Origin: Mobula hypostoma
Lineage: Eukaryota
Length of the DNA: 64,000 nucleotides
Reading direction: 5' to 3'
NCBI RefSeq assembly: GCF_963921235.1
Contig: NC_086108.1
Location: 63,738,001 to 63,802,000, forward strand
Shown here: in pieces, positions 1-64,000 of the stretch
Layout: each line of letters starts with the position of its first letter
Numbering within the stretch: position 1 is the first letter of the stretch
Translations under genes and position numbers: made by a program
Notes under the pieces: generated by a model
What the model saw: only the letters and a program-made list of their open reading frames with translations
Told to the model about the DNA's origin: nothing
The model's database searches: none

Positions 1-835
1 CTATCCAAACTTCCTTCAAATGCTGAAATTAAATCCACAATTTCCACTTCTGCGGGCAGCTTGTTCTACACCCTCACCACCCTCTGCGTGAAGTTTTTCC
101 CCCATATGTTCCCCTTAAACATTTCACCTTTCACCCTTAACCCATGAGCTCTAATTTCAGTGTCACTCAACCTGAGTGCTTCTATTTACCTTATCTATAC
201 CATTCATAATGTTGTATTCCTCTATCAACTTTCCTCCCAATCTTCTACATTCTAGAGAATAAAGTTCTAACCTATTCAACCTTTCCCTATTACTCAAGTC
301 CTCAAGTCTTTGCAGCATCCTTGTAATTTTTCTCTGCACTTTTTCAATCTTATTCATACATTTCTTGTGGGTAGGTGACCAGATATGCACACAATACCCC
401 AAATTAGGCCTTACCAATATCTTATACAACTTCAACATAACATCCCATCTCCCGTACTCAATATTTGATTTATAAAGGCCAATGTGCCAAAAGCTCTCTT
501 TGTGGTCTTATTACCTGTGATGCCACTTTCAAGGAATCATGGATTTATGTTCCCAGATCCCACTGTTCCACCGCACTCCTCCATGCCCTACTGCTCACCG
601 TACAAGTCCAACCTTGATTTGTCCTCCCAAACTGCTTCACCTCACACTTGTCTGCACTAAATTCCATCTGCCAGTTTTCAGGCCATTTTCCCAGCTGGTC
701 CATCCTGCTGCAAGGACTAATAGCCTTCCTCTCTGTCCACTACACCCTCAGTCTTGGTGTTATCTGCAAACTTGCTGTTCCAGTTAACTACATTATCATC
801 CAGGTCATTGACATAGATGACAAACAACAAGAGAT
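1..835 (-). mobile_element. degenerate CR1 LINE ORF2 3' fragment
   Basis: KFADNTK and LYKILVRPNLGYCVHIWSP peptides in broken minus-strand frames. Confidence 0.85.
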
Positions 836-1770
836 GAGAGGACAATGGGCTGGGAATGCTTATCACTGCAGTTCTCAAGACTACTTGATTTTTAATCCAT
901 ATTTCCAATATTTCCTTGATTTTTTAAAAGTTTCATGCTAATCTGATATGAGCACAGTTTTACAGCAGCATGGCATCTAAGAATTTTCAAAGAATAGTTA
1001 AGCTATGAATTGCTTATTTAGGCTAACGTTGATTCTAACTATTACTAATTAGAACTAAGTGAACAGGAGTTTTACAGTTTTGAAAAATTAAGTCTTTCAT
1101 TCATGGAAGTTACATATTTGTTTGGATACTGCCATCGTTGGATTACACTGTTTAATTTTTATTTAAGCTGCAGTTTAACAATTCATTGCCTGCTGGTATT
1201 TCATATAACTACATTTATACACATAACTGTTTAGTATGTTTCCTGGTAGTCAAAGTATGTATATATAATTGTGTAATGAGTCTCCTAGTGCTTATATTTG
1301 TATGATTCTGGAAACATCTTTGGTGCTACATTATTTGAATAGGGGGTATCTGATTGGTTAACTCTTATTAACAAATTTGAATGTAATTTCTCTTACCTAT
1401 GGTATAAGGAAAACAGAACACATTGGCTGACTATCTTTTCTTTAACTCTTTTTTCTTAGCTACTGAATTTTTTTGACTCTATGTCTCTGATTCTCTTTGA
1501 TCTGTTAGCCCTTAATGAAACAATTGTGAAGCAACAAGTTTGGTGCCACTTTCTTGACTTCCAAAAGAATCTTGGATCAAAAACATCAGAATCCACAATG
1601 TGCTTGGCTAGAGTATGAGAAATGTTTGCAAGTAGCTGTAAAATTGATTGCTATACAGGAGCCAAGGCATTACCATACACAGAATGGAATCCAAGTTCTG
1701 GTTTAGAAAGAATGAAGTCCTTCAGATGGAACTTACTTATTGGAAGATCAAAAGCATTGTGTTGATAGTA

Positions 1771-2990
1771 ACACACACAAAATACTGGAGGAACTCAACA
1801 GGCCAGGCAGCATCTGTGGAAAAGAGCAAACAGTTGATGCTTCAAGCCGAGACCATTCTTCACGATTGGAAAGGTTGATGAGAAGTCAGAGTAAGAAGGT
1901 GGAGGGAGGGGAGAAAGAAGTGCAAGGTGGCAGGTGATGGTGAAACTGGGAGAGGGGTGGGGGTGAAGTAAAGAGCTGGGAAATGGATTGGTGAAAGAGA
2001 TAAAGAGCTGGAGGAGCAGAAACTGATAAGAGAGAATAGAAGACCATGGAAGAAAGGGAAGGAGGAGGAGGAGGGAGGTGATGGTCAGGTAAGGTGATAA
2101 AGTAAGAGAGGGAAACACGAATAGGGAATGGTAAAGAGAGAGCCATTACTGTAGGTCTGAGAAATCGATGTTCATGTCATCAGCTTGGAGACTACACAAA
2201 TGGAATGGAAAGTGTTGCTCCTCCAACCTGAGTGTAGTCTCGTTGCAACAGTAGAGGAGGCCATGGACTGACATGTCAGAATGGAGATGGGAAGTGGAAT
2301 TAAAAAGGGTGGCTACCAGGAGATCCCACTTTTTGTGCTGGACAGAGCTCAGTCTCCCAATCTGTGTCGGGTCTCATTGATATACAGGAGGCCATACCAG
2401 GAGCACTGGATACAGTAGATAACCTTAACAGACTTGTAGGTGAAGTGTTACTTCTCCTGGAAGGACTGCTTGGGGCCCTGAATGGTAGTGAAGGATGAGG
2501 TGTAGGGGCAGGTGTGGCATTTTTTCCATTTGCAAGGATAAGTACCAGGAGGGAGATCAGTGGAGAGGGTTGAGTGGACAAGGGAGTCATGTAGGGAGTG
2601 ATTCCTGCTGAAAGCAGAAAGTGGGGTGGTGGAAAAGATGTGCTTGGTGGTAGGATCTCGTTGGAGATGACACAGGTTACAGAAAACTATGTACTAGACG
2701 CAGAGACTATGGGGTGGGAGGTGGTGGGATGATGGGGTGAAGGCAGATGTGCACAAAATGGAAAAGATGCAGGTGATTACAGCTACGAGAATTAGTGGAT
2801 TTATAAAAGATATCAGTAGATAGACTGTCTTCAGAGATAGAGACAGACAGATTGAGAAGGGAGAGGGAAATGTTGGAAATGGATCAAGTAAATTTCAGGG
2901 CGGGATAAACGTTGGAGGCAAAGTTGGTGATGTTGACAAGCTCAGTATGGGTGCAGGAAACAGCACCAATGCAATTGTTGAAGTAGCATC
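1771..2990 (-). mobile_element. Penelope-like element, decayed (GIY-YIG/RT C-terminal region plus terminal repeat)
   Basis: Minus strand ~2350-2540 reads PCKWEKCHTCPY...VIYCIQCS..GLLYINETRHRLGD (PLE GIY-YIG pattern); terminal repeat acacacaaaat(a/g)ctggaggaactca recurs elsewhere in the window. Confidence 0.75.
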
Positions 2991-3126
2991 GATAGTGTTC
3001 ATTTAACAAGCAAATTCCTCAATCACTTTCAGAATTAATATTTTTACATGCATCATGCTTTTATTTTCAGTGCTCTGAAATGCTGTTGGTGGGAATGTTT
3101 AATTTTTAATCTCTCCTTCTCCCAGT

Positions 3127-4428
3127 GTAGGGTGCCCTCTTGCTGCAAAACATCCACCATCTTCCCTGTACCTAAAAAAGCCAAGGTAACTGTCTGAACA
3201 ACTGGCATCCTGTCACACTCACCTCTATAAAAGCAAATGCTTTGAGTGGCTGGTTAAGGACTACATCGGCAGCATGCTACCACCCACACTGGGCCCCCTA
3301 CAATTCACCTACCAACACAACTGATCGACTGATGATCCACAGATCTTCACACCATCCTTACACACCTGGAGAAGAGGGATAACACCATAATTCCCTCCAG
3401 GCTTGACAAGAAGCTCAGAGACCTTGGGCTTCCCCTTGCCTTGTGTAGCTGGATCCCAGACTTCCTGTCAGATCTCCTGCAGGTGGTAAGAGTGGGCTTC
3501 CCTCACCTCTGCCCCTCTACACAGGTGCCCCTGAGGGTTGTGTACTAGGCCCCTTCTTTACTCTCTTTATACCCTTGACCTTGTCACCACCCACAGCTCT
3601 AATCTGCTAATTAAATTTGCTGACGACATTACACTGATTGGCCTAATCTCAAACAATAAAGAGGCAGCCTACAGAGAAGAAGTCATCACTGACACGGTGG
3701 TGTTAAGAAAACAACCTCTCCCTCAATGTCGCAAAAACAAAGGAGCTGGTTGTAGACTACAGGAGGAATGGAGACAGGCTCACCCCCATAGACATCAATG
3801 GATCTGGGGTTGAGAGAGTGAACAGCTTTAAGTTCCTCGGCATACACATTATTGAGGATCCCACATGGTCTGTACATGCTGGCTGTGTGGTGAACAAGGC
3901 ACAATAATGTTGAAGAAGTTTGGTATGGGCCTCCAAATCCTAGGAACTTTCTACAGGAGCACAAATGAGAGCATCCTGACTGGCTGCATTACTGCCTGGT
4001 AAGGGAAATGTACTTCCATCAATTGTAGGACTCGGCAGAGAGTGGTGCGGACAGCCTAGTGCATCTTTAGATGTGAACATCCCACTATTCAGGATATTTG
4101 CAAAGACAGATGTGTAAAAAGGGATCGAAGGAGCATTGGGGACCCGAGTCACCCCAACCACAAACTGTTTCAGCTGCTACCATCCAGGAAACGGTACCGC
4201 AGTCAGGACCAACAGCCTCCAGGACAGCCTCTTCCACCAGGCCATCAGACTGATTAATTCATGTCATTACAATTGTATTTCTGTTACATTGACTGTCCTG
4301 TTGTACATACTATTTATTATAAATTACTATAAATTGCACATTGCTCGTTTAGAGGGAGACCTAACATAAAGATTTTTACCCCTCATATATATGAAGGTTG
4401 TAAGAAATAAAGTCAATTCAATTCAATT
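3127..4428 (+). mobile_element. Rex1/Babar-like non-LTR element, 5'-truncated and decayed
   Basis: PLLYSLYT...[24 protein letters not shown]; (CAATT)n tail after AATAAA; sister copies at 31.6 kb and 41.3 kb. Confidence 0.8.
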
Positions 4429-5296
4429 TATTCTAAAGCCCAAAGTGTCATTATTATTAACGGCAGGGTGAAATAATAATGTAAGCTATGATGACTGTGC
4501 TCAGTATCGCACAGAAAGGTAAGAATTGTTTTTGTCAATCACTATTTTCCTCTGTTCCATGTGAGTATAACTTGCATTCTTTTGTGTAAGCCAGGTTAAT
4601 TAAACCCAGAGTTGTAATGTTAGAAAGTTCTATCTGCAGAGGGATGAAAATGAGGTTTACCAATTTAAAAAAAGAGAATTTGAAAGAAACGCTATGCGAT
4701 GGAGGGGCGGGCTGGACACAGGACAGACAAGGAGAGAAACACAGCAACAGTTAGAAGCTGAATACGTGAACTGTTAACAGTGGAATCAGTAGTTGGTACT
4801 TTTACCCTACTAACTTGAAACCCCTGGAGGAGAGACAATAATGATAAAAGATTTATTGAAGCTACAGCTATAACATGCAGCAGCTATAACGAGACAATAT
4901 CAACAGAGATGAGTGTCCAAAATCTATACCGTGTAGTTGAGAATTAGTTCTGCAAAATCATATCAAGGGATTTAGTCAAGTTTTTGTACAAGTTTGTGAA
5001 TTGATTTGCCGTGGATGATAAAACATCTCATCCAATGACCCAAGAAACAAGTTGGCGAGCCACCCAAGGTGAAGAACCAGCACAGGAACGAAATGTGTAA
5101 TGACACAGAGGATTTAATATGGTTGGATGGTTAAATTTATTTTCATTCAAAGAATCTGAACTTGATTTTCTGAAAGAACTGATTATTTTTGCAAAGACTT
5201 TGATAAGTTACTGAATGAGATTTACTTTGTTAAAAAGTTGTGATGTTGGAGAATTGTCGAGAAAGGTGTTAAACTGTATGTATATACTTTCTGTAT

Positions 5297-7049
5297 ATAA
5301 AAGAATCCCTGTTACTGATCCAAAAAAGTTACATCAAAAAAATCAAGAATATCACTGGTAAAAATCTCCTCTGTTCTTCAGGTGGATGTTTGAAAGTGAA
5401 GGACGGTACCATTATCATGGAAAAAGATGAGATTATGAACAGATGGACTGAGTACATTCAGGAATTGTTTGAAGATGATCCAGGTGAAAAACCAGAAATT
5501 AAGAAAAACATTGAAGGTCCAAGTATTTTAAAATCTGAAGTTTGTAATGCAATACAGTAAATAAGATGAAGAAAAGAAAGGCAGCAGGTCCTGATGAATT
5601 ATTAATAGAACAAATTATCGCCCTTGAAGATTATGGAATTGAAATACTTACTGATTTATTCAATGACATTTATGAGACTGGAATAATACAAGAAGAGATG
5701 AAAAAATCAGTATTTATCACTCTTCCAAAGAAACCTGGAGCAATAGAATGTAAATTACATAGGACCATAAGCTTAATGGGTCATATCACCAAGATACTTC
5801 TAAGAATTTTGATGACAAGAGCTAAAAGTAAGATACAAGCTGAAATAGGTAAAGAACAATGTGGTTTTGTGAAAGACAAAGGTACAAGAAACACAATATT
5901 GGTGTTAAGGATACTATCAGAACTAGCTATTCAAGTGCAAAAAGATTTGTTTGTTAGTTTTATCGACTACACAAAAGCACTTGATAAAATGAAGCACAAT
6001 AAGTTATTTGAAATATTACAGAAAACTCTAGATCTAGATTCGAAAGACCTCTACCTAATCAGAAATCTGTACTGGGAACAAACTGCCGCTGCAAGAATAG
6101 ATGGAGAAGTGAGTCAGTTTACGAAAATCAAGAGAGGCGTTAGACAAGGGTGTGTTTTCTCCCCTGATTTATTTAAAGTGTACAGTGCAACAATATTACA
6201 AAAAATAAGAGACATCTTGGGAATCAAAGTTGGTGGTGAAAACATCAATAATTTCAGATATGCAGATGATACTGTGTTAATTGCAAGTACGGAGGAAGAA
6301 CTACAAAACTTAGTTGATATAATTGTTGAAGAAAGTGCAAAAATGGGTCTATCTACCAATTGCAAAAAGACAGTATGTATGGTGATATCCAAAAAGAAGG
6401 AGAATCCTATCTGCAGGCTGAGAATAAACAGGGAAGACATAAAACAAGTACAGAACTTTTGCTGCTTAGGAAGTTGGGTGACATCAGATGGCAGGTGCAA
6501 CATGGACATCAAAAGAAGAATAGGGATGGCAAAAGACACCTTTACGGGAATGAAGAGTACACTGACCAATACTAAACTAGGCATGACACTCGCCTCAGAG
6601 TACTGAATTGTTACGTTTATCCAGTTATGTTATATGGCTCAGAATGTTGGACAATAACTAGTAACATGAGGAATTGAATTGAAGCAGCAGAGATGTGGTT
6701 TTTGAGGAGTATACAAAGAATATCATGGACGAAACGAATATCTAACGAGGATGTCATGAACAGAGCAAACACAAAAAGAGAAATAATGTATGAGATCATG
6801 AAAAGACAACATAACTTCATTGGACATGTGATTAGGAAAGAGGAGTTAGAATGCTTGGTAATTATGGGAAAGATTGAAGGGAAGAAAGCAAGAGGAAGAC
6901 AAAGACAAATGATGATGGAGGCAGCAGCCAGAGAACTGGCAATGAATACCAATGAATTGATCCACTTGATCCGAAACAGGAGTATATGGGCCATGGCAGT
7001 CAAAGCTCAAACTGGGCACAGCACCTGATGATGATGATGATGATGATGA
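5297..7049 (+). mobile_element. RTE-clade LINE, 5'-truncated; RT ORF 5566-6606 with a frameshift into 6693-7028
   Basis: GVRQGCVFSPDLF, NNFRYADDTVL and EMWFLRSIQRISWT motifs; (TGA)n tail 7026-7049. Confidence 0.92.
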
Positions 7050-8209
7050 TATACTTTTTGAATTTTAATTTAAACTTGTAGATATATCGCCTGGAACTGA
7101 AATTGAAGTTAGTTATAGTACTTGAGAAAAAGAATCATATTTGGTTTTTTAACTGACTAGGAATAAGTGAAAAGGAAAGTTTAGTCTATAAACTTTTAAA
7201 TAGGGGATAACACTAGATCTAATTGGTTAGAGAAATTGGAGTAACAAAGGTTATTCTAATGAATCTCACTGTTTCTAACTAAACAGGAATTTGGAACCTA
7301 AATTTGGAATTTGGAATTTGCACCAGGAGAGGGCAGAGTGAAAACATTATCTGTATAATGCTTTTCCTGAAACAGTGAAGGATTTCTCTTGGACTGTGTG
7401 GCCTAGGAATGTTTATCACTGAATTCCTCAGGACTACCTGGTTTTCCCAGCATTGGAGTGGCAACTTACCTACGTACCTATTATTCTTAAGTAATCTCCT
7501 CCATTTCCCTCCACCCCCAATCACTTTCATCCATCAGCCATCTATCACTGTGCCAGTGTCCTGTCAAGAGCTAGCTAACTGCCGTCCCTGGCTATTCCTC
7601 ATTGAATTGTTTACGTTCTTCCTTGTTTAGTCATTCACAAATAGCTCATTACATTACAGATCTAAAAATAAAAATATGGTTAGCTTTACCCAGTTAAAGT
7701 TTGCATCTGGGGCAATAACTGAAACTGGCATATTCCCACTGGGGTGCAGTATGTTATTCTTAAAGTATTCTTTTGATTCACTGGAAACACCAAGTATCAA
7801 ATGCAGTCCTGGACAATCTGACAAAATTTCTTTAATTATGATAAGGTCGTTCTTACTCTAAAACGAATTGTAGTTATTAACCAGTGTAGGATTGGGAGCA
7901 ACACCTGACACAGTTGAAAGAACACCAGTAATTAAATAAAATACTGACCATGCCACAAATTAATCATTCTACCTGCTCTCAAACGTTAAATTTTTGATCT
8001 TATTTTAAAATGCTTTAGGGTTATACTATTATGAAATACCCTGTTCACTTCTGCATCTAGTACCTGATTTTACAATAGACAAGGAAAGCAAAACAAAGGC
8101 ATCCAAAATACAATTTTAATTGATCAGAGACATGAAGTGATCGGAGATAGAAATAATGGAGTCTGATGTTTCTGACAGCTTTAGCAGTAGCACAGTACCT
8201 TGAGATGAT

Positions 8210-8215
8210 TTTATT
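8210..8215 (-). promoter_or_regulatory. candidate polyadenylation signal for the FREM1-like gene
   Basis: AATAAA on the minus strand about 125 nt after the stop; AT-rich context, so it may be chance. Confidence 0.25.
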
Positions 8216-8340
8216 TAAAAAATAGGAACACGTGTATAGTCTTCTAATATAGTCAATTAGATACAAAACTACTGATACTGCATATTGCATTTGATAAGAT
8301 GTTCACAAAAACATAACCTAATGATAATTAAAGTGATAAT

Positions 8341-8549
8341 TTAAACTCTTGAAAGAGAAAGGGAACATATATAACCCTCCTGTATCTCAACGCACTTCCT
8401 GCTCACCCATTTGCCCTTGCCCCGGACCAGAGCACAGTTAGATTGCATATTTCCAGCTGGCAAAAATTTTCTTTTCATCCAGTTTGTAAAAGTTACTGGC
8501 CTTCCATTTGTCCATGTCCATTTTCCAGAACCAGTCTCATCTATTAAAC
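8341..8549 (-). CDS. FREM1: FREM1-like terminal coding exon ([24 protein letters not shown]...[16 protein letters not shown]...[10 protein letters not shown])
   Basis: tttccag| acceptor, CTLD C-terminal cysteines, stop TAA at 8343-8341. Confidence 0.93.
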
Positions 8550-11500
8550 CTGGAAACAGATATTTTGGGAAAAAAAAATCAATATAATCCATCTTATTCA
8601 CATAATTTTCTAAACGTAACACTTAACAACACAACCTTAGCATATTACTCATTAGTGTGAATGAATTAGACATAGACATGCTTATAGTTCTGGTTATATT
8701 ACATCTATTAGCATTCCAATGCACAGAGTTATGCTCCTTAATTAAATTACTCACCCATCTGCTTTATTCTATATATAATAAAAGAACATAGGACACTACA
8801 TATCCTTCCACCCTCAATGTTGTGTCAACCTATATAAATGTACTGTGCGATCAATCTCACCCTTCCCTCCGATGTAGCCCATTTTCGTTGTGTTCACGTA
8901 CTGTAGCTATCTAAGGACGTTCTGTGACCCTATTGTATCAACCTCTACCAGCACTGTTTTTCAGGCACCCAGCTCTCAATGGGTTGAAAAAAAACTTCCT
9001 CTGACAACTCCCCTACACTTTCCCTCACCCACTTTCAATTGATATCCTCTGGTATTAGCCATTGCCACTCTGAGAAAGAGATGCTGGCTGTCCACACTAC
9101 GTAGGCCTCTCATAATCTTATCTACATATATCAAGTTGCCTCTCATCCTCCACTGGTCCAAAGAGAACAGTCCTACCTCACTCAACCTCTCCTCATAAGA
9201 TTTCCTCTGACCCAGTCAGATACATGGTAAATCTCCTCTGCATCTTCAGAGTTTCCACATCCTACAATGCAGTAACCAGAAATGAACACGACACTCTAAG
9301 TGTAGTCTAACTAGTGTTTTATAGAGCTGCCTTATGGTTCTTGTGCTCAATGCTTGCAGTTATGCTCAATTAAAGTAGTCATCCACCTGAAATGCTGGAG
9401 GAACTCAGCAGGCCAGGCAGCATCTATGGAAAAGAATATGGTCATTGTTTCGGGCCAAAACCATTTGGGTCCTGCTGAAAGGTTTCAGCCTGAAATGTCG
9501 ACTGTACTCTTTTCCATATGTTCTGCCTGGCCTTCTGAGTCCCTCCAGCATTTTGTGTGTGTTGCTCGGATTTCCAGCATCTGCAGATTTTCTCTTGTTA
9601 GTCATCCATCTGCTTTATTTTCTACAATATGATGAGGTCCAGCGTGCCATAAGCCTTCTTAATCTAGGGACGGATTCTTAGCCATGGGCTTAATGCTTGC
9701 AAAGATAAAAATCCATGGTGTTTATTAAGTGTGTAATGCAGTGTAAATTAATATTCATTTAGTGGTTTTGACTGGAGACATCTCATATTTTGATAGCCTA
9801 ACATTATCTTAAGTCAAAGCCCACTTACAATTTCCAGATGCTGTTCAAGTTTCAGAATATTTTCTATATATTGCCATTATACTTGTTAGGGAAAAGTTCT
9901 GTTAGTTGGCAGATCACTAGGTCTGAAATTCTCCATGTATACATACCAATCCAGAATGGCCGCTTCTTGGCAAAGTTCCAAAGCCATTTTAATTCCTTCT
10001 TTGAATGTACACTGACTAGGTTGGCATGAAACCTAAATATTAGAGGAAAATATTTATAAGTATAGCCTTCAGTGGAAAATATCAATTGAATAACAAGGAA
10101 AACAGCTAATCTAAAATATGAAAAAAAATTCTGTTTTAATGATGCTATTGGACTTAAAAAATAATTGTAGGTATTCAAGGGAGAACAGCCTTGCTGTTCT
10201 TCCAAGATTATGATGCATCTGATGGAAAACACAGGACCTTGGCACTTACAGCAGTAGAACATTTTGGCAGTTTACGTTTCATGGTCCAGTCACTTGAAAT
10301 GGCGATCTATTTTTAACTCAAAGGGAGAAAGTGCTACTACTGGGCATGGGCTTCCATGTATCAGAGTAGCCACTGAAAAATAAGCTCAGTTTCATTAATA
10401 TTCACCCTTGACTTTTTTGCATACTATTTTCAGCTATCATTTTGTTCCATTCAGCAAACATTCACTTAAACTATTTTATCAAAACAATTGTCACAACTTT
10501 ATTTTATCTTGGTGCTGAAACCAAGAGCAATCACACCATCTCTTAACATAATTCAATCCCCTTTGGTATTCAGAGTCGTACCGGCTACATTTTTGTTCTT
10601 GGTTCTACACTATTACCTTTAAAAATCCAAATCTGGCTTTACTTAGTGAGTGCTTTTGGAATTATCTTTTTTTTAGTGTGGTTCAAATAATGTTGGTAAC
10701 TAGGACTCTGGAGGATCTTATCACATAAACTACAATCCAAGATACAGAACATCTGCAATATAGGATAATTGGTTATGCAGTTATTAGATTTAACAAAGTC
10801 AGTAACAAATTAAAGGTTATTTCATTAAAATTAATTGAAAAAAGTCACAAAGTTTTAAAAACATAGGAGACTTAGGCTTTTATATTTTTAATCTTTGGAA
10901 GAATTGGCAGCTTTTAAATAATATACACTGCTGGAAGTTACCTGTAGCTATGTTACTTTTAGAAATGTTATTCCTGTGAACAGTCACAAATGTATCTTCA
11001 TTATTCTGTGGCACCCTTTGAAACCGATACTATCTACCATTTTTAATGTGTTTTATAAGAAAATTATTCTTATTTTGAATGAAAAGAGGCCAGAAAACTA
11101 CAGTACTGAAATATTATTAGAAGCCTGTAATATAAATAATGAGCACACGTTATCAATTAAAACCATTTTGTATAACAACAGGAACATCCTTGTGATCTGA
11201 CCCAATTCCCTAGTTACGACGGTGGAACACCCATAGTGAAACAGTTGCTGTTTGAACTATGTTAGAATACAATGTCCATTATTCTCAACAGAGAAGTTCT
11301 TGGTTTTCACATGGCTTAGTGTCCAGTGGATGTCTTTTTGAAATGATGGAAAGTTTATTTTAGAATTGATGGAAGTTGCTCACATTTGCCTACAGGCCAT
11401 TTCAGCTCCTTCCCAGGTTTTGTTTCTCCCAGAATTCAGCAGGTAACAATGCTTCTTGTGAACAGTCCAACCTGAAGGACATTCCATTTGTCGATTACCC

Positions 11501-14500
11501 TGTAATTGCATAAAATTATTATGCTCCATAATGTTTCATTTGTTTCAAATAAGTCATAGTTCAACAATTCTAATTACATAGAAACATAGACATAGAAACA
11601 TAGAAAATAGGTGCAGGAGTAGACCATTTGGTCCTTCGAGCCTGCACCGCCATTTATTATGATCATGGCTGATCATCCAACTCAGAACCCCGCCCCAGCC
11701 TTCCCTCCATACCCCCTGATCCCCGTAGCCACAAGGGCCGTATCTAACTCCCTCTTAAATATAGCCAATGAACTGGCCTCAACTGTTTCCTGCGGCAGAG
11801 AATTCCACAGATTCACCACTCGCTGTGTGAAGAAGTTTTTCCTAATCTCGGTCCTAAAAGGCTTCCCCTTTATCCTCAAACTGTGACCCCTCGTTCTGGA
11901 CTTCCCCAACATCGGGAACAATCTTCCTGCATCTAGCCTGTCCAATCCCTTTAGGATTTTATACGTTTCAATCAGATCCCCTCTCAATCTTCTAAATTCC
12001 AACGAGTACAAGCCCAGTTCATCCAGTCTTTCTTCATATGAAAGTCCTGCCATCCCAGGAATCAATCTGGTGAACCTTCTTTGTACTCCCTCTATGGCAA
12101 GGATGTCTTTCCTCAGATTAGGGGACCAAAACTGCACACAATACTCCAGGTGTGGTCTCACCAAGGCCTTGTACAACTGCAGTAGTACCTCCCTGCTCCT
12201 GTACTCGAATCCTCTCGCTATAAATGCCAGCATATCACTCGCCTTTTTCACCGCCTGCTGTACCTGCATGCCCACTTTCAATGACTGGTGTATAATGACA
12301 CCCAGGTCTCGATGCACCTACCCTTTTCCTAATCGGCCACCATTCAGATAATAATCTGTTTTCCTATTTTTGCCACCAAAGTGGATAACTTCACATTTAT
12401 CCACATTAAATTGCATCTGCCATGAATTTGCCCACTCACCCAACCTATCCAAGTCACCCTGCATCCTCTTAGCATCCTCCTCACAGCTAACACTGCCGCC
12501 CAGCTTCGTGTCATCCGCAAACTTGGAGATGCTGCATTTAATTCCCTCATCCAAGTCATTAATATATATTGTAAACAACTGGGGTCCCAGCACTAAGCCT
12601 TGCGGTACCCCACTAGTCACTGCCTGCCATTCTGAAAAGGTCCCGTTTATTCCCACTCTTTGCTTCCTGTCTGCCAACCAATTCTCTATCCACATCAATA
12701 CCTTACCCCCAATACCGTGTGCTTTAAGTTTGCACACTAATCTCCTGTGTGGGACCTTGTCAAAAGCCTTTTGAAAATCCAAATATACCACATCCACTGG
12801 TTCTCCCCTATCCACTCTACTAGTAACATCCTCAAAAAATTCTATGAGATTCGTCAGACATGATTTTCCTTTCACAAATCCATGCTGACTTTGTCCGATG
12901 ATTTCACTGCTTTCCAAATGTGCTGTTATCACATCTTTGATAACTGACTCCAGCAGTTTCCCCACCACCGACATTAGGCTAACCGGTCTATAATCCCCTG
13001 GTTTCTCTCTCCCTCCTTTTTTAAAAAGTGGGGTTACATTAGCCACCCTCCAATCCTCAGGAACTAGTCCAGAATCTAACGATTTTTGAAAAATTATCAC
13101 TAATGCATCCACTATTTCTTGGGCTACTTCCTTAAGCACTATGGGATGCAGACCATCTGGCCCTGGGGATTTATCTGCCTTTAATCCCTTCAATTTACCC
13201 AACACCACTTCCCTACTAACATGTATTTCACTCAGTTCCTCCATCTCACTGGACCCTCTGTCCCTTACTACTTCTGGAAGATTATTTATGTCCTCCTTAG
13301 TGAAGACAGAACCAAAGTAATTATTCAATTGGTCTGCCATGTCCTTGCTCCCCATAATCAATTCACCTGTTTCTGTCTGCAAAGGACCTACATTTGTCTT
13401 TACCAGTCTTTTCCTTTTTACATATCTATAAAAGCTTTTACAGTCCGTTTTTATGTTCCCTGCCAGTTTTCTCTCATAATCTTTTTTCCCCTTCCTAATT
13501 AAGCCCTTTGTCCTCCTCTGCTGAACTCTGAATTTCTCCCAGTCCTCAGGTGAGCCACTTTCTCTGGCTAACTTGTATGCTTCTTCTTTGGAATTGATAC
13601 TATCCCTAATTTCCCTTGTCAGCCACGGGTGCACTACCTTCCTTGATTTATTCTTTTGCCAAACTGGGATGAAATTACAAAAGACCTCTGCAGGATTTAG
13701 ATTTAGGCTATCACAAAAACAAAAACTGTTGAGCTCTTCGGATTATAGCTCAGGAAACAAAAAAAAAACTAACCCAATATTCAAACCTGCTTTCTGTTCT
13801 GAGTTAGTGGGTTTCAACCGAGGCACAAGAATAAAGCACAGCAATTATTCGCAGGATCCTGAAGCTAAGGAAGAAAAGCAATTGGTCAAGATGCTATCCT
13901 GAGCATAATCCAGTGGTCCTTTCTAGAAACTGTGACTGCTTGTATATTAGATGTGAATAGAAACATAGAAACATAGAAAATCTACAGCACAATACAGGCC
14001 CTTCGGCCCACAAAGCTGTGCCGAACATGTCCTTGCCTTAGAAATTACCTAGAGTTACCTATAGCCCTCTATTTTTCTAAGCTCCATGTACCTATCCAAA
14101 AGTCTCTTAAAAGACCCCCTCCAGCAGCATTTCCAGCAGCACATTCCATGCATTCACCACTCTCTGCATAACAAAAAACTTACCCTGACATCTCCTCTGT
14201 ACCTACTTCCAAGGACCTTAAAACTATGCCCTCTCGTGCTAGCCATTTCAGCCCTGAGAAAAAGTCTCTGACTATCCACACGATCAATGCCTCTCATCAT
14301 CTTGTACACCTCCATCAGGTCACCTTTCATCCTCCATCGCTCCAAGGAGAAAAGGCCAAATTCACTCAACCTATTCTCATAAGGCATGCTCCCCAATCCA
14401 GGCAACATCCTTGTAAATCTCCTCTGCACCCGTTCTATGGTTTCCACATCCTTCCTGTAGTAAGGTGACCAGAACTGAACACAGTACTCCAAGTGGGGTC

Positions 14501-17500
14501 TGACCAGGGTCCTCAGAGCTGCAACATTACCTCTCGGCTCTTAAACTCCATCCCATGATTGATGAAGGCCAATGCACTGTATGCCTTCTCACCACAGAGT
14601 TAACCTGTGCAGCAGATTTGAGTGTCCTATGGACTTGGACCCCAAGATCCCTCTGATGCTCCACATTGCCAAGAGTTTTGCCATTAATACTATATTCTGC
14701 CATCATGTTTGACCTACCAAAATGAACCACCTCACACTTAGAGTCTGAGAGTCTGAGTGGGAGTGCCGAGAAAGAGATTTTTGAAATTTTCGTTATTTTT
14801 TTCCTCCAACGGCTTTCTGAGAGGCGGGACTGCGCAGGCGTGTGACGTCGGGCAGTGCAGCGCGGCAGATTTAAAAGGAACAAAGCCTCATAGAGCGGGC
14901 AGCGTAGTTTGCGGGCTGCGGAGTGAGCCGGGAGCAGAGTGAAGACTTAAGGGCTTCGGCTCACCGGGCTTAGGCGGAAGCGGGCGAGGCGAGGAAGGTT
15001 TGACATTCATTTTTCTGTTGCTATTTGAGGAGAGGGGCATTATGACTGTGAGGGCAGTTTGCTGTTCTCGGTGTCGGATGTGGGAGGCCCTGGAGTCTCC
15101 AAGCCTCCCAGACGTCTACATCTGCGCCAAGTGCATCGAGATGCAGCTCCTAAGGGACCGCGTTACGGAACTGGAGCTGCAGCTCGATGACCTTCGTCTG
15201 GTCAGGGAGAGCGAGGAGGTGATAGAGAGGAGTGGAAGGCAGGTGGTCACGCCGGGGCCAAGGGAGGCAGACAAGTGGGTCATGGTTAGGAGGGGGAAGG
15301 GGAAAAGTCAGGTGATGGGGAGTACCCTGGTGGCTGTGCCCCTTAACAACAGGTACTCCTGTTTGAGTACTGTTGGGGGAGACAGCTTACCCGGTGGAAG
15401 CGACAGTGGCCGTGCCTCCGGCACAGAGTCTGGCCCTGTAGCTCAGAAGGGTAGGGCAAGGAAGAGGAGGGCAGTTGTGATAGGGGACTCGATAGTAAGG
15501 GGGTCAGATAGGCGATTCTGTGGACGCAGTCCAGAGACCCGGATGGTAGTTTGCCTCCCTGGTGCCAGGGTCCGGGATATTTCTGATCGTGTCCAAGATA
15601 TCCTGAAGTGGGAGGGTGAGGAGCCAGAGGTCGTGGTACATATAGGTACCAATGACATAGGTAGGAAAAGGGATGAGGTCCTGAAAGGAGAATATAGGGA
15701 GCTAGGAAGGGAGTTGAGAAAAAGGACCGCAAAGGTAGTAATCTCGGGATTACTGCCTGTGCCACGCGACAGTGAGAGTAGGAATGCGATGAGGTGGAGG
15801 ATAAATGCGTGGCTGAGGGATTGGAGCAGGGGGCAGGGATTCAAGTTTTTGGATCATTGGGACCTCTTCTGGGGCAGGCGTGACCTGTACAAAAAGGACG
15901 GGTTACACTTGAATCCTAGGGGGACCAATATCCTGGCAGGGAGATTAGCGGGGGCTACTGAGGTGACTTTAAACTAGAATGGTTGGGGGGTGGGAATCAA
16001 ATTAAAGAGGCTAGGCGTGAGGAAGTTAGTTCACAACAGAGGGATGGGAACCAGTGCAGAGAGACAGAGGGGTGTAAAGTGAGGGTAGAAGCAAAAAGTA
16101 CAAAGGAGAAAAGTAAAAGTGGCAGGCCGACAAATCCAGGGCAAGCATTAAAAAGGACCACTTTTCAACATAATTGTATAAGGGCTAAGAGAGTTGTAAA
16201 AGACCGCCTGAAGGCTTTATGTGTCAATGCAAGGAGCATTCGTAATAAGGTGGATGAATTGAAAGTGCAGATTGTTATTAATGATTATGATATAGTTGGG
16301 ATCACAGAGACATGGCTCCAGGGTGACCAGGGATGGGAGCTCAACGTTCAGGGATATTCAATATTCAGGAGGGATAGACATGAAGGAAGGGGAGGTGGGG
16401 TGGCGTTGCTGGTTAAAGAAGAGATTAACGCAATAGAAAGGAAGGACATAAGCCGGGAAGATGTGGAATCGATATGGGTAGAGCTGCGTAACACTAAGGG
16501 GCAGAAGACGCTGGTGGGAGTTGTGTACAGGCCACCTAACAGTAGTAGTGAGGTCGGAGATGGTATTAAACAGGAAATTAGAAATGTGTGCAATAAAGGA
16601 ACAGCAGTTATAATGGGTGACTTCAATCTACATGTAGACTGGGTGAACCAAATTGGTAAAGGTGCTGAGGAAGAGGATTTCTTGGAATGTATGCGGGATG
16701 GTTTTTTGAACCAACATGTCGAGGAACCAACTAGAGAGCAGGCTATTCTGGACTGGGTTTTGAGCAATGAGGAAGGGTTAATTAGCGATCTTGTCGTGAG
16801 AGGCCCCTTGGGTAAGAGTGACCATAATATGGTGGAATTCTTCATTAAGATGGAGAGTGACATAGTTAATTCAGAAACAAAGGTTCTGAACTTAAAGAGG
16901 GGTAACTTTGAAGGTATGAAACGTGAATTAGCTAAGATAGACTGGCAAATGACACTTAAAGGATTGACGGTGGATATGCAATGGCAAGCATTTAAAGGTT
17001 GCATGGATGAACTACAACAATTGTTCATCCCAGTTTGGCAAAAGAATAAATCAAGGAAGGTAGTGCACCCGTGGCTGACAAGAGAAATTAGGGATAGTAT
17101 CAATTCCAAAGAAGAAGCATACAAATTAGCCAGAGAAAGTGGCTCACCTGAGGACTGGGAGAAATTCAGAGTTCAGCAGAGGAGGACAAAGGGCTTAATT
17201 AGGAAGGGGAAAAAAGATTATGAGAGAAAACTGGCGGGGAACATAAAAACGGACTGTAAAAGCTTTTATAGATATGTAAAAAGGAAAAGACTGGTAAAGA
17301 CAAATGTAGGTCCTCTGCAGACAGAAACAGGTGAATTGATTATGGGGAGCAAGGACATGGCAGACCAATTGAATAATTACTTTGGTTCTGTCTTCACTAA
17401 GGAGGACATAAATAATCTTCCAGAAATAGTAAGGGACAGAGGGTCCAGTGAGATGGAGGAACTGAGTGAAATACATGTTAGTAGGAAAGTGGTGTTAGGT

Positions 17501-20500
17501 AAATTGAAGGGATTGAAGGCAGATAAATCCCCAGGGCCAGATGGTCTGCATCCCAGAGTGCTTAAGGAAGTAGCCCAAGAAATAATGGATGCATTAGTGA
17601 TAATTTTTCAAAACTCGTTAGATTCTGGACTAGTTCCTGAGGATTGGAGGGTGGCTAATGTAACCCCACTTTTTAAAAAAGGAGGGAGAGAGAAACCGGG
17701 GAATTATAGACCGGTTAGCCTAACGTCGGTGGTGGGGAAACTGCTGGAGTCAGTTATCAAGGATGTGATAACAGCACATTTGGAAAGCGGTGAAATGATC
17801 AGACAAAGTCAGCATGGATTTGTGAAAGGAAAATCATGTCTGACGAATCTCATAGAATTTTTTGAGCATGCAACTAGTAGAGTGGATGGGGAGAACCAGT
17901 GGATGTGGTATATTTGGATTTTCAAAAGGCTATTATACACCATTATACACCAGTCATTGAAAGTGGGCATGCAGCTACAGCAGGCGGTGAAAAAGGCGAA
18001 TGGTATGCTGGCATTTATAGCGAGAGGATTCGAGTACAGGAGCAGGGAGGTACTACTGCAGTTGTACAAGGCCTTGGTGAGACCACACCTGGAGTATTGT
18101 GTGCAGTTTTGGTCCCCTAATCTGAGGAAAGACATCCTTGCCATAGAGGGAGTACAAAGAAGGTTCACCAGATTGATTCCTGGGATGGCAGGACTTTCAT
18201 ATGAAGAAAGACTGGATGAACTGGGCTTGTACTCGTTGGAATTTAGAAGATTGAGGGGGGATCTGATTGAAACGTATAAAATCCTAAAGGGATTGGACAG
18301 GCTAGATGCAGGAAGATTGTTCCCGATGTTGGGGAAGTCCAGAACGAGGGGTCACAGTTTGAGGATAGAGGGGAAGCCTTTTAGGACCGAGATTAGGAAA
18401 AACTTCTTCACACAGAGAGTGGTGAATCTGTGGAATTCTCTGCCACAGGAAACTGTTGAGGCCAGTTCATTGGCTATGCTTAAGAGGGAGTTAGATATGG
18501 CCCTTGTGGCTACAGGGGTCAGGGGGTATGGAGGGAAGGCTGGGGCGGGGTTCTGAGTTGGATGATCAGCCATGATCATAATAAATGGCGGTGCAGGCTC
18601 AAAGGGCCGAATGGCCTACTCCTGCACCTATTTTCTATGTTTTCTATGTTTATCTGGGTTGACCTCCATCTGCCACTTCTCAGCCGAGTTTTGCATCATA
18701 TAATTGTCGCGTTGTAACTTCTGACAGCCCTCCACACTATCCACGACACCCCCAACCTTTGTCTCATCAGCAAATTTACTAACCCATCCCTCCACTTCCT
18801 CATCCAGGTCATTTATAAAAAGCATGAAGAGAAGGGGTCCCAGAACAGATCCCTGAGGCACACCACTGGTCACTGATCTCCATGTAGAATATGACCTATC
18901 TACAACCACTCTTTGTCTTCTGTGGGCGAGCCAATTTTGGATCCACAGAGCAATGTCCCCTTGGATCCCATGCCTCCTTACTCTCTCAATAAGCCTTGCA
19001 CGGGGTACCTTATCAAATGCCTTGCTAAAATCCATATACACTACATCTACTGCTCTTCCTTCATCAATGTGTTTAGTCACATCCTCAGAAAAATCAATCA
19101 AACTCGTAAGGCACGACCTGCCTTTGACAAAGCCATGCTGACTATCCTAATCATATTATGCCTCTCCAAATGTTCATAAATCCTGCCTCTCAGGATCTTC
19201 TCCATCAACTTACCAACCACTGAAGTAAGGCCCACTGGCCTATAATTTCCTGGGCTGTCCCTACTCCCTTTCTTGAATGAGGGAACAACATCCACAACCC
19301 TCCAATCGTCGGGAACCTCTCCCGTCCCCATTGATGATGCAAAGATCCTCACCAGAGCCTCAGCAATCTCCTCCCTCGCCTCCCACTGCAGCCTGGGGTA
19401 CATCCAGTCCATTCTCAGACTTATCCAACTTGATGCTTTCCAAAAGCTCCAGCACATTCTCTTCCTTAATATCTACATGCTCAAGCTCTTCAATCCATTG
19501 TAAGTCACCTCTACAATATAATTAGATCCAGTTGTCACTCACACAATGGTTACACGGTGAACCAACTTTGAATCTCTAAGTAATCACATGAAAAAGCCTT
19601 ATTAATAAGAGGACAAATATTAGAAAATATTTAACCTTTGCAATTTTCATCAAATAAAGCAAAAGTACAGCACATTTCCAGTCCATATTGCAAGTTGTTT
19701 TGCTTTTTCATTAGCATAACCATAGCTGTTATTTTATTCAACTAAACTGCTGCTTCCCTCTTGCACTTCCATCCAAGATCAGCTAACAACATTGAAAATC
19801 TTTATAATAAAGTTATATACTGATGCTGGCTTTTCTAACTGAGGCATTCTTAGTGTAGAACATACTACGAGTTCTACGAGTCTGTGGTGGCCAGTGCTAT
19901 CATGTTTGCTGTTGTGTGCTGGGGCAGCAGGCAGAGGGTAGCAGACACCAACAGAATCAACAAACTCATTCGTAAGGCCAGTGATGTTGTGGGGATGGAA
20001 CTGGACTCTCTGACGGTGGTGTCTGAAAAGAGGATGCTGTCTAAGTTGCATGCCATCTTGGTCAATGTCTTCCATCCACTACATAATGTACTGGGTGTGC
20101 ACAGGAGTACATTCAGCCAGAGACTCTTTCCACCGAGATGCAGCACTGAGCATCATAGGAAGTCATTCCTGCCTGTGGCCATCAAACTTTACAACTCCTC
20201 CCTTGGAGGATTAGACACCCTGTGCCAATAGGCTGGTCCTGGACCTATTTCATAATTTCCTGGCATAATTTACATATTACTATTTAACTATTTATGGTTC
20301 TATTACTATTTATTATTTATGGTGCAACTGTAACAAAAACCAATTTCCCCCAGGATCAGTAAAGTATGACAATGACTATGACTATGACTTGTAAGGAAAA
20401 AGTTAAATGTGATCCCTCCTTGGTATATGCTGAAATAAAATGCAAGTCTATAAGACAAAATGGTGTTATACTGGAGTGGGATTGTTTTGAGAAAGTACAA

Positions 20501-23500
20501 GAGCACCAGTCCACAACAAAATTGTTAAGAAATGAAGCAAGTACAAGTCTGCGGCCACTTGAGTGGAAAGAGGTGAAAACATGTTTGTCTGGGCTGAAGG
20601 TCATAAGAGATAAGGGGGGAATGCAGCTGGTAGTACCAAGGGATGGAAAAGTACTGGAGTGATAAATATATAGAGCTTCGAAGGAAGCTTAATGGGCATA
20701 AAAATGAGTACTTTCTTTGTGCAAGTTGGAGAATTTTGTCTTATGCTAGGTCATGGCTGGTGCTAGTGCTAAGAAGATAGGGGCAAGTACATCAAATCAG
20801 AGCTAGGGAGAGAGAGAAAATGGGCAATGTGTAAGATTGCCGGATCTGTAGCTCCCCTCTGACATTGCAGAGATTGGCTTGTTTAGTGAATGATAAGTAC
20901 TATTTTTTTCTGTATTGCTACTACTGTAAACTTTTGCTTTCCTTTCCATATCACACATGTTAGTTCTAACAGTGTCTTCTTGTAGCCTTGAATACATGTG
21001 TAGTGTTTCCTTTGTTTGCAAATGCATATGTGAGTAGCCTGAGGTGAATGAGAAAATAACATATAATGGATTTTAAAATAAGTTTTGTTACAAAATTGGT
21101 GTAGTTGGCAGGATTCTGCATAATGGGTACTATGCTGTGCAAACAACAGGGATGAGACTGAGATTAAGGTACTGGGATAGATGAATAACACCTATGGTTT
21201 TGTGGCAACAGCCAACATATTTTCCTCGAGCTGCCCTCTCACCTGTTGGAAGGTGCCAGTGGACCTCGGTTTCCTGGAGAAGAATGATAAGTTTGAGGGG
21301 TTGGACAGGTTTAGATGAGGATGAGGAGATATAGAATCAGGGGGCATAGAAACAGAATTAAAAATGCAGAAGCACAAGTTACAGTTTTGAAGTCAAAGGA
21401 GAGAATGGGAGACATTAAAAGTGTTTTGTAAGTTCAAGGAGTGTCCCGTGGAAGGCTGGACGCAGGTGCCAAACATTCAGTTATAAGCAGGAACTCTGAC
21501 TACTATATTGCTGACATCATGCTATGACAACCTGTCTGGGAGTGGTAGCTGAAGCCCTGGAGGTGCTGGTAAGCCACATGAAGGACTGAGGATGGGTGGT
21601 GAATCCACAGAAAACACAGTGGCTGAGTGAGATAGTCCAGTTTCTGGGTATCCAGTGAGTTTCAGGACATCAAGTAATTTCAGACCAAGTACAGAGTAAT
21701 CTAACTGAAATGGCTACCCCTACCAATAGGAAAGAGACTCAAGGGTTTGTGGAGATATTAGGCTACTGGAGGTGGCACATACACTTGAATTTTGTTTTGC
21801 TTTTGATACCTGACTGCAAAAACATGCAATTGTTGTGAATTACAAACCTGATACTCAAATGAGGACCAGGAAATACAAGACTGATTCAGGCATTTAGCAT
21901 AACTCTTACACAGGTAGACTGACCAAAGCAATTTTTACATATCATAACACAAGGTATTTCTCCTAAAAGACAGAACTGCAGGATTATGCTATTTGGCCAA
22001 GAGTATGCTCATCCATTAGACTGTGGCTGATTTATTTATCCTCTCAACCCCATTGCCCTGCTTTCTCCCCAAAACAATTGACATCCTAACTCATCAAGAA
22101 CCTGTTAACATCTGTTTTAAATATACCCAATGACTTGGCCTCCACGCCTGTCTGTGGCAATGAATTCCACAGATTCCCCAACTTCTCTGGCCAAGGAAAT
22201 TCCTCCTCATCTCTGTTATAAAGAGATGTTATGAGTTTCCCAAGTCACCTTGCATCTTTTATTTTTGCATTCTTTTACCATTTAGAAAATAATTGAAGCC
22301 TTTATTCCTTCTAGCAAAGTGAACAAACCTATATTTCCCTCCTTTATATTCCCTCCACCACTAGATTGCCCATTTTCCCAAGTCTTTCTGCAGACTCTCT
22401 GCTTCTTAACACTACCTGCCCCTCCATCTGTCTTTGTATTATCAGCAAACGTGGCCACAGATCATCAATGCTGTTATCCAGATCACTGATAAATAACGTG
22501 AAAATCAGCAGACCCAATACCAACCCCTGCAGAATACTACTAGTCATCAGCAGCCAAATAAATAAGGACACCTTTATTCACAATCTTTGCATTTTGCCAA
22601 TCAGCCAATCTTCTGGCCAAGCTAATACCTTTCCTGGAAAATCATGGTGTCTTATCTTGTTTAGTAGACTAAAGATCAGTACCTCTTCACTGGTTTCATT
22701 GCAATCCAAGTAAACAACATCCATTGACTCTCCTTTGTCTAACTTGCCAGTTACTTCCTCAAAGAACTCCAACAGTTTTTTCAGGCAAGATCTTCCCTTA
22801 AGGAAGCCATGCCGACTTTGTGTTATTTTATCATGTGCTTCCAAGTACCCCAAAACCTCATCCTTAATAATGGACTCTATAATCATACCAATCACTGAAA
22901 TCAGACTAATTGGCCTGCAACTTCCTGTCTTTTACTTCCCTTCTTAAAGTGTGGAGTGACACTTGCAATTTTTCTGTATGCTGGAACCATTCCTGACTCT
23001 AGTGATTCTTGGAGGATCACTACTAATGCCTGCACAATCTTTTCAGCTACCTCTTCCTTTTCAGATACCTGGGGTACTGGAAGAGGTAGCTCATTCAGTC
23101 CACCTTCTGACCTCTCATCCCGAGCACTTTCTTCTTAGTAATAACAACTACATTCACTTCTGCCCCCAGGACTCTCTCAAATTGTTGATATGTTGTGAGT
23201 ACCTTCCACAGTGAAGACTGATGTAAAATACTTATTCAGTTCTTTTGCCATTTCTTTATTGCACATTACCATCTATACAACACCATTTTCCTGCAGTCCA
23301 AAGTCCACTCTTGCCTCTATTTTCCTCTTTATATATCTGAAAAAACTTCTAGTATCTTGTTTATATTATTGGCTAGTTTACCTTCATATTTTATCTTTTC
23401 TCTTCTTATTGTTTTATTAGATGCCTTCTGTTGGTTTCTAAAAGCTTCCCACCAATTTTTGCTACATTCTCTTTCTTTTATTTTTATGCAGCTATTGATT

Positions 23501-26500
23501 TCCGTTGTCAGCCATGATTGCCTCTTTGTGCCTTTACAATACTTCTGATTCAGTGTCTTCTGAATTACTTCCAAAAACTCCTGACATTGCTGTTATTCCA
23601 TCCCCTTCCAATCAACATCGGCCAGTTCCTTTCTCATGCTGCTGTAGTTATTAGTATTAATTGTAATACTAATATATTTTCCAGGATCCAGTGCCAATCT
23701 CATTTACCTAGTCTACCTGCATATTGAAGTCCCCATGACCACAGTAATGTTCCCTTTCTATCTCCTATACACAGTACTATTCACAAGCCCATACACAACT
23801 AATATCAGAATCTTTTTGCTCTTACAGTTTCTTAATTCTACCCACAAGGATTCTACTTCTTCTGATCCTACGTGATTTCATCTCATTCTTTGTCAACAGA
23901 GTCACCCCACCCCTCTGCCCACCTATTAGTCTTTTAAAAATACATTTCTTTTCACTTTCCTCCCCTAGTCCCAGCAAATATCCCATTTTAAATTAGGACC
24001 CAAAGTACAAGTTCTAGTTTAAGGACTTATTGTACATGAGAGTGCCCCAGAAGAATCAAAACACTTGGCAAATGCCTTAACTCCTCTACTGAAAGTCAAA
24101 ACATTGACCAAGAATAATACTAGAAATTTACAGCGATATAGCTTCAAAATCAGCTGTTGTACTGAATGAAAACATCTACCTGATCCACGTTGCCAGATGA
24201 CTGTGTATTTTTAGCTACAAATGGAAAGTCTTTTTGAAGCAGGTCATGCCTTTGAGTTGGGTGCAAGAGCCATCCATTGACTTGTAATGGCATTGAGAAA
24301 TCATCGGTACTTCTTGGCACCATCTCATGGTACTGTAAAATAGCAGAAAGTGCTGATTATTTTCTTCAATCCAAATGGCTTATACTCAGACTCCTTCTCT
24401 TATATAGGTTCCCTCCCTGAGGTGATTTTTGTAATGTTAATTAAAAAATATCATTAATTGAACAATGAAAAAAAACGTAACTAGAAAATCTGAAGGAAGA
24501 ATAGAAAATGCTGCGGATACTTAATGGATCAGGCAGCAACTGTGGAGAAATAAAGTTAACACATTAGGGAGATGACCTTTCATTAGACCTTCTAATAGAA
24601 GGCTACTGCTCTGAAAAGTTAACTCTACTTCTCTCCACAGATGTCAGTTGATCAACTAACTATCCCCACCATTTTCTGTTTTTATTAAGAAAAAAATATT
24701 AAAGAATAACTGTTAAGAAGATCTTAACTGTCAACACAATCTCTCAGTTCCCTTTTTGGAATTGTGAGGGTGGTCTGAAAATAATGTGTTAATTAGTTTT
24801 AAACCACATTCAGCAAATGAATGATATAAAAATATAATTCTGGGATAAAAAATAATGTCAAAAGTTTGATTTCCTATTTTTCAAGATAGTTCAGAGAGTT
24901 TTGCATTTTCATCTTACATCAAAAGAAACAATGTATAATAACTCTTATTGTCATAATAGGGAATCTTTGGTACTAACATACCACTCTGCTGCTTGCCTGA
25001 AGTTGTGCACTGGGAGCAGCCTGAGCAATATCATCTGAGATGAAAGTTCCACGATGGTCCAAAAAGTGGTTGGTCTGAGGGACATCGCCTCGAGGAGGAG
25101 AAGTATTGTGATCCCAGTATGGATTAGGCTGAGTAAATGACTTTTCTTCCAGATGGGATATTATTTTTTCACTAGTAATTGGCTTGGAAGATGTATTTGG
25201 CATTTCACTTACAATGCTGTCACTACTTCTCAGATCAGCGGGATTACACTTCCCTGCAGAGAGACAACTTGAAATATTTATCCATCAAAACTATGAGCCA
25301 TTCTATTCCATGCAAAATTCCTCAAGAAGTGAAGTGTATGCAGCAAAACCAAGGCATGGACTGTTCAGTGGCAGGTAATATTTGGCACAATCCTGCAGAC
25401 ATGTGTTATAAGGAGAAGGTAGACAAATTAGTTTTTTTTCTCTGGAACGATGGAGGCTGAGCATAGATCTGATAGAGATTTAAGATTATGGGAGGTATTT
25501 TCCTTTTTCCGAGTATTGTCTAATACCAGAGAGCATGCGTTTAAGGTAAAGGAGCTAAGTTTAAAAGTGATTTATGGGCAATTTTTTTTACATAAAGAGT
25601 GATGGGTGCCAGGAATACATTGCATGGGATAGTGCTGGAGGCAAATATGAAAGGAGCATTCAGGAGGCTCTCAGATAGTTGGGAAATTAATGTTCCAATA
25701 GTGGAGACTGTGTAGGCAGAAGGGATAAGTTTAGTTGCACAGTTGATTACTAATTTAATTAATTTGGCATAACATCATGGGCCAAGGGGCCTGTTTCTGT
25801 GCTGTTCTGTTCTATGTTCTGAAACTCCAATGAATTAATACCTCCATTAAGAATCACCTACACTTGGCAACCATTGGGACATCACCAAGTTCCCCAACTA
25901 TTAACATTTTGTGGAAAGGGATGTGGGCTTAGCTGAAGCTTAATGGAAGTTAAACTGAATTAGCCATTAAAACTTTAGCTACAGTATCAGCTGAGATTCA
26001 GGGCATCCTGCACAGAGTGGCTTACCTCATGACTCTCCTGACTCTCTTTAGGCCGAGGTTTCATAAGGCATAGGTCAGACTGCACTTGGAGTATTGTGAA
26101 CAGTTTTGGGCCCCTTATCTAAGAAAGGATGTGTTGGCATTGAAGAGGACCAGAGGAGGTTCACACAAAATGATCCTGGGAATTAAATGGTTAACACCCT
26201 AGGATTTGATGGCTTTGAGCCTGTACTAACTGAAGGTTAGATGAATGAGAGATGATCTCATTGAAACTAATCAAATTTTGAGAGGCCAAGATAGAGTGGG
26301 CATGGAGAAGATGTTTCCTGTACTGAGGTAGTCTAGGAATAGAGGGCACATCTCAGAATACAAGGATGTCCCTTAAGAACAGAGATGAGGAGGAATTTCT
26401 TTCGCAAGAACTCATTGCCACGGATGACTGTGGAGGCCAAATCATTGGGTATACAGTGGGTTTTGGTTAATTGGACAGCCACTTATTTGGGACAATTCTT

Positions 26501-29500
26501 AAAGAACTAAGGTGAATTGAGAAAATAGCTGAGATTCACTTTGTTTATTTGGAACACTGTGCCACTTAATTGGGACAGGAGATAGTTGCCCAGCAGTTTC
26601 TAACTAGTGCTTGTGCTGGTACTTGTGTTGCCGTTAGACACTACACTGTGCTTAGAACAAACAGTATTTAAATAGTGTCGTTGTATGTATTTATGTCCAA
26701 AAAACAGTGATTTTTGTCACTAATAGTTGGCAAGAAATAAGCAGTAAGAGAATTCAGAACCATTTTGCTCATTGAGGTTTCAAGCAGTCAGGCCTGGAGA
26801 TGCCAGAATTGGCTGGGAGTGAAAATGAAATGAGTTAAGGACAATTTAGGGAGTACAAAGAATTTGAAGGTATCATCAATCATCTTGAAGGGTGTAATGA
26901 AAATGAAGATTTGGAGGATGCAATTATCGAAAGAATTGTATGAAGGCCATCCATTTTCTGCACTAGATGTCTGTGTTGATATTGTTCATTTACTGTCAAT
27001 TTTAAGAACACAGCAGTGTATACAGGATGAACTCCTCTGTTGATGACTGTTAGGAACTAATATGCAGTTTTATAGTACTGTTGCAATGTTCTAATTTGTT
27101 TTGTATTTCATTTAAATACATCCTTTGTTACTCACCTAAATGGTATTTTATCTTTCCTACACCTTTTAAACTATTTCCATGAAATTTTGCAATTTCGGTC
27201 ATTCACTTAATTGGGCCAAATGTGTTGGTCCTGGTTTAGCCCAATTAACCAGAATCCACTGTATTGAAAGCAGAGATTGATAGGTGCTTGATTAGAAAGG
27301 GTGTCTAAGGATATGGGGAGTAGGCAGAAGAATGGGGTTGGGAGGGATAATAAATGGTGGAACAGACTCAATGAGCCAAATGGCTTCATAGGTTTCCTAT
27401 GTCTATGTCTATGGTCTTTATGTATAAGGTGCGTGGAGGGCGTGTAGTGGAATACTCCCTATCTGTGTGGATAAGTACGATTCCAACAGTGTTCAAGAAA
27501 CTTGACACCATCTAGGTCAAACCAGCCCATGTGGCTGACACTCTACCAAGTTAACATTGGTTTCCTTCGCTAGCAGACAGTAGTTGTAATGTCTGCTATT
27601 TATGAAATGTACTGCATTTAGCTGTTACTATAGGATCTCCAAAACTAAAAAGGACAAGTCAGTAGGAACATGGGAACAACACCATCTATGTGTTATCCAC
27701 TATCTTGAAGCACTCTGCCTATGTATTGTGTCTTCAGTAGAAGAGAACAGTAGTTGAAGAAGGTTGTTGTAAGGGAGCAGTTAGGAATAGGTACTTTTGC
27801 TTACCTTGCCAGAAACAATTCCATCCGGGAAAATAGAAAGAAACTCCCCCAAAAAAACAATGAGTACAAGGAGTTAGCAATATATTCTTTGGGATATAAA
27901 TATGTAGGCACTTAATTTTGAAATATCAAGAACAAAATAAATTAAAATAGTATGTTTCATGTCAAGTAGGTAAACACAATCTTACTACTTAGTAATATGT
28001 GACTGTATGCAGCTAGCATGCAACATTAGTCAGTAATCCTAAATTATGTTTCTATTCCAGATCGCTTAATGTTGGAACCATTTTATCTGAAGTCCTTTTG
28101 AATTAGGTGGTGATTGCACAAGAGAGAGTGCAAAGATTTACTGGATGTTGTCTTGATTTGAGCACTTCAGTCACTGGGAGAGATTGGATAGGTTAGACTT
28201 ATTTTCCTTCAAGTGGAAGAGGAGCAGGAGTAACGTGATAGAAGTACTTAAGATTATAAGAAAGCCTTGATAAGGTAGATAGTTCAAAGGTTTAAAATTC
28301 ATTTTTTTAATTGAAGTATATAACTCTGAAATTCTTCTTCTCCTGGTAGCCATGAAGCCGAGAAAGAAAAGAAAGGCAGCACGATCATCAACTCCCAAAT
28401 CCCCCCTCCTTGCACAAAAAAAACAAAATCTGTTTCCTATATATATAAACAAGAGGTTTAAGGTGAGAAGAAGAAATTGTAAAGGGGAAGAGGGGCAGTG
28501 AGGGAGAATTTTCTATTACACAGTGGCTCTTATCTGTTGGATACTCTCACAGGAAGTGGTGGAATCAGTTACAAATAATATATTTAAAAGACACTTAGAC
28601 GCAAATTGGCAAGGCATAGAAGGATATGGTTCTAATGCTTGAAAATGGAACTGATGCAAGTGGGAAAAATGATTGCATGGATCTGGTAGGCCAAAAAGCC
28701 TATTACAATGCTGTACAAGCCTGTGATTCCATTTATAATTCATACCTTCACGCGTATCTATAATTTCCACCAAGGAGGTATATTTCTGTCCAATGATGGC
28801 GTTCATTGGTTTCATTAGCATCACTTGCAGTTTTTCATGGTTTTCTTCAAGTCCATCATCTTTAATAAAAATATTCCACATCTTCATAGAAATACCTGTG
28901 TTCAGAGATAAAATATTAATCATGCATAAATTTACATACTAACTTCACACCTCAAAAATGTAGAAACTTGACTTAAGTAAAGGGAATTAGCTAGGTAAGT
29001 GGGCCAATGAAGTAGCAAATGATGTTTAATTCAGATAACTGCTGAGAGTTGTTGCTTTTTCATAAATAATACAAATGTAGGACTTCCACATTGTGTACTG
29101 GGAGTGTTGTAGAATAAAGGGAACCAGGAGTGCAAAGTACATGGTTCCCTGAGAGAAGCATCACAGGTAGGTACTGTGGTGAAGAAATCATTTGGCATGC
29201 TAACTTCCATCAGTCAGAGCACTGAGTATAAGTATTGGAATGTTGTATTGCAGTTATACAAGATGGTGGAGAGGCCGCACCTAAAGTGTTCTCTACAGTT
29301 TTGGCTACCCTTTGAAAGGAATGAAGTCATTGGATAGGAAAGAGTTTAAAGAAGATTAACAATAATGTCACCAGGATTTAAGGAGCTGAGTTATAGGGAG
29401 AGGGAGGTCAGTCCAGAACTGTATTCCTTAGGGTGATGGAGACTGAGAAATGTCATAATAGATAAAATCATGAGGGGCATGGATAGGCTGAATGCACACA

Positions 29501-32500
29501 GTCCTTTTCCCAGGGAAAAACAATTAAAAAACAGAGGGCGTAAGATATATGGGGAGAAAGGAAAAATTTAAGAGGGATCTGAGTGGCAACTAGGAGAGCA
29601 AGAGTTGCAAATCATAATTGTGGCAACCATTTTTGTTACTAAACAGATGGTTGCAGTTCCAGAATGGCCTGTTCTTTGTATGCTCCTGTTCCTCTCCAGG
29701 ACAGTGCTACGCATCAGTCTGATCAGGTCCCATGCAGACCATGCATCTGAGATGATCCCAGTCTTGTTTCCTACGAAGGCATTTTTGATATTGGGTCATG
29801 GCAGATCATATGCTGTACATGCTGTAGTCAGGTTTCTTAAGCCCAAAGCAACAAAATGAGCTGGCAGTGACTAGGTTCCAGCTGGATGTCATGTTGCATC
29901 CAGACTATTTGGGACGAGCTACATGGAATGGGAGACATTTCTTGACTGTTATTTTCCTGGGCCTGTATATTCTTTTTTAATGATGAAGTTATAAGAGGAC
30001 GCAAATGAACATCATGGTCAAAATGCAGAGAAGTAGGACTTTTAACGCACCTATCCATGCAAAATCACTTCTCAAAATCTGTTTTTCCTTTTGCCTTTGA
30101 ACCTATCTATTCATTTATACTGATCTCAGCACTTGATTTGTAGCTGTTATGCCTTGACAATTCAAGTACTTGAAAATAGCTCTGTCCTCCACCACCATCT
30201 GCAGTGCATTCCAAATTCCAGTCACCTTTGGGTGAAAAATTCTTCCCTAGGTCCCCTCAAAACCTTCCACTCCTTACATTAAACCTACACTGTCTGGTTA
30301 CAGGTCCGTTTGACATGGGAGGTGGGTGTTGGAGTAATCTGCTAAGCTCTTTCCTAATAATGTCCCTAATAACTTTGTACACCTCTTTTGTGTTGCCCCA
30401 AAGCCTTCTCCTCTATTCCAGGCAACAGTAGAGTTATATGAATTGTAGGATTGTTCTCTGGTTTTTAAAATTTCCTCAAGATTTTCTTACTGTAAGCCTT
30501 TGAATAGGTTGGGTGGGATCGGCATTGCCGCCTTTTGTCTCTTGGTGCCTGTATTTATCTGGGCCTAACGAGAAGAGTCTATTTTGCTAGGTTTCCATTC
30601 CAGGCAGTATCCAGGTGAATCTCCACTCCAGTGCAATTATAAGACCGTAAGATATAGGGGCAGAATTAGGCCATTCTTCCCATCAAGCCTGCTTCACTAT
30701 TTCATCATGGCTGAGCCATTTCCCTCTTAAACCCACTCTCCTGCCTTCTCCCCATAACCTTTCACACTCTGACAAATCAAAAATCTATCAAATTCCACCT
30801 TACATACGACCAATGACTTGGCCTCCACAGTTGCTTTTGGCAATGAATTCCACAGATTTACCAAACTCTGGCTAAAAAAATTCCTCATCTTGATTCTAAA
30901 TGGATATCCCTCTATTCTGAGGTTGTGCCCTCTCTTCTTAGACTACCCACTATAGAAACCATCCTCATGCCCACTCTGTCTAGGTCTTTCAACATTTGAT
31001 AGGCTTAAATGAGATCCCCCCCTCATTCTTCTAAATTCCAGTGCGTACAGGCCCAGAGCCACCAAACACTCTCTTTGGGACCTCTTCTTCCTACCTATGT
31101 AATTGGTGCCAATATGTACCAAGACTTCTGGCTGCTCGCCCTTCCTCTTTAGAATGTCGTGGATCCGGTCTGAGGCATCCCTGTCCTTGGTACTTGGGAG
31201 GCAGCATACCATTCAGGTGTCTCTATCACATCCACGGAATTTTGTGTCTACTCCTCTAACTTTGGAATCCCCTATCACTACTGTTGTCCTCTTTTCCCCT
31301 CTTCTGTTCTGAGCCACAGTGCCAGAGTCCCAGTCGCTATGGTTCCCCCATGTAGGTTGTCCCTCCAATTGTATCCAAAACAGTATATTTATTATTCAGG
31401 GGAATGGTCACAGGGGTATTCTGCACTGGCTACCCATTCCTTTTTCTTCTCCTGACAGTCACCCTAGTACCTGCCAACTCCAATTTAGGGGTGACTACCT
31501 TTCTATAGCCCCCATCAATCACCTCCGTTTCTTGCATGAGGCAGAGGTCAGCGAGGGACTTCATCAAATGCCTTACTAAAATCCATGTAGGCAACATTCA
31601 TTGCCCTGCTAAGCCCCCTCCTTTACTCTCTGTATATCCATGACTGAGTCGCCACCCGCAGCTCCAATCTGCTAATTAAATTTGCTGATGGCACTACACT
31701 GATTGGCCTAACCTCAAATAATAACGAGGCAGCCTACAGAGAAGAAGTCATCACCCTGACACAGTGGTGTCAAAAAAACAACCTCTCCCTCAATGTTGCA
31801 AAAACAAAGGAGCTGGTTGTGGACTACAGGAGGAATGGAGACAGGCTATTGACATCAATGGATCTGGGGTTGAGAGGGTGAAGAGAGCCTCTTTCACCTC
31901 AGACGGTTGAAGAAGTTTGATGTGGGCCCCCAAATCCTAAGAACTTCCTATAGGGGCACAATGGAGAGCATCCTGACTAGCTGCATCACGGCCTGGTAAG
32001 GGAACTGTACTTCCTTCAATCGCAGGACTCTGCAGAGAGTGGTACGAGCTGCCGTGCGCATATGTAGATGTGAACTTCCCACTATTCAGGACATTTACAG
32101 AGACAGGTGTGTAAAAAGGGCCCAAAAGATCATGGGGGACACGAGTCATCCCAACCACAAACTGTTCCAGCTGCTACCATCCAGGAAACGGTACCGCAGC
32201 ATAAAAACCAGGACAGACCATCTCCAGGACAGCTTCTTCCACCAAGCCATCCGACTCTTAACTCATAGAAACATAAAAAATAGGTGCAGGAGTAGGCCAT
32301 TCGGCCCTTCGAGCCTGCACCGCCATTCAGTATGATCATGGCTGATCATCCAACTCAGAACCCTGTACCTGCCTTCTCTCCATACCCCCGATCCCTTTAG
32401 CCGCACGAGCCATATCTAACTCCCTCTTAAATATAGCCAATGAACTGGCCTCAACTGTTTCCTGTGGCAGAGAATTCCACAGATTCAACATTCTCTGTGT

Positions 32501-35500
32501 GAAGAAGTTTTTCCTCATCTCAGTCCTAAAAGGCTCCCCCTTTATCCTCAAACTGTGACCCCTCGTTCTGGACTTCCCCAACATCGGGAACAATCTTCCT
32601 GCATCTAGCCTGTCCAACCCCTTTAGAATTTTATACATTTCAATAAGACCCCCCCAAATCTTCTAAATTCCAGTGAGTATAAGCCTAGCTGATCCAGTCT
32701 TTCATCATATGAAAATCCTGCCATTCCAGGAATCAATCTGGTGAACCTTCTTTGTACTCCCTCAATGGCAAGGATGTCTTTCCTCAGATTAGGGGACCAA
32801 AACTGCACACAATACTCCAGGTGTGGTCTCACCAAGCCCTTGTACAACTGCAGTAGTACCTCCCTGCTCCTGTACTCGAATCCTCTTGCTATGAATGCCA
32901 GCATACCACTCGCCTTTTTCACCGCCTGCTGTACCTGCATGCCCACTTTCAGTGACTGGTGTATAATGACACCCAGGTCTCGATGCACCTCCCCTTTTCC
33001 TAATTGGCCACCATTCAGATAATAATCTGTTTTCCTGTTTTTGCCACCAAACTGGATAACCTCACATTTATCCACATTAAATTGCATCTGCCATGAATTT
33101 GCCCACTCACCTAACCTATCCAAATCACCCTGCATCCTCTTAGCATCCTCCTCACAGCTAACACTGCCACCCAGCTTTGTGTCATCTGCAAACTTGGAGA
33201 TGCTGCATTTAATTCCCTCATCCAAGTCATTAATATATATTGTAAACAACTGGGGTCCCAGCACTGAGCCTTGTGGTACCCCACTAGTCACTGCCTGCCA
33301 TTCTGAAAAGGTCCCGTTTATTCCCACTCTTTGCTTCCTATCTGCCAACCAATTCTCTATCCACATCAATACCATACCCCCAATACCATGTGCTTTAAGT
33401 TTGCACACTAACCTCCTGTGTGGGACCTTGTCAAAAGCCTTTTGAAAAACCAATTATACCACATCCACTGGTTCTCCCCTATCCACTCTACTAGTTACAT
33501 CCTCAAAAAATTCTATGAGATTCGTCAGACATGATTTTCCTTTCACAAATCCATGCTGACTTTGTCCAATGATTTCACCACCTTCCAAATGTGCTGTTAT
33601 CACATCTTTGATAGCTGACTCTAGCATTTTCCCCACCACCGATGTCAGGCTAACCGGTCTATAATTCCCTGGTTTCTCTTCTCCGGTTCCCCGGCTGACA
33701 CAACTGCATTTCTATGTTATATTGGCTGTCCTATTGTACATACTATTTATGATAAATTACTATAAATTGCACATTGCACATTTAGATGGAAATGTAACGT
33801 AAAGAGTTTTACTCCTCATGTATTTGAAGGATGTAAATAATAACGTCAATTCAATTCAATTGTCTTGCTGATCAACTCATCAATATTCTCAATCAAGTTG
33901 GCAAGACACGACCTGCCCTGCATAAAGCCATGCTGACTCTCCCTAATAAGGCCATAGGCTTCCAAATGTTCATATATTCTTTCCCTAAGAATTTTCTCCA
34001 GCAACTTTCCTTAAACTGATGTGAGACTATAGTTCACAGGATTTTACTTTGTTCCTTACTTAAATAGAGGCACTATATTAGCTACTTTCCAGTCCTCCGG
34101 GACGTCACTTGTGCCTAGAGGTCAAAGGCCAAGCAATCTCTTCTCTGACCTCCTTCAATAACCTGGCATAATTCCCATCAGGCCCTGGGGACCTATACAC
34201 CTTTATACTGATTAGGAGGCCCAACACTTCCTCCTCATTCAACTTCAACTTTAAGGCATCCGTTAGTCTTGTGAGACCATGGATCTGCACCCGGAAAGTC
34301 TTCACTTTCCAGGGCGCAGGCCTGGGCAAGGTTGTATGGAAGACCGGCAGTTTCCCATGCTGCAAGTCTCTCCTCTCCACGACACTGATGTTGTCCAAGG
34401 GAAGGGCAAGGGCTGATACAGATTGGCACCAGTGTCATCGCAGAACACTGTGTGCTTAAGAGCCTTGCTCAAGGACACAACACGCTGCCTTGGCTGGGGC
34501 TCGAACTCACGACCTTCAGGTCACTAGTCGAATGCCTTAACCACTTGGCCACTTAACCACTTCTCCAAATAACCTAACATATTTATGAACTCAGCACTGA
34601 TCTCCTGGTCTTCCATGTCCTTTTCCTTGGTCAATACTGAAGCAAAGTGCTCATTAAGTGCCTCACTCACATTCTCTGCATCCAAGCAAATATTGCCCCC
34701 CCCCTTTATATTTGAGTGGTCCCATCCTCTTCTGAATTATCCTCTTGCTCTTGAGATATGGAAACAATGCCTTGGAATTCATTTTAATCCAACTTGGCAA
34801 GGACTTTTCATGGCCCATCCTGGCTTTCCTATTTCCCTTCTTCAGTTCTTTTTGGCTTCTTCTATAATCTTCATGTGCTCTGTTTGACCCCAACTTCCGA
34901 AGCTTTTCATATTTTTCCTTTTTCTTCTTGACTAAATTCATCACCTCTCTGGACATCCAAGGTTCTCTAATCTTTCCATCCCTGTCCTTCCTTCCAACAG
35001 GAACATACATTTCCTGTACTCTGTGCAATTGATCTTTAAACACCCTCCTCATGTCTGATATGGACGTGCCAGAAAAAAAGGTATGCCCAATGAACTCTTC
35101 TTAGTTCCTTCTTAATGCCCTTGTAGTTGGCCCTACTCCAATTTAAAACTCTCCTGCAAGGATCATACCTGCCCTTATCTATGGCCATCCTGAATGTTAA
35201 GGTGTTGTGATCACTGTTCCCTAACTGATCACCAATGTACTCTCTAATTTTTAGTAGTCAGTGTGTGCAAAAATCTTATGTTGTGCAAATTTTTTTCCTG
35301 TGACAAAAGTATGTGGGCACTGAATGCACACATGGCACAGTTTATGTAGGTTTACAAAATATTTGACATAAAACTGCACAGAATAACAACAAAATAACAT
35401 CCATATTTAAGTCACTCAGTTATTTTTTCTCTCTCCTGTCTTTGGCATTTACCCATTCTTTGTAAGCTTTATCCAGATGAATAGAACTTCCATTCAATTG

Positions 35501-38500
35501 ATAGCTTTTGATTCTCATGTAACATATCCAAATGACATTCACCTAAATGGTTTCTCAGCTTGTTTTTGAGTTGATTCATTAGGCTAAAACCTTGCTCACA
35601 GTCTGCACTAGATGCAAGAAAGGTTCCCCCAATGTCCATCAACTGTGCAAGGTCGCAAAACTGTTCATTTTGAAGTACAAATACCACCATTTGAGCAAAG
35701 TTTGAAATCATTAAACTGTCTAACTATTACAGTATTTTCAGCTAGAAAATCAGTATATTTTAGACATAAGGCATTAACTTGTTCATCGCCAAATGAGAAG
35801 TCACGATCTGCAATTGCAGAGAAATCAAAAGTTGACCATTCTTGTACCTCATCTTCAGGAAACCTTTCTTCTAAATGAACACAAAGACTATTTATAAAAG
35901 TCAACAGCGAACTTGTATCTAGTGTGACGTTTTCTTCACGTGGTTGGCTTAACAAAACTTTAACTTTGTCACTCCACGAAACAGTGTCTCCCAGATACTG
36001 CTTTCTTATCTTGTTAATTTGTAAACTTTATGATATGAACACTGTCCGCCAAAGATGCTGCCGCTGTGATGCAGCTGTATAAACCGGAACAGGAAAGGTG
36101 AGGTGACGTAAATTAGTGACGTGCATTGTGGTATTTGAAAAACCGACTAACTAGTTAACAGAAACATTTATCTAAAAGATTATTTTCAATAAGTATAATT
36201 ATTAATTACTACATTATTTTAGGTAACTAACCTTTTGTGCGCACATTAATTTCCTTTGTGCGCTGGTTGAAAAACGTGTGTGTGTGCACACACGCACACA
36301 GCTTAGAGGGAACATAGCTGATCACCCAATGAAAGGTCAGTCACCTCCTGGATATGCTCAGCAAATTCTGCCCCATTTAAACCGCTTTATATTAGGGAAG
36401 TTGAAATCCCCCATGACAACAACCCTATTATTTCTAGACATTTCCTTAATCTGTTTACATATCTGTTCCTCAATGTCCCGATGGCTATTGGGGCCCTGTA
36501 GTACAATCCCATCAGTATGATGGCACCCTTCCAATTCCTGAGTTCAACCCAAATGGACTCAGTGTCTGAACCCTCTGTTATGTCTCTCCTGTGTGCAGCT
36601 GTAACATTGTCCCTGGTTAGTATTGCCATCCACCCCCCTTCTACCTCCTCCTCTATCTTTTCTAAGACTTCGAAAACCTAGGACATTAATCATCCATTCT
36701 GCCCCTCTCTCAACCATGTTTTTGTAATGGTTACAACATCATAGTTCAATGTACTGATCCATGCTCTAAATTACCCATAATACTCCTAGCGCTAAAATAT
36801 ACACACTTCAAACTACCTGACCCTGTTATTTCGATTTTACTTTCCCTTACTTTCCCTGGCATCTACCTTCTGGTTCAATCTTTCCCTTATTGACCAGTTC
36901 TCAGCCCCTTGCAAAACTGCTCAAACCCTCCCAAGTAGCATGAGCAAACCTCCCATCCAGGGTATTAGTTCTCCTCCACTTCTGGTGCAACCTGCTGTCC
37001 CTCTTGTACAGGTCACCTCTTCCCCAGAAAAAAGGTTCTAATGATCCAAAAACTTAAAACCCTGCCCTCTGCACCATCTCCTCAGCCACCTATTCATCTG
37101 TGCTAACATCCCACTCCTACCTACACTAGCCTGTGGCACAGGGAGTAATCCGGAGATTACAACCTTGGAGGTCCTTCTCTTCAGCCTCTTTCCTAACTCA
37201 TTATAGGTAGGACCTCTTCCTCTATTCTGCCTATGTCATTGGTGCCAATATACACCACAATCTCTGTCTGTTCACCCTCCCCCTTGAGAGTATCCTGCAG
37301 CCACTCTGATATATCCTGTACCCTAGCACCCAGGAGGCATCACACTATCTGGGTGTCTCTTTTGTGGCCACAGAACCTCCCGTCTGTCCCCCTAACTATC
37401 GAGTCCCCTATCACTACTGCACTGCCTGACTTTACCCTTCCCTGCTGAGCATCAGAGTTGGTCACAGTTCCACTGGCCTGGCTGCTGCTGCTGTGCCCTG
37501 ATGATTTATTTTATTATATCCACTTGATTTTCTAAGTTACAAAACTGTTACAATTGAAGGAATCAAGATTTGAAATGTCTCTTAATATCAGGAACATTTA
37601 AAAGCTGTTGAATTTAATGACAGCTGTGACAGTGGGGAAAGCTCTATTGCCAGTTTTGCTCTGCCACAACCTGTCAGGATTTCTGGAGCTGGAACCACTA
37701 CAACATTTGCTGCCCAATGCCTGGTCACTAAATGGGCTTCTCTGCCTGCATGAAGAGTGCAGAGACCTGGCAAAATCAACTTTTCCCTTTAAATACAATC
37801 ACCAACAGACAAAAGGCATCAATGTCAGTCCAGCCCAACCTAGTCAAAAACTCACGGAAATTTTAAAAACTTGAGTATAATTCTACAATTCATATAAATC
37901 AATTGCCTATAGATATTTTTATTTCCTTGGCAAAATAATGATAAAATATATTCCGTCAAATTTTAGTCAAATAACCAACACTTACCAGGGTCAAACTGAA
38001 TTAAACTTGCTGTGTGATGAGTGAAGTCCCTGCCAACAGTTGCTGTTAACTCCTGAGCCTATAGAAGGTAAACACTGAATTAATATTCAATGCAGAGACT
38101 GATCACATAATGTTATGGAGTCATCATACTGTGAAGAGAACGCAACTTTATGATGTATCTTTATTACGTGCAATGGAGCATAAATATGCACAGTTATATG
38201 GAGAGCATCCACAATGACTGTGCAGAATTAGGAATGGAACCAAAATTCCTGCAAGAAAGAGAAAAAAATAGAATAAATAAAAATTTGGGTTGTTAACAGT
38301 AATTGTTGCTATATACAGTATGTGTTGCCCTTTAAGAATTGCATCGAGTGCATTCCGGTTTAAGATGGCGCTACCGAAGGTGGGCGACAGTTTACTGGTG
38401 ATTCAAAAGCAAAGAAATTCGATTTAAAACATTACCAATAACACTTTTTCTGAAGTGAATTGTGGTGAACTATCACTGTATACAATGAAGAGGCAAAGGG

Positions 38501-41500
38501 AAAGAGAATTCAAGAACTGTGTCCTGCTGGTGTGCTGCAAATTTGCACACTTGGAATTGGAGCCATGCTGGCTGGAGTGAACAATTCAGAGAGAAGACGG
38601 GACAGAGGAGTTCCTATGTCCTTCTAACTAATCCAGGTGCGAGGGTGGATCGCACTAAGCATAGAGCCATTTGAAGAGGTTGAGAACAGCTTCTTTAGCA
38701 GTGGAATCTAGGCCTGAGGCGAATCGCTGGGCAGCGCATTCTAGGCCTGGAGCAATTCGCCGTGGCAGGGCCTGGGTCCTAATTTTAGGCACAATCCGCA
38801 GTTTGGACAATTTAAGTGTCAGCCCAGATAGACTGGAAAAGCAGGGTGCTGAAAGTGGGTGAGGTTGGATTTCTCTGGGTGCCAAGCCAATTTGGAGAGG
38901 TCAAGAACAGTTTCTTTGGCTACGAAGTTTAAGCCTAGAGCAATTTGCCACAGCAGAACCTGGGTCCTAATGTGAGGTATGATCCGCTGTTCAGATTATT
39001 TAAATGCCAGTCCAGATAGACTGGGGTCTTCTCTCCCCACGACACTAAGGCTGTGAGACTGCCCCACGCTGCCATGCTTCGTGTCTGTGAAATTTGTGGC
39101 AATTTGCTCCGTTAATATGATGAACTGAATACCAAGCCTTTGGGTTTACTCTGGGCTGCTCTGGGAATTTGGATCTAAGGACTTAATTTGGTTTTGAATG
39201 CTGTTGTTTTGCTTGCTTCTATTGTTTGCATGATTTGTGTTTTTCTTTCTCTTCCCCTGTGTGCATTGAGAGTTGGTCTTTATTTTTTTTAATTGGGTTC
39301 TTTCGGGTTTCTTGCTTTGCAGCTGCTTGAAGGCAAACAAATCTCAAGGTTGAGTAATTTAAACATTAGTTGATAATAAATGTATTTTGAATCTTGAAGT
39401 GATTTATGCTCTTTTGGTTCACAGTACACATGCGGGAAGTTTCAGACTTTGTTATGAAGAGTCAAATAAAGTTTGTGCATGCAAGAGATCCTGCAGATAC
39501 TGGAAATCCTGAACAACACACACAAAATGCTCAAGGAACTCCGCAAGTCAGGAAGCATCTATGAAGGGGAATAAAAAGTTGATGTTTTTGGCGAGACACT
39601 TACTCGGGACTGGAAAGTTAATGGCAGAAACCAGGATAAGAAGGTTGGAGGAGAGGAAGATGTACAAACTGGCAGGTGACATTTGAGTCCAGGTGAGGTG
39701 GAAGCTGTGTGAGTGGGGGAGGGGAGATGAATTAGGAAGCTAGGAAAGGATTGATGGAAGAGGTAAAGGCCAAAGAAGAAGGGTTCTAATAGGACAAGAT
39801 GGTGGACCAAGGATGGAAGGAAAGGAGGAGGGTAACTGAAGGGAGCTGATGGGCAGGTGAGGAGAGAAGGAGTAGAGAGCAACCAGAATGGGAAGAGTGA
39901 CGGGGGTGGGGGGAAGAAAGTATTGAAAGCTGGAGAAATCAATATTTATCTTCTTCTTCAACCCTTTACACCTCCCATCTCCTCCACCCGTACACCTCAC
40001 CTGGTCTCACCTATCACTTGCTCGTTTGTACCCCTTGCTATCCCTCACCTTCTTATTCTGGATTCTGCCCTCTTTCTTTCCAGTTATGATGAAGGGTTTC
40101 AGCCCAACTGTGTACTCCCTCCATAGATGCTGCATGACTTCCCAAATTTTTGTACTTTGAGCTCCTGTGTTCTCATGTGTTTCAGTTTACATTTCCTGCA
40201 GTGAAATTTGTTCAAGGTTTAAAGAGCTCTTTGAGCGCACACACTTTACATTGGCAACAAAGGTTGGTGGTAAAAAATCACAGTCAAAAGTGAAGAAGCT
40301 GTCAAGGACGTCAAAGAGCGACACAACAGTGTGGGGCAAATCTGTGGAGCTCACAATTAATGACAGGAAGTCTAAGGTGCAGACTTTAACACAAGAGAAA
40401 ATGGTTCCACATGGAAAATTTGTTCCAAATAAAATTGCAAACCTGCTTGTGGTTATAGTACAAAATAGCAGAGGGGCTTCAGACTGATTAGATTGAAAAT
40501 CTTAATAATTAATATAAAATATGTATACTGAGGGGTGAAGGTGATCCTTGGCTACATTATGTTACTTAAGTGGAGGATGTGATGAAAATATTTGGACAAA
40601 GGCCACCTGCAAATACAAGGCCATCCTATCGGTGGAAATATGGCAGTTATTTACATGATGTTGGCAGTTTTGCTGTAGGGTGATCAAAGAACTATTTAAC
40701 AAAATTAAAATTCAAAACCATTTCAACCCAGTGCTGTCAGAAAATGTGTAAGTTATTAGTTTGGAACCCATAATCAACAATGAAGACTGATGATGAGAAG
40801 TTACACAGATTTTCTAATAAATCTACATTCTAACAAAAGTAGAGTTAGTGAACTGAAAATGAAAATCAAGGCTTCACGATGCATAGTGACATAGATGCTG
40901 ACTGCTTCACTGTGGAAATGTACACGTATGGCAAGATGGTCTAAAGTTAACAAGAGTCCTGAAAAAGTGCCTTGGCCTGAAATGCCAATTGTTTATTCAT
41001 TTTCAAAGATATTGCCTGATCTGCTGAACTCCTCCAGGATTTTGTATGAGTTGCTCAACTTATCTTGGTGACAAATAGAATTTTTAAAAATTGAAAAAAA
41101 AATTATTCTAGCTTCTTCTCCCTTCCTTTCCAGTCCTGATGAATGGTTTCAGCATGTCAAGCAGCATCTATGAAAATGAATAAATGGTTGACATTTCGGA
41201 CCAAGACCCTTCATCAGGACTGGAAAGGAAGGAGAAAGATACCAGCATAAAAAAGTGGGGGCCGAAGAATTTGAATTGAATTGAATTTATTTCTTACATC
41301 CTTCATATACACGAGGAGTAAAAATCTTTACGTTACGTCTCAGTCTAAATGTGCAATGTGCAATTTATAGTAATTAATAGTAAATAGTATATATAACAAG
41401 CCAGTCAATATAACGTATAAATACAATTGTATCAGCATGAGTTAATCAGTCTGATGGCCTGGTGGAAGAGGCTGTCCCAGAGTCTGTTGGTCCTGACTTT

Positions 41501-44500
41501 TATGCTGTGGTACCATTTCCTGGATGGTAGCAGCTGTAACAGTTTGTTGTTGGGGTGACTCAGGTCTCCAATGATCATTCAGGCCCTTTTTACAAACCTG
41601 TCTTTGCAAATGTCATGAATAGTGGGAAGTTCACATCTATAGATGCGCTGGGCTGTCCGCACCACTCTTTTCAGAGTCCTGTGATTGAGGGAAGTACAGT
41701 TCACATACCAGGGCAGTGATGCAGCCAGTCAGGATGTTCTTAATTGTGCCCCTGTAGAAAGTCCTTAGGATTTGGAGGCCCGTACCAAAATTCTTCAACC
41801 ATCTGAGGTGAAAGTGGCGCTGTTGTGCCTTTTTCACCACACAGCTGGTACGTACAGGCACGTGAGATCCTCGGTGATGTTTATGCCGAGGAACTCAAAG
41901 CTGTTCACTCTCTCAGCCACAGATCCATTGATGTCAATATGGGTTAGCCTGTCTCCGTTCCTCCTGTAGTCCACAACCAGCTCCTTTGTTTTTGCGACGT
42001 TGAGGGAGAGGTTGTTTTCTTGACACCACCATGTCAGGGTGATGACTCCTTCTCTGTAAGCTGCCTCATTATTATTTGAGATTAGGCCAATCAGTGTAGT
42101 GTCATTAGCAAATTTAATTAACAGATTGAAGCTGTGGGTGGCGATACAGTCATGGGCATATAGAAAGTAAAGGAGGGGGCTTAGGACAGAGCCCTGAGGG
42201 GCTCCTGTGTTGAGGGTCAGAGGGGCAAAGGTGAGGGAGCACACTTTTACCACCTGCTGGCAATCTTAGAGGAAGTCCAGGATCCAGGTACATAAGGCAG
42301 GGTGAAGGCCGAGGTCTCTGAGCTTCTTATCGAGCCTGGAGGGAATTATGGTGTTGAATGATGAACTATAGTCCAAGAACAGCATTCTTGGATTATAAGG
42401 AGCAAGCTAGAAGGAGATACTTGAAGACAGGTGTGGTGAGAAAAGTAAAGAGCTGGAGTAGAAGGAATCTGATAGGAGAAGAGAGTGGACATTGGGTGAA
42501 AGGGAAGAAGGATGGGCACTAAGAGGAGTTAGGCAGGTGAGGAAAAGAGGTTAGAGGCCTGAGTGGGGAATGGGAGAAGAGGGAAAAGGGAGAGGAAAAG
42601 ATTTAAAAAAAGGGAAAAAATTACCGGGAGGAGAAATCGATGTTCATGCCATCAGGTTGGGGGCAAGATGATGGAATATGAGGTGTTGCTTCTCCACTCT
42701 GACAGAGGCCTCATCACAGCAGAAGAGGGGGCTATTGAGTGATATGTTGGAACGGGAAGAGGGATAGGATTTTAAATTGTTGGCTACTGGGAAATTACCT
42801 TTTTTTTGAATGAAGCGGATGTGCTCAATTTGGGAATAATCTTCTGAATAAGCAGAGGGTGGATGAGGAAAAAAATACATCTTTAGTATGAATAGATAAC
42901 ATCCAGGTTTAAATAAGCTTCTTGAATAATATGAAACAATTATTAAATAAGGATGGCCTGTTAATGCAGCACAGCTTAAGTGATCCAATTCGATTTTCAC
43001 CTCAGGTGCTGCTTGTGTGGAGTTTGTACATTCCCCTTTTACCCCCAGGTGTGCAGGTTCCCTTTCACTTCCTAAAGATGTGAAGGTAGCTTAACTGATT
43101 ACTGTAACTTGCCCTTGGGGAGGGTAACAGGATAATAGTGAGGGAGGTGAGGGAGAATAACTTGCCTGAACATAAGTAGGGGAATGGGACTGATGAGTGT
43201 GATCTGAGGGCCAGCGAGAAAGAGACCTCCTTCTGTGACAGTGTTTAAAATCAAAAGATACCACGTAACATGGGCTTGAAACCAAATTTCAAACTGATGG
43301 TAAAGTGGAAATGCTCAAACACTAAGTAGAAAAAAAGAGTCCACCATGCCGGTACAAAAAGCTGTATGATTCTGCAAACATTATGAACTGATATTCAAAC
43401 AAATGATGGATGACAATCAATATCCACTGTTTACGTTTGAAGATTAGTGTGCCAAGTTGTCAGGGGAAAAGGTCTTCTGTAACTTACAACTACCTCAAAC
43501 CAATGTTCAATATAATATGGATAAAAAGGCATCCGTAACTGACTATTAACATCTACAATGGTTGTACTCGTACATCTAATGTCATTATATTAGATGAAAT
43601 CATCATCTTTAAAGGACGCGTGGTAACCGGGGCCTCCACCTGCCTGCAGGAGTGCAGGGGCTATCCACACCAGGCTATCATTCCCCAAACATCTATTAAT
43701 TCACCAGAGCCACGTTTGCACATTCTTCTAAAATTTGGCCTGTTCTGTTTCCAGAGCAACAAACTCAGAATGCTGGAGGAAGTCAGAAGGTCAGGCAGCA
43801 TCTATGCCAGGGAATAAACAGTTAATGTTTCGGGCTGAAACCTTTCTTCAGGACACCTTTGATCAGAATCCTTCATCATGTGTTGTTCTGTTTCTTACAC
43901 TCCATTGAAACTCATTGATTTCACTGAAAAAATTAATTACATTACATGGTAACATCCTAAAAAAGGTGAATTAAAATGTATTAGAGTATTATTTGGAATA
44001 ATATTTAATGGAATAGAATATGTGCCAATGCAGCAACACTAATGTTCTGCACCTGCCAAATTAAATAGTATTTCACTCTAACACTTCTGAGGAGAGGAAA
44101 GATGAAACAGAGAGTTGGAAAATACTCCAATAATATTTGGTTGAACTGCATGTTAAATAAAGATAACTCCTGTGTCACAGTAAAGATCTTAGAAAAGGTC
44201 AAAGTCTCATTCATATTTGTAAAGTTTCAAAATCGTTCAGTTTGTTTTGTTTATTTTGAAAAGGTAAATGTAATATTTATGATATTAGTTATTAACAATA
44301 ATTGTTGACATAGCACTGTTACCCCTTAAAAATTATGTAGGGTGTAACTGCTCCTGGATTGTAAAACCGTGCAAAGAAAGGTCAAATGTCAATGGCTTGG
44401 AATAAAATACAAATACAGTGCCTATAAAAAGTATTCACCCCCTTAAGAAGTTTTCATGTTTTATTGTTTTATAACATTAAAACATTGAATCACAGTGGAT

Positions 44501-47500
44501 TTAATTTGGCTTTTTTGACACTAATCAACAGAAAAAGACTCTTTTGTGTCAAAGTGAAAACATCTCTACAAAGTGATCTACATGAATTACAAATATAAAA
44601 CACAAAATAATTGATTGCATAAGTATTCACCCCCTTTAATATGACACAGCAAATCATCACTGGTGCCGCCAATTGGTTTTAGAAGTCACATAATTAGTTA
44701 CATGGAGATCACCTGTGTGCAGTCAAGGTGTTTCAATTGATTGTAGTAAAAATACACCTGTATCTGGAAGGTGTAACTGCTGGTGAGTCTCCTGGCAAAA
44801 TCTACACCGTGAAGACAAAAGAACACTCCAAGCAACTCTGTGGAAAGGTTATTGAAAAACTCAAGTCAGGAGATGAATACAAGAAAATTTCCAAGTCACT
44901 GAGTATCATTTGGAGTACAGTTAAATCAATCATCAAGAAATGGAAAGAATATGGTAGTTGTAAATCCACCTAGAACAAGCCATCCTCAAAAATTGAATGA
45001 CTGTGCAAGAAGGGGATTAATGAGGGAGGCCACCAAGAGACCTATGACTGCCCTGGATGAATCTCTGGCTGAGATGGAAGAGACTGCGCATACAACAGCT
45101 GTTGCCTGGGTGCTTCACCAGTCGCAGCTTTATGGGAAAGTGGCAAAGAGAAAGCCACTGTTGAAAAAACTCACATGAAATCTCTGCTAGTGTTTGCCAG
45201 AAGGCATGCGGAAGACTCTGAAGTCAGCTGGACATCATCAAAAACGCTCCAACCCTACTGTGAAGCATGGTTGTGGCTGCATCATGGGGATGCTACACTG
45301 CAGCAGGCACTGGAAGGCTTGTGAAGGTAGTGGGTAAGATTAATGCAGCAAAATACTGGGAAATCCTGGAGGAAAACCTGACGCAGTCTGCAAGAGAAAT
45401 GTGACTTGGGAGAAGATCTGTTTTCCAGCAAGACAATGATCACAAGCATAAAGTTTCAGCTACACAGGAATGGCTTAAAAACAACAACATTAATGTCCAG
45501 TAGTGGCCAAACCAGAATCCAGACCTCAATCCAATTGAGAATTTGTGGCTGGACTTGAAAAGGGCTGTTCACTCATGATCCCCATGCAATCTGACAGACT
45601 TGAGCAGTTTTGTAAAGAAGAATGGGGGAAAGATTGCATTGTCCAGATGTTCAAAGCTGATAGAGATCTATCCACACAGACTCAAGGCTGTAATTGCTGC
45701 CTAAGGTTCATCTGCTAAATACTGACTTGAAAGTGGGTGAGTAATTATGCAATCAGTTTTTTTTGTCTTTTATATTTGCAATACTATATACCAATTTGAA
45801 GAGGTTTGTATTCATTCTGACATGAGAGAGTCTTTTCTGTTGTCAAAAATGCAAAATTTGAAGAGGTTTGTATTCATTCTGACATGAGAGAGTCTTTTCT
45901 GTTGTCAAAAATGCAAAATGAAATCCACTGTGATTCCATGTTGTAAAACAATAAAACATAAAAACTTCCAAGGTAGGTGAATACTTTTTACAGGCACTGT
46001 ACATACCTTGGTTAAGTTCTGCATATGCTATAATAATCAACCTCTATAGTATTTAGAGGTTAAAATCTCACCGAAGACACACATTCCATAAGCTAGGAAC
46101 AAGCGTAGGCTGTACTGCCCTTCAAAAAAGCTGCTCTGTCACTCAGTATGATCTTATACTGAAGTCATCTTTCCATTATTATCAAAATTCTTCAAACCTC
46201 AGACTTGAAAATATAGAATAGTCATTTTTAATTGAGAGTGTTGTATACCTTTGAAACATTTTATCTCAGAGACCCTTAGTTGCTCTGTCATAGAATGTTG
46301 CTGGAGATTACTAGATTTTTGGAGCAACACACACAAAATGCTGGAGGAACACAGCAGGCCAGGCAGCATCTATGGAAAAAAAGTACAGTAGACGTTTCAG
46401 TTCATCAGGACTAGAAATGAAAGGGGAAGAAGCCAGAGTAAGAAGGGAGGTCTATTTCCTCCTCTGCTGCCACGATGAGGCCACTCTCAAGGTGGATGTG
46501 TAACACCTTGTATTCCATCTGGGTAGCTTCCTACCTGATGGCTTGAACATCAATTTCTCCAACTTTCAGTAATTTTAACCCCAACCCCCTTCCTTCTTCT
46601 TTAATTCCTCACTCTGGGACCCCTCCCCCCAACACTTCTCATCTGCCTTTCACCTCCCCTGGTGCCCCTCCTACTTGCCTATCTCCCATGGTCCCCTCTC
46701 CTCTCCCATCAGATCCCTTCTTCTCCAGCCCTTTGCCTTTTCCACTCATCACCTCCACCTTCCTAAATCATCTCCTCTCCCCCACCCACCTAGCTTCACT
46801 GCCCACCTTCTAGCTTGTACTCCTTTCCCCACCCCTTCCCCCCACCCACCCACCATTGTATTTTGGCTTCTTCCCCCTTCCTTTTCAGTCCTGATGAAAG
46901 GTCGTGACCTGAAATGTCATCTCCATAGATGCTGCCTGACCTGCTGAGCTCCCCCAGCATTTTGTGTGTGACTGGCTGGTGAAGTTGTCTCTGGCATGGA
47001 TCAACCAGACTTTTACTTCATGACAGAATAGGTATGAAGAACTATTTGTCCTAATACTACTTATGCTCTGATTTTCCTTTCAGAAATGCTGAAGTGAGAC
47101 CAGCAAGAGGTTGATATAATTGCACATGTACAATGATACAAAAGGGCAATAGGTTTTCTGGTTCTACATAGAGAAGCACAGAATATAGAATTTAAAACAG
47201 ATATGAGAAATTGCAGGGTTGGGTTCACATTTTACTGCACTCCGTTATTTATCAGCAGCTCAACATGAAGAGAAAGGTCTCACACTTGTAAACAAATTCA
47301 GAACAAATCTCACGACATATGCTAGTAAACCTGATTCTGAAAACACTATCGTGCCTTAGTGGTGTTCCAATACATGGGCAGCACTGTAGCGTAGCGATTG
47401 GCACATTGCTTTACAGTACCAGCGACCTGGGTTCAAATCAGCCAGTCAATATACTTTCCACTGCACATCCATGGATTTGTCAACATTTTGGATGTCATAC

Positions 47501-50500
47501 TGAGTCTCCGCAGACTCCAAAAGAAGTAGAGGCACTGTCATGCCTTCTTTGCAACTAATACATATGATGGGTCCAAGACAAGTCCTCTGAGATAACAATA
47601 CCCAGGAATTTAAAGTCATTATACAATCCACTGGTAAGTATATTATCACATCTTGTACAAATATAGGCTGAATTTAAAAGCTATTGTTGCACTTATAATA
47701 GATATAAATCCCAGGCATATTGCCCTCATAAATATGGAAAAATCTGACTATTTCCTGAAGGACAGGAGATGTGAGTGGGAGAATAGCATTTAAAGATTGA
47801 TGGTCCAGGGCAGAACTGCTATTTTGTCCATTAATCTCTTCATCATGGACATTGTTTGGATTTTCTTAGTCTCAATAACCTCTCCCTGGATACTGAAGAA
47901 ATCACCAGACAAATCAGGAATCAAGGGTATTTTGCAAAATATAAGTAAATGAAGTTACCATACCTTTATAGTAACATAAGAGGGATCGGCACTGTATCCT
48001 TTCCTGATCACCTTAATGGAGAGAGTCCCTATGTCTTCACAAACTCGATAGCTACTGGAAGCCATTTCAATCCGGGACCACTTCAGCTCCATTCTGAAGA
48101 AAATTTTAATTTATTTTTAAGAAAGATATGCATATGTAATTGTTGCTCAAAGCCATTAAAGAAACTAAATACTGTACATCTTAAGGAAATCTCAGGTTAA
48201 ATCTCTGACCATATTAATTCATCCAGGGCATTTTTCAAGGCCCAATTACCTTCAGATTTGTCATCGATGACCTTCCATCCATCATTTCCCTCGGGATCAA
48301 TGAAGTATGACTATGACTATGACAATGACAATGACCATGACCAAGTCCATTGCAATTGCTCAGCAAGTGAAGTAAATCATTTTAGCATGCAATAAAATCT
48401 TGACAACCTTCAGTCGTGGTCTGAGAGCTGGCAAATAATATGTTTACCTTTGACATGCAGGAAAAGACTGTGCTGCTTACTCTCATGTGGAGTGTTCCAG
48501 GGCCGGATTAACCTAGTAGCAAAAGTAGCATATGCTACGGGCCCCGCAGTAAATGCTTGCAAGCTGCAGTCTGGTGAAATCGGCATCTCACCGTATTCTC
48601 ACGACGATGTGGCAATGCTGTTGTTTTAGATTAGATTGCTTTCATGTTGTTTTCATGTCAGGGGAGCTGCATGCTGCATGGTATGTGTGTGCAGGCGTAT
48701 GTTGGCTCCTTGCTGTGTCTTGGTGACCTTTGTGCTATTTGCCACGCTCCCAAGCCAGTGCAGCGTGCGCTGCTATACCGCTGACTTTGACTGTGCACTA
48801 TGTTTTGCCGTCAGGACTGGTTGAAAGATTTGTGAAGTTTTTGGATATGGAAGGTCATAGTGCTGAACAGCTCACTCAAAGTTTACCTGACTTTTTAATG
48901 GAAAGTGACATTGGTATAAAAGACTGCCGTGGTCAAAGTTATGACAATGCCAGCAACATGAGTGACAAGTATAGTGGCTTACAAGCACGAATTAAAGAGC
49001 TGAATGAGTTTGCAGATCACATTCCATGTTTTGCACAATCACTAAATTTGGTTGGAAAATGTGCTGCTGAATGTTGTCAAGAAGCATTAATTTTCTTTCA
49101 ATTTTTAGAAAGCCTGTACACTTTTTTTTCTGCTTCTACTTATCAGTGGGATCTCCTTTCTGCTGCATTATCTGATGGTGGTGCTCATTTGCCCATTGTG
49201 AAAAGAATGTCAGATACCAGGTGGTCAGCTCGTGCAGGTGCAACAAAAGCACTTTTACACAGCTTTTCTGCAATAAAACAAGTCTTGGATGACATTTCAA
49301 ATAACAATGATCTGTTGCAAGGACGGCATTGGGAGAAGACTCAAGTACAAGACACAGACCCTGATGTACTAGTAACAGGACCAGGGTTATCGAGATAGCA
49401 AGGTGAGTAAGGAAGAAACGACGCTGGACATTGACACAGGCCCTGGACGGGACTAGGATTCAGGGCCTGAGCTAGGACTTGGACTAGAAACACGGGACCT
49501 GGACGAGGAACTAGGAACAAGGAACCTGGACTAGGAACAGGGAACTCCGAGCCAGAGACTGGACAGGGACCCAGAACCTGGGTCTTGACTTGGGCTCGGA
49601 CCCCAGATCTAGGCGAGGACAAGACGTGGCTACAGGACTGGACGTGGAACTCCTGCACAGGACGAGGCACATGGACAGGACGAGAACACAAAGCCTTGAC
49701 TTGGACTGGGCAAGGTTCTTGGACGTGGCTTGGACTGGACAAGAGACTCCTGAACAGGATGAGGGAACTCTAGCACAGGGCTGGGTGAGGTACTTCTGGG
49801 CTGGGCGAGGAACCTCCAGCACAGGACATGGCTCTTAAACTAGATTTGGCTCGGCTGTTGGACTCGGCGTGGTTAGGCTCTTGGGTACAGAGCTGGGATT
49901 CCTCCTTGGAGTGCAGGGTCGGGACCCTTTCTTGAATGCAGGGACGGGATGACTGCCGAGGTAAACTGTCGGGGATTCGGATGGGGCCGATTCAGCACAG
50001 GACAAGTTATCTCCAGCACTGGGCTGGACGAGGTACTCCTGGGCTGGGCGAGGCACCCTTGGGCTGGGCGGGGCACATGGACTGGATGAGGACATGAAGC
50101 TCAGACTTGGACAGAGCTGGAACATAGCACCTGGACTTGAGCACAGGAACAGGGAACACAGAGTCAGGACCCCTCCTTGGGAAGCACAGGACGTAGGGTC
50201 GGGACTTGTACGCAGAACACAGACACTAAACACAGGGACACAAAGAGACAGTTCCAGACTCAACGATAGATAGTTCTTTCTCTTGGCGTGGCAAGGCTCC
50301 GGTCTCACTCTGGAGTTTGAACTTGACGAGGTTGCCGGCAAAGGTTTTAGAAGGAAGGGGAAGGGAAGGGAACAGTCCAGCAGGGAATCCTTGGTTTGAG
50401 ATGTATTTATGTGCCAGTCCACAATGAGAATCAGGTGCCTCGATTAAGGCACCCAACAGAACAAGGAAGAAAACAGGAAAACCTGGAACAAGGATCGATG

Positions 50501-53500
50501 GACTGTGAATCGGAATGCAGACTTTAAGGACCGGACCATGACATGATCAGAAGGTAGAGTGTCGACACCAGGCTCGTGGACTACATTCAACCGTGATGAA
50601 GTTGGAAGCAGGAATAATGGTCATATTGTGGGATCAAGTATTACAGCGTTTTGAAATGACTAGTGCTTCTTTGCAATCTTCTGGCCAAGACGTGAACACA
50701 GCTTGTGCACTCTATGAATATATTCAAGCTATGTGGTCTACTTTTTCAGACATTGAGCAAAAATCCAAGGATCTGACTAAGTGTGAAGATTATTAACAGC
50801 AAACTCGAAGAAAACACAAGCAAAATTGCGCGCATGATGATTTCAGTGGTTCCAGCACTCTTGATCCACTCGTTGAATCTCAAACGCCTTCTCAGAAGTT
50901 TAAAAGCCGAACATTTCCTGCCATTATTGACAGCTTGCTTTCTGCCCTGTGAAAATGGCAGAAAGCTTACCCATAGGTGAATGGTGTTTTTGGATTTCTC
51001 CATCATTTACAGTTGTTTACACCTGAAGAGATCGTAAAGAGCTCATCAAATCTTATTAAATCATATCCAGAAGATCTGGAAGAAAGTCTTAATGAAGAAT
51101 TTGTGCAGTTTACTGAACTGTTGAAAACTGATCTTGCTTCTCATATTGGCGCCAAACAAGACCTTGTAGAGTTACAGTTGTACCGTTTGGTAACTGACAA
51201 TTCTTTGGAGTCATGTTTTCCAAATGTAGAAAATGCTTTGCACATCTATTTGTCACTCATGGTTGGCAACTGCAGTGGAGAACGCTCATTTTCAAAACTG
51301 AAAAGGATTAAAAATGAACTAAGGGGCACCATGGGTCAAAACAGATTGAACAATCTCACTCTAATGAGCATTGAACATGAACTTCTGTGTGAAATAGACA
51401 TTTCCAGTATCATCAACAAATTTGCTCATGCTAAGTCTAGAAAATGTAACTTTTAAATTGTAGTTTTGTTACTTTTGACATATGAAATTGATACCTACAT
51501 GTAAATAATACTGTTACTGAAGTGTCAGACATTTGTTGTATTACTGTATCTGGCTGTATAGCAAATGAAAAAATTGAATTACTTTACTATGCAAGTAAAT
51601 AATTTATGTTTTAATACTTATGTGCATTTTTAAAATTTGGGGCCCCTTTATAACATATGCTACAGGCCCCGCACTAGCTTAATTCGGCCCTGGAGTGTTC
51701 CAGTGAGTTCAAGGTAGCACAAACTTTCTTGTACCATCCATGCATTAAAACATTCACATTTGACCCCATGTGAGAAGTTTAACCATCTGCCCCTGATATT
51801 CATTAGCACTATTAATGCAGAGTCCTCGAACACTTCAGCATCAACATCTGAGGGATTATCATTGGTGAGAAACTCAATTAGACCGGTCATCTGAATATTG
51901 TGGCTGCAGGTGCAGGTCAGGAAGCCTGGTTTTCCTGCAGTAATTACTGCTTCTGCAATCCGTAATATCAGGATAGAAAAGTGCAATAGGCAAATAGAAA
52001 CACCACCACCTGCAGGTTCCTCTGAGTTATGACTGTGATCTATGTTGCCAATCTTTCATTCTGTACTCTGTGGCATGGTAGAACAGAGACTAGCGTAATG
52101 CTTTACAGTCACAGCAGTAAGATAGAGGTTCAACCCTTACTAACTGCAAGGGTGGGGGGATGTGGAGATATGTCTCCACCATAGGAGGTGTAGGATATTC
52201 CTTCCCTCCTCTAGCCTGCAGGCCACTCTTGGGCAAGGTGTAGCACCTGCTTAGCCCTGCCTCCCCCCACCCCACTGATCAGGGTCACGTGAAGCCATGG
52301 GAGCAGGTCGTATGAGCAACTGGTGCTTATCACAAGTCCTGGATATGTGACCACTGGCGCCAGGCAGACAATCTCTGAAGGGTATTGATAATAGCTGGCG
52401 TCACCTGTCTTGTAAAGGCACTGCTCAGAAATCACTTCTGTAGAAAAAATTTGCCAAGAACAATCACAGTCATCGATAAACTGCATCCGTCATGCGACAC
52501 GGCCCAAAATAATGATGAATTGTAAAATGATTGTGTATTCTTCTCATGGCAATGTGGGTTCCCTTTGGGTGCTCCGGTTTTTTTCCCACATTCCAAAAGA
52601 CATACAGGTGATGCTTGGGGGCTGCCCCCAGCACTTCTTCGACTGCATTGGACGTTGATGCAAACAAAACACTTCAGTGTATGTTTCGATGTACATGTGA
52701 CAAATAGAGCTAATTTTAAAAAATATAGAAATTTAATCATCACTGGGTCCAAATCCTGAAGCTCTCTCTCCAGCAGCAGATCGAGAGCACCTTCACCACA
52801 AGGGCTATAGCAGTTCAGAAAGATGGTTCACTACCATCTCCTCAAGGACAATCAATGCTGGACTTGCTGACAACATCCACATCCCAGAAATGAAGTTCAA
52901 TAAGAGCACAATAATTTTGACATAATATCTGACATTCTCCCAGTTTTATATAACTGATTATTTGCTGTGAAAGGATATCTTCCTTGAATGTTATCTGCAA
53001 AAGGGTGTGTATGCCTACCCAACAGTGAAATGACCTTATGTAAAAATGTGGAGTTTTGTCAATGGACATGAAGGTCACTGTAGTCCTTTGGTTAAATGGA
53101 TCATACACATTCCAGACTCACTGCTCACTCTAATGTGAAGGGTTCCATGGAGCAACCTCACTTGTAGCCATTCCCTGTTCATTACACCCACTTTAGAGGA
53201 ATCAGCTGAGACAAGAACATAACCAGTATTTTCCATATCAAACAAAACTTTTTCTATGATATTTGAAGAACATTACTATATCTACGTATCTGTAAGTAGC
53301 TGGGTTTAAACAAGATCGAGCAGAAGAAAACAAATGATTATATTGCAGGCATGGAATGTGTACTTTTGAGAAGTTATATACTGTAGGCAGATTTACTTTC
53401 CAGGTGTTAATCACACACTTTGGAAGATGAAAGCATCTGATATTATCGGAGACACATACTGACTTAGCAAGTAGCCTGGCAGTTACTCATAGTTACATCA

Positions 53501-56167
53501 CTGTTTCTCATTCTTTTCTAGAGCTGCCTTATTGCTGCTGTAAATAGGTAAATCCTCTTTGCATCCTTTATAATTCATCAAGACATCCATAATACACGAG
53601 TCAAATAATACTCTAATTGTTTGTAAGAGCTTTAGGCTGCCTTTTAGATCTTCTTTGCTTGAGAGTCCTTTCCTATCCTTGGCTGTTAACAAGACTAAAA
53701 GTCTTTTATGGGTTCAGAGTTGTTGCTGCATCTTATTAATTTTCACTTGTTCTGCAGTTTTTTGATCCCGACTCTGTACCAATTAGGCAGGCATATACTG
53801 TAAATGCAATGCATTTACTTTGGAATATGATGCACTTATCAGCTAATGAGATTTCCTGCCAGCATTATCAAATTTAATCAGTGTGACGCACATCTGGAGC
53901 ACCACAGAACCAGGCATTGACTCTCTCTATAGGATAATTTTGAAATGTTCACAAAACAGACAGACAAAACATAAGGAATGATGGAGACTCACTAAACTAT
54001 TGTTTCATAATACTCCAAACTGTCCATGTTGTGTTTAATACAGCCAGTAATTTCAATACCATAGGTCCTTCTTTAATAAAGATGTCAAAGGAAGAACTAA
54101 CTTACTGCATACAAGTCCTGCCTGGTATAGAACAGTGGCATTCAAGCTTGAAATGCTTAACTTGTATCCTGGTAAGTAGTAGCTGGAGATGAGTGTCAGG
54201 ATATCTTGGGAATGCCTGAGGTTTCCTTCTTTTTGTCTCCTTTATTCAGCCTGCTTTCCATTTATGGCATGAAAGCAGCCTTTTTCTACCTTGCATTTTA
54301 TTGTTGAAAGGTTCTTTGATAGCCAGATGCGGTGTCATCTTTGAATAATAGCTACCCCTCTTTCATAAGAAAGGCTAAAGGATTCTCAAATGATCGTATG
54401 TATCCACAGGCTAGAATGGCACTGATTAACATGGAAGTTACAGCTGTGGCAATGCAATTAATGACACCTGAAGCAATTATTCAGGTTGTACTCATACAGA
54501 AGGCAAACTGGTAAAATGTGCCTTATCTGCACTGATGAATTCTTTATACATGTAATGGTGTTTGCCTCTTTCAACAAATTACATCTGAAGAAGATTGTTC
54601 TGGTCCCAAAGTGACAACCTTTCTTTATTGCAGTGCCTGTATGTTATTTTTCGGATCAAGTATTTTTTTCTCATTGGGAACTTGAATTCATAATCACCAT
54701 CTGTTTCAAATAATTCCTGTAACCTCTCTGTGTAAAAGTCCATTGCTGAAATCTGTATGCATTCCTTTAAGAACTGGCCACTCTCTATTAAACTTGAAGC
54801 TTCATCAGAATTTCTACTCTCATTGGTACATTCTTCCAGCACTAAGCACAGGTTTCATATCTTATACAGTAAATCCTCACGAGAATCTTCTATACACAAG
54901 GAAAAGTCATACTCACAATTCGATGTTTCATAACTCTATGCAAGGTTAATTGTTATTAGTAGAAATATAATGAAATCATGTTCTTTTTAAAGCAGCAGAC
55001 CAGGAAAATTTCTGCTCTGCATCTTTATAAACATTACTTCTTTTCATTAATAATTAAAATCCTGTACCTGCTCTATGCAATGTGATTTCTTTGGAAGATT
55101 AAACATGCTCTGCACTTACATTTCTGGATCATTAGAATTTCCGGCACTGTCAGATATTTTGAACTCAAAGCTGTCAGATGTCAGATCTATAGAGGGGTTG
55201 ATTATATAGCGAATTTCACGTTTGTCTACATCTTTCTGGGTGAATGTGCCTTGAATGTATTCACCTAAAATAAAATAAGCTCTTCAATGTTACTGGTGAA
55301 AGATGTATTAGTACAATTAATTAACAATTTTACTTGCAAAATAAGGAGGATGTTCGATTTTCCATTCTACAGAGGTGATACCAGTGAGAAAGGAGCTCTG
55401 TTGGATCTCTGCCCGCCTATTGTGTACTGAAAGCAGTATGTTGCCAACATTTTTGTCATGCAGTAATCTCCCTTGAAATGGGGAATGTCTGATTTAAATA
55501 TGAGGAATCATGCAAATCACGCTAAATAAACCACAGCCCCATAACCCCCAATGCTTAGCTTTTGCGTTTACAAAATAAGCAAGTGCCATTTGATGGGGAG
55601 AGAAAACAAAAGAACAAAAATAAAAGGAGAATAGAGCCATAATATTAGGATAACATTTTCATTGATTTTTACTTGGAACCATCTGAACATGATGGGTGGA
55701 GAAGAGAGAAGGTATTTCCTTTATCTATCAGAGATTTTAAGAAAATTGGGCATGTATGCCATTGGACTGATCTAAGCTGGTAAAGTTTACCTGAAAATAT
55801 GAGCAGAAAACCAGAATAAAATAATTTTTGAATAGACAGCTGATTTTGGAATTCCACATTATCAAGAAGTAAAGAAGCACCGCTAGTTGTAAACAACACT
55901 CATAGTTGTTGCAAAATGTTTAAATTATTCTCCAAATTTCACATTTGTTTTAGTCATTTGAATACCTGTATTTATGCTTTCCAAATATCCATAATAAGGT
56001 GGGCGGAGAATCATGTAGACCAACTCTTCATCTTTACTGGTCAGATCTGAGGCCTTTAAGTGGAGTGTGGTGATATAGATACCAAATCGTCCATCTCTCA
56101 GGTTATCAACTGTAGTTGGGCTTTGATTGATCAAGATAAAGGGAGGAGCCTTGTCAAGGTATTCCAC
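8341..56167 (-). CDS. FREM1: FREM1-like (FRAS1-related extracellular matrix protein 1), 3' portion; join of 10 exons: 56167-55966, 55264-55120, 48093-47964, 38058-37986, 28895-28746, 25253-24982, 24332-24180, 11499-11384, 10032-9947, 8549-8341
   Basis: All exons are bounded by AG/GT, phases are compatible, and the total is 1536 nt ending in TAA. Peptides align in order with the recalled vertebrate FREM1 C-terminus (CSPG repeat, Calx-beta, CTLD). Orthologue versus paralogue (frem1b-like) is unresolved. Confidence 0.9.
8783..9350 (-). mobile_element. old CR1 3' fragment
   Basis: [15 protein letters not shown]...TRG peptide and CR1-type 3' UTR. Confidence 0.7.
9385..9600. repeat. inverted (fold-back) pair of Penelope-like terminal repeats
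   Basis: aaatgctggaggaactcagcaggccaggcagcatctatggaaaag (from ~9390) is an imperfect reverse complement of cttttccatatgttctgcctggcc...ctccagcattt (to ~9553). Confidence 0.75.
9947..10032 (-). CDS. FREM1: FREM1-like CTLD exon 2 ([28 protein letters not shown])
   Basis: ttag| acceptor and |gtatg donor, 86 bp; NLVSV..WLW..FWIG motif. Confidence 0.93.
11384..11499 (-). CDS. FREM1: FREM1-like CTLD exon 1 ([38 protein letters not shown])
   Basis: cag| acceptor and |gtgagc donor; CPxGW...HCY...TW..A..AC C-type lectin motif. Confidence 0.93.
11579..13672 (-). mobile_element. young 5'-truncated CR1 LINE; RT intact except one nonsense codon at 12320-12318
   Basis: ORFs 13634-12318 and 12317-11682 are in the same frame (GKG*MHRD versus GKGEVHRD in the 32.6 kb copy); FADD motif present; (TTCTATGT)n tail; 7-bp TSD aattaca at 11572-11578 and 13673-13679. 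Confidence 0.95.
14820..14880 (+). promoter_or_regulatory. putative internal Pol II promoter of the CR1 5' UTR
   Basis: CpG-rich; GGCGGG, NRF1-like TGCGCAGGCG (14831), CRE-like TGACGTC (14843), TATA-like ATTTAAAA (14869). Confidence 0.5.
15042..15977 (+). CDS. CR1 ORF1p: zinc finger, coiled coil and SGNH/GDSL esterase
   Basis: CxxC...Cxx[13 protein letters not shown], and GDS / PGA / GTND / DGLH blocks; ATG at 15042. Confidence 0.92.
   Translation: MTVRAVCCSRCRMWEALESPSLPDVYICAKCIEMQLLRDRVTELELQLDDLRLVRESEEVIERSGRQVVTPGPREADKWVMVRRGKGKSQVMGSTLVAVPLNNRYSCLSTVGGDSLPGGSDSGRASGTESGPVAQKGRARKRRAVVIGDSIVRGSDRRFCGRSPETRMVVCLPGARVRDISDRVQDILKWEGEEPEVVVHIGTNDIGRKRDEVLKGEYRELGRELRKRTAKVVISGLLPVPRDSESRNAMRWRINAWLRDWSRGQGFKFLDHWDLFWGRRDLYKKDGLHLNPRGTNILAGRLAGATEVTLN
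15962..18556 (+). CDS. CR1 ORF2: intact APE endonuclease, RT core deleted, C-terminal domain in frame
   Basis: VNARS, ITETW, VYRPP, GDFN and SDH motifs present; no QG/FADD region; frame open from 15962; first in-frame AUG only at 16613. Confidence 0.88.
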   Translation, partial: GDFKLEWLGGGNQIKEARREEVSSQQRDGNQCRETEGCKVRVEAKSTKEKSKSGRPTNPGQALKRTTFQHNCIRAKRVVKDRLKALCVNARSIRNKVDELKVQIVINDYDIVGITETWLQGDQGWELNVQGYSIFRRDRHEGRGGGVALLVKEEINAIERKDISREDVESIWVELRNTKGQKTLVGVVYRPPNSSSEVGDGIKQEIRNVCNKGTAVIMGDFNLHVDWVNQIGKGAEEEDFLECMRDGFLNQHVEEPTREQAILDWVLSNEEGLISDLVVRGPLGKSDHNMVEFFIKMESDIVNSETKVLNLKRGNFEGMKRELAKIDWQMTLKGLTVDMQWQAFKGCMDELQQLFIPVWQKNKSRKVVHPWLTREIRDSINSKEEAYKLARESGSPEDWEKFRVQQRRTKGLIRKGKKDYERKLAGNIKTDCKSFYRYVKRKRLVKTNVGPLQTETGELIMGSKDMADQLNNYFGSVFTKEDINNLPEIVRDRGSSEMEELSEIHVSRKVVLGKLKGLKADKSPGPDGLHPRVLKEVAQEIMDALVIIFQNSLDSGLVPEDWRVANVTPLFKKGGREKPGNYRPVSLTSVVGKLLESVIKDVITAHLESGEMIRQSQHGFVKGKSCLTNLIEFFEHATSRVDGENQWMWYIWIFKRLLYTIIHQSLKVGMQLQQAVKKANGMLAFIARGFEYRSREVLLQLYKALVRPHLEYCVQFWSPNLRKDILAIEGVQRRFTRLIPGMAGLSYEERLDELGLYSLEFRRLRGDLIETYKILKGLDRLDAGRLFPMLGKSRTRGHSLRIEGKPFRTEIRKNFFTQRVVNLWNSLPQETVEASSLAMLKRELDMALVATGVRGYGGKAGAGF
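19875..20390 (+). mobile_element. Rex1/Babar-type 3' fragment
   Basis: [13 protein letters not shown]...HPLH...[13 protein letters not shown] peptide; (CTATGA)n tail; the same tail occurs alone at ~48285-48340. Confidence 0.75.
21501..21790 (+). mobile_element. endogenous retrovirus RT relic, class III (ERV-L-like)
   Basis: YYIADIML / [37 protein letters not shown]...[24 protein letters not shown] matches the recalled ERV-L pattern HYIDDIML..GWEINPTKIQG..VKFLGVQW..PTTKKEAQRLVGLFGFWRQHI. Confidence 0.7.
21960..23930 (-). mobile_element. old CR1 ORF2 remnant
   Basis: [27 protein letters not shown] and QGLVLG peptides; many indels. Confidence 0.85.
24180..24332 (-). CDS. FREM1: FREM1-like linker exon ([15 protein letters not shown]...NVDQ)
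   Basis: ttttacag| acceptor and CAG|gtagat donor, 153 bp, phase 0-0; resembles FREM1 YHGIVSLKLEDDSFP; the donor is weaker. Confidence 0.7.
24982..25253 (-). CDS. FREM1: FREM1-like linker exon ([10 protein letters not shown]...SPPRGDVPQ...ASSRV)
   Basis: tctctctgcag| acceptor and |gtatg donor, 272 bp open; G-K-C-N-P start and an RGD tripeptide at about the position of the FREM1 linker RGD. Confidence 0.8.
25400..25822 (+). mobile_element. old CR1 3' fragment
   Basis: CR1 3' UTR ending gtgctgttctgttctatgttct. Confidence 0.65.
26055..27420 (+). mobile_element. CR1 3' fragment interrupted by a Tigger-like element
   Basis: [16 protein letters not shown]; the sequence resumes at 27264; (CTATGT) tail. 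Confidence 0.8.
26454..27261. mobile_element. pogo/Tigger-like non-autonomous DNA transposon
   Basis: TA|cagtgggttttggttaattgg ... ccaattaaccagaatccactg|TA: TIRs with TA duplication. Confidence 0.8.
28120..29600 (+). mobile_element. old CR1 3' fragments on both sides of FREM1 exon 28746-28895 (28120-28720 and 28960-29600)
   Basis: Decayed RLGLFSL..RR..GD, LYKxVRPHL..QFW and TRG-type sequence. Confidence 0.6.
28746..28895 (-). CDS. FREM1: FREM1-like exon, end of Calx-beta ([49 protein letters not shown])
   Basis: cag| acceptor and |gtatg donor, 150 bp; KMWNI..DGLEE motif. Confidence 0.93.
30640..31550 (-). mobile_element. CR1 remnant with the ORF1 esterase region joined directly to the 3' end (large internal deletion)
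   Basis: VVIGDS / [13 protein letters not shown] at 31290-31080, abutting [13 protein letters not shown] and the 3' UTR. Confidence 0.7.
31610..33862 (+). mobile_element. Rex1/Babar-like element split by a young CR1
   Basis: Same family as 3127-4428; ttaactca(32265)|...|(33694)gctgacacaactg rejoin; (CAATT)n tail ~33847-33861. Confidence 0.85.
32266..33680 (-). mobile_element. young 5'-truncated CR1 (third copy of the young family)
   Basis: ORFs 33639-33454, 33453-32623 and 32638-32336 are near-identical in sequence to those of 11579-13672. Confidence 0.93.
34250..34552 (-). mobile_element. tRNA-derived SINE
   Basis: Head gtggccaagtggttaaggc (A box) ... gagttcgagccc (B box), then a gtgtccttgagcaagg body; inserted in the old CR1. 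Confidence 0.75.
35233..36317 (-). mobile_element. internally deleted hAT transposon with a transposase C-terminal dimerisation remnant
   Basis: 8-bp TSD ctgatcac (35225-35232 and 36318-36325); TIR caatgtactctctaa / ttagagggaacatag; [23 protein letters not shown] peptide. Confidence 0.9.
37986..38058 (-). CDS. FREM1: FREM1-like exon, Calx-beta ([25 protein letters not shown])
   Basis: ctatag| acceptor and |gtaag donor, 73 bp; GxDF...LIQFDPG motif. Confidence 0.92.
38351..39397 (+). mobile_element. non-autonomous retroelement-like repeat (unclassified)
   Basis: Starts with YY1-like AAGATGGCG, has an internal diverged ~95-bp duplication (~38740 and ~38930), and ends tgataataaatgtattttgaatcttgaa. 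Confidence 0.45.
39480..40155. mobile_element. Penelope-like terminal repeats in inverted arrangement
   Basis: Same terminus as 1771 (minus) up to ~39945, followed by a plus-strand copy of the terminus. Confidence 0.6.
41186..41223 (-). ncRNA. minimal hammerhead ribozyme motif (decayed) in a PLE terminus
   Basis: Minus strand reads ccaguc CUGAUGA aggguc uu ggucc GAAA uguc aacc. Confidence 0.5.
41268..42388 (-). mobile_element. Rex1/Babar-like element
   Basis: [37 protein letters not shown] peptide; (AATTG)n tail as read on the + strand. Confidence 0.85.
42955..43250 (+). mobile_element. decayed V-SINE/HE1-like SINE
   Basis: tgtgtggagtttgtacattcccc...ggtgtgcaggttcc...cctaaagatgtg resembles the V-SINE core. 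Confidence 0.45.
44416..45999 (+). mobile_element. Tc1-family DNA transposon (long IR/DR-type TIRs) with a decayed transposase
   Basis: TA|cagtgcctataaaaagtattcacc ... ggtgaatactttttacaggcactg|[45 protein letters not shown] and [11 protein letters not shown] motifs. Confidence 0.93.
45793..45916 (+). repeat. exact 62-bp tandem duplication in the right TIR of Tc1
   Basis: aatttgaagaggtttgtattc...gtcaaaaatgcaa occurs at 45793 and again at 45855. Confidence 0.9.
46327..46970 (+). mobile_element. Penelope-like derivative with inverted terminal repeats
   Basis: Starts acacacaaaatgctggaggaacacagcaggccaggcagcatctatgga; ends tccatagatgctgcctgacctgctgagctcccccagcattttgtgtgt. Confidence 0.75.
46886..46920 (+). 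ncRNA. minimal type I hammerhead ribozyme motif (decayed) in a PLE terminus
   Basis: cagtc CUGAUGA a AGGUC gu GACCU GAAA uguc: core boxes flank a perfect stem II; the 3' arm of stem I is lost. Confidence 0.5.
47964..48093 (-). CDS. FREM1: FREM1-like exon, start of Calx-beta ([43 protein letters not shown])
   Basis: ttcag| acceptor and |gtatgg donor, 130 bp; resembles FREM1 LELKWSHIEW...YEVCENVG. Confidence 0.93.
48498..51692 (+). mobile_element. hAT (Tip100-like) transposon, 5'-internally deleted, interrupted by a solo LTR
   Basis: 8-bp TSD gagtgttc (48490-48497 and 51693-51700); TIR cagggccggattaacctagt / actagcttaattcggccctg; [29 protein letters not shown] and [17 protein letters not shown] motifs. 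Confidence 0.95.
49313..50543 (-). mobile_element. solo LTR (Gypsy-like)
   Basis: TG...CA ends; 5-bp TSD tgatc (49308-49312 and 50544-50548); removing it restores the hAT frame ([14 protein letters not shown]); low-complexity ggactggac repeats inside. Confidence 0.85.
52070..52720 (+). mobile_element. V-SINE-like element with a second SINE nested at ~52150-52520
   Basis: tRNA-like head at 52070-52140; gggtgctccggttt..cccacattccaaaagac core at ~52570; inner element ends in an aataatgatga tail. Confidence 0.5.
55120..55264 (-). CDS. FREM1: FREM1-like exon ([47 protein letters not shown])
   Basis: ttttag| acceptor and |gtaagt donor, 145 bp; contains CSPG FTQxD and DSFEF motifs. Confidence 0.93.
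55966..56167 (-). CDS. FREM1: FREM1-like exon, last CSPG repeat ([17 protein letters not shown]...[14 protein letters not shown]...[14 protein letters not shown])
   Basis: ttgcag|GTG acceptor and ACAG|gtatt donor; resembles FREM1 VDQLDKTAP...GIYITSRVLKASD...GHLENTTTG. Confidence 0.92.
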
Positions 56168-57460
56168 CTGCAATTAACATTGTGTCTGTTACTCTTTAAC
56201 CAATGATTCAAAATTATCTTTAGTTCATCATGTTATGATCTATGGGATATCCTTAGTTTCTTACTAGAAAAAAAACATTCAATAGTTTATGTTGGCTTAA
56301 TGTTTTTGATTTTTGATATATATAGAAATTACAATGTCCTTTTTTCAGGATAAACCAAAAATCCCACGCATTCTAAGGTCTCTAACATTTCCTTCAAATT
56401 AGATTTTTTTTCCTGTTCAGATTTGGGTTTTGTGTGTTTAGTTCTTGCTCCATTCAGTTTCCACTTCAAGGTACTGATTTACCAGACAGGAGAAAACTAT
56501 GGTCACAGAGGAGCAATGTGATAGTGAGTGACTGAGGCATGCAGCAAGCTTTGAGATTGTTGATGAATGGAAAATTCGAGGATGGGTTTACTGGAATTAC
56601 ATATGGATGAGGTTTGTTTTTTTTTACAGACACCTCTGTGGAAAGGGTCTGTCCAGGTTGTCTCTTCCCTGATAAATCAAGCCACAGGAAGTTGCATTGA
56701 AAAGCTGGCCATTTCTCTTGGGTATTCCAATTAACTTTGCTTGCACTAGTGCTTCTATACATAACTAGACCAATGGTTGCTGCCACAGCTGCTCCTGGAG
56801 AATCATGGGGAATCCTCACCAGTAGACTGGAGCATCTCTGCTTGTGACCATAAGAAACTGTGGTGAGTTGTCGACACAGCTCAACTCCTCATGGAAACAT
56901 GCCTCCTCTCAATGGATTCTGTCCATACTTCTCACTGCCAGTACAGATAAAGATCCCACCCACCACAGATATTCTCTCTTCTCCCCTCTTTCATTGGGCA
57001 GAAAAGCCTGAAAGCAAAGCAAGGACAGCTTCTCACCCACTGACTATTAAATAGTTTCCTAGTACAAGAAGTTGGATGCTTGACCTTACTATCTACAGTA
57101 CCTTGTTAAGATCTTGCATCTTATTGTTTACTTGCACTGCACTTTCTCTGTAGCTGTTACATGTTATTCTGCATTGTTATTGTTTTACCTTGCACTACCT
57201 CAATGTACTGTGTAGCGATCTGGTTGTATGAACAGTAAGCAAGACAACGTTTCACTGCATCTCTTTACATGTGATAAATAAGAAACCAATTCTAATTCCA
57301 ATGGGCTGAAGGGCCAGAGAAGAGGCATCGAAGAAGTGGTGGATATTGGAGGTTAATTACTGTCCCATTGAGAGAGGGCAGCAGGTTCAACGTCCATGGA
57401 GCCACTGGTGCCCCCCAAGGGCAATCCCTGTTGTTCCTTAAAGTTGCTGTGTCACTGTGA

Positions 57461-57642
57461 GTCTTGCTGTTCAGTACCATCCACAGCCATCGTGTCAGAA
57501 GACAAGACCTCCATGGTGGTCTTGCTGTTCAGTACCATCCACAGCCATCATGTCAGAAGACAAGACCTCCATGGCGGTCTTGCTGTTCAGTACCATCCAC
57601 AGCCATCGTGTCAGAAGACAAGACCTCCATGGTGGTCTTGCT
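57461..57642 (+). repeat. 58-bp tandem repeat, about 3.1 copies
   Basis: gtcttgctgttcagtaccatccacagccatc(g/a)tgtcagaagacaagacctccatgg(t/c)g starting at 57461, 57519 and 57577, partial at 57635. Confidence 0.95.
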
Positions 57643-57779
57643 CAGCTTGCAGAACAGTTGTCTGAAGACTTACTCAGCACCCATGGATGACTTCTGTTTG
57701 TCCCCAGTGGACATAACTTCCAGTCCTATGCTGGAAATGATGTGCTATGGCCTAAACCCTGTGCAGTTTGGTATTCAAA

Positions 57780-58460
57780 AGTACAAAGTTCAAAGCAAAA
57801 TTTATTATTAGTGTACATGCGTGTCACCACATGCAACCCAAAGATTCTTTTCGCTGTGGGCGTATGTAGCAAGTCTATAGAACAGTAAGTCTAAACAGGA
57901 TTAATGTACAATAAACTGTGAGAATGCTATTATAAATAAATAGCAATAAATAATGAGTATGGAATAACATGAAATGAAAGAGCATGAAATAACAAGATAA
58001 AGAGTCCTTAAGGTGAGACCATTGTTTGTGGGAACAGCAGAAATAGAATGTAGTTGCCCCTTTTGTTCAAGAAGCTGATGGTTAAGAGGTAGAAACTGTT
58101 CATGAACGTGGGTGCGAGTCCTGAGGCCCTTGTACCTTCTACCAGATGGCAGAAGCAAGAAAAGAGCTTGGCCGGGCGTTGGGGATCTTTGATCATGGAT
58201 GCAGCTTTTCTTTGACAGCATTTCATGTGCGGTAGATGTGCTCACTAGTTGGGAGGGCTTTACCTGTGATGAACTTGGCCAAATCCACTACCTTTTGTAG
58301 AATTTTCTGCTCAAAGTCATTGGTGTTCCTGTATCAGGCCATAATGCAGCCACTCAGCACACTTTCCACCACATACCTATAGAAGTTTGCCAAGGGTTTT
58401 GATAAAATGCCGAATCTCCATTGACTCCTGAGGAAGTAGAGGCACTGCTGTGCTTCACGG
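57780..58460 (-). mobile_element. Rex1/Babar-type 3' fragment
   Basis: AASMIKDP..LFLLLPSGRRYKGLRTRT..FMNSFY peptide. Confidence 0.7.
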
Positions 58461-60264
58461 GCAATATAACAGGCAGGCAGTTGGATGCATCAAATTTAAC
58501 ATCAGCCACAATTCACAGTTTTTTACTCATTTTACCCAAATTCTGTATCAGGAAAACTTACTTGTGCTCTTGGCCTCCATAAAATGGCACTAATATAACC
58601 CATGTTTGCCTTTACTGCAAACATGTGTTCAATGTTCACCTTTGCGTTTTATATTGTTGTCCCCAATTTACGCATGTGTCAGCCTCTGAGCTGGTAGCTG
58701 CAAGTGTGAAATTGAGTGACAATGCATCATCATCCCGGTCTTCCTTATGCTTGGCTCGGTTACAATTCCTGGGTATCCGTAAGGATACTGGTGCAAAGTA
58801 AAGCTGGTGGTGAAGGGTGTAGAAGCGGGCAGGTTCGGGTTTCCATCCTCTGCAGCACACAGACCAAGGAAGGATGATGGAGAATTGCAATGCGAGGAGG
58901 AAGATGTGGTATATCATAGCTTCGACTGCATCTGGTTGTGCACAACCTCATCTTGGAAGTGTGTCAGTGCAAGTGGCTTTTAAGTGTATGGGAGTCAAGG
59001 TTGTTATGGCTGAGTAGCTGGCTACGTGAAGACACTGAGACATGAGCATGAGGTGTGTGGCCACACTAACTTGAAGCAAGCCAGTTCTGTTTGGCAGAAC
59101 TTGTCAGTGGACAAGCAATGGGGATACGTTAACTGAGCAGTGTCTGAGGATAGTGGTGCAAATGTAAAAATAATGTATTTGATTATGTGCTCTTTTGATC
59201 CTGACTAGATAATTGACGTTACTTAACCTATTAACCATGCAACCAGGAACCCAAGGCCAGATATCAGGCAATTATGGCAAGGTTATCTGTACTCTTTATT
59301 TTGCCTCTTGTAGAAACAGGACACTTCTATTCTGCGCCAATATATTAAATACAACATTTAGAACCGACTGAGTCTTTCCTTTCATGCGGTACTATTCTTC
59401 CACGCCTGTCAGGTCAAATATATTTTCTCCAGGAGTCTGAGGATTTCTGCCAACCTCAGGGACCCTCCAGTTCAGAAGGTGCATCTTGGTTTTAAATGGT
59501 GCAGTCTAGCTTTGAAAGGACTCCATTCATGATATTGGCCCTCTCTGATCCATGTTTGCATTGCATTTAAAGGATGTGATTTAACAAGACTCACACACAC
59601 ATTGGCTTCATATTTCCTGGGCTACCTCAGTATTTTCATCTCTCAAATGTCAGGGTTGGACATCTGTTCCTTTCAGGTGTTGAGGAGTTTAATTAGTGTG
59701 CTACAAAATGTCAGTACTTGCGGAATAAGAAACAGTAAAATTTAGGAACTAATCTGCTTCAAGTTTAATTTTTTAATCAAAGTGTACAAGATGAATTTAT
59801 ATGAAAATGGAAGGGTATATTGTAGAAATCACTGGGCAATGTCAGGTAACATGTAAAAGAAAAGCAGATTTACCCAGTAATTAGCCAACAGGTGAATGGG
59901 ATCCAGAGGTATCTAATTGAATGAATATTTCTTACATTTCATGTTGGAAGCAAGGCCAGTGACCTGAACTGATAACTCTGAATTTCTCTCTCCACAAATG
60001 CTGCCTGATCTGCAAGGTATTTCCAGCACTCTCTGCTTTATTTCAGATTTTCAGCAGGTACAGTTTTTTTTTAGATTTTGATGAATGAATGTTTATATAT
60101 TTAACCTAGACTAAGCATCTTCACAGGAATCAATGAGAAAGTTCCCTCTCATTGTCTGGAGAATGCTAGGAAAAATCTTTTTCTGACATTCCTGGAAATA
60201 CTCCAAGAATATGCAACGTTTGTGTATGTAGAATTAACTCAAGAAAGACTGGGAATACTTGGAT

Positions 60265-60830
60265 AGCAATTTGCATTTACAGAATACCTTTAAATAGCAA
60301 AATGTCCGAAGGTGCTTCAAAGACAATATCAAACAAAAATTGACAGAGTCAGGCAAGAGATAAAGAGGGAACTGACAAAAATGTTTATCAAAGAGGCAGG
60401 TTTCAAGGAGTATCTTAAAGGAGCAAAGAGGCTTGAGAGTTGAAGAGTTTAGGAAGGTTAATTTCAGAGCTGAGGGTGGACAACTGCTGAAGATGAAATA
60501 ATTAAAATCTGAGATGACAAGTCAAATAAGCTGGGGGGGCGTGCTGCAGATATCTCCAATGCTATCTCTGAGACAGAGAGGGGCTCAGGTGGCAAAAAAG
60601 TTAGAAAATATGAAAATTTGAATATTCAAAGAATGAGAAATTGCTTAACTGTGTGTTTTTGGAAGCTGAGGGAAAGGGCAGTTGAGAACAGAATGGCATC
60701 ATATTTGTGGAGGTTGGGTTGGGAAAGGTTGTTACTGGAATGGTCAAGTCTATAAATAACTAAAGAATGGATAAGAATTTCAGCAGGAAGGAAGCCAAGG
60801 TAGAGGAATAGTCAAATAATGTTTCACAGA
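60265..60830 (-). mobile_element. old L2/CR1-type LINE 3' fragment
   Basis: ttgcatttacagaatacctttaa...aatgtccgaaggtgcttc resembles an L2-type tail in reverse; heavily decayed. Confidence 0.4.
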
Positions 60831-61369
60831 GCTGTAAAAGTTAGGGAAAATGGGCTTTTCCTACCAAGTCATCTTTCCTAATACAGTACTGGCTGGTGGC
60901 AGTCTCACTCAGTGTTAACCTTGGTCCTTGGTCCCCCACAATAGGAGGAGGCAAGAAATCTTTCACAGCAATTAGAAAGGCAATTTATTGAAACATCTGA
61001 TTTATGTAGCTACTGAAATCTACCCTTCATTATACTAAACTACTGCCAGGACAGTGAATGTCAAAGAAAGTGACATATCCTTTTGGGTACTATTCATCTG
61101 CAAGCCTAGTCCTCCGTATGCCTTATACCTAACACCATGAGAGTGTAAAGGCCTGATTAAATCCAGGTGCACTTGCTGCAGAAGTTGGCAGAAAATGCTC
61201 TGGGACACAAAAATCCACCCATTCCAGCCTTCAGCTTTGATGAGAATGCATTTCAGCAATCTCCCACTCACTAAGCAACTGGCTATGCTTTCTATTCTGA
61301 ATTCTATATCCAAGCCAAATTACACAGGGGCATGCAATAAAAGCACCCATTGATTTTTAAGATCACTAT

Positions 61370-64000
61370 CTTATAGGGGATTTGATAGTTAGGGGGACAG
61401 ATAAGAGGTTCTGTGGGAGAGATCTAGAATTCTGGATAGTCTGTTGCCTCCCTGGTGCCAGGGTCCGCGATATCTCGGATCGAGTTCTCGGTATTCTCAG
61501 GAGAGAGAGTGAGCAGCCAGATGTCGTGGTCCTCGTGGGGACCAATGACATAGATAGGAGTAGGGATGAGGTCCTGAAGAAGGAATATAGGGAGTTAGAA
61601 AAGAAGTTAAAAAGCAGGACCTCAAGAGTGGTAATCTCAGGATTGCTGCCTGTGCCACGAGACAGAGAGGATAGGAACAGGAAGTTATGGCAGATGAATG
61701 CGTGGCTGAAGAGTTGGTGCAGGGGGAAGGGGTTCAGATTCTGGATCATTGGGATCTCTTCTGGGGAAGGTCTGACCTGTACAAAAAGGATGGGCTGCAC
61801 CTGAACTGGAAAGGGACCATTATCCTGGCGGGCAGGTTTGCTAGAGCTGTTGGGGAGGGTTTAAGCTAGTTTGGCAGGGGGGTGGGAATCAGAATGTGAG
61901 TGCAGAGATTAGGGTAGAAGGACAAGGGCATGATACTATGTGTTCTGAGTTGGTGAGAAAGGACAGGCAGGGGACAAAACATAAATGTAGCCAGTTAGAG
62001 TGGTTGAAATGTGTCTATTTCAACACTAGGAGTATTAGAAATAAAGTGGATGAACAGAACATGGATCAGTACGTGGAACTACGATGTTGTGGCCATTACT
62101 GAAACTTGGCTGGAGGAAGGGCAGGATTGGCTGATGCAGGTACCGGGGTTTAGGTGTTTTTAAAGGAATAGGATGGGAGGTACAAAAGGGGGGGGGGGGG
62201 AGTAGCATTACTGGTCAGCGATAGTATCACGGCTATAGAAAGGGAGGACACTGCAGTGGGAGTGTCCACTGAGTTGTTGTGGGTGGAGGTCAGAAATAGG
62301 AAGAGATCAATCACTGTGCTGGGAGTAGTCTATAGGCCCCCCTAAATAGCCCATGGGACACTGAGGAGCAGATAAGCAGGCAGATTTTAGAATGGTGCAG
62401 GAAATACAGGGTGGTAGCTATGGGTGATTTCAACTTCCCTCATATTGACTGGCACCTCCTGACTGCAAGGGGGATAGATGGGGCTGAATTTGTCAGGTGT
62501 GTTCAAAAAGGATTCCTAACAGTGTGTGGACTGGCCAATGAGAGGAGAGGCCATACTGGATCTAGTTCTGGGTAATGAACCTGGTCAGGTGGCAGACCTC
62601 TTGGTGGGGGAGCATTTTGGTGAGATTGACCACAACTCCCTTAGCTTCAGCAAAGCTATGGAAAAGGATAAAAACAGACAAAATGGGAAAGTGCTTAACT
62701 GGGGAAGGGCTAACTATGAAGAGATGAGGCAGGAGCTAGTGAGAGTAAATTGGAAACAGATATTCAAGGGTGAAAGCACAGAAGTAATGTGGAGGAAGTT
62801 TAGGGACCACATGCCTGGTTCAGGATAGGTTTGTCCCACTGAGACAAGGAAAAAATGGTAGGAAAAGGGAACTGTAGCTGACGAGACCGTGGCTGATGAA
62901 ACACGTGAGGCAACTCGTCAAGAGGAAGAAGGAAGCATATGTTAGATTTAAGAAGCAGAAAGCAAGAGGGGATCATGAGAAATATAGGGTAGCCAGGAAG
63001 GAGCTTAAGAAAGGACTTAGGAGAGCTCGAAGGGGGCATGAGAAGGTCTTGGCATGTAGGATTACAGAGAACCCCAAGGCGTTCTATGCGTATGTGAAGA
63101 ACAGAAGGATGACAAGAATGAAGGTGGGGCCACCAAAGGATAAAGAAGGCAACATGTGCCTGGAGGTGGAGGAGGTTGGGGAGGTCCTAAATGAATAATT
63201 TGCTTCAGTATTCACAAGTGAAAAGGACATTGATCAGGGTGATGTAGAAATTGAACAGGTCTGTGTGCTGGACACTGTGGAGATTAAGGAAGAAGAAATG
63301 CTGAGTCTTCCTAAAAACATCAAGATTGCTAAGTCCCCAGGACCGGACGTGATATACCCCAGGTTGCTGTGGGAAGTGAGAGAAGAGATCGCTGGAGCAG
63401 TAGCTATGATCTTTGAATCCTCTTTGGCTGCAGGGGAAGTGCCGGAGGATTGGAGAATGGCAAATGTAGTTCCCTTGTTTAAAAAAGGTAATAGGGAGAA
63501 TCCTGAGAACTACAGACCGGTGAGTCTTACGTCGGTGGTCTGCAATCTATTGGAAAGGATTCTTAAGGATAGGATCTACGAGCATTTGGAGAAGTACAGT
63601 CTACTCAAGGATAGTCAACATGGCTTTGTGAAGGGAAGGCCGTGCCTCACGAGCCTAATTGAGTTTCTTGAAGAGATAACAAAAGAAATTGATGAGGGTA
63701 GGTTTGTAGATGTGGTCTACATGGATTTTAGCAAAGCATTTGACAAGGTCCCCCACGAGAGACCCATCCAGAAAGTCATGCGGCATGGCATCAGTGGAAC
63801 CTTGGCTGTTTGGATAAAAAATTGGCTTACAGGAAGAAAGCAGAGGGTAGTAGTGGAAGGAAAGTATTCTGCTTGGAGGTCGGTGACTAGTGGAGTGCCG
63901 CAAGGATCTGTCCTGGGACCCCTGCTCTTTGTGATTTTTATAAATGACCCAGATGAAGAGGCAGAAGGATGGGTGAGAAAGTTTGCGGATGACGCGAAGA
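61370..64000 (+). mobile_element. CR1 LINE (second subfamily): ORF1 esterase part, EN and RT, running off the window
   Basis: [46 protein letters not shown] and KFADD motifs; several stops and frameshifts. Confidence 0.93.

Follow-up and report, generated by a model that had tools for sequence, protein, structure and literature searches.

A candidate programmed −1 ribosomal frameshift site at the ORF1/ORF2 junction of CR1 retrotransposons

The question raised by this locus is how the second open reading frame of a CR1 retrotransposon is translated when its first in-frame ATG lies inside the endonuclease domain. The window, a stretch of 64,000 nucleotides of the Mobula hypostoma genome (contig NC_086108.1, positions 63,738,001 to 63,802,000), contains such a copy, and a sequence-only reading of this stretch had suggested that a programmed −1 ribosomal frameshift joins its ORF1 to an AUG-less ORF2.

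The CR1 copy in the window and its ORF1/ORF2 junction

The features of the copy are the following:
14741..18650, + strand: CR1-clade LINE copy with both ends present; aligns from 14741 to the full copies L177 and L178 at 98%
15042..15977, + strand: ORF1, 311 aa, SGNH/GDSL esterase type (PF13472, E 3e-17), C-terminus T-L-N-stop
15959..15961, + strand: TGA shutting the −1 frame, two codons 5′ of the heptamer
15962..18556, + strand: ORF2 frame of 864 codons with APE endonuclease and partial RT; the first ATG is at 16613
15968..15974, + strand: putative slippery heptamer T_TTA_AAC, in X_XXY_YYZ phase with ORF1
15974..16201, + strand: variable −1-frame linker from slip site to endonuclease, without stop or AUG
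15975..15977, + strand: ORF1 stop adjoining the heptamer; TAG in 15/20 and TAA in 5/20 lineages
15985..15990, + strand: G run separated from the heptamer by a constant 10 nt, G in 18-20/20 lineages at five positions; candidate linear 3′ stimulator
17934..17941, + strand: site of an in-frame loss, net 459 nt compared to L177 and L178; RT core gone (QGSVLGP and FADD motifs)

ORF1 ends with ACT TTA AAC TAG, which places T_TTA_AAC in register right before the stop. ORF2 uses the −1 frame, which is blocked by the TGA at 15959 and open from 15962, and overlaps ORF1 by 16 nt. Its first in-frame ATG is located 3′ of the VNARS, ITETW and YRPP motifs, inside the endonuclease. All of these points had been described from the letters alone and were reproduced. 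The junction shows three of the features by which −1 sites are recognized, namely an in-phase X_XXY_YYZ heptamer, an overlapping −1 ORF open from the heptamer, and conservation of the heptamer beyond protein constraint (see below). The heptamer alone is not rare, as TTTAAAC occurs 19 times within the window on both strands; among these 19, a stop and a G run follow only at 15968-15974. Conservation, and not the occurrence of the heptamer, is what exceeds chance. A TTG at 15983 lies in the −1 frame. One base past the ORF1 stop, an out-of-frame AUG at 15979 opens an ORF of 8 codons (15979-16005), which was seen in the lineage of the window copy (lineage A).

Due to the 459-nt deletion the window copy is unable to encode a working RT and represents a dead copy with an intact junction; the RT core is complete in L177. 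The break contains a short duplicated filler, and ORF2 is still open across it. The family is young (98-99% identity to other copies), and the copy was inserted into an older minus-strand CR1 fragment. Three more CR1 ORF2 fragments on the minus strand (12318-13742, 14154-14740 and 18628-19472) correspond to one member of the window family and to the older copy split by the insertion at 14741..18650.

With an SGNH esterase ORF1 (PF13472), an ORF2 comprising APE endonuclease and RT, and a 3′ end with a short tandem repeat, the element resembles canonical vertebrate CR1 (type IVB, CR1 subgroup 7) as characterized in the searched text of PMC4120745 and PMC13343379. The provisional label esterase-type vertebrate CR1 draws on homology of ORF1, on the tandem repeat at the 3′ end and on sequence motifs. 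The nearest named ORF1 relatives are ray and skate proteins. One CR1 ORF1 (P0019), with 61% identity to the window ORF1, is filed as an SGNH hydrolase of Pseudomonas aeruginosa and probably represents vertebrate contamination of an assembly.

Conservation of the heptamer and the ORF1 stop

A DNA search of the Mobula hypostoma genome yielded 768 candidates, of which 40 were scored (98-100% identity) and 30 fetched. The heptamer followed by TAG was detected in 29 of these 30 young copies. Due to their identity of 98-100%, this shows only that the layout belongs to the source element of the family. A diverged set was composed of same-genome loci matched by diverged ORF1 proteins and of 43 metagenome contigs; several of the latter resemble avian CR1. 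From 168 loci, 20 without an ORF1 C-terminus and 7 with the junction beyond the contig end were removed, and 141 were retained; 8 duplicate loci of lineage B were taken out. The junction was defined independently of the motif as the first ORF1-frame stop past the catalytic D-x-x-H. Since automatic clustering (29 clusters) both over-split and over-merged, 24 lineages were delimited manually on the basis of clusters and linker lengths. Four of them (L105, L119, L126 and L128, the last having no heptamer) were left out as decayed at the junction, leaving 20. Their representatives share 17-82% identity (median 36%) across the last 60 ORF1 residues. Because of shared ancestry the 20 lineages are not independent, and the counts overstate their independence: 7 are from this genome, and 13 are single metagenome-contig copies drawn from few clades.

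In all 20 representatives the terminal ORF1 leucine is encoded by TTA, and in 19 of them the terminal asparagine by AAC. The base 5′ of TTA AAC is T in 19/20, under eight different amino acids; the exception is L096 with G_TTA_AAC. As a control, the invariant leucine of the DGLHL motif, located 18-24 codons upstream, uses all six codons (CTG 11, CTA 4, CTT 2, and TTG, CTC and TTA once each), and the codons for D, G and H of this motif are mixed as well. Since TTA is fixed while the control leucine varies, the constraint acts on the RNA. At the DNA level, diverged lineages share the heptamer, the adjoining stop, five G's at a 10-nt spacer and the −1 register, and the putative slip signal is a property of the CR1 family and not of the window copy alone. 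In the old lineage B, heptamer and stop are intact in only 15 of 29 copies.

The ORF1 proteins themselves point in the same direction. Among 120 homologs listed among 162 matches, 77 have a complete C-terminus, judged by a catalytic motif lying 20-36 residues before it. L-N is the terminal dipeptide in 73 of the 77, with rays, sharks, coelacanth, frogs, turtles, squamates and a bird among the named sources. In a wider set, 204 of 309 proteins qualified, with 133 ending in L-N, 28 in G-N and 4 in K-N. The residue before L-N allows an NNT codon in 131/133. An NNG codon is possible before G-N in 28/28 (Gln in 25), a codon ending in T being impossible in 26/28, and the residue before K-N is Ser in 4/4. 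Distant esterase ORF1s ending in Q-G-N or S-K-N include P0162, P0102, P0183 and P0275-P0293 as well as P0189 and P0253. These protein ends would fit a swap among U_UUA_AAC, G_GGA_AAC and A_AAA_AAC, the G-N case being read from protein ends only; in the searched text of PMC5009743 these are three of the four heptamers named as most shifty. The G-N set was grown by a search built from the G-N set itself and is mostly one clade. DNA for G-N-ending ORF1s was found neither in the viral contigs nor in the plasmids searched, the genome contigs gave just one weak bacterial esterase, and the best matches in the Mobula hypostoma genome were only 32-39% identical. The viral contigs searched likewise contained no ORF1 relatives.

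The register of ORF2 and the routes to its translation

The endonuclease could be located in 89 copies that carry heptamer and stop; 74 of them have it in the −1 frame, 7 in frame 0 and 8 in +1. The −1 frame is modal in 16/16 lineages, at linker lengths of 86-299 nt. Of the 74 copies with a −1 endonuclease, 66 have a linker open in the −1 frame, compared to 4 for frame 0 and none for +1; shuffled linkers stay open in −1 with a probability of 0.0005-0.30 per lineage. In L177, ORF2 comprises 1,013 codons open from the slip site, the first Met being codon 213. The suggestion of an AUG-less ORF2 stood for the window lineage (25/26 copies) and four other lineages but not for CR1 generally: no AUG precedes the endonuclease in 5/16 lineages, the chance expectation being 4.8-7.6, and in 11/16 an in-frame AUG is present at codons 1 to 87.

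We consider it probable (about 0.78) that the CR1 ORF1/ORF2 junction is a programmed −1 frameshift site, with ORF2 being made as a C-terminal extension of ORF1. The reading first proposed from the window is supported on comparative grounds, by the conserved heptamer, stop and −1 register; the loss of conservation that it had named as refuting was not seen. Most ribosomes would terminate at TAG, yielding the 311-aa esterase ORF1p. A minority, while tRNA-Leu and tRNA-Asn occupy UUA AAC, would slip one base back by tandem tRNA slippage, in competition with termination, and would continue with CUA as the next codon. Shifted ribosomes would then proceed via linker, endonuclease and RT, resulting in a minor fusion product of ~1,320 aa in an undeleted copy (311 + 1,013; L177).

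Alternatively, ribosomes might terminate and restart near the ORF1 stop, at an AUG or any other codon, thereby producing a free ORF2p, with heptamer and G run serving as a reinitiation signal. The main result against a pure frameshift reading is a cluster of in-frame AUGs located 1-2 codons past the ORF1 stop in 5/16 lineages (F, L125, L091, L095 and L101), two of them as TAATG overlaps, a larger number than chance would suggest. There are also precedents: SART1 uses a UAAUG stop-start (searched text of PMC3708506), and L1 ORF2 is believed to initiate in an AUG-independent manner (searched text of PMC5009743). An AUG of the SART1 type, overlapping or beside the ORF1 stop, is nevertheless absent from the window lineage, which has no NTG before the TTG at 15983 and whose nearest AUG (15979) is out of frame with 8 codons. 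An NTG at the second codon past the stop occurs in only 7/20 lineages. The TTG at 15983, which the sequence-only reading had named as a near-cognate start that would speak against slippage, is not conserved, the matching codon and its neighbour varying between lineages. Moreover, reinitiation predicts neither an in-phase X_XXY_YYZ, nor the apparent swap of heptamers, nor the loss of the AUG in a successful lineage. We regard it as an unlikely explanation of the junction, and in the lineages with a stop-proximal AUG it may coexist with frameshifting, both routes being used. By loci, in-frame AUGs at most 2 codons from the ORF1 stop were seen in L150, L153, L125, L091, L095 and L101, with TAATG in two lineages.

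The motif might also be kept for a cause outside translation, such as a packaging site, an internal promoter or a protein need for a C-terminal L-N, with ORF2 being translated by a separate route. Unpaired G runs are typical protein-binding sites, and L-N is invariant in alignment A1. A protein need, however, would not fix synonymous codons, and a site of fixed sequence would neither change to ends in G-N or K-N along with the fitting residue before them nor keep ORF2 in the −1 register, which makes this explanation quite improbable. Splicing, with ORF2 joined to an AUG further 5′ and either the stop's own AG or a (C/A)AG immediately 5′ of the G run as acceptor, is the least probable and hardly credible: +9/+10 is AG in 14/20 lineages, but a pyrimidine tract is absent, the stop is TAA in 5/20, and the window lineage and L125 carry TTG at that place. 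Contigs of four runs showed no GT..AG joint at the junction among 15 of 19 joints, which was not weighed as evidence.

The G run and the relation to known frameshift systems

Given programmed frameshifting, the G run is a candidate for a stimulator. The G's at the five positions +10 to +14, counted from the first stop base, are kept in 18-20 of the 20 lineages, whereas the sequence varies from +15 onward. Representatives for these positions were the best ORF1 scorers; lineage E was represented by L149, which carries a 12-nt insert between heptamer and stop and was replaced by L147 for the codon counts. The Gly codon within the run is GGG in 16/16, compared to 91/290 for downstream Gly codons. 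A G tract 3′ of the heptamer had been noted before, and it is indeed present; its conserved part starts at 15985, with a spacer of 10 nt, and not at the GG at 15981.

Most −1 sites carry a 3′ stem-loop, a pseudoknot or a G-quadruplex. The local folds suggested for this junction were not borne out. The 101 nt past the heptamer folded worse than shuffles (z +1.0) with no conserved structure, and the G run at 15985..15990 was unpaired in the centroid fold. No conserved hairpin 5-9 nt 3′ of the heptamer was detected among the 20 representatives, whose z values ranged from −2.05 to +1.58 with a single one under −2. For pseudoknots the comparison covered C-rich pairing partners: a C run of at least 4 within 150 nt was present in only 2/20. 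The pattern of a two-tier G-quadruplex occurred in 6/20 and that of a three-tier one in 0/20. A local fold is probably not what stimulates the shift. Base pairing of the G tract over a long range, with the 3′ part of the element, was also considered in 10 near-full elements and was not supported: the best duplex beat all 6 shuffles in 6/10 elements by only 0.3-2.8 kcal/mol, with the shuffles scanned more coarsely, and partner sites differed by lineage, only the related lineages A and F sharing one ~450-470 nt before the ORF2 end.

According to the searched text of PMC5009743, a minority of stimulators act 11-15 nt 3′ of the shift site, some of them linear and tied to trans-acting factors; for Semliki Forest virus rRNA pairing is given there as a possible stimulator, and in an umbravirus frameshifting is affected by a nearby stop. 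The fixed G5 would fit this class of far-spaced linear stimulators, a step that we hold less firmly than frameshifting itself and at slightly below even odds. There is a likeness to the trans-stimulated sites of arterivirus nsp2 and of cardioviruses (nsp1-beta with PCBP; spacers of 11-14 nt; searched text of PMC5009743), which share a short linear motif, a long fixed spacer and no conserved fold. They differ in that the CR1 motif is G5, with an as yet hypothetical binding factor, and in that the shift is −1 into the polymerase frame. The arterivirus nsp2 motif is C-rich.

The heptamer itself is that of the nidovirus ORF1a/1b junction (U_UUA_AAC of IBV), where it likewise closes the first ORF in phase, with the polymerase in −1, and the G_UU(A) variant of equine arteritis virus has its counterpart in the G_TTA_AAC of the CR1 relative L096; in contrast to the CR1 junction, where none is conserved, nidovirus sites use a pseudoknot few bases downstream (nidovirus sites in the searched text of PMC5009743). 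Among non-LTR elements with an APE-type endonuclease, TRE5-A and TRE3-A of Dictyostelium, which belong to a different clade and host, are said in the searched text of PMC5911963 to require a −1 frameshift for ORF2. For elements of Paramecium a +1 shift, reinitiation or readthrough has been suggested (searched text of PMC5405496). Human L1, silkworm SART1 and zebrafish ZfL2-1 also have a bicistronic RNA with ORF2 translation dependent on ORF1 translation. ZfL2-1 reportedly reads through the ORF1 stop, as Kajikawa is said to have described in 2012. Unlike the proposal for CR1, L1 and SART1 reinitiate (searched text of PMC5009743 and PMC3708506).

The main text of PMC4120745 and PMC13343379 does not contain the term frameshift, and a route for CR1 ORF2 translation was not found described there; CR1 is in turn absent from the searched text of PMC5009743. 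No proposal of CR1 frameshifting was found in the full-text literature searched, which included PMC3894237, PMC3905857, PMC4255032, PMC5006619 and PMC2817409; an earlier remark may exist in the original CR1 descriptions or in Repbase. The junction is a deeply conserved candidate cassette and would represent a known mechanism with an atypical stimulator, in elements for which no description of it was found.

A broader reading, which we put forward tentatively and hold somewhat short of even odds, is that esterase-type CR1 elements across jawed vertebrates, together with distant relatives using other heptamers, make RT only as a gag-pol-like ORF1-ORF2 fusion, via a structure-free cassette of heptamer, stop and linear G5 at 10 nt that would be driven by a bound host protein, ORF1p or rRNA pairing. 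In most vertebrates, elements of the CR1 group are the predominant retrotransposons (searched text of PMC13343379). If frameshifting holds, RT would be synthesized joined to a membrane-binding esterase in a fixed proportion, which is the situation of retroviral gag-pol and not of L1; CR1 ORF2 would need a new annotated start, and the design of CR1 retrotransposition assays would change. If the linear G5 does stimulate, it would constitute a new natural class of eukaryotic frameshift signal.

A comparison of lineage A, to which the window copy belongs, with its sister lineage F suggests a chimera. Their ORF1s are 71-72% identical, compared to 90-93% for the endonuclease. The junction of lineage A is 54 nt longer, owing to an in-frame insert in the linker (15974..16201), the −1 register is kept, the TAATG of lineage F is absent, and the family has been amplified recently. 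We infer that in lineage A an ORF1 with its own slip cassette may have been swapped in register onto an ORF2 of lineage F. ORF1 shuffling in CR1 and L2 has been proposed before (searched text of PMC4120745). Alignment of 15975-16045 of the window with L188 further showed what appears to be a remnant of the G-rich junction of lineage F near 16035-16050.
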